This document shows positions 1-64,000 of a stretch of DNA of 64,000 bases, piece after piece. The stretch's first letter is position 1, and every line of letters starts with the position of its first letter. The stretch is taken from NCBI RefSeq assembly GCF_000315625.1, contig NW_005434657.1, positions 343,934 to 407,933 of the forward strand, in the 5' to 3' direction. The notes beneath the pieces are model-generated. The model saw nothing but the letters and a program-made list of their open reading frames with translations. It did not search any database and had not been told where the DNA came from. This DNA is from Guillardia theta CCMP2712 (Eukaryota; Protista; Cryptophyta). Made by a program: the position numbers and the translations under genes.

Positions 1-147
1 TACATGACGGGCAAGTCGGAGGATCGCCTTCCGACCTCTAGCACCTGCATGAACCTCCTGAAGCTCCCTCTTTACCCGAGCTCCTCCAACCTCCGCGACA
101 AGCTCCTCTATGCCATCACGGCTAACGCCGGGTTCGAACTCTCGTGA
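1..147 (+). CDS. 3' end of HECT E3 ubiquitin ligase (UBE3B/C, UPL6/7-like), partial
   Basis: Frame 1 reads ...[42 protein letters not shown], the HECT C-lobe with the catalytic Cys (LPTSSTC) and terminal GFELS. Confidence 0.93.
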
Positions 148-742
148 GCATGCCATGACTCCGATGAAAGTACTTGGTCTTTCAAGTTAGTTGTACATAC
201 AGCAGTCGCGGTCTAACAGTAACTTGAGTAACTCCGGCCCGTGCGCGATCCGGCATGTTAACATGATGTACGGCTACTATGATGATGGACTACCGACTCC
301 GTGGATCTTGAAGTCTCCTCTTCCTCGGAGTTCATACTGGTTCCACTCATTTACAACAAGTAGAGATGCTGACTGTACAGTAACAAGTCATCACACTCCA
401 TGAGTTGAAAGTTAGAATGATGCGGCACTACAAGGTTGAATTCACTATGGTGCAACCGCCCTGCCGCTATTGTGAGACAATAAAATTGACAAAAACTAAG
501 GAAAGTATGACCTACTTTGATCCTACTGACATTTTATCTTTGTTCATTTTCTGNNNNNNNNNNNNNNNNNNNNNNNNNNNNNNNNNNNNNNNNNNNNNNN
601 NNNNNNNNNNNNNNNNNNNNNNNNNNNNNNNNNNNNNNNNNNNNNNNNNNNNNGTAGCACTTCGCGCCCCGTTGGCTCGAGTCTGAGTTACTAGTTAGCT
701 TCATCTTCTGCAAGCAGACACACTTGGGGACGGACACTTGAA

Positions 743-1705
743 ATGATTCCCTTGAGATATCTGCTTCTTGGCCTGGTTCCCGTCAGGGACGTCAAGTTAC
801 TAGCATCGCGGTCCCACTTGTTTGCCTGGTCAGCTACGAGGATGAGCTTGGGTCCTAGGACCTCACTCAGAGCACTTGACCCAACCTTGTCAGCTACGAG
901 GATGAGCTTGGATCCTAGGACCTCACTCAGAGTACTCCCAACCTTCTCAGCCGCTCGCGGGCGGGCAAGGATCTCAGCCACAAGCTCTTGGAATTCATAT
1001 CTCAATCTGGTGTGCGGGATACTGGGGGTTGATGATGCGGCGAAAACGAGCTTTCATGTGTATTTTGTTGCACTGGAGCTGCACAAAAAGGACTTGGAAA
1101 AGGAGCTGGGGCTGCAGAATGAAATGGAGGACAAGATGCAGAGGAATCAAAAGTACCTTGCCCATTACTACAAGCGTGAAATATCCACCTTCACTCAAAG
1201 GTGTGCGTCTTGATTGAGATCTGCAGAATGATATTGATAACGCAGATGCGTCCTTGAGGAGCTGTTCAGGGAAGTAGTGTGCATTGTTCAAGATTCCGAG
1301 GATCATGCGCTTCAATCTATGTTGCCGAAGACGGTTCTCAATACGATGCAGAGAGGAGAGATTTCTATGTCTGACGTATTTCGGCTCTTGAACGATCCGG
1401 AACACGCAAGCTTTCGACGGAATGTGTGGAAAACGATCGGGTTACCACAGGACCTTGTGTTACCCCCGTTTGATCCAAGAACGATGATGTATGTGCAGCT
1501 CGCTGAAATGATACGCTGTTCACCAAGAAAGTATGTGTTTCTACATTCAAATGCAGATGACAGAGAGATCAGATTTTTCAGCGAGGTTGCAAAGCGTTTC
1601 GAGAAGAAGGTAGACTATTTCGACCCCGTGTCGGCATTTGCGGGAGAGATGATCCTGGAAGCGGATGATTACTTCCCGCACAACCGAACGAATTTTGAAC
1701 CCTAA
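743..1705 (+). CDS. hypothetical protein (at least 2 exons; 5' end uncertain, next to a gap)
   Basis: ORF 743-1213 joins ORF 1277-1705 in frame through a GT-AG intron at ~1201-1245 (...FTQR|CVLEELFREVVCIVQD...). No recognised domain. Confidence 0.5.
830..945. repeat. 60-bp tandem duplication (~2 copies)
   Basis: tcagctacgaggatgagcttgg(g/a)tcctaggacctcactcagag recurs at a 60-nt offset (SATRMSL.PRTSLR twice in the ORF). Confidence 0.9.
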
Positions 1706-2223
1706 ACCCAGAAGTCCAGGCCATGACTGGGACGGTCGGTTATCGTCTTCCCTTGCCGTGCATCGGGTTGTTCCGAGTCGGCCTTGTGCTCGGAGTCCTA
1801 CCGCAGCAGTGAAGTGCTGCAGGGCCCGGGAGAAAGGCAGGATGTAGACGTCACGGTGTTGTGTGAGGTGTTGGAAGTAAAGAGTTAGTTTTGTTGCTAC
1901 GGAGTCTGAGCATGACTAGCCGACTAGCCGTACCACTGCGGCAGAGTGACTCAGCTTCCGCCGGTAGCATTCAAGTGTCGCGGCCACGATCTACTAAGAT
2001 GATATTCAGGTAGCGGCCCGTCAGCGGTACCGTGCCACTGACGGAACTTGGACACACTGACAAGTGAGAGAAACCCGACGATCGCACCGTGACTGCACTG
2101 CCTGCCGCACAATCATCGGATACAGGGATACCGTACGAATAGACTCGGCGAGTCGGAGAGCTGTCAACTGATAGCTGACTCACAAGGGAATCACATAATG
2201 CCGCAAACCGTGGTGACCGGACG

Positions 2224-4105
2224 ATGGCAGTGAGTGCGAGTTTGGACAAGTCGATCTTCGTGTGGGATCTCTGCAAGCTGAAGATGAAGGCTTGCCTCAC
2301 GGGTCACGTCGGAGGTATCAGGTGCATGGCGATGAGCACCGACGACCAGACGGTTGTTAGCGGGAGCGAAGATCACACGTTGAGGGTGTGGGACCTCAAG
2401 AAGTTGAAGCATAAGGCTTGTCTGACCGGACATGTCAGTGGTATCACTTGCGTTGTGATCAGCAAGGACGGGCAGACAGTCATCAGTGGAAGTGACGATC
2501 GGACACTGAGAATCTGGGATCTTGCGTCGACGCTGCAGAAGGCGTGTCTCACTGGTCATAACGATTGGGTCAGTATCGTCGTCATCAGCAAAGACGGGCA
2601 GACAGCCGTAAGCGGGAGCTGGGACAAGACGATCAAGGTGTGGGACCTCAAGGAGATGAAGGAGAAGGCTTGTCTGACTGGTCACACTTAAGGAATAAGT
2701 AGCCTGGTGATAAGCAAGGACGGGCGGAGAGTTGTGAGCGCAAGCAACGACTACACTCTGAGGGTGTGGGATCTTGCGTCGACGCTGCCACAAGCGTTGT
2801 CATGAGCAAAGACGGGCAGACAGCCGTAAGCGGGAGCTGGGACAAGACGATCAAGGTGTGGGACCTCAAGGAGATGAAGGAGAAGGCTTGTCTGACTGGT
2901 CATGGGGATTGGGTGTGGACGCTCTCCCTCCATTCGCGCAAGAGGACCGTTGGCTCGACGTTACACGTCGCAGCATCGCGAGGGTCCTGGCCTGTCTGCC
3001 AGGCTCTGCTGGAGCTGGGGCAGCAGAACTAGGAGAGCTGCGAGACTCGCTAGGACGGACAGCGGCAGAGGTAGCGCGTGAGAGGCACAATGAAAAGCTT
3101 GCGCAGCAGATCGAAGATTGGATGCGAGAGAAAGTGATCGAGGAGAGAGCGAGAGGTCTGGTAGACCAGTACCGGGCAGCGGACAGCCGAGGGCAGAGGC
3201 TGCTGAGCGTGGAGGAGTACGAGGCGTTGGTGATGCACACGCTGCGGGCGATGGGGGGAGGAGGAGGAGACGAGAGGCTCGACGAGCGGTTCATGTCGGA
3301 CTCGAAGACTCTCGTGTGCGGGGAGTTCAAGCATGCGGCGCGGGGGCTGGAGCAGCTGCTGCAGGTACCGATGAAGGAGGTTTACAGCAAGGTGCAGGAC
3401 GCGATCAAGAACATGCGGCAAGAGGTGGAAGCTCACGGGAGCAAGGAGCTGAGGAGAGACCTGGAGTACGTGCTGTCGGAGGCAGCGAGGGAGGAGGTGA
3501 CGAGCAAGGGCGTTCGGGACCAGGGTCATGAAGGAATGAGGCTCTGCGACTTCCTGTGCCACAAGTCCGCCAGAGTCGCGCGGCTGCGGGAGGAGGAGGT
3601 TGCGGCGCTGCGACTCTACACGCTGCCGAGCTTCCCGCACATCAACGACCCGCTGAGGGACCAGGGGCGGATAGAGAGGAGGGAGCCGCACCCGCTTCCT
3701 CTGATCACCTTCCTCATCGTCGAGGGGCTGAAGAAGCTGCGGGGCGTCGAGACCTCAAACAGTGTCGGGATGGAGTCTCGGGTGCTGTGGCGGGGGATGA
3801 AGAACCTGTCTGTGTCCCACGGGTTTGTGGAGAGAGGAGGGACGGAGCTCGTGCCGATGTCGACTTCGACTGAGCTGCAGGTCGCAGCAGCATACGGGAT
3901 GAGCCGGGAAACGCTGATCTTTCGCTTCAGAACCAAGAACAGCCTGCAGCGTGGTGTGGACGTGTCTTGGCTCTCGGCGTTTCCCAAGGAGGAGGAGGTG
4001 CTGTACCCTCCTCTGACGTACATGCAGCCCACAGGAAGGGAGCAGGAGGTTCAGGTTGGGATCGCGAGGTACAGGATCGTGGAGGTGGAGCCGACGACAG
4101 TCTGA
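2224..4105 (+). pseudogene. WD40-repeat + ankyrin + degenerate EF-hand + NAD:arginine ADP-ribosyltransferase (R-S-E clade); 5' part disrupted
   Basis: About 6 WD40 repeats (GH...SKDG...SGSxDxT..VWD). Lesions: in-frame TAA 2689-2691, ~34-nt deletion frameshift at ~2788, frameshift in the G run 3017-3020 within the ankyrin (LHVAASRG...LLELG / ...DSLGRTA). The ART frame is intact to 4105: LRLYT..FPHINDPLR, LWRG, STS, SAFPKEEEVLYPP. No introns. Confidence 0.82.
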
Positions 4106-4655
4106 GATGCAGCACGAGAGCGACCTGGAAGGAGGAGGAAGGGGATGGGAGGGTGGGGAAGAAGAACGAGGATGGGGAGGAGGAGCTGGTGCAGCACAGC
4201 AGCAATTGTGGGGGAGAGCTGGTGCCATGAAAGAGCACCTGACAAGTTTGTTGCGGGTTGTCATGGCCGGGGAGCGGAATCAGGGGAGGGAGGGAGAACG
4301 GTCGGAAGGAGGAGCTGCAGTCAGGCGGATAGGCAGACATGGGGGAGTTGCAGAGAGGGGAGAAAGGAGCGAGGAGGGGAAGGAGGATAGGAGGATAGGA
4401 GGAGGGCTGGACGAGTCAACTCTTGACGTCATCGGCCCCATCGGGTCAGAATCTGATCTCGCAGCGTCCTCGTATGGCAGCAGAGAAGGGCAGGGGGTAC
4501 CAGCCGCTCAGGACTGAAAGGTGTCAAGGGATGTACTGAAAGGAGGAGGAGGAGGAGGAGGAGGAGGAGGAGGCGGGGGAGGAGGAGGGGGAGGAGGGAG
4601 GGGGAGGAGGAGGAGGAGGAACGAGAGCACGAGCACGAGTACGAGCACAAGGATG

Positions 4656-5384
4656 CTACTGGCGACGGGGGTCGGGGCCGCTCGAGGAGACGACGATGTG
4701 TAGATGTCGAGGGGAGGAGGCAGAGGCCTCGAGCAAGGAGAACAGACCGTCCTCGAACGATCGCGTCCACTGCGAGGGGCGTCAGGAAGCTGGTAGAGGA
4801 TACGAGGAGCCTACCTGAGAGATGTCGAATAAACTGTCCTCACTCCCGCTCCTCCTCCTCCTCCTCAGCTCTGACTGTCGGAGCGGCAGTAAGTCTCCTC
4901 CTGCAACCTCTACCTCCTCTCACCCGCATCCTCTTCAAGTGTCGTCGTTCCCGCAGCAGCCTACGAGCATGTCAGCGCACCTTCCTCGCCCATCGCCCCG
5001 CTGTCTCACCTGACCGCCACGTCCTCCATGTCCCTGGCTTCGCGAGCCACTAACGCCGACATGCCATGAGCCAGCAGCAGACTGGAAGCGACCTGCGAGA
5101 CGCAATGTTCATCGACACCAGCAGGATCAGTGGTGGTGGTGGAAGAGACAAGGAGGCAGAGGAGGAGGACCAGGGGAGGCAGAGCAAGAGAAGGAGTAGA
5201 GAAGCAGGAGCAGAAGCAGGAGGATGGAAGTTACCCTCGCAGTCATCTTGAGCTCAGGGCAGGTGAGGACAGGGACGTTCGCCCAGATCAGCTCGACTGC
5301 GGTGCTGTGCGCATTGTAGGCGAGAGAGTCCAGGAATACATCCGTAGCTTGCTGCTTCCTGCCGGACACATCGAGATCGTGTGT

Positions 5385-5433
<49 letters not shown>

Positions 5434-5515
5434 AGGAGGAGGAGGAGGAGGAGCAGGAGCAGGAGGAGGAGCAGGAGCAGGAGGAGGAGGAGGAGGAGGA
5501 GGAGGAGGAGGAGGA

Positions 5516-5546
<31 letters not shown>

Positions 5547-8474
5547 ATCAACATCAAGTACTCACGCGATCAGATGCGTCTCACTCGGCAGCAGCCCCGT
5601 AATGACGACGCGGGAGGCATCGACACCCAGGGACTGCAAGATTGACTTGAGCGAGTCTGTTTGACATCTGTCAAGCTCTTCCTGCCCTCCTCCGACGGCA
5701 CCTGACGGCCCCTCGTACGGCAACATCGACATCAGCCAAAGGATCGAGTTCGGAACCTCCCCCATGACCTTGGCCCACACCTGCAGCAGCGTGACATGTG
5801 GACAGTCGGCGGAAGGGGAGCTGAGAAACCCTGAGAGTTCGCATGTCGAGCTTCTTCCAGTTGTTGAAGTTTGCGATCACGACGTCTGTGCTGACCCCCC
5901 CGGATCGCTTGACCCCCCGCTGCTCCGACTGAGCCCTGGCAACCTCCACAATCTCCCTCTTATGGGGAACCGAAAATTCTTCGTCCTAGAAGGGGGGGGG
6001 GGGGGGGAAGAGAGTCACAGGGGCCGGATGTCAAGGGGAGCAACCTGAAGACATTCAGGGTGCGTCTCTGAATAATCCTCGGTGACGTAGAAGCTGGGAA
6101 AGATTCAGCGTGAGAGGCTCGTGAGGACAGAGAAACTTCCGTCACCTCCTCGGCATCAGCAGAAGCTTCTCCTGGTAGTCCTGCACGAACTCCGGAGGGC
6201 TGCAGACCTTGTCCGTGACTGAGAAGAGGTGGGTCCAGTCAGACGAGGTCAAGTCAGACGAGGTCAAGTCAGACGAGGTCAAGTCAGAGGAAGAGGAGGA
6301 GGAGGAGGAGGAGGAGGAGGAGGAGGAGGAGTCTGTGAGCGAGGCCACCAATGAAAGGCTCAAAATCTGCTCCCATGCTCCCCACAAAATTCTTGTAGTT
6401 AATCTGATGCAACGTGAGAAGACAAAGACAAAAACGAACAAAGGCAGGCATGCACACAGGGAGGAAGCAAGTACTATCATGGTAGGAGAACTAGCAGGCA
6501 ATGGAGAAAGCTGAGCAGAAAGCAGCAGAGGGAGCTGGAGGGGAGCTGGAGGGGGAGCTAGAGAGGGAGCTGAAGGGAGAGCTAGAGGAGGAAGGAAGAG
6601 AGATCAAGTTCGCATCTCACCTGCAACATCGCCGGCTGCAGCGCGAGGATGCGGACTCTGCTGCCAGACATCCACCCGTTGAGATCGACGAGGACGTGCA
6701 GCCTTTCCTTGTTCACTCTCTCCGCCCCCTGGGTCCCCGGACGGCATCAGCCTCTTCCCTCCCTCCCTTCCTCCCTCCCTCCCTCCCTCCCTCCCTTCCC
6801 GCACGTTCATCAGCAGCCAAGGCTCACCTCCACATCCGACAGATGGTGCAGGGGCACGAGGCCGCTGCCGCAGGCTCGGCTCGTCTTCTCCCTCCACTCC
6901 CTCGCCCTCTGCGCCGGGTTGAGACGGCCGAGGAGCCACCGGCAGGACAGACGCACCAGAGAACCCTCAAGAGGGTCCTTGAGCATGAAGCACACGGGCC
7001 GAACCCTCCTCGCTGAGTGCCGCTCAAGCACCTAGGGCGCCAGCGTGTCAAGAACTGCCCCGGCAGGTCAAAGTTCGTTCACCGCATGGATCTCCCTGCC
7101 AACGCTGTTGTCCCCCCACTCTGACGTGATGTATCCCACGGAGATCCTCCGGTCTGACCAAAAGGCGTCACAAAACATCCTCTATCGCTCTCGTCCCTCC
7201 ATCGCTCGACCCCCACGGCTACCTGGGCTGTTGGGCAGCAGGTCTTCCAGACGCCTCACACTGAGACTTTTCACACCCCTCAACGCACTTCTCTCCCTCA
7301 CAGCCGCGCTGCGAGCCACCTGTGCGATGATGATGTTGACGGGAGGACAGGGAAAGAGCAGGCTCCAGCTGACTTTACCATGAGCGCTTCCAAGGGAGTT
7401 AACGGAGAGGCTAAGGCGGAGAACGGGGATATGCACTGGCTGGCTGGCGGCGAGAACGACTGCAGATGGATCATCGGGAGATGCTGAGCAGCAAGGAAGA
7501 AGTTTGAGTACCTGGAACAATTGACGGAGAACTCTGGACAACCGCTGATATCTCTCCTGCTGCCCTCGCAGCTCGATGTTTGAGTCCTGAGCGTTCACCA
7601 GCAGGCACAGCGCCTGTGAGCCGTCAGGAGTTTGAGCTCTAGAACATCACATCACCTGCGCATCGTTCTCTCTCCCCCCTGTCATAATTCTTTCCAGCGC
7701 CGAGATAGCGACCGAGTAATGGTGGAACAGCATGGAGAGCCGGGCTTGATAGATGTACGTCTCGTATTGCACATGGTCCGATCCCTTCGATCGCCTTCTT
7801 ATCCTGACGATGCTGCGCAAGAGCTGTGCTGCTCGAAAACAAGACTCGTCTTGCTGCGAGCTCGCAATCTGCACGATGGATTTTTGAAATATCGACCCCA
7901 CGGATTGCGACCCTTCTTCCTCCAGTTCCCGAAGCTGTCCGTGCATCTTCGATCCTTCGGACAGATAGTCGTGCAGAGACAACCATCGGAGAGCGAGCGA
8001 GTAGTTCTGAGAGCAGAACAAGGATGCCGTAGTCTGAGCAAGGATCGACAGACGCGATCCAGCGATGCCATGCCTCTCTGCTATCACCCTGCTCAACGCG
8101 GGAGCGACGGTTCTAGATATGTTAGAGTCGAACAGCTTGTTCTTCTTTCTCGGCCTCACGGCAGATGAATCGAACGTTGGAGCAAAGACAAGCATCGCAA
8201 GATGGCGATCGAATCGCCTCAGGCAGGAAATCGCCCTCCAGGTCGTTGCTGCCTTCCCCTCTTTGATGCTTCCAACAAGCCTGTAGCAACATGTCATTAG
8301 GTGCCAGCAAGACATCAAGTCTCTTCTCTACCTGCTCGAAACTTCATACACAAATTCCTGCTGTTCTGCATCGTGATGCTCCGAGTGTTTCCCAGCCGCA
8401 TGCCGCATTCCACCATCTCCCCAGGACAGCACCAGCAAAGTGACAAGGAGGGTGGGTCGTTTCGGAAGATACAT
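4656..8474 (-). CDS. Glycosyltransferase family 41 (O-GlcNAc transferase/SPINDLY-like), multi-exon
   Basis: Exons encode ISVGYITSEWGDNSVG, VTDKVCSPPE..YQEKLLLMP, ANFNNWKKLD, WAKVMGEVPNSILWL, DVFLDSLAYNAHSTAVELIWANVPVLTCPELKMTARV and terminal WTRSFEDGL...RRQ*. Putative start MYLPKRPTLLVTLLVLSWG. Confidence 0.85.
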
Positions 8475-8923
8475 CGATTCTTGAGCTGTCCTCCTCAGGA
8501 AACTTGAGAGAAACTTCTCTTGTGTGTCTCCTTCCTTGTTTCTCCTCCTTACATCCCGTTTCTTCACTCTCTTCTCCCCCACCCGCCCCTAATCCCCCTT
8601 CCCTTCATCGCCATGTAAAGAAGCGCCATGGTCTTATCGTACGAAGTCCGCCTCAGTGAAGTCGGCTTGAGCGGGGATGAGGCCCGGCCTCAGCGGTGCC
8701 CGGCCAGTCACCGGCGGTACTACCGTGGGCCCGGCCTCGGACTCGGCGACGGTCCGGGACTCAGTTACTGCCGCGCAGTGCGGCCCAGCGGCACTGTGAC
8801 GCACGCCCCGGCCCTGTGTCATTGTCCGGGTCACACGGCTCCGGGAAGCGGCAGTCAGGGCCGAGATAGTAAGGGGATGAGGGGGGACGTGAGGAGGCCC
8901 GACAAAGTAAAGCGTTAGAGGGG

Positions 8924-11411
8924 ATGGCGCCGGGGAGGCTGGTGATGGAGATGAGAAGGAGGCAGGCGATGGAGAAGAACTTCGATCGCCAGCTCCTTCA
9001 GCCCAGCGCTTCTCCTCTTCCTCAGGCTCGGCCGCTAGAGAGCCCTCCAGCATGGTAACCATGGCCGCGCTGTGATGTCGGACCACTGGATGACTGTTAC
9101 GTGCGGGCAGGATCCACCTGTTGGAAGACAAGGTGCGAAGTCAGACGGCACCCTCGTGGGAGTACGACCAACGTGGAGGACGTGGGATGGAGTATGAGAG
9201 GAAGTTGAAGGAGAGGTTCGAGTCCCTGCAGCGATCCAGCCACGGGGTAAGGAACTAATCCCTCCTGCCTCCGACGCTCCTCCCCCTCCCATGATGAAAG
9301 TTTTCTCCCCCTCCCTTGACCATCCGCACAGGTTGAGGCGCATGGATGGAGAGCGCAGCAGCAACATCCTCCCACACCGTCTCGTCCCTCGGAGAAGCGA
9401 GGCCATCCCTCCTACCTGGAGAACGGCGAGATGCTGACCATAGACTCTGCTGTGAGCGGAGCCTTGTTTGCCTGGGGAGGGGAGGAGGAGGAGGAGGAGG
9501 GTGCTTGACTGCCTGCCTACCGCAGGCTCCAACTCCCTTCTTCCAGTCACCGACCCACGAGGACTCGCAGCATTTTATCCCGTGAGTTCCCATGACTGTC
9601 GCTGGTTCCTCTTTACTCTGGGTCGGCCCGCAGGTTTGGTCAGCAGACCTCTCCAGCGGTGAATCACAGGATCCAGGTGCTCCTCCTCCCTGTCCACCGT
9701 GAGAAGTTTGACAAGGCGCAGGATCAGAGTCTGGCACCAGCTCTGAGCTTCGAAGGTGAAGACAGGAGGCGAACTGACAGTCCTGTAGACCTGAGCTGCT
9801 GCCCAGGAGGGGATGGCGTCAGTCCCAACCAAGAGGCGGTTGGGGAGGAGGAGGGGGAGGGGGAGGAGCACAGGACTACCCGAGCTCGAGCGGATCCCTC
9901 GCTCAAGATTCGACGGCGATCAAGTGCTGTCCAAGTCCGGACGCACCTCATCGCTACCACCAAGGAGATCCCCCCCTGGCAGCACCTCAAGCCTCCTGCC
10001 AACCCCATGTACCTGCGGCCCGTGACCAAGCCTCGCTACCGCACCGATGTCTGGAAGATCCTGCCTACCGTGAGTCTCTCCAGCTCGACTCTCTGCCAGC
10101 TCACTCTCTTGCTCGCAAGTTCCGCGGCAACGTCAGCATCATGTCGAACAAGGGGACACAGGCGGAGGAAGGGCAGTATGCTCCCTCGCTCGATATCCCC
10201 GGTAGGTGCTGCGCTGCCGTCGAGCCTTGTTCTTCCTCTCTGCGTACCCTCCTCCTATGTCCAGCTGACATCAGCTGACGTCGAGCTGACCGGCGTTGAC
10301 AGGAGGGTCCTACTCCTGGAGGCTCGCCAGGTCTCACGCGGAAGGACGGTCGAAGACGCCCTGGATCTCGGGAGAACACCACAAGTTCCATGGCAGGCCC
10401 AAGGAGCCGGACTTCCGCCAGCAGGAGCGCGAGTTTGCTCTCAGCTGCTACACCCTCAGCAACTCCCGGTCCAGCACCTCCTCGCCTCTGGCGGCGAGGA
10501 GCAGCTCTCCTCGGAGCTCATCAGACCTGCCGGCGTCTCCTCCGGGCATGTGAACCAGCCAAGGAGGAAGGTGACTAGAACCTGCTGCCTCCCCTCCTCC
10601 TCTCACGATGCGCCGTAGCAAACAGAGATGCTGAGTAGGACGATACATTCCCAAGGCGTCCAGCTCGACCCTGAGGCCAGCTGTGACTCGGTTGCGAGTG
10701 TTGAGTCCGGGTGGAGCAGCAGCGGCAAGCAGCACCTGCAGTCCCACTGACTCTTCTACTGCAGATTCCCCGCCGCTGCTCTCCTCCCCGGCAGTCTGAA
10801 AGAGAGCGTCAACGACTACCGGCAGTCTCTCCGACTTGCTGAGATGAAGTGAGGGAGACTGAGGGGTTGGAGGGAGGGAGGCAGGAGGGGAGGGAAGGAG
10901 GGGAGGGAGGGAGGAGGGGTTTCAGGGAGGGCGGCAGGAAGGGAGGGAGGGAGGGAGGGAGGAGGGGTTTCAAGAAGGGCGGCAAGAGGGGTACGGCCTG
11001 ACGGAGGATGACAGGGAGCGGGAGCCAGAGCTGTACGTGGAGTCTCGACGCGTCTCGCTGGAGAGGCTGAGGACTTGCAAGCATGACCTCGCTCTGACCC
11101 TGAGGCCGCACGGAGGTACCGAGGGGATCAAGACCTCTTCCTCCTACAGGCTGTTGGGTACCCACGTGCTCTGCGATGAGGAGCTTCGAAGTCGCTCCTC
11201 CTCCCTTGGCAGTCGCACGACCCTCCCCTCCCAAGACTCCTTCAGCTCCAGTCCCAGCACGCGTCCCCCGTCGCTGCTCGGTGCTCAGCTTGAGCTTCTG
11301 GTCGCAGCTGACGGCGCAGGCAACGTAGAGGAGAGTCTCCCTTCCGACCTGAGCGAGCTGAAGCGACTTCGCCTTGAGGCAGAGTCGGTGGCCTACGGGT
11401 GGAGGTGCTGA
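8924..11411 (+). CDS. hypothetical low-complexity multi-exon protein
   Basis: Chain of coding-like + strand segments with GT-AG introns, from MAPGRLVMEM to ...AESVAYGWRC*. No recognised domain. Confidence 0.45.
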
Positions 11412-12104
11412 AGGAGGAGGAGGAGGAGGAGGAGGAGGAGGAGGAGGAGGAGGAGGAGGAGGAGGTGGTGGTGGTGGTGGTGGTTGTGGTGGTGGTGGTG
11501 GTTGTGGTGGTGGTGCGGAGTGTGGATGGTATTGACGATGTTAATGGCTCATATTGATGATGATGATGACGACGACGACGACGACGATGATTGATGATGA
11601 CGATGATGATTATGATTATGATGATGATGATGATGAATAGGAGAGTGCTGTAGAGCTGAGAGCGAGGAGTGTTGCACTAGTCGGAGGCAAGAGGTTTTCC
11701 TCACAGTTCACTCGCAAGGTATCGGAGAGACTACACCTCCCCATCGCAAGCCAACGGCAGGTTGTGTCTGCGGCTCTTGCGCGTCGAGGGTCTAATATAC
11801 ATGTCAAGGTTCAGCCACTCCTTCTGGAAGAAGAGCAGCAGCGATGGTCGCGCCATGTACACGGCAGGCAAGGAGCCTCCCTCCTCCTCCTCCATCTGCA
11901 TCCGTCAGGCGATCTGAGGCCTCGGGGGTGAGGAGGCTCGGAGGAAGGAAGAAGAAAGTTTTCCGGAGGGCAGAGAGGCGACGGCTGGGGTTACTGCATG
12001 CTCTGTTCACCGAAGAGAGGAGGAGGAGGAGGAGGAGGATGATGGGAAGGAGGAGGAGGAGAGTTTTTGAATGGAAGGAGGAAAACTCACATTGGTCCTT
12101 TCCT

Positions 12105-15100
12105 TTACGCCGTCGCTCCTTGCTTGCGTGCCCGACTGACCCCTGTGACGTTCCTTGAAGGCCCCCAATACGTGCAGTTGACGAAGCAATCAAGAAGCTG
12201 AGAAGAGGTCAGGAGGTGGAGAGGAAGCAGAGGAGCGGGATGAAAGTGTAGAAGGGAGAGGGAGAGGGGAGAGGGAGAGGGAGAGGGAGAGGGAGAGGGA
12301 GAGGGAGAGGGAGAGGGAGAGGGAGAGGGAGAGGGAGAGGGAGAGGGAGAGGGAGAGAGAGACACAAATCTGCTTCACCTCCCTCCTCTCTCTCCTCGCT
12401 GGGTGATCTTTCCTCGCCATCGCCTCCACGTTGTTCAGCATTCTCCGCATGGTTGACTAGTGTCCGCACCACCCCATATCAGTAGTACCCCCCATCTATT
12501 ACTTAAAAACCACCCCCACATCGTTCCTTTTGCCAACATCATCAACATGCTGTGGCGGAGGGCGTGGCCATGGCTGTTGGCAGCGGCGGTCGTGATGACG
12601 ATGAGCGCGAGGAATGCGAAGGAGGAGGAGAGAAGAGAGAGCATGGCGACTGTACTGAGCGAGAAGAGCCTGATGCGCATCCTCCACGAGCGGGAGAGGG
12701 TCAGGAAGCAGCTCAAGTCAANNNNNNNNNNNNNNNNNNNNNNNNNNNNNNNNNNNNNNNNNNNNNNNNNNNNNNNNNNNNNNNNNNNNNNNNNNNNNNN
12801 NNNNNNNNNNNNNNNNNNNNNNNNNNNNNNNNNNNNNNNNNNNNNNNNNNNNNNNNNNNNNNNNNNNNNNNNNNNNNNNNNNNNNNNNNNNNNNNNNNNN
12901 NNNNNNNNNNNNNNNNNNNNNNNNNNNNNNNNNNNNNNNNNNNNNNNNNNNNNNNNNNNNNNNNNNNNNNNNNNNNNNNNNNNNNNNNNNNNNNNNNNNN
13001 NNNNNNNNNNNNNNNNNNNNNNNNNNNNNNNNNNNNNNNNNNNNNNNNNNNNNNNNNNNNNNNNNNNNNNNNNNNNNNNNNNNNNNNNNNNNNNNNNNNN
13101 NNNNNNNAGAGGAGAGAGAGAGGAGAGAGAGAGAGGGAGAGGAAGAGGGAGAGATGGTGAGGGATCGGGAGGGCAAACGTCGAGCACAGGGAGGGGTTTG
13201 CGATAGGAAAGAAAAGCAACAGGAGGGGGAGTTGGGGAGGGATGGGCGGGAGGGTGCGAGCGAGAAAGGATTGAGGCGGGTCCGGCGTGCTCACCTCGCT
13301 TTCGTTGAATGGCCGATGAGCGGCAAGGAGCACGCCTCGCATCTCGGCGTGGAGAGGACGACGACGTAGCTCGCTGACGTCCTGCACGGGAGGATAGACG
13401 ATGTCGATGTCAGATGTCGAACACGGGAGAGAAGCGACACGAGAGGAAGGAGTGGAACGAGGAAGCAAACAGGTTCATGCAAGGAAGAGAGGGGAGTATT
13501 TGCAGTGAGGAGGGATATGAGGAGGGAGATAAAAGAAGACATTTCGGCCGAGAGCACTTGAGACATCATAACAAGACAAACAAAAAAACCATTCACAACG
13601 TCATGAAACAAAAGTTGCTGATGAACGGATGTTGAGATGCGCAGTTGTTTGCTCAGACCTTTCGCGCAAGAGCATGATACTTGTTCATCCCAAACTGACT
13701 GAAGAGATGGCTGAGGACAGGAGGTTAAGCCGCTTCTTCCCTCCATCCTCCTCTCACGTCAAGAAGCCCGAATGCGAAACGACGGCGATTCTCTGGTGCG
13801 CGTGTGAGGAGCGACAAGTGAAGTAGGAGGGGAGAGGACGGGAAGGAGGGAAAGAAAGGAGGAGAGAGCAAGGAGAAGGAAAGAGCAAATAAGGAAAAGG
13901 TGAGGAGGGAGGAAAAGAGGAGGGAGCAAGGAGCAGGCTATAGAAGAGCAGACGAGGATGGACGTGAGGCAACCTCTTCTGGACGCGAGCAAAGCCACTG
14001 GAGGAACCGAGTCGCTCTCATGCCTGGAGGGACAGAACAAGGTCACAGCCCACCAGGTTCCTTCCTCCCGGTTCTCACGGCAGAGCTCCAAGTCCTCAAC
14101 CAAGTTCTCCGCGATGAAGTCCTGCAGCACTGGAGGTGAGGAGGGCCAGACAGCGCGAGGAGGAGAGGAGAGTCGCTCACGTCGTCGTAGCGGATCAGCG
14201 AGAAGTCTACATTGGGAAACTCCTTCTTCAACTCCCTGAACCACCCGCGTCAGTCAGTCAGCTCAGTCAGCCTCACCCTCGTCTCCTCCCTCCTGTCCTC
14301 ACGTTACAGATCTGCGACAGTCACACGGCAGGCCTGCAGGCTGTCAGTGGAGATGCAAGGCGAGGCCACGCCTGCCAGCCACCTGTGATCCGCTCTCGAC
14401 ACAAGTCCGTGGCGATGATAGGGATCCTCTGGCTGCAGCAGCGAGATGTCAACGAGAGGGAGGAGGAGGAGGAGGAGGAGGAGGAGGAGGAGGAGGAGGA
14501 GAACAGCAGGATCTGAGCAATCAGCAGAGCACTAGCAACGGAGGGCACAAGTCACATGATATCATCACCTCCTTTTCGTGCCGCTTGAGGCAGGCTGCCC
14601 GTTCGAGCCCGACTGGTTAGTCAAGGTCTCCTCAGTCAGTTTGACTGCCATCAATCTGGACGCTACGTCATCCCCCGGTATCAGACCGACAGGCACCTCA
14701 CTTGTCGTGCAGCGCTGAAAACTCTTCTGCCACCGTCGACTTGTGCCCCTCCTCCTCGTTGATGAGCGAGCCCGGCGGAAACTTGCGATGCGCTTCCCAC
14801 ATGCCTGCAGGATGGTCCCAGTCCTTGTCCATGAAGTCCATCCCCGGGAACGTGTTGTTCCTCCCGTCGTCACTCTCCACCATCGTCAGAGGCTCCGGCT
14901 GCGGGCTGATGCACCTCGACTGATGAGAACGATCAGGAGACAAGGAAAGCAAGGGAGGGAGGGAGGGAGGGAGGGAAGGAGGGAGGGAAGGAGGGAGATG
15001 CGAACGACTCGGCTAACGTACTCGAGCTCGAGAGTATGCTGGCGTCGCACGGTTGAGATCCCCTAGAGCTGATTCTGCTGTCTGAAGGGCGCGAGTGAGG

Positions 15101-15545
15101 GGAGAGACGACGACGAGCTGAAAGTCGAGGGGATGTTTCGAGCAGAGAATCTCCGTCTTGAGCCGCTGACACTCCTCGTAGCCCTTAGGGGAGAGAGCAG
15201 CGTCGAAGAATTCCATCCCACCGTTGTGGACCAGGAGCTCCTTTGCGGTGACCTGGAGGCGAGTGTCACAGCGGGAGGGGAGAGAGAGAAGGAGGGAAGG
15301 AAGTAGAGAAGGGAGCCGAGAAGGAAGTTGCAGAGGAGGAGGGAGACGAAAATGCAGGAACCAGGAGGGATACCGTGTTGTGAAGCCCCTCAGCGTTTCC
15401 TATGAAGTAGATCCGCTTGCATCGACGACTGAGGAAGAGAGAGAAGCTGGTGGAGAGGCGGCAAAGTCACACAGTGAACAATCCTTTCCTCTGATATCGT
15501 CCCTACCCCAGCTCCGTCTCCACCGAGTAAGCATAGGAGTCCATG
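12105..15545 (-). CDS. Histidine phosphatase superfamily / phosphoglycerate mutase-like protein, multi-exon (ends uncertain, spans a gap)
   Basis: Exons: KRIYFIGNAEGLHN, FDAALSPKGYEECQ, LVVVSPLTRALQTA, IPIIATDLCRERI, KKEFPNVDFSLI, RIAVVSHSGFL. Confidence 0.8.
12254..12358. repeat. (GGAGAG)n microsatellite
   Basis: Pure hexamer run. Confidence 0.95.
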
Positions 15546-15871
15546 GATGGGAAGGTGACCTAAAGAGGGAAGGAGGCAGAATCAGCCAGGTCCATCCAGG
15601 CCCGCGTTGCAGCGGCACGGGGTTGAGCATGATCCACGAGGGGGGGAGGCGGAGAGGATAGGAGGTCATGACGTCACCTCTGAATGCGCCCGGGTCATCC
15701 TCCTCAGCGGTCCTTTCTTCTTCACCGTTGTCTAACCAGCGGAGTCAGCGGCCGACCCTCAAACCTCCTTCAAGTCACCTGCGCTTGCCCTTGCGCAGTT
15801 TCCGACACATTCAGCACATCCAAGTTCGGACCAGCCGTGTCTGAGCCACCGGCGCTAGTCCCCACGTCTTG

Positions 15872-17073
15872 AGAACCTCCCCTGAGGCGCGACATGGCTT
15901 GGCAGGGCAGCAACTTTGGTCGGGCCGCGTCATCTGATCTCTTTGCAAGGGAGAGGCTTCGAGATGGAGGTAAAGGTTTGATTGCACTCGATTGCTGTAA
16001 GCAAACCGTCAAAGGGAGCGATTGAGGCTTCCCCTCTATCTCACCAGATCGAGCAAGTCCACTTTGAGGCTGTACCCTCCTCGGACGGTGTTGGCCGCGT
16101 CCGAAGTCCAAACCTGCACACCCATCATCTACCATCAGAAACTCCAGATGCGCGATGACGAACAATCGCAACAACGAGGAGGTGAAGGCATAAGATGCTC
16201 CAGTAAGATCCTGCTCGTTTTGCATTCCAGGGTATCAGTGTCCGGTAACAGTCGACCAGTTATTGACGAGATCTTTTGTGTCACCTTCCATCTTCTAGCA
16301 CTCGAGGTGTTGGGTGGTTCCTATGAATGCATACTCATAACTCACTCCCAAACTTCTTCACGTCAAACCATCTGCTCCCATCATCAGAACTCACGACATA
16401 GGAGTTGAAAATTGTGATATGCAGGTTCCAGAACAACGTGGAATCCAATGTGAGTTTGGTTCTCATCAGCGTCACTATCAAGGTATGCTGTGCATGACTG
16501 CGAATGATACAGAGATTTTGAAGGGAAGGGAGACTGAGACGAGAAGGAGAGAGAGGATTCCAGTGGAATGGTGGTCTCAGGTACACATCTCAAAATGGGA
16601 TTCGGAGGGACAACAGATGGGAAAGAGCGGTAGAAAGGTGAAGAAATGCCATTGTTGAGCAGACACGATCGAGTTCATCATCGTGGTAGTAGGGTCAATA
16701 CAGGAGGAGGAAGACTTGAAGATGATACCGAGAACACCTTATGGGATGCGAAACGAGGTGGATGTACTTTCTTTGGAGCAATCAGGGAACGAGAAAAAAA
16801 CAGGATTGAACTCGATCATAAGGTTGAACATCTGATGAGCGAATGTGGGACGTGCTAGATTCCCAGAAGGAACAGTTGGTGGAAGAGGAGGTGGGAGCAG
16901 CGGTGGCATTTAAGAGTAACAATAGGGGAGCATTCTGCAGGGTGACAAGACGAAGCAGAGGAGATAAACGAAGAGAGCAAGGGGAAACAACATGAGAACA
17001 GCGCAATTTGCTCTCTGCTCTTCGTCGCCATACCTTCTCTCTTCCGCGTCTCCACCACTCGCTTCGCCGCCAT
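15872..17073 (-). CDS. hypothetical multi-exon protein
   Basis: ATG at 17073 (MAAKRVVETRKRE) and several short exon-like segments such as VWTSDAANTVRGGYSLKVDLLDL. No domain recognised. Confidence 0.35.
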
Positions 17074-17615
17074 GGCGGCTGCCCACCGATGGTTTAGAGG
17101 CGCTAGGGTCCCCCTTTTGCCCTGGGGGTAGGGGGTACCACCCTACCCTACATCAAGAGCAAATTACGTATACAATCAATGGGTATCAGAGATAGAAGGA
17201 AGGGTTCATGAAATATTACAACAGTTGACCCACCCTACCTCCATCTGATACTACCACCCTCACATCAGCGGTAAAGTACCCACTTTCATCGGGGTGTGCA
17301 CTTCGGAAGACCACCGGTTGTGTGTAGGGACACTACCCCACAGTCTGGTGAAGTCCAGCGGCGATTCTCCGGGCCTCCGACCGGCCCCGGCTGAAACCGT
17401 GACGCCGTTGAACTGTTCATTTACTTGAAGGTGACTGAACTTCGGAAACCTTGAACTTGCCTACTACCCGGTAGTCAGTACCGTACGTTCAGCCGAGGCT
17501 ACTAGGCCCTGAGTCATGATTGACTCCAGGCCCCTCCTAGTAGCGGCCTCCCGGGCCACCTTGTTACCGTACTAAGTTATAATGTTTTGGGGTGGTCACC
17601 CGAGCAAGCGGGCGA

Positions 17616-17702
17616 CTCACCATAGCTCAGTTGGCAGAGCATCTGACTGTAGAGGCTTCCACAGACATCAGAGTGTCCTTGGTTCGATTCCGAGTGGTGA
17701 GA
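17616..17702 (+). tRNA. tRNA-Tyr(GTA) with 14-nt intron
   Basis: Acceptor stem CTCACCA/TGGTGAG plus A73; A-box TAGCTCAGTTGG; anticodon arm TCTGA-CTGTAG[aggcttccacagac]A-TCAGA; B-box GGTTCGATTCC; T6 terminator at ~17726; C1-G72 pair typical of eukaryotic tRNA-Tyr. Confidence 0.95.
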
Positions 17703-17948
17703 CCACAAGAGCTATCCCCGCTTTCTTTTTTAGATCCACCCTTGCTTATTGTTCTAGTACCCTACCACCACCTCCCTTCCTCCCTGCTACCACCCCTCCA
17801 CGACCATTTCTGTTTTACCCTGCACCGACCCCTCCTTGCCCTCCACTTCAACCGCACGTTTGGGTCTCCACCCCACCTCTTCTATGTGATTACCACCACC
17901 CCATCTGTTCAATGTCACCCTACCCCTGACCGGGACCAATCTTGTTTT

Positions 17949-18080
17949 CTACCACCTCTACCACCTCTACCACCTCTACCACCTCTACCACCTCTACCAC
18001 CTCTACCACCTCTACCACCTCTACCACCTCTACCACCTCTACCACCTCTACCACCTCTACCACCTCTACCACCTCTACCA
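17949..18080. repeat. (CTACCACCT)n 9-mer tandem array, ~14.5 copies
   Basis: Pure run inside the inverted-repeat spacer. Confidence 0.95.
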
Positions 18081-18234
18081 AAGAAGCATGAGGGAGGGCA
18101 AGGAGGGGTCGGTGCAGGGTAAAACAGAAATGGTCGTGGAGGGGTGGTAGCAGGGAGGAAGGGAGGTGGTGGTAGGGTACTAGAACAATAAGCAAGGGTG
18201 GATCTAAAAAAGAAAGCGGGGATAGCTCTTGTGG

Positions 18235-18321
18235 TCTCACCACTCGGAATCGAACCAAGGACACTCTGATGTCTGTGGAAACCTCTACAGTCAGATGCTC
18301 TGCCAACTGAGCTATGGTGAG
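18235..18321 (-). tRNA. tRNA-Tyr(GTA) with 14-nt intron (second copy)
   Basis: Reverse complement of 17616-17702, differing at one intron base. Confidence 0.95.
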
Positions 18322-18401
18322 TCGCCCGCTGTAGAGGCGGGGTCCTCTAGGGTTTATATAGGGGTTCGTGGGGGGTTGAGTTGGGGTGGGGTGGTTGCGC
18401 C

Positions 18402-30987
<12,586 letters not shown>

Positions 30988-31121
30988 GGGAGGAGGAGGG
31001 AGGAGGAAGGAGGAGGGAGGGAGGGAGGAGGAGGAGGAGGAGGAGGAGGAGGAGGAGGAGGAGAGCAGGATTATCTTGATATTCATGTATATGGGGGTGG
31101 AGGGGGGGGAGGCGGAAAAGG

Positions 31122-35886
<4,765 letters not shown>

Positions 35887-37638
35887 CCAACCAGAGGCTG
35901 ATCAAGCCCACCAGGTATACTGATAGATTCACAGGACGTTCAAGAGAAAGCACTCGCCTTGAAACGCGGAATGTAGCAAACTCGAGGGGGGGAGAAGAGG
36001 CCAGGGGAGAGGGAGGAGAGGGAGGAGAGAGGCAAGGGAAGACCTGCGATACGTCAATGGAGGATTGTGCTCTGCCTCCGCATGAGAGTTGCTTGACTTT
36101 GACAGGGGATGGGTGGGTGGGGTCCTCTCCCCTTCAGGTACCGGGTATTTTCTCTGAGTGACGGCTGAGAGGAAGGGGGGTACGGGTAGTCTCTTTTGCC
36201 TGGCCGGGCCGAAAAGGTAGGGATAGACTATAAAATACATATTAAAGAAGCCGCTTATAACTTTGTAAAATAAACAGTGGACGGAGTCGGGCCGGGGTCC
36301 CGAAAGGTAGGGGTAGTCGAATTGGCGCCGACTCAATGTCAGGTAGGGGGTCCGTGGAATAACGGAGGGTACCGGTGAATTAGTTCACAAAAATAGGGGT
36401 GATTCGACCTAGGGGTGATATCAAGACCGTGAGCAGGATTGGGGGGTGTAGTAGTCAAAGACTTCCTGTACCTTTGGGAGGGGTGGGTGGTGGCGGGTGA
36501 CTCACTTTGTCAACATCTACTCTTGTGGTGGGGGTGGTATAGCGGGGGCACGAGAGGGTGATCAGCCATGAAGTGAACCTTTCCGTTAAGTGGGGGAGTG
36601 GGGTGGGTATTACACTTATAAAAAAAAAACTAACATAGTTCCGGAGGAGGGAGGACCCTATGGTATGTTGGCTCTAGGCTACCAATGGGTGGGTGGAGGG
36701 GGTTGATTGATGCACCCGACACAGTGCCGGAGCAGGGGTGGGTACTTCAATAGAGGGGTACGACGGTCGCCCGCTGAGCGGCTGAATTTCTACCTCTGAG
36801 GCGGGTCATTAGTACTATTGGGAGAACTCAAATTGGAAGCCTGCCGCTAAGCATCATTTGAAAATTAGACCAAGGTCACTTTGTTTTTATTGGCTAATTT
36901 TCAAAAATTTGGAGATAGAGTGGTGCCTTTCAATACAACACAACAACAGATCGAAAGCGCTCTCTTTCACGAAGTTGTTCACTACCAACACTGTGATGAG
37001 TAAAACTAAAGGCCGGCAGTACTGTCATCACCCCCCTCCGTGAAAGGCATACAAACTCCGAAGAGTTCTGGTTTCTTACTCCTCGTCCGACCTGTACTGG
37101 GTGCTAGGTCAGCTATTCTATAAGAGAAGGCATATCAAATTTGGTCATGGTGGTGGGCTGCCCTGTCGCGCACAGAGATCTTTGGTGATTCCCAAAGGCT
37201 CCGTGTCCATTTGCAGAACGAATGGGCACGGCTGGGCCCGGTGGCCGGGCCGGGCAGGTTAAATGATGATAATTGTTTTTATTGACCCAAATTTATTTTT
37301 TTAATATTTATTTGTCCAAAATATGACGATTAAGATAAATCTTCCTGAAACTTACCGCCTGCTTACTCTTACGAAATGCGACTACCCGACGAAGGACGAC
37401 CATGCTTGTGGAGGAGGGGAAAAGGGCGGGACAAGGAATGAGCACGATGATGATGAAAGAGAGCCATTGTATGGTAGTCCCGACCCTGCAATTTGAGAGA
37501 TGCTAGAGTTGGATGTTGGGATTTTTCAGTGTTCACCTTCTGTCACACGGGATTTTGTTTTTCTTGATCACCTACCGGCCAATTCGACTATTCCCCGCTC
37601 TGCGTTTTCTGCAACTCACTAGAGATTTTGTTTGCAGC

Positions 37639-38701
37639 ATGATGTCAAAGATTCTGGCGATTCAAGCGTGCCTGGTGCTCTTCTCGCACTCAGCTTCTGC
37701 GTTTTCCCATCCGAACATGGTGAAAGGATTCAGAGGCGCCAGTGCTCCATCCTTTGCTCGATCAGTATCTCGCAGCCATCCCAGCAATCGCAAGACTTCT
37801 CCTATCTGCGCCATGGAGATCCCTGATACGTGAGCGAGGAAGGAGAGGAGATGGAGAGCTTGCTGATTGCCTCGCCAGGTACGGATTCGTCATGTCCACA
37901 GCGGCTCTTGCTGCAGGGATGGTGCAATGGAAAGCGATCCAGGTGAAGGAGAGGGAGGTTATTCCAATTTCGAGATGTAACGTGTCGTTGCTCACAGGTC
38001 TCTGTGGCAAGGAAGACGTACGGTGTCCAGTATCCCTCGATGTATGAAGGTGGGGATGCAAAACCTTGCAATCATCCCTGCCCCTTAAAAACCCTGTCCA
38101 GACAAGGAGGACTCGAAGTTCAACTGCGTGCAGAGAGGACATCAGGCAAACTTGTTTTGGGAGCAACTCGTCTGACCTGCTTTTAGAACACCCTTGAGTA
38201 TTTGCCGTCGTTCATGACTCTGCTCATGCTGAACGGCCTCATGGTGGGTTCAAGGATTTCTCCTTCAATGAAGGAATGCTGAGTACTGGCAATGAAGGCT
38301 CCAATCTCTACATCCATCCTTGGAATTGTTTGGATCGCCGCAAGAGTTGTGTACATCCTTGGCTACAGGTGACAAACGTGTTCCCTGACGGTTGTGGCTG
38401 TCCGTTGTTCCCCTCTTTCAAGTTTTGTTGTCGTGCGCCTGTTTCTGCATTCACTGCGATCTTTAGTGTTTGGATTTCCTTGTTGTCCATCATCCGATCT
38501 TGGGCGCATGATTGTTCCATCAGACTCACATCTGATCTGATCTTACTGCTGTGTTTGCTCTGATCTTACCGCTGTGTTTGCAGCCAGGATGGCCCGCAAG
38601 GTCGCCTTCCCGGCGTGATCGTCTCTGGTCTCATCTTCGTCTCGCTCATCTTTGCAACGATGTACAATGGCGTGAAGTTGGCTGGGCTCTTGCCATTCTG
38701 A
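37639..38701 (+). CDS. MAPEG family (microsomal glutathione S-transferase 3-like) with bipartite plastid-targeting presequence
   Basis: MMSKILAIQACLVLFSHSASA-F signal plus a Ser/Arg-rich transit peptide. Exons: ARKTYGVQYPSMYE, FNCVQRGHQ|NTLEYLP, WIAARVVYILGY, GPQGRLPG...LLPF*. Confidence 0.88.
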
Positions 38702-40129
38702 GAGCCTCGCGCTCGTGGCGCGGCGCCGGAATGATACCCGGCCGGGCGATCCGAGACTGGCCGGGCTGCAAGCCGCGGCCGGGGCCGTGCGCCGAGCGGT
38801 TTGGACTCCGAGGCTCCGAGTCAGTGTCCGAGTTCAATGAACTTAAGCCTGCACACCTTGTCATGTCGCACAACCTTTAGCCGCTGCGACTCGCGGCTGG
38901 GCCGCCAATCGAGTCACGGTTCAGCAGCGGCAGACTGCTGCCGTGCCACCCGGCTGGGCGGCGGCCGGGCGGGCCGCGAGTGAACTTGAGTTCAGACTCG
39001 GAGTCACGGAGTCCGGCACGGTCCGTCTGAGTCCGAGCCCGGGCCGGGCCAAAGCCTAGTAGTACCAGGCCCCCGGCACTGAGTACTGAGACTCAGCCTC
39101 ACTGTGACGGCACTGTGAACTGTGAATACTAGTAGCAGCACTGTACCGTAACCTTCGCATATATTGTTTCTTAATACGATCAATGTAGTAAACTTTTGTA
39201 CCTCTATATAGTACAAAAGATAATTATAAGCTTTATCTACTGAAATATTTTGTTTTAATATACAAAACAAACGGCATGGTAATCAATTTGTAAAAAAATA
39301 TTTGTACCTTTCCTTTCCATATTATAACTTGGACCTACAAACCTGTACAGAAAATTAAATTATTGCTTTTTATCTATATTATTTTTATAAGCGCGGATCT
39401 GTCGATGTCATCGGCTGCTGGGATAGTCGAGCTGGCAGGTCTTAATAAGAGATAATTACCTAATTTTCAAATTGAAATAGAAGTTTACCGACAAAAAATG
39501 GAAAATAAATGAAAGATTTCACCTTATATAGAGGAATATGATATTATTGGTGTAGACTAATAACACGTTCAAGGCCAACTTAGGTTAGCCAAGTCGCGTG
39601 AGCGGCAAGCAGCATGTGGAATGGGAGGGGAGGGACAGAGAGGAGGGAACGAGGAGAAGAGAGCCGGGTGCGTGAGGAGAAATGGTTTGAGGATCCAAAT
39701 CTGCCAACATGTATGTAGCATCGCTCCCTGCGAGCAATGGCGTTAGAGGTTCATGGAAGCATGGTGTTCGAATGTAGCCATCTCAGTTGGACAGTGGGGG
39801 GAGAATGGTCATGGCTAGAATTGAAGGTGGTTGGGAAGAGGTATGTGTCCATGCAGAATTAAGATGGAAAGATGAAGCAATTGGGGGTAGATTCAAGAGT
39901 GCATGCAGCTTGTCTTGAGAACAGGATTAATATCATTGTTTGAGAATGGCGATTTGCTTTCATATTTTCTGATCCCTGAATCATCTCTTGCTGGCTTTGG
40001 GGAACTCACGACCATATCTTGTTTCAGGTCATATTTTCACGCCTTGTGGCCAAGGTTGATGTTCTGATCGGGATTGGCACGTGATCCCTGGACCAGAAAC
40101 TTCCTTATCCACTGCATATCCCTACCAAG

Positions 40130-42985
40130 ATGGCGATGGCTATGGAAAAGCAGTGTACCTTTCTTATCTTCGATGACAGTGTTCAACGAGCTGAAGTAGA
40201 TGAGCTCAAAGCGGGGCTGGAAAACAGCGATGTAAGTGTCAAGGTTGCAACCATGAAGAAGATTGTGCTTCTGATGATGAACGGGGAGCAACTCGGCGAC
40301 CTTCTCATGGACGTGATCAAGTTTGTGGTTCCCAATGAAGACAAGGGACTCAAGAAGCTCCTCTACCTGTACCTCGAAGCCGTGGAAAAGAGAGGAAGAG
40401 ACGGAAATCTGCTCCTGCCGATGATTTTGATTTGTAACATGATCCGCAATGATTTGAATCATCCCAATGAGTTTGTGAGGGGCTCTGCGTTGCGCTTCTT
40501 GAGCAAAATCCGCGAAAAGGATATTCTTGAGCCGCTAGTTTCATCTTTGAGAGCGAATCTCGAGCATCGCCATAGCTATGTTCGAAGGAATGCTGTTCTT
40601 GCCATCTACAACACCTACAAGTGCTTTGAAGATTTGATGCCTGACGCACCAGAACTCATCGGTGAATTTATTGACGGGGAGAACGATGTGTCTGCGAAAA
40701 GGAATGCTTTTGTTATGCTTTGCAACTGCGACCAAGAAAGGGCGGTACAATATCAGCTGGGCGTCATCGACACCATTAACTCCATGGGCGATATTGTGCA
40801 GCTCGTGATGTTGGAACTTATTCGCAAAGTTTGCCGTCAGGATCCCTTCCAGAAGAGCAAGTATGTCCGTGCAGTCTTCAACCTCCAGAGCTCTGCTTCG
40901 AATTCTGTGGCCTTTGAATGTGCTTCCACTCTCGTTTCTCTCTCGAGTGCCCAAACCGCCGTGAGAACCGCCGTGCAGGCATACTGTAACTTGCTCAGCA
41001 CTCACAGCGACAACAACGTCAAGCTCATTGTTCTCGATAAGTTGAAAGATCTTCAACAAAAGCATCCCGAAGTATTGAAGACGCTCATCATGGATATTAT
41101 TCGTGGACTTGCTTCGCCCAACATCGACATCCGCAAGAAGGTCTTGGATTTGGTGATGGAGCTCGTGAGCCCTAGCAGCATCGACGAAGTTATTGCTGTT
41201 CTCAAGAAGGAGATTGCCAAAACTCAGCACACAGACACGGAGAAAGCACCTGAATACCGTCAAATGCTGATTCAGGCAATCCACAACTGCGTGATCAAGT
41301 TCCCAGAAATCGCTGGAAATGTTGTTCATGTCCTTATCGATTTCTTGGACGACTCGAATGCTACTTCGGCGTCTGATGTGGTTCTGTTCATGCGAGAAGT
41401 GGTTGAGACATACCCCAAACTTCGTGAGCTGGTTGTCCATAAGCTTGTGGAATACTTCCCAACTATGAAGGTTGCTAAGGTCTATCGCGTTGCTCTGTGG
41501 ATTCTTTCCGAATATTGCCGAACGGAAGCGGAGATCAAAGCAGCTTACGATGTCGTGAAACAGTCCATTGGTAGTGTCCCTTTCATCGACGAGAACACTC
41601 TCGAGGCGGCTATCAACACAGCGGCTGCTGAACACAAGCACACTTCTCCTGCTGTGCTTGCGGATGGAACATATGCCTCACAGTCGGGCATCGGAGCGAA
41701 TCTTCAGATCGGCAAGGACGAACCCCCATCGTTGCGCAACTTGCTGATCGGAGGAGACTTCTATGTTGCTGCCGTTACAGCGTCTTCACTCGCCAAGCTC
41801 ATCATGCGGATCTCGTCCTTGTCAGGAACATCTGGGGAACTAGTGAACCAGTGGAGCGCTGAAGTCATCGCCATCATCTGCAGCATTGTGAAGCTGGGCA
41901 ACTACGGTATCACCCCGAACAAGATGGATGATGACTGCACCGAACGCTTGTGGTTGTGCCTGATGATGCTGAGCGACCCCTACAACAAGCAGATGCAGGA
42001 GATTTGGAACGAGAAGTGCAGGAACTCCTACTCTCAGCTCCTGGTTGAAAAGCAGAAGGTGTTGACAGAGGAGCAGCAGGAATCGAAGGAGGAGGCCAAG
42101 AAGTTCAAAGCGCATGCGGATGATCTTATTAGCTTCAGGCAGCTTCGGGGTAAAGGAGCAATCATCACGGAGATCGAAGACGAGGATGCGTTGGATCTCT
42201 CCAGAGCAACGGGCGCTGCCGAGGAAGAGGACTTTGGATCAAGGCTGAAGAGGGTCACGCAGCTCACTGGCCTTTCCGATGCCGTGTATGCAGAGGCTGT
42301 CGTGACTGTGCACGATTATGATATCGTCCTTGACGTCCTGGTCATCAACCAGCTGAACGAACATCTTAACAACCTCTGCCTTGAGCTGTCAACTGTCGGG
42401 GACCTCAAGCTCTGCGAAAGGCCCCAGACTTATGCCCTGGCTCCCCATGCTCAGCTCAACATCAGGGCGAACATCAAGGTTTCCTCCACAGAGACTGGAA
42501 TCATCTATGGAAACATCGTCTACGACCTTGGACAAGGAACTGGAACGGACTCGAACGCCAGGGACGCTCAGAACATGGTCATCTTGAATGACATCCACAT
42601 CGACATCATGGACTACATCACTCCTGCCCACTGCTCCCTCCTGCAGTTTCGGCAGATGTGGGCTGAATTCGAGTGGGAGAACAAGGTGGCGGTCAACACT
42701 TCGATCATTGACCCTGTCAAGTACCTCCGTCACATCGTCTCATGCACCAACATGCAGTGCCTGACACACATCGACGATGATTCTGGGGATTGCGGCTTCT
42801 TGGCGGCTAACCTGTACGCAAAATCTATCTTTGGCGAAGACGCGCTGGTGAACGTTAGCATCGAGAAGCAGAGGGACGGAGCTCTCAGTGGCAACTTGCG
42901 TATCAGGAGCAAGACTCAGGGCATCGCACTCAGCCTCGGGGACAAGATCACTCTCAAGCAGAAGAGCATCGAAACGTCCAAGTGA
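40130..42985 (+). CDS. COPB1: Coatomer subunit beta (beta-COP), single exon
   Basis: Uninterrupted 951-aa ORF: NDLNHPNEFVRGSALRFL, LEHRHSYVRRNA, QLTGLSDAVYAEA, FRQMWAEFEWENKV, RIRSKTQGIALSLGDKI. Confidence 0.98.
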   Translation: MAMAMEKQCTFLIFDDSVQRAEVDELKAGLENSDVSVKVATMKKIVLLMMNGEQLGDLLMDVIKFVVPNEDKGLKKLLYLYLEAVEKRGRDGNLLLPMILICNMIRNDLNHPNEFVRGSALRFLSKIREKDILEPLVSSLRANLEHRHSYVRRNAVLAIYNTYKCFEDLMPDAPELIGEFIDGENDVSAKRNAFVMLCNCDQERAVQYQLGVIDTINSMGDIVQLVMLELIRKVCRQDPFQKSKYVRAVFNLQSSASNSVAFECASTLVSLSSAQTAVRTAVQAYCNLLSTHSDNNVKLIVLDKLKDLQQKHPEVLKTLIMDIIRGLASPNIDIRKKVLDLVMELVSPSSIDEVIAVLKKEIAKTQHTDTEKAPEYRQMLIQAIHNCVIKFPEIAGNVVHVLIDFLDDSNATSASDVVLFMREVVETYPKLRELVVHKLVEYFPTMKVAKVYRVALWILSEYCRTEAEIKAAYDVVKQSIGSVPFIDENTLEAAINTAAAEHKHTSPAVLADGTYASQSGIGANLQIGKDEPPSLRNLLIGGDFYVAAVTASSLAKLIMRISSLSGTSGELVNQWSAEVIAIICSIVKLGNYGITPNKMDDDCTERLWLCLMMLSDPYNKQMQEIWNEKCRNSYSQLLVEKQKVLTEEQQESKEEAKKFKAHADDLISFRQLRGKGAIITEIEDEDALDLSRATGAAEEEDFGSRLKRVTQLTGLSDAVYAEAVVTVHDYDIVLDVLVINQLNEHLNNLCLELSTVGDLKLCERPQTYALAPHAQLNIRANIKVSSTETGIIYGNIVYDLGQGTGTDSNARDAQNMVILNDIHIDIMDYITPAHCSLLQFRQMWAEFEWENKVAVNTSIIDPVKYLRHIVSCTNMQCLTHIDDDSGDCGFLAANLYAKSIFGEDALVNVSIEKQRDGALSGNLRIRSKTQGIALSLGDKITLKQKSIETSK

Positions 42986-43295
42986 AGTCAGAGGTGAGAG
43001 GGCTCGTGCTGATCTCGCTGAGAGGAAGCATCTTCGACGTGGGCGTTCTCGCTTGCGACGAGGATGTTGGCGGAAGATGAGGAGAGGTTTTCTTGTCTCC
43101 CAACTTGTAAGTCTTGAGAGATTTGAATGGACATTTATTGATACACTCCGTTCCTGTTGCCTGCTCACTTCACCTACCTCGTCTCATGCTCTACTCTGCT
43201 AAATTGCTTCGATTCATATATACATCAAAATTAGACATCAGCATTCCTGTCACAATGGTCGTATCAACCCCTCAGACACCACCTCCTTCACACGT

Positions 43296-43362
43296 ACACA
43301 CGGCATCACTACCTTCATGAACACACGGCATCACTACCTTCACGAACACACGGCATCACTAC
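43296..43362. repeat. 25-bp minisatellite (~2.7 copies)
   Basis: Unit acacacggcatcactaccttca(t/c)ga. Confidence 0.9.
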
Positions 43363-46300
43363 ATCGAAGAAGAGAAGAATAGCATACCCTCATGTCTAGC
43401 AGGGAGGGAAACTCTAGCTGCGATCGTACTATCAGCAACAATCTTTTCCTCAACACTGACATCAGATGTAATCGTCATCTCGTCCATAGTAACAGCTCTC
43501 ACAGTCGAGCACATCGTAATACATGGCAGGTATGGAACGAACCAAAAACACGGAGCACCAGGCAAGACAACACTGACTACCATCCGCAACACAGACTCAT
43601 CTCATCATCCTCCATGTCAAGATGAAACAAATCTACAGGCAGACTATCTTTCCACTTGATCAACTCCCATGAAACGAGACAGCATACACTCTTCCTATCA
43701 TGGCTGTGCGCTTTTTTTTCCCCCCCCCCCCCCCCCCCCCCCCCCCACCAATCTGACCCTCCCGCCCTTCATCGTTAGCTTCATCCCGCACAGACCCTCC
43801 TTTCTTTGCTTTCGTTGGCTTTGCTTCCAGCTCGGATCCCTCTTCTCTTGCGTTCTTTCATCCCTCCCCCCTCTTCTCTTGCGTTCTTTCCTCTCTCCTC
43901 CATCTTCTCTTGCGTTCTGTCCTCCTTCCTGCACCTCCTTTGTGCCTCCTACTCGCTTTCCCGACATCATCAGGTAGAATCCTTCTCGCGCCCCCAAGTC
44001 TGCTGCATGTCTTGTTGTCTTTCCTACTTAAAGAAGTCTCCTTCCTTGTTTCTGTGCTCTGTCTGTTCAGGTATATTCATTTCTCTCGCTCATGCTGACA
44101 ACAATTTTCAATGCAGTCCAAGTGGCATGACTGTCGCACCTCTCTTGTTATTTCTTCGCGTCCAAGAATTCCCTCCCCGTGGCAAAATATTTCATACCTC
44201 TTCCCCATCAAACCATCCCTTCCACTTCCTCCCCTTCTCTCCCCTACTTACCATCCCTGCCTCCCTACCATCCCTGCCTTCTCCTCTCCTCTTCCTCTCC
44301 TCCATCTTGTATCCGGAGCAGTCACATTGCTGATCCCTTACGGACCACCCCACCCTTATTCCCCCGTTATTGTAGATGCCCTCCCCCTCATGATCTAAAC
44401 TACCTACCCCTTGATCACATTAACCCCTTCAATCTCTCACGTACCCCTTATTTATACGGTTGATACAGGGGCAAATTGTTCATTTTTGCTCACCCCTACC
44501 CCCTAAAATGCTCTTCCAGTTCTGCATATGTACTACCCCACCCATTAGCTCGAAATCACAGCGCACTTCCACCCCTAGTTTATATCCATATCGCACCCCC
44601 AGTTTCTAGGACCCTCTATACCAATCTTGACTAGCACTATAGCATAAATCATCCTAATACCCATTGGGGTAGCTCCCTAAGACCTCCTAGGTCTGCAACT
44701 CCAAATCCCACTAAAAACTCTTTTTCTTTTCCGATGGGGGTTCCTACCCCCCACCCCACCCCACCCCACATCACCCCACCACCTTGTGTTTGCAAGGACC
44801 CCCCGTGGGTCTTTCCTACCTCTTCTCGAATTATTTGAGACCACCCCCATGGTACACTACCCTCCCATGGAATGAAACGTACTTACTACCCCCCGCTAGC
44901 TAATCCATGTACCCCCTAGCAACACAATGCTTAAGACAGACGGACCCCCAACTTGGCCCTTAGTACCCTTCCTGCAATCGGACTCAAAGTTGAAAAACTG
45001 GGGGTAGGGTGGCTGACAAAGAAAGGGTAGGGTGGAGATATAGCTCAGAATTCAAACCATGGATACGTTACATGTAAGGCGCGGAACCCGTACGATAACT
45101 AATTCTAGAGAGGGGTAGGGGTACTCATCGACGTTACGTCGATTCAAATGTCAGTTGAGCTAAATATGATTAGGACGGGTGGGGTGAACTCTCCATGGGG
45201 TGGGGTGCTTGTGTGCATTTACGGATTGGTGGGTGGGGTACTTTGACTAGGGGTGATCACATTGGGAACAGCGCTTGAACACGGGTACGCTTTGGTTACT
45301 CCTTCAAACACCCGTGGTTCTAAATTGATCTGGTTGGGTACATGACCGGGTAAAATGAGATATTTTTTTTCGAGGAACCTTAATATGAGGGGTAGTCCTG
45401 TGGTTTAAACCTGAATGCCGAAGGTGAGGGGGTACTGAGGAATCCTGGGGCCGTGGGGGTGGAGTTTGCATACGCTATTGTCAATAGGTGGGGTACTTTG
45501 AAGTAATATACATGGGTGGGGTACCATCCCCAGAGAAATAATTTTTCACTCAAGACCCTGCCCGTCAAACATTGTCCGACTACGGGTACCAAATATATGA
45601 AAAAGGGGGGTACATGTCCCATGTAAAATCAGAGGTATTCGGATATTTGAAATGTTTTGCAGCAAGTTTAAATATTTGAATGAAATATGAGAAAGTTGGA
45701 AATGGAGGGGATGGAGAACCCCACTTCGGAAATACCTCGTTTCCGCCCCTACCTTCGAATGTTTTTTTGTTTTTTTTTCTTCTGTTACTACGAGGGCAGA
45801 GAGAGTGAGTGTGATAGGAAGATGAGGGAAGAAGTAGAGACAGTGACGGGAATGAACATGCAAGTAGAGGCAAAGAGAAACAAAGGAGAAGAGTTGGCAT
45901 GCGAAATTGAATGAGGTGTGTTAATCAAGAAGTCAAAAGGCGATTGAACAAACGACAAAGATGCGATGCGATAGGATGCGAGGCGATGCTGTTTGAGCGC
46001 CCGCATGCACAAGTGAGCATCTATCACTCCAGAACGATGACAAGAACTTCTTGTGGCAACAGCAGTTCCTTTCCTGTTGAGCAGGGATGACGCAAGGGAA
46101 ATTGAATGTTGTGCTTTTGAAAATCCAATCTGGCAGTCGGGCGCTTAGAAGAAGAGGGTGGTTTAGGTCTGCAATAGCAGGGAGAAATACCGCAAGTCGG
46201 TTGTAGTAGCTTTCGAGCTTTCTAGTAGGTTTCATGTTGACCTGGGGAGAGCGTCAACGATTACTGAACTTGACAGTTACTGGAAGTTTGTGGTAGAGTG

Positions 46301-47079
46301 ACAGGGCATGAGGACATCAGTAGGATGGGAAAATAAGGCGAGCAGTCGAGTTGAAACAAGATCGATCGTCTTTGAGAGATGAGAGAGCTATAGCTGGATG
46401 CTGTTGCTCCCTTGTTTTTTTGTGTTGGTGATCCTTGTAGCGTTTGCCTGACATGTTGACTGGAAGAGCTGTTTCCTTCCTCCCAGCACACTGCAACCAT
46501 TCCTCGCACACACGTCAATCTCGGTGAGCTTGATGATCGTCACAGAACCATCTGGAACAACCTCTGACGCCAATTCCTGCTGCAGCATGCTTGCCGTGAG
46601 CAGAGGATTTGGGAACGACGACGCAAGCAGTAGAGGTGGGATGGAAGCGGGAGTTTGGCGGAAGATTGGATCCAGGACGCTGTCGAAGTATGACGATGGT
46701 GAGGGCAAGAGGAGGAGACTCTCGTGCTCCTTCACTTGACGATCATTCCTGCAGCACCAAGACCTCTGAGGGAGCACGACGCCTCGTCCGAGGTTGCCAT
46801 CCTGCTCCCCGTGTCCTGCCTCGTCCCAGTTGCTGACGCCTGCCTCCCGCCCCCTCACAGGATGCTAAGAGGAAGAGGAGAGCGATAGATAGTTTCGGAT
46901 CGCCAGAGCACGACAATCAAGTGCTGAACTTTGCCGTGTCCGCGCGCTGCTTGCCTGACCAATCCCCCCTGAAACAGTTCGCACTCTACTCAGCGCAGTC
47001 GCCGTGTGCGTCCCCCTTCTGGCAGGCATGTGGAGCCAGCGCGGAGGCTGTTGGGGGTAACGGCAGGACGCAGGCAAAC

Positions 47080-50040
47080 ATGTCGAACGCTACAGGTTTC
47101 CAGCCGATACAGCAAGCAGCATCAGGATTCAAAGTGAGCGGCTCACCGCGTCGCTCCTCATCCTCACGCGTGTTGCAGTCGGCCGAAGTCGATCCCTTCG
47201 CTATGCCCAAGACCCCTGATGGATGGGGACAAGCAGGTAGACGAGGTAGCAGGCAAGAGGTGCAAAGCGCTGACGAGAACCCTTCCTCTCCCTCCCCCTC
47301 TCCCTCTCTCCCTTCCTCCACCTTCCTCACAGATGGCAACGTGACTCCTGGCTTCGGACGAGACATCGCAAGCTCTCCACTCATCATCCCGCCCGACAGC
47401 CAGTAGGACTGGCGGGTGCTGCTCGCCCCCTCTGACATGCTGCGATGGCAGGGAGGGAAGAACAAGTAGCGAGTGGTCGACAGGTGGGATCATCGGGCAC
47501 GAGACGTACCCTAGTGACGGGGGTATCCTGGGAACGGATCTGGCGGGCGTTCTTGATGTGAGGAGGAGGAGGAGGAGACCAGCACAAGGATGCTGACTGT
47601 GGGCTAGGAGCCTGAGCCATTCGAACTATGCTGTATAACTCCGACACACTCGATCTTCAGTGAGGAGAAGAAGACCGGGAAGGTGAGGATGAGCACGAGG
47701 ACAAGGGCGAGGAGGAGGAGGAGGAAGTGGTGGTTGAGGAGGAGGAAGTGGCGGTGGTGGTGGTCCTGCGTCTGCTGCTGCTGCTGGTGGTGGTGGTGGA
47801 GGAGGAAGCATGCATGCTTGTTCCTGATGACTTGTCACAGAGGAAAGCTCCTGAAGCTCCGGTCAATCACACCATCAACCTGCTCTCATCTCAGGTTGGG
47901 GATGCCAAGACGGAGCTCTGAAGCCTCGAATTCTTCTAAATCTGTTCCTCTACAGAACGCCAAGGGTCTGTCAGCGAACCAGGAGAACGCGTCCGCGCCT
48001 GTCAAGGCCGAGATGGCGGCCAAGACCAACGCAGTTGCGTTGAAGGTACGCGCTACCTCTTCCTTCTCTTCCTCCTCCTGCTCTTCCTCCTCCTCCTCGT
48101 TCTCCATCTCCTCCTACTTCCTCCTTCGCCTCCTCATGTTTTGTTGCAGCCCAACACATCGAAAGGAGTTGTGGGCAAGAAGAAGAACAATGTCGATCCC
48201 AGCTTCCTTCCACTGCTCGACTGCCTGACATGTCTGCAGACCAAGATCAAGTCTGAGGAGGCGACTCGCATAGAAGGTGAACCTGCATCGTTGATCCTCC
48301 TTGCCTCCCTGTCCTCACCCTCGCTGTCTCATTTCAGGACCAAGTGCTCTCGCTCGCCCCGTCGTCAAGTTCGATGCGAATGCTGCAAACAAACCTGTAG
48401 CGTTCGCTGTGCCAGGTCACTTCCTCTCCAAATCTCCTTTGCCCCCTCACAGCTCCTCCTCCTCCTTCTCCTCCCCTCTCCTCCTCTCCTCCTCCCCTGC
48501 TGCTTCTGCTCGCTCGTCTCTCTCTCCTCCACCTCCCTCCCCCCCCNNNNNNNNNNNNNNNNNNNNNNNNNNNNNNNNNNNNNNNNNNNNNNNNNNNNNN
48601 NNNNNNNNNNNNNNNNNNNNNNNNNNNNNNNNNNNNNNNNNNNNNNNNNNNNNNNNNNNNNNNNNNNNNNNNNNNNNNNNNNNNNNNNNNNNNNNNNNNN
48701 NNNNNNNNNNNNNNNNNNNNNNNNNNNNNNNNNNNNNNNNNNNNNNNNNNNNNNNNNNNNNNNNNNNNNNNNNNNNNNNNNNNNNNNNNNNNNNNNNNNN
48801 NNNNNNNNNNNNNNNNNNNNNNNNNNNNNNNNNNNNNNNNNNNNNNNNNNNNNNNNNNNNNNNNNNNNNNNNNNNNNNNNNNNNNNNNNNNNNNNNNNNN
48901 NNNNNNNNNNNNNNNNNNNNNNNNNNNNNNNNNNNNNNNNNNNNNNNNNNNNNNNNNNNNNNNNNNNNNNNNNNNNNNNNNNNNNNNNNNNNNNNNNNNN
49001 NNNNNNNNNNNNNNNNNNNNNNNNNNNNNNNNNNNNNNNNNNNNNNNCGTCCTCCTCCTCCTCCCTCCCACCCTCCTACCCCCCCCCCCCCCCCCCCCAA
49101 CCTCCTCGCTCACTCTCCACTCCCTCCCGGCCGTGTCTGACTTTTTCCTTCCTCAGGCTTGAAGAACCAGCAGCAGATGTCTTGGACTGCTCCTCAGGTA
49201 ACTTCATTCCTCTGCTCCATCTCTTCCTCCTCATCGTTGTCCAGCTCCCTTCCAACCCTTCCAAGGTTCCTCCAGTGCTGCAGCAGCCCGTCTACCAGCC
49301 TCCCAAGGGGGTTCCCCACCCTTCTCTCGCTCCTCAGCCTCCAGCTCAGTACCAGCAGGTGAAGTCGCCGCTTCTCCCTCATGCCTCTGCTGACTTGTCT
49401 TGTGTAGAAGACTCCAACCTCGCAGGCAGGTTCAACTCAGGTGAACCCCTTTTTCTTCTCCCCTCTCCCTCCTCCTCCTTCCTCTCCCCTCTTCCTCCTC
49501 CCTCTTCCTCTCTCCTCTCCCTCCTCCTCCCTCCTTTTTCGCATCCTCCATTCCTCCTTCTTGACGCACAAGCTGAATGTTTCTCTACCTCCTCCTCCCA
49601 AATTAGTGGACGGCGAGACAGCAGGTCGACCTCTCTTCCTCTCTGTCTCTGTTCTGGTCCTGACTTCCTCCTCTCCAGCCTCTCCCTTCCTCGCAGCCTG
49701 CCGCCTCCTCTACCAAGATCAACCTCAACAACATCAAACCTCCCCTTACAAACCTCCCGGGCAACCTTCCCCACGTCCCGAGTTGGACTCCCGCTGCCCA
49801 GCCAGAGCGCGAGAGCCACGGGCTCACGTGGACAGCAGCAGGTGCGCGTTGCTGGTGCGAGGAGGCGGGATGATGAGTAGGAGCAGGGAGCCTTGAGAAG
49901 CGGGAAGGAGGAGGCAACGGACCGGGGCCGGACCGTGAGAGACGTTCAGCAAGGTGAGGAGGTGCTGGTGGCGCAGAACTCGTCTGATGAGGAGCAGGTA
50001 CAAGGGTGTGACGTGGGACAGAGTGAAGCGCATGTGGAGG
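47080..50040 (+). CDS. Putative AP2-domain transcription factor, multi-exon, truncated by gaps
   Basis: Exon before the gap encodes RSRYKGVTWDRVKRMWR|gtaagt, the start of an AP2 beta-sheet. Upstream exons are low-complexity and S/P/Q-rich. Start uncertain. Confidence 0.6.
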
Positions 50041-51095
50041 GTAAGTGGAGGGNNNNNNNNNNNNNNNNNNNNNNNNNNNNNNNNNNNNNNNNNNNNNNNN
50101 NNNNNNNNNNNNNNNNNNNNNNNNNNNNNNNNNNNNNNNNNNNNNNNNNNNNNNNNNNNNNNNNNNNNNNNNNNNNNNNNNNNNNNNNNNNNNNNNNNNN
50201 NNNNNNNNNNNNNNNNNNNNNNNNNNNNNNNNNNNNNNNNNNNNNNNNNNNNNNNNNNNNNNNNNNNNNNNNNNNNNNNNNNNNNNNNNNNNNNNNNNNN
50301 NNNNNNNNNNNNNNNNNNNNNNNNNNNNNNNNNNNNNNNNNNNNNNNNNNNNNNNNNNNNNNNNNNNNNNNNNNNNNNNNNNNNNNNNNNNNNNNNNNNN
50401 NNNNNNNNNNNNNNNNNNNNNNNNNNNNNNNNNNNNNNNNNNNNNNNNNNNNNNNNNNNNNNNNNNNNNNNNNNNNNNNNNNNNNNNNNNNNNNNNNNNN
50501 NNNNNNNNNNNNNNNNNNNNNNNNNNNNNNNNNNNNNNNNNNNNNNNNNNNNNNNNNNNNNNNNNNNNNNNNNNNNNNNNNNNNNNNNNNNNNNNNNNNN
50601 NNNNNNNNNNNNNNNNNNNNNNNNNNNNNNNNNNNNNNNNNNNNNNNNNNNNNNNNNNNNNNNNNNNNNNNNNNNNNNNNNNNNNGGTGAGCAGGAAATC
50701 TGACAGTGTCGGACCAAACTAGGGAGGAGACGCATGCTGAATGAGCTTGCGGACGTTTCCCTGCTACAATAATCGTTGATTGATTCTAATAAGCTAAAAC
50801 AAGCCCCTTGTGGCGGAGAATGCTCTGTGCGTATAGATGATGACTAGGACTCTAAAGATTAAGTTGCATCGTTTGTAAATAGATGTCAAGATTAGACTAA
50901 TTGATCTCAGCTAGCTCTACCCCTCCTCCTCCTCCTTTCCCCCCCCCTGCCACATCCCTTGCAAACGACAACTCCATCTCACGATTGCGCATTCATGTCT
51001 CCATTCTCCTCCTCACTCCGTTGCCTCGCTGGCCTTTTTCGCTTCGTCTCTGCGAAGGGAGTTCTCGACAAATGTTTCCTCACCCTGCACTCAGA

Positions 51096-52685
51096 TCAGC
51101 ACGCGGCATCCCAGGTGTACAAACCTGACCAATGATCGACGACATGCACACGACGTCCATTCTTCTGGACCCTCGCCGTTTGATTCAAAAGAGTCGTTTC
51201 AGCAAGTTTGATCACGATCTGATGATCCAGCAAGGTGCGAAAACGTGTCAGCAGCACAACACAAAGGTCGTGAGAGGTTCAGACAACAGTAAAGACACAA
51301 CGAGGGAAACGTGTAACCAGGAGTACAAACACAGTCAGACAAACGGGTGAAAAGCAGCTCAAGGCAAGAAGAGCCCTTTTCAAGACAACATCGCTGCTAC
51401 TTCCAACCTCCTCAACCCCCTCAGCCTGCCCCTCCTCTCACCTGCGCGCATTTCTGCGTGTCGTACATCCCCAAGTGATGCCAATGCATACTCTCAGCCG
51501 TCGACCCGATCTGCCCAGACCATTCAGCCGGACGCTGACCCCAGCAGGCACGAGACAGTCTACCTGAAGGAAGTTCGCAAGCCTGTTGAGCCCATCGACC
51601 TTCTGTGCAAGCATCTGCACGTTGGCGGTGGGATCCTGCAGCATGAAGTAGTTGAGGGACAAATCCTTCACGTTGAGCCAGGAGCGCAGGAAGTAAGGGA
51701 GGATAAGTTCGTGCTTTGTACAATTCCTCTTCATCAATGAGGCGTCGTGATCGCCGCAGAAGGCAACGATTCCCTTATTGCGGCCGAAGGTCACGCCATG
51801 GCCAGTCAGGAAGTTGTTGAACTCGACCAAGGCTTCAGAGAAGCTCACAGCGTTGGTAGCAGCGACTTGCGGCGAGAGGTGTTGGAACCTATTCAGGAAG
51901 TGGGTGGGAGTTACCCAGCGATGGAACCGACCGACTTCCCTACCCTCCTTGACATCGAGCACGATACAAGGCATCTCGATGAGCTCGCCCCTCGAACCTC
52001 CCTCCAAGTCCATCACGGCTACAAACCGGTAGTCCTGCTGTACCGGACGGAAATCTGGCATCCGCATGTTCAACCATTCGTCCGCCACCTTCTGTGCGAA
52101 CTCGTTGTCGTGCACCTTGGTCACGTACTCCCTGTTGAGCCTGTTACCGACGTACTCGATGCATTCCTCTCCGTTCAGGTGACTGAGGCATACTCCCGAA
52201 GATGCGTAGTACTTGCAAGGGATGTTGGACCCGACTTGGACCCCCTTATCTATGAACTCATTGAAATTCATGTCCTTCCTCCTCAACATGACCTTCCCGT
52301 CCTCCTCCATGATCTCGACCTCCGAATCCTTCAGCGCTTCGATCGTCTCCTGGGGGTTTGCGCCAAGGAGCTTCATCCTGTTGAAGGTCATGATGACGTC
52401 AAGGGGCACCCAACCTTGCGGGTGCTCGGCTGCCTTGTTCTGCAGGAAGATGTCTCTGCTGATGTTCCTCGGCGAGAAGTAGTACTCCACTTGTTTCTTG
52501 ATTTGCGACGCTGTTGGAGGAGAGCTTGCTTCGTGCCGCATGCCCATGGAGTTGTCGCCCTGCGGCATGGAGAAGCTTCGGGACAAAGCCTTGAAGCCAT
52601 GCTGCGAGATACCGTAGCTGACCCGCGAGGATACAGTGTTGATCCTGCCATAGCGAAGGCGAGGCAAGACCCTAGCCACTATCAT
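51096..52685 (-). CDS. La-motif (LaM) + Cys-rich linker + ERI1-like DEDDh 3'-5' exonuclease, with an N-terminal transit-peptide-like sequence
   Basis: QIKKQVEYYFSPRNISRDIFL..GWVPLDVIMTFNRMK (LaM); VAVMDLEG..ELIEMPC..FHRWVTP (ExoI); FCGDHD (ExoII); spliced HHLGMYDT (ExoIII). Confidence 0.85.
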
Positions 52686-54306
52686 CCTGCAACCTTCAAA
52701 AGGAGTTCAGTCAAGGAATGCGAACAAACAGTCAAGATGGATAAGTTATGGCGCCGCCAGCATGCCAACTGCACTCTACCTCAAGGAGATTCTAGCATGT
52801 CCTCCAATCTCATGCATCCTCTCTCGTTGACCTCCAAGATCCCCCTGCTCCCTTTGAGGAACTGAGGACCCTCGGGGATCTCCTGGAATCACAAGCCCTG
52901 CCCATCTGCTCATCCCCGCATCATCCTCCCTCCTCCCTGAAGCCTCTCGTCCCTTCTATCACCCGTCATCTCATCATAGCATACCTCCTCCCCTGCTCTC
53001 CTCCTCCTCCCTCTCTCTCCCTCGCCATTTTCCCCGTATCCTTCCTCGTGCATTCAGCAGCGTAACAAGGTCGTCGTGATGCATACCTGAGGCGTGTCAC
53101 AGACCGGAGCCGCGGGCCGCCGTAGTGATCGGATCATGATGGTGAGGCCGAGACGGTGGCACTCAGTGGACCGTGATCGGACCGCGCCGGCGCGGCCGGG
53201 CCCGGACTCGGCCCGGCTGAACAGTGTGTCCGAAGACTCAGTGCCGACCGTCTCAGCCCCACTAACTTGGGCCGCCTCAGTCAGTGGTCGGGCCCCCGCA
53301 TGATCCCGACTCGGTCCGACGGTGGCCGCAGTGAGCCGCAAGGCCGGGCTGAGCCTGCGACCGTGGCGGCGCGGGGACCGTAAACTGGCATGCCGTCACT
53401 CCTGAGTCCGCCTGATCAACTTTCAAGTATCTGAGATGGCGTGCGGCCGGCAGTCACCCGGTGACCGGGCGCGCTGGCAGTGCGGGGGCGCCGCCCCCGC
53501 GCCGGCTACCCGGTCACTAGCCTGAGTCCGACGCCGGGAGCGGCCCTGCAGCGGAGGCTCGGATTCAACTTACTGATTACCGTTGAAGTACTCCTGAGAG
53601 ACTTCAGTGTGGCGAGGCGGCAATGATCGGACAACTTTCAGTACCGTACCGTAGCACCTTTCAACGGTCAAGTTCAAAGTTTGACGAAGCCTTCCGACCT
53701 TCCTGGCCCGGTGCTGGACTCCCGGACTCCTTTCAATGGCAAGTTCCACATCTTAGCATACAGTCTATCTCTCCGAGGCATGTACTCCTCAACCCCTGTT
53801 TCGTGTGCATTAAACTTGATCTTGAGCAAAAACTGTCTTGTTGCAGCTGAGGTGAACTGATGTCTGCATTACTAAGTTTGGCATAATACAAGTCTAACAA
53901 ACTTGAAACTTGTACTCCCGACGGTCCGAAGTACTACGGCCGCGTCACATCCTGACCGACGCTCCGGTTGCAGTGAACGCGGAACTGCCCGTGAACCCGG
54001 TTCGAAACTGAGACGGTTCCGACTCATCATGATTCGAAGCCTTTGCCTACTAGTTTACAATCACGTTCATTCCAAACAACGTGGCTTAAGGCTGACGCCT
54101 TAGACTGAGCGACATCGTACTCGGTCAGTGCTCGGATTAGGCTGACTCGCATTCAATCCCGAATAGACGGTAACTAGTAAGGGCCTCCTCTTCATCGCCA
54201 TCATCCTCAACGTGGCATACCCCACACACTGCGTCAGCGCCTCAGGCCTTGGCGTACGGTATCCTCCGCCTCTTGCTTGCGGCTGCTCACCCCAGCATCT
54301 TCTCAC

Positions 54307-54603
54307 TCACTCACTCGCGATGCGGAGCGTCGACGACCCTGCCGATGTCACCGTCTTGAGATGCCCCTGGGCCGCTCTCGAGCTCCCGACCTGGCCGTCG
54401 TGGGGAACGGGGTCTTTGCGCTTGGCGTCGAGGATGTTCTTGAGGCAGTCGGAGCCGTCTGACTCTACCTTGACCAGGCAGTGCATGGAGGCCTGGGAGG
54501 CCGCAGCACCGCAGGAGTCTGGGGAGACGCTGAAGGCGAACTTGGTCATGCTGATGAAGACGTCCTTCCTCCGGACTTGCTGACGAAGCGAGGTAGCGAT
54601 CAT
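54307..54603 (-). CDS. Coding-like segment of unknown function, inverted-duplicate copy A
   Basis: High-GC3 frame QVRRKDVFISMTKFAFSV...; translation identical to 56226-56522. Confidence 0.45.
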   Translation of the reverse strand: MIATSLRQQVRRKDVFISMTKFAFSVSPDSCGAAASQASMHCLVKVESDGSDCLKNILDAKRKDPVPHDGQVGSSRAAQGHLKTVTSAGSSTLRIASE

Positions 54604-56225
54604 TGGGGAGAGCAGGGCTGAGATCAGCAGGAGGGGGGAGGGCGTAGGAAAAGACAGAGAGAGAGAGTGTGTATATGTGAGACAGTGAGTATAGAGTCAG
54701 GAGAGGCAGAGCCTGCGAGCAGGAGGGCAGTAGTGAAGTGCGGGGGTGAGAAGGAGAGGAGAACTTATACACAAGCTTGTTCCCTCGGGTGTTGTTATTA
54801 TCTTATTCCCCCAAGGTACCTCCCCTGTGGCTCTTCCTAGAACCTGATCGTAGCGAGATAGGGGGAACGATATCTGCTGCACATGCACATCCCGTGAACC
54901 AGCTGACGCTATTTCCCGTCACCTCCTCCTCCTAGACACGACTCGGTCAGCTACACGTTCTTTCCGTCCCCCTCTACCCCTCTTCTTGATAGCATTTCCC
55001 GTGGTAGGGGGTGGTCCTTTACCCAGTAGCCGGTTTGTGATCGATGACCGTACCTACAGCACCACCCCTACCCTCTTTTCCCCTTGTCCGACGTGTGAAA
55101 ACCACCCGTACTCCACCCTCAGGGGGCCGGCTACTAGATAACGATGTCTAACACCGTCAACTTTCTGGAAGATCTTTCGTCAACCACCCGTGGTTTATAG
55201 CCTCTAAACCACCCCTCCTCCCTGAACTCCTCACGGATTCTCCCTCCCTTACAGGGCGCGGGCAGAAAAATTGATTTTCAAACGAGTCCGAACCTTGAAA
55301 GCCTTGAAGCCTCGTACTGATTTTTAACTTAACTTTGAGTAAGACCTTGAAGCCTGCTGCCCGTGACTCGCTGTCATGAGGGCCTCTAAAAGTAGTACTG
55401 AGATAATTCGAGTCAAACGGGCCGAAACGCACCTCATGACCGGCGCCGTTGATTCGTACTTGGTCGATACGGCTGCTGTTTGGGTCAGCTGATCGCCAAC
55501 GTTGCTCAGCCTCGCCGAGAGGTGCGTTCGAGTTCGCCGATGCGGCCACTCGCCGGCCGGCGGCGCGCGCCGCTTCCGAACTCGTAGCTGCCCGGCAGGG
55601 AACTTCGCCTACGAGCTCAGTCGTAACAATTCTTCGAGTACCCCGGCCACCCACGCTCTTGAAGCAAACTTGACTTCAAACCCCCTCAAGTGCGGCCCCC
55701 GATCCGATCTTTCGGAGCCTGGAGGGGACCGGTGATGTTGAGCCCTCTCCCCCGGCAAAGGAGGGGGTCGGGTTAGTGTGTAACTGAGAGGAGTGTGCAG
55801 TGCAAGACGGTGCGCCTTGCCACCTCTACCTCCTCCCAGACTGAGGAACGGGGGGGTGGCGTCATTTACCGGACCAACGTGTCGCTGATCGTTGACGTGG
55901 GCAAATCCGTGACCTTAAAACGCACAGTTTCACATGCTAGTCGTTGGCATGGGAACCGACCTCCCACCCCTACCCACTTCCCAGGTGCAGCAAAGGAGGG
56001 TAAGGGGGTCATTCAAGAGGTTTGCACCCTTTCGGATGAGTCCTTTCGTCCACGAAATCACGTCTTTCCAGTAATCCGGGAAGGGGAAAGGCGAACATCA
56101 TTCCCTCGCTCGCGCTTGAGTCCCAAGACCTCCGGCGCCCTCCTGCTCGCACGCTCTGCCTCTCCTGACTCTCCCTCCCCCCTCCCCCCTCCCTCGTCCT
56201 GCTGACCTCAGCCCTGCTCTCCCCA

Positions 56226-56522
56226 ATGATCGCTACCTCGCTTCGTCAGCAAGTCCGGAGGAAGGACGTCTTCATCAGCATGACCAAGTTCGCCTTCAGC
56301 GTCTCCCCAGACTCCTGCGGTGCTGCGGCCTCCCAGGCCTCCATGCACTGCCTGGTCAAGGTAGAGTCAGACGGCTCCGACTGCCTCAAGAACATCCTCG
56401 ACGCCAAGCGCAAAGACCCCGTTCCCCACGACGGCCAGGTCGGGAGCTCGAGAGCGGCCCAGGGGCATCTCAAGACGGTGACATCGGCAGGGTCGTCGAC
56501 GCTCCGCATCGCGAGTGAGTGA
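56226..56522 (+). CDS. Coding-like segment of unknown function, inverted-duplicate copy B
   Basis: Same 98-aa translation as 54307-54603. Preceded by a pyrimidine tract, CTGAC and CAG, so probably an internal or terminal exon. Confidence 0.45.
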   Translation: MIATSLRQQVRRKDVFISMTKFAFSVSPDSCGAAASQASMHCLVKVESDGSDCLKNILDAKRKDPVPHDGQVGSSRAAQGHLKTVTSAGSSTLRIASE

Positions 56523-57281
56523 GTGAGTGAGGAGACTGGGAGCAGCCGGAAGCAAGAGGCTGAAGCTCAGTGCTGGCTGTCGTCAGGGAATCGACGGAGG
56601 ATACGCCGAGGCCCGAGGCGCTGACGCAGTGCGAAGGGTCGGAAGAACGACGAGCAGTCATAAACATGATGATGAGGATGATGGCTAGACGGGAGATATG
56701 ATAATGTTAAGGCACGTTGTTTGGAATGAACGTGATTGTACACTACGTGAGCTTAAGGAGCGGTATGGAGGGTCCCTCCGGTCCTGAACTCCCTTCGAGG
56801 GGGCGCACGCGTTTTTAAGTGCTTACAGGATGTGGTTGGACGATGATAAGTAGAAATGAAGTGAGGATATCGATGCACGAGTGCTTGTAGAACGTCTGAC
56901 TCTTTTGGAAGTAACGCTTGACCGTACAAGGATCCTAACACCTTGTTAGCCACTAAGACATGTTCCCCTGGTGGTCTTGTCTTACATCGTTCAATGTGTG
57001 ATTTCGTGTGACGTTGCTGGATATCAATACATCTGCACACTTGGTCAACACTTTCTAATCTTCTCTTGAAGGAGGCCACCAAGGACAGTTGGCATGTATT
57101 GAATGATCAAGTGTGGAATATAGATGTGAATTCAGATGTGATTTAAGATGTAAATTAAGTTGTGAATTAATATGAGATGGCAGTGAGCAAGTAGATCAGA
57201 GAATGAAAAACAGGCTGATAAGCAGCAGTGTTACGACGGCACGGAGAAGCGAGCAGCAGCAAAGCCTCATCAACCAGTCGT

Positions 57282-58437
57282 ATGGAGGGCAGAGAGAACT
57301 TTAGGGATGGATACTTATAGGCAAGGAGCATCATTATGGTCGGTCATCGCAATTCGATGATGTTGTCTTTCAGATCAAGTTTTTCTCGCAGTTCAGGGAG
57401 AAGGTTGCAACTTTTTGCGCAGATGTCCTGACAACAAATCGAGGCAACCCGAACCATCTAGTAGGGCTGAGGCCCCTCGTTTGGGGTCCGCCATGCATGT
57501 ACCAGCATGCAGACGCATCTCTTCATAGGAGCAGACAGCCATGACTGGTCGTCACATGCTTGGCCTCCTGCTCCCCTTTACCTACTCTCTGCCTCGATCT
57601 TTACAGCATGGGCAGCGGCTTCATTGCGCTCGACTGCTGCCCTCTACGTACTCTAATTAAAGTGCGCAATGTTTGTTCTGCCCCTAAGATTCGGTAGGAG
57701 CGAGTACAATTGACTGAACGTTTTGTCTTTGGAGCGCATGCTCGGGTGCTCCGCAACAGCAGAGGATGGAGGAGGGAGGGAGGGAGGAGAGGGAGGGAGG
57801 AGAAGGAGGGAGGAGAGAGCAGAGAGGAGGAGGAGAAAGGGGGGCGGAGATGAGAGGGGACGGAGGGATGAAGGGTGAAAGTGCGCTGGGAGGTGGAATG
57901 AAGGTGCAGGGGTACTGAGAGGAAACGAAGAGGAGGGAAGAAGACTCGAAGCAGAGAGCAAGAGGAGGCGTATGTAGTGGTTGATACGTTGGTTAATGTG
58001 CTGAACAAGGACCACGTGGAGAGGAAGAGTGGGAGGAGAGAAACCAAACTGCAGGGGAGAAGAATGTCAAAGAGTCGACGAAAGCGGGTTGTTGCAACCT
58101 CTCACAGCATTGACCATCCGCCGCAGTGATGCAAGCAGCTTGAAGATTGTGTCTGATATACGGGAGCATGTTGAAGGCTTGAAGGTGAGGAGGCTGAGGA
58201 GGAGGAGGGACCACCTGACGTGTTTGCAGTTTTTCTTGCGTGTGATGGTATCGATGACGAAATGCACTATGTACCCAACACCATACCGACTGTTTGAAGG
58301 TGAATTTGACAACAATGCTCGACGATGAGCCCTGAGCGATTCCGTCAGTTCATGTCTTCATCCTCATCTTGGTTGCAACTTCCACAACGCCAGTCAGTGG
58401 CTCTACTCCTCTCGGTGCCGCTCAAGTCCTGCCTGTT
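57282..58437 (+). CDS. Exon-like segments upstream of PP5 (N-terminal extension or separate small gene)
   Basis: IKFFSQFREKVATFCADV; SDASSLKIVSDIREHVEGLK|FFLRVMV...LFE|VHVFILILV...AAQVLPV, which can splice in frame to the first PP5 TPR exon. Confidence 0.35.
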
Positions 58438-58492
58438 GTATGCTGTGCATGTTGAGAGGATGCCGTCATCTGATCCAGTGCTCCCATCCTAG

Positions 58493-60932
58493 AACGAACG
58501 GGCGGAGAGCTACAAGGTTGAGGCGAACAATCTGTTCGCTCACAAGGTAGTCATTGCTGTCGATTCGCTTTCAACTTCCCATGACCCCGCACGTCGTCAG
58601 CGATTCCATGAAGCTCTGGACCTGTACACCGCTGCGATACAAACAGATCCTGAAAACCCGGTATATCTTTGCAACAGGTACGAAACCTTCTCGTGAGTTG
58701 GGGAGAATGTGAGAATGAGGGATCACGGCAGAGCGTTCGCGCACATCAAACTAGAAAATTACGGGCAGGTGGCTCATTGCAACTTCACCTCGTGTCACTG
58801 ATCCCTTGACAGGCTGTGAGCGATGCGGAGGCTTCGCTGAAGTTGAACCCGACGTTTGTCAAGGTAAGGAGCGGGAGGAAGAAGGATGGAGAGGGATGAA
58901 GGAGACAAGGAGGAGGGGGGGGTTGGGAGAGGGAAGGGAAAGGAATATGTAACAACAAAAGGAAAGCTGTGATGGAGCGAGAGATCGGAATCTGCACTAG
59001 GGAGGAGGAGATCAAGATATGCAGGTGGGGAGCAAGTTGTTGTAACATCGTCCGCAGGCTTTCTATCGGAGGGGAACGGCTTATTTGGCACTGGGGAAAA
59101 CAAGACAGGCACTTGCGGACTTCAGGTGAGACGAGGATGTAGCTAAGTTGAAATTCCTGTCTGTCATGTTGAAATTCCTGTCTGTCATGTTGAAGTTCCT
59201 GCCTATAATTTTGAAATTCGGTTGTGATGGTTGATGCAGGACCGTCGCTCGCCTTCGGCCGTCAGATTCGACGGCGCTGGGAAAGGTATAAGACGTGGAC
59301 ACGCGCGAAGATGAGAAGTTGCTAGCGCAGCGACGAAGGGCAAGAGGGAAGGGAGGGGAGAGAGAATTAAAGGAGTTCAGCAGATGGGAGAGGGGAAGGG
59401 GAGAAGGAAGGAAGAAGGAAGAACAGAGTGAAGAAGACGGGAGAAGAGAGAGAGGGAGATGAAGGGAGAGGTGGGGTGACGGAGGAAGAGAAAGGAGGAG
59501 GGGTGATGGGAGGTAAGATGTGATGGTGGGGCAGGTCAAACAATGTGAAAAGATCGCACGGCTCGAAGCCTTTGAGGATGCGATTCGAATGGAGAAGACA
59601 GCTTCGCCTTATGACACCCTTGACGTCGAGAGCATCGAAGTGAGTAGAGACGATGGTAAAGACGAGGGCTGATGGTTCGTCAGGTGGAGCCAGACTATGA
59701 TGGGCCGAGATGGGAGGACGAGATCACAGAGGAGTTTGTTCTGCAGATGATTGAGAGGTTCAAAGATGACAAGTATGGTTGATTCATACCCGTGTCTGCC
59801 GTCTGACCCGTGTCCTTGCCAGGCGCCTGCATCGAAAGTATGCCTACAAGATCTTGGTGGTCGCATGGTTGTTGAGATTGTGGAGAGGCTGGGATGGAAC
59901 TGACTGGAGACTTCAGCGAACAACTCAAGAAGATGAACAACGTCCTTGAGCTCGAAGTCCCTCAGGTGATGACGACGACGACGATAATGAAAAAGAAGGA
60001 GATGGAAATAGAGATGGATAAGGGCGAAGATGATTGAGACGATGAAGAGATGATGAAATGATATGCAAGTTTGACTCTGAGATGTTTGTTGATTATGTGT
60101 ACGATCTGTACAATTATAGAAGCGGAGATGGCGTTGAAGGAGGAGGAGGAGGAGGAGGAGGAGGAGGAGGAGGAGGAGGAGGAGGAGGAGGAGGAGGAGG
60201 AGGAGGCTGCTTCAAATGACGACGATTTTGGTGGCAGGGGAGCGAGATGACTGTCTGTGGAGACACGCATGGACAGTTCTACGATCTTCTGCAGGTCACA
60301 GGACCAGCCTTTCCGTCAGACGCCCTGACCGTCTCCTCCAGATCTTCTCGATGAACGGAAACCCGAGCCCGTCGAACCCCTACATCTTCAATGGCGACTT
60401 CGTTGACCGGGTGATTTTCTCGCTGCTGCCGGTTGCTGCTTCGCCTCCTCTCTTACGCTCTTGCTCCAGGGCTCTTGGTCGTTGGAAGTCATCATGACCC
60501 TCCTGGCCTGGAAGGTCTGCTGATGACGTGGCAACCAGGTTCCCCTCTGACCCCCTTGTCTGTCAGTGTCTCTACCCCGAGTCCATCCACTTGACCCGCG
60601 GGAACCACGAAACTGTTGCGATGAACAAGATGTACGGGTTTGAAGGAGAAGTCATTGCAAAGCACAACAGGTGAGATAACTGTTTGTTTTTCTGTCCGTC
60701 TCCCCTTCTCAGCTTGTCGATCAAGTTCCAGTCTTTTTCCTGTCTCTGAGTTGTCTTTCCCTGAATATGCTTGTCCTTCTTCTTCCCTTTCTGCTCGTCG
60801 TTTCCGTCACCCCCTGTACTGCTTCAAGAAACATGTCACTGACGTTTGCTTGCAGGCACATGTACGAATGCTTTGTTGAATTGTTCTGGTATCTTCCTCT
60901 TGCCATCACTCTCAACGGCAAGGTAATCTTGG

Positions 60933-61011
<79 letters not shown>

Positions 61012-62649
61012 TCTGCTCCTGCTCCTGAACGTGCTCCTGCTCCTGCCCCTGCTCGCTCCTTTTCCTGCTTCATCTCTTGCTCCTCCTCTTGTTCATCGTT
61101 TTTGGTGTCTTCGTCCTCCCTTTTCTCGTTCCTTTCGTATTTATCTTCCGCTGCTCCTGTTGAGTTGGCTGGCTGGTCGATGAAGCTTGTGCAGGTGTTT
61201 GTGTGTCACGGAGGTTTGTTTCGAGATGATCGTGTCACTCTCGCCGATATCAACAAGGTGAGAGGAGGATAGGAGGAGAAGCAGGAGCAGGAGCAGGAGC
61301 AGGAGCAGGTGGTGGTAGAAGAGGGAGAGAAGGAGGAAGAGGTGGTGGACGTGGTGGTGGTGGTGGAGGTGAAGGAGGAGCAGGAGTAGGAGCAACAGCG
61401 CTGGCAACAGTAAGAGGAAGGGAGGGGAAGACGGGGGGGGAATCGGAGAGGAGGATGAATTTCAAGTGACGTCCTGCAGGTGGATCGAGCTATCGAGCCA
61501 GGAGATTCTGGAATAGTTTGCGACCTTCTCTGGAGTGACCCCCAGGTACCTTTTGGTGCTGGTGCTGGTGCTGGTGCGGGTGCGGGTGCTGGTGCTGCTG
61601 GTGCTGGTGCTGGTGCTGGTGCTGGTGCTGGTGCTGGTGCTGGTGCGGGTGCGGGTGCTGGTGCTGCTGGTGCTGGTGCTGGTGCTGGTGCTGGTGCTGG
61701 TGCTGGTGCTGGTGCTGGTGCTGGTGCTGGTGCTGGTGCTGGTGCTGGTGCTGGTGCTGGTGCTTCTGCCTTGACTTGTCGCTTCTCTTCTTGTCCCATC
61801 TGCCCTTTGTTACCTCCCCTGTCTCGTGCGCGATACTTGATTTTATGTCTTTTCTGCTTGTCCTTTCCTCCTCCCCTCCGTCTCCCTCTTCTCCCTCTGC
61901 CTCTTCCCTTTCCCCTTCTTCCTCTTCCTCTTCCTCTCCCTCGTCTTCTTCCTCATCCTCGTCTTCTGCGCAGAACGAGGAGGGCCGGGCTGAGAGCAAG
62001 CGAGGGACGGTGAGTCGCCGCTGCAGGAGGGGAGGAGCTGACGAGAGGAGGGGCAGGGCTGCATGTTCGGACCTGACGTGACCAAGAAGTGGCTGGAGGA
62101 GAACGATCTCTCCCTCCTCGTGAGTCCGTTGAGCTTGTCAACTTTCTGCTGCTGCTGCTGCTGCTGCTGCTCCTCCTCCTCCTCCTCCTTTCCTCCTCCT
62201 TTCCTTCTTCTTTCCTTCGTCTTCGTCTTCGTCTTCGTCTTCTTCTTCTTCTTCTTCTTCTTCTTCTTCTTCTTCTTCTGCTGCTGCTGCTGCTGCTGCT
62301 TTTGCCCCTGGTCCTGCCCCTGGCTTTGCCCCTTCTCTTCCTTTTTCTTGTCCTCCTCCTCGCCGCTGACTTGATACAAATCCCCTTCCGTGTCCTCGTT
62401 GTTATGTCACTCCTTGTTCACTTGTTTCCCTCCTGTTATCTTCTTCCTCTGCCTCCTGGTCCTGCCTTCCTCTCGCTGCTTTCTCTTCCCCTTCCTCTTC
62501 CTCTTCCCCTTCCTCTTCCTCTGCGTCTGCCAATGATTCTTCCAGGTGCGTTCACACGAGATGAAGGAGGAGGGATACGAAGTGCAACACGACGGGAAGT
62601 GAGTGAAATGCATGGCGATGACGATGATGGAGATGATGGAGATGATGGA

Positions 62650-62743
<94 letters not shown>

Positions 62744-62790
62744 ATGCAGATGCAGATGGAGATGATGATGATGATGGAGATGATGATGGA

Positions 62791-62827
<37 letters not shown>

Positions 62828-63371
62828 ATGATGCAGGGTACAATTTTGTTGTCTTGTTTTCACTTTCATTGTTAGGTGTATCACGATTTTCTCCGCTCCC
62901 AACTATTGCGATCAGATGGGCAACCTCGGAGCTTTCATTCGCTTCGGACACGATTGCGAGGTCCTCCTGCTCCTCCTCTCTCTACTGCTATCCACGTCCC
63001 TTTCTTTCCAACCTCCTCCTCTTCCCTCCCTCCTCCTCTTTTTTGTTCTCACCGCAGCTTCTTTCCGCTGTTCCACTTTCGTTTGCTCAAATACCTATGA
63101 CCTCTGCTGCTTCTCCCTCCCTCCCGTCCCTCCGCACTATACCTCCCTCCCTCTCCCTCCTCTCCCTCCCTTCTCTCCCTTCTCTCCCTCCCTCCTCTTC
63201 CTCCCTCTCTCCCCTCCCTCCTTTCTCTCCCTCCCTCTCCCTCTTCTCTTCTTTTCTCCGTTGGTCTCACATTCTCTTCAGCCTCGCTTCACGCAGTTTG
63301 CCGCAGCTCCCCATCCTCCCATGAAGCCGATGAAGTATGCGCCCGTGGGGATGATGCCAGGGTTTATGTAA
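58493..63371 (+). CDS. PPP5C: Serine/threonine protein phosphatase 5 (TPR + PPP catalytic domain), many exons
   Basis: TPR exons (EANNLFAHK|[14 protein letters not shown]|[12 protein letters not shown]|AVSDA..|AFYRRG); [73 protein letters not shown]...*. Confidence 0.95.
59146..59220. repeat. 21-bp intronic tandem repeat (~3 copies)
   Basis: Unit gttgaaattcctgtctgtcat. Confidence 0.85.
60933..61027. repeat. (CTCCTG)n intronic microsatellite
   Basis: Direct inspection. Confidence 0.95.
61555..61764. repeat. (GGTGCT)n intronic microsatellite
   Basis: Direct inspection. Confidence 0.95.
62617..62833. repeat. (GAT)n intronic microsatellite
   Basis: Direct inspection. Confidence 0.95.
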
Positions 63372-64000
63372 ACTCTTCCTCCTCCTCCTCTTCCTCTTCC
63401 TCCTGCTGTTCCCTCCTCCTTATCTTGATGTCCGAAACAATGACTATCACTATGACTTCCGCCATGAAAACTTCCCCATTGTGTTCACTGTTGAAAGCAT
63501 CGTCATACATCGTCATCGTCATCGTCATAATGAGTTACAACAAAAAAGCAGCAGCAGCAGCACCACCAACAAGCACAACATCAGCAACAAACTCGCCGTC
63601 GCTATTCTCAACCTTACACCCATCAACATCATGCTTATCATCGCCATCTTTCATCGACCACCACTGCAACAGCAGCAGCAGATTGGAAAGTTTACAGCTA
63701 AGCTCTGCCCAATGGCTCCATCAATTTGATCTCATCGCTCATTTTGTAGCTTTCTTCTCTCTTTCTCCTCCTGCTCCTGCTCCTGCTCCTCCTCCTGCTC
63801 CTGCTCCTGCTCCTCCTCCCCGCCCCCTGCCTTCGCCTCACCTTGAGCAGCATTGAAAATCCATCCACATTGACATGGGAGAGTTGATTACAGCCCCGGG
63901 CATCCAACTGAACCAGGAGAGAGGAGAGAAGAGAGAGGAGGAGAGGAGAGAAGATGAGAGGAGGAGAGAGGAGATGAGAGGAGAGGAGAGAGGAGAGAGG

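What the first reader, a model, noticed from the sequence alone, without database searches (positions are those of the whole stretch)
2224..4105. WD40-ankyrin-EF-hand-ADP-ribosyltransferase: a sensor-plus-toxin architecture in an alga
Seen: repairing three lesions gives one intronless protein, WD40 x~6 / ankyrin / degenerate EF-hand (AADSRGQRLLSVEEY) / ART with LWRG, STS and ExE (KEEE) motifs. Known: R-S-ExE marks arginine-specific ARTs (VIP2/C2-type toxins, vertebrate ARTCs), typical conflict and immune effectors. Inference: a family of intracellular receptor-effector proteins in which repeat domains recognise a target and the ART modifies it or kills the cell, possibly as antiviral defence.
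Basis: partly seen in the sequence, partly recalled or inferred. Interest (0 to 1): 0.8.

Follow-up and report, generated by a model that had tools for sequence, protein, structure and literature searches.

The report
Algal modular arginine ADP-ribosyltransferase, broken copy
This is a damaged copy of an algal gene that joins protein-binding repeats to an enzyme domain of the kind bacterial toxins use to tag proteins with ADP-ribose; it belongs to a very large algal family with swappable front ends that likely acts inside the cell as a targeted signalling or defence switch, though no activity or target has been tested.

Summary
Six WD40 units (one partial, one cut short), one ankyrin unit and an R-S-ExE ADP-ribosyltransferase (ART) lie in order at 2200-4105, with three breaks. 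The ART passes Pfam's cut-off and its model matches rat ART2.2 (Z 18.3). The EF-hand is unproven. The fusion is no accident: WD40-ankyrin-ART proteins occur in Hanusia phi and in a metagenome, and a contig from a freshwater metagenome (about 95% alike) joins the repeats to the ART in one frame. One break is likely a sequencing error; two look real, so this copy is probably a pseudogene. The ART belongs to a large algal family (430 clusters at E<=1e-30) that keeps the catalytic residues in 98-99% of aligned members, sits at the C-terminus, and is fused to ankyrin, WD40, LRR, kinase, PH, FHA, ion-channel and receptor-like membrane modules. Best reading: an intracellular, repeat-targeted arginine ADP-ribosylation system; a defence role is plausible, but nothing here shows killing or an antiviral role. 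Databases already auto-label some members; ten literature searches found no description of the family, but one key review was not available.

The parts
2200..2691 (+). WD40 units 1-4 (unit 1 partial; ATG at 2224 lies inside it); frame ends at TAA 2689-2691
   Evidence: Pfam PF00400 E 8.8e-35; 126-nt period; unit translations
2689..2691 (+). Break 1: in-frame stop in WD40 unit 4
   Evidence: X1 contig 2655-2834 at depth 60 matches with no other letters
2704..2794 (+). WD40 unit 5, 34 nt shorter than the others (break 2, frame change)
   Evidence: same X1 contig
2795..2945 (+). WD40 unit 6 and the closing strand; 2805-2902 is a 98-nt exact copy of 2587-2684
2952..3121 (+). Ankyrin unit, split by break 3 (frame change at 3021, likely a sequencing error)
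   Evidence: Pfam Ank E 0.13-0.21; match to P0185/P0190 on both sides of the break; X1 and X6 carry one more base here, X2 does not
3176..3220 (+). Loop of a helix-loop-helix linker with a faint EF-hand likeness; calcium binding unlikely
3287..4105 (+). ART domain: helical subdomain plus catalytic core; R 3791-3793, S 3860-3862, E 3989-3991 and E 3995-3997; stop 4103-4105
   Evidence: Pfam PF01129 and PF03496; family conservation; model pLDDT 94.8; Z 18.3 to ART2.2; coordinates

Best explanation
The locus is a likely pseudogenised copy of a cryptophyte gene whose intact form would encode a cytosolic enzyme predicted to bind a partner through WD40 and ankyrin repeats and to transfer one ADP-ribose from NAD+ onto an arginine of a nearby protein. 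Shown: the domain order, the ART fold, the intact catalytic motif, the family and its varied N-terminal partners, and the breaks. Inferred from known enzymes: NAD+ use and arginine preference (R-S-ExE). Inferred from architecture: the repeats choose the target or switch the enzyme on, and the family turns over by domain shuffling, repeat-number change and gene death, as stress or non-self response families do. The purpose I think most likely is a response to biotic threat by modifying one of the alga's own or an invader's proteins; this last step is untested.
For: ART above Pfam cut-off; best structural match ART2.2, Z 18.3, rmsd 3.0 over 206 residues, then HopU1 15.5, XopAI 14.5, ExoS 13.7. 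R, S, E, E kept in 99% of 180, 98% of 174, 98% of 172 and 99% of 171 aligned relatives. R-S-EXE defines arginine specificity (PMC3102197, passages). WD40-ankyrin-ART relatives: P0005 (complete triad), H. phi P0185 and P0190; the window's ART groups with G. theta and H. phi proteins at 100/99. One X6 contig runs from WD40 through the ankyrin to 3232 in one frame, and none of the listed X6 differences makes a stop (classified by hand). ART within 15 aa of the C-terminus in 236 of 245 proteins that reach the profile end. No hydrophobic 21-mer in the three window pieces. Against X6, listed differences are 11-12 amino-acid-changing to 8-9 silent in the ART core (ratio per site 0.41-0.51) but 11-12 to 1-2 in WD40 units 1-3 (ratio 1.5-3.3). 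Repeat number differs among the window (6), X6 (4) and P0185 (3 WD dipeptides).
Against: No activity, target or phenotype was tested. The WD40 versus ART difference is weak (Fisher p 0.05-0.25; WD40 alone is compatible with neutral drift, p 0.19-0.44) and rests on one relative and on 13 of 16 and 20 of 21 differences listed. WD40 units are only 33-71% identical apart from the 4/6 pair (83%), below the 85% criterion for fungal NLR sensor repeats (PMC4986451, passages). No NOD domain. No window, X6 or relative sequence seen here has the seven repeats of a full propeller. P0185 and P0190 stop before the catalytic glutamates, and the X6 contigs leave a gap in the ART (about 3490-3595), so only P0005 shows the whole architecture in one frame, and its ART does not group with the window's clade. 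Kinase, PH, FHA, channel and receptor-like partners fit ordinary signalling equally well.
Confidence: 0.5

Rival explanations
1. The family is a general signalling layer, like protein kinases: ART domains on receptors, channels and adaptors write a reversible arginine mark in normal physiology, with no special link to defence.
For: 38 of 135 relatives with a long N-terminal part have a predicted membrane segment; partners include LRR, ephrin-like, ricin-lectin, MAM, ion channel, TRP, kinase, PH, FHA, WWE, Ras, EF-hand, ARM. PMC3417536 (passages) says eukaryotes reused toxin-derived ARTs for post-translational coding.
Against: Broken and repeat-variable copies, species-level paralogue clades and 2410 clusters at 50% identity suggest rapid birth and death rather than a conserved pathway; this is indirect.
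Confidence: 0.27
2. The domain works mainly as an NAD+ hydrolase or modifies a nucleic acid or small molecule, draining NAD+ or making a signal when the repeats bind a trigger.
For: The closest fold, rat ART2, is an NAD hydrolase in its QXE form, and related ARTs modify DNA (PMC3102197, passages); R-S-E clade enzymes include NADases (PMC9503650, passages).
Against: The first glutamate of ExE, which that paper ties to arginine transfer, is kept in 98% of 172 relatives.
Confidence: 0.12
3. This copy is alive: the 218 nt that hold both real breaks are spliced out as an intron (a GT..AG cut exists at 2638-2855), or the ART is made alone from a downstream start.
For: Both real breaks lie inside that segment; X6 lacks a net 218 nt there and one X2 contig skips it; the 447-codon ART frame is open.
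Against: Such a cut arises by chance in 45% of shuffled 98-mers; the acceptor would be AAG with a purine-rich run before it; the X2 skip can be a contig collapse across the 98-nt exact repeat.
Confidence: 0.12
4. The protein is an exported toxin aimed at grazers, prey or competitors.
For: Fold shared with injected bacterial effectors.
Against: No membrane or hydrophobic leader segment in the window pieces; no delivery domain among the Pfam partners seen; WD40 and ankyrin are cytosolic modules (general knowledge). The true N-terminus is not known.
Confidence: 0.05

Closest known systems
Vertebrate ecto-ARTs (ARTC2/ART2.2; Pfam PF01129)
   Same: Best structural match (Z 18.3, 206 aligned), including the helical subdomain; R-S-ExE motif.
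   Different: 17% identity. Vertebrate ARTCs are GPI-anchored or secreted single-domain enzymes (PMC3102197, PMC7955679, passages); this family is multidomain with a C-terminal ART and, in this copy, no membrane segment.
Bacterial single-domain R-S-ExE effectors HopU1, XopAI, ExoS/ExoT, the 6DRE/6DRH toxin, Vis
   Same: Same fold (Z 12.7-15.5) and weak profile similarity (E 5e-6 to 7e-3).
   Different: 16-23% identity; these are injected by secretion systems; no close relative was found in prokaryotic genomes by the pattern scan.
VIP2/C2-I/iota-type binary toxin A components
   Same: Catalytic core and ExE motif (Foldseek rank 1; Z about 12). Tandem ART domains occur in 17 of 269 relatives.
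   Different: Weaker by Z than ART2.2; the window copy has one ART domain; no binding component.
Fungal NLRs with WD40/ANK sensor repeats (HET-E type)
   Same: Repeat module plus enzymatic effector; repeat-number variation, near-identical repeat pairs and strain-dependent pseudogenes (PMC4986451, PMC13449251, passages).
   Different: No NACHT/NB-ARC domain; effector is C-terminal; repeats mostly below 85% identity.
Auto-annotated algal 'NAD(P)(+)--arginine ADP-ribosyltransferase' entries (G. theta GUITHDRAFT_139050 and _67237, Hemiselmis, Haptolina, Chaetoceros)
   Same: Same family: 60% and 70% identity to the G. theta proteins.
   Different: These are automatic names with no experiment that I found; they do not describe the modular repertoire.

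Membership tests
ARTC / R-S-E clade ADP-ribosyltransferase | Split beta-sheet ART fold | tested here: met
ARTC / R-S-E clade ADP-ribosyltransferase | Arg on strand 1, Ser on strand 2, Glu on strand 5 | tested here: met
Arginine-specific ARTC | Glu two residues before the catalytic Glu (ExE) | tested here: met
   E290 and E292 of the 327-aa piece; 98% and 99% in relatives
Arginine-specific ARTC | Measured transfer of ADP-ribose to arginine | not testable with these tools
   needs an assay
Vertebrate ecto-ART | Signal peptide and GPI anchor or secretion | tested here: not met
   no hydrophobic 21-mer in the three pieces by a simple hydropathy scan; ART ends at the stop; true N-terminus unknown
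Binary or injected bacterial ART toxin | Delivery component or secretion system, prokaryotic context | tested here: not met
   neighbours are eukaryotic genes such as coatomer beta; nearest relatives are cryptophyte proteins
NLR / HET-E-like receptor | Central NACHT or NB-ARC domain | tested here: not met
   none in the window pieces or in P0185, P0190
NLR / HET-E-like receptor | High internal conservation of repeats (85% over 100 aa) | tested here: not met
   33-83% between units; criterion from PMC4986451
NLR / HET-E-like receptor | Diversifying selection on the repeats | tested here: inconclusive
   excess of amino-acid changes against one relative, not significant
EF-hand | Profile match and calcium-ligand residues in a 12-residue loop | tested here: inconclusive
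   no Pfam hit for the window; 1 of 14 members hits EF-hand_9 at E 0.096; 5 of 11 weak PDB hits are EF-hand proteins by name (family assignment recalled); loop positions 3 and 5 are Arg and Gln (pattern recalled); structure search gave only generic helical pairs
WD40 propeller | WD40 repeats | tested here: met
WD40 propeller | Enough repeats (usually seven) to close a propeller | tested here: inconclusive
   six units here, four in X6; 5' end unsettled
Antiviral or cell-death effector | Induction or protection on infection; cell death on activation | not testable with these tools
   no data

The most novel reading that the evidence does not exclude
Cryptophytes, haptophytes and diatoms run a large, undescribed receptor-and-effector repertoire built on cytosolic arginine ADP-ribosyltransferases: LRR-, lectin- and ephrin-like membrane receptors, channels and cytosolic WD40/ankyrin sensors all end in the same ART domain in place of a kinase or TIR domain, and serve as an innate immune system of major phytoplankton, the repeats evolving fast to track pathogens.
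Probability: 0.3. Interest if true: 0.85.

Novelty: new variant of a known kind. Interest (0 to 1): 0.58.

Why it matters
A 2010 review states that arginine-specific ARTs seem to be lacking in unicellular eukaryotes and that no intracellular one had been characterised (PMC3102197, passages). This family has the full motif, is probably cytosolic, and is large in globally important algae. If active it supplies a missing class of eukaryotic enzyme, and its fusion partners point to either an immune or a kinase-like signalling system in phytoplankton. Intact members in cultured species (G. theta GUITHDRAFT_139050) make a test easy. The window's own copy matters less, being probably dead.

Tried and rejected
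Paralogue count in the same genome: no whole genome is held; the window itself has one ART; short, deeper X1 contigs with other letters at 2860-2893 and 3036-3087 hint at related modules elsewhere. Single-sequence search of solved structures gave 2 chance hits. Pattern scans found no relative among 57 candidate stretches in viral contigs or 33 in prokaryotic genomes; tblastn against phages found none; viral structure matches were distant, 11-19% identity. These searches are insensitive to distant kin. PADLOC and NCBIfam gave nothing for the ART above noise. The WD40 search was crowded by long many-repeat proteins; 0 of the 120 listed carry this ART, so it says little. Expression: no RNA holder listed; RNA run X11, about 6% read, gave 3 reads at 90-95% on 1900-4400 and 0 on 3430-4130, which is no test because the organism was not shown in that run; X7 and X8 had small shares. 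ESM Atlas hits scored under 0.9 (ART clusters, mostly haptophyte): a lead only. EF-hand absent from the structure lists: not an exclusion. Three look-ups of earlier findings returned nothing. Alignment A4 was not used. Rejected: chance juxtaposition (relatives share the junction); a purely artefactual broken state (X1 supports 2655-2834 at flank-level depth, though X1 may be the source of this DNA).

Full report
What is in the sequence. The + strand at 2200-4105 carries, in order, six WD40 units on a 126-nt period, an ankyrin unit, a helical linker and an ADP-ribosyltransferase (ART) domain. Pfam gives WD40 at E 9e-35 and ART (PF01129) at 35 bits against a cut-off of 22.3. The coding path is broken three times: a TAA at 2689-2691, a fifth repeat 34 nt short near 2794, and a frame change at 3021. 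The ATG at 2224 lies inside the first repeat, and the extra N-terminal 85 residues of a Hanusia phi relative have no match upstream, so the true start is open.

Which breaks are real. Three DNA runs cover the locus. X1 (depth 46; it may be the source of this DNA) and X6 (a freshwater metagenome, about 95% alike) each carry one more base at 3021; X2 (depth 4) agrees with the window. That break is likely a sequencing error, or else a strain difference. X1 has a contig for 2655-2834 at depth 60 with no other letters, like its flanks (64 and 46), so the stop and the short repeat look real. One X6 contig runs from 2245 to 3232, lacks a net 218 nt and stays in frame; none of the listed X6 differences makes a stop (classified by hand; not all differences were listed). 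X6 does not span the whole gene. A GT..AG cut at 2638-2855 would remove both real breaks, but such a cut appears in 45% of shuffled 98-mers and the acceptor is poor. The copy also lacks about 100 residues of ankyrin repeats present in H. phi P0185 and P0190. I read it as a probable pseudogene.

The enzyme domain. A model from a 62-sequence alignment has mean pLDDT 94.8. Against 48,161 solved chains the best match is rat ART2.2 (Z 18.3, rmsd 3.0, 206 aligned), then HopU1, XopAI, the 6DRH toxin and ExoS (Z 13.7-15.5); VIP2 and C2-I score about 12. Foldseek ranks VIP2 first among near-ties. The catalytic Arg, Ser and two Glu are present and are kept in 99% of 180, 98% of 174, 98% of 172 and 99% of 171 aligned relatives. 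PMC3102197 (passages) ties R-S-EXE to arginine transfer, says such enzymes seem to be lacking in unicellular eukaryotes, and says no intracellular one had been characterised as of 2010.

The EF-hand. The window's segment has no Pfam hit at E<=10; 1 of 14 aligned segments hits EF-hand_9 at E 0.096. A profile of these segments weakly finds calerythrin (E 0.018) and calbindin. The segment is not conserved across the family and its model matches only generic helical pairs. An EF-hand ancestry is possible; calcium binding is unlikely, as two ligand positions are Arg and Gln (pattern recalled).

The family. A full scan of 1.84 billion representatives found 2410 clusters at E<=0.001, 1287 at 1e-10 and 430 at 1e-30 (the looser counts may include distant ARTs). 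478 of 590 pattern hits in metagenome contigs were confirmed. Named members come from cryptophytes (Guillardia theta, H. phi, Teleaulax, Hemiselmis), haptophytes (Chrysochromulina, Haptolina) and a diatom (Chaetoceros). The nearest are G. theta proteins at 60% and 70% and H. phi proteins at 50% and 63%; in a tree of 53 selected rows the window groups with the G. theta pair and P0185 at 100/99. This places the window in or near that cryptophyte group. The ART lies within 15 residues of the C-terminus in 236 of 245 proteins that reach the profile end; 38 of 135 with a long N-terminal part have a predicted membrane segment; 17 of 269 have two ART cores. Pfam scans of 32, 85 and 30 (partly repeats) proteins and 45 of 80 loci show ankyrin, WD40, LRR, ARM, ephrin-like, ricin, MAM, kinase, PH, FHA, WWE, MORN-UBA, Ras, thioredoxin, EF-hand, COR and channel partners; many have no recognised partner. 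WD40-ankyrin-ART was seen three times: P0005 (complete catalytic motif, but its ART falls outside the window's clade) and H. phi P0185 and P0190 (both end before the ExE). The junction between WD40 and ankyrin is 67% identical to P0185, so the juxtaposition is not chance.

Selection. Against X6, the ART core (3605-4102) shows 11-12 amino-acid-changing and 8-9 silent differences (0.41-0.51 per-site ratio; binomial p 0.04-0.11), and WD40 units 1-3 show 11-12 and 1-2 (ratio 1.5-3.3; not distinguishable from neutral). The contrast has Fisher p 0.05-0.25. This fits a conserved enzyme with fast-changing repeats but is weak, from one pair, and relaxed constraint in a pseudogene would blur it.

How it most likely works. 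An intact member would sit in the cytosol, bind a partner through WD40 and ankyrin surfaces, and ADP-ribosylate an arginine on it or a neighbour using NAD+. The chemistry is inferred from motif and fold; targeting by the repeats is inferred from architecture; a role in response to biotic threat is inferred from turnover, shuffling and decay and is untested (overall 0.5). General signalling is the main rival (0.27). It works like a sensor-effector fusion, but it is not an NLR: no NOD domain, and repeat identity of 33-83% is below the 85% criterion in PMC4986451 (passages). PMC13449251 (passages) describes strain-dependent pseudogenes among fungal NLRs, a parallel only. Nothing ties it to viruses.

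What is known. UniRef already names several members 'NAD(P)(+)--arginine ADP-ribosyltransferase'. Ten literature searches gave no listing that describes this algal family. I read passages, not whole texts, of PMC9503650, PMC3102197, PMC7955679, PMC3482391, PMC12340436, PMC3417536, PMC8120803, PMC4986451 and PMC13449251; PMC3417536 notes eukaryotic mono-ARTs nested among bacterial toxin ARTs without naming these algae in the passages seen. No supplements were read, and they could list such proteins. The 2015 review of ART natural history by Aravind and colleagues was not held and may mention the family (recalled). The library lacks most subscription papers.

Verdict. A real domain fusion and a real, large, modular algal family of probable cytosolic arginine ARTs; this copy is probably dead; EF-hand unproven; defence role plausible but unshown. 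New variant of a known kind; interest 0.58.

Noticed in passing
proteins P0052, P0145, P0092, P0111, P0013, P0017, P0096, P0254, P0076: Receptor-like members: LRR, ephrin-like, MAM, ricin-lectin or NHL-type domains, then a predicted membrane segment, then the ART, a layout like receptor kinases with an ART in place of the kinase.
   Followed up: partly
P0110; L033:694-4593; L062:2-3880; L037:1-3909: Ion-channel (Ion_trans) and TRP-family proteins carrying the ART at their C-terminus.
   Followed up: no
P0007, P0008, P0009, P0037, P0046, P0047 and others: 17 of 269 relatives have two ART cores in tandem; several keep catalytic motifs in both.
   Followed up: partly
L049:3-1940; P0165; P0060; P0030: ART fused to COR, A20 zinc finger, WWE-FHA and MORN-UBA domains, which link to Roco proteins, ubiquitin and ADP-ribose reading.
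   Followed up: no
window 3203-3316: Run X6 holds two versions of this stretch, one identical to the window (depth 3.9) and one with 7 other letters (depth 10.5).
   Followed up: no
window 28114-30987 (+): 957-codon open frame with LRR_6 repeats (E 6e-33); N-terminal part unassigned.
   Followed up: no
window 40085-42985 (+): Coatomer beta subunit in one uninterrupted 966-codon frame.
   Followed up: no
window 31890-33617 (-): Open frame with a PTEN C2 domain and a cyclic-nucleotide-binding domain.
   Followed up: no
window 51438-52706 (-): La domain plus RNase T-type exonuclease.
   Followed up: no
window 695-1705 (+): Two frames without Pfam hits upstream of the locus, with a near-exact direct repeat of about 60 nt at roughly 830-935 (seen).
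   Followed up: no
window 1-147 (+): Looks like the C-terminal end of a HECT ubiquitin ligase (motif recalled, not tested).
   Followed up: no
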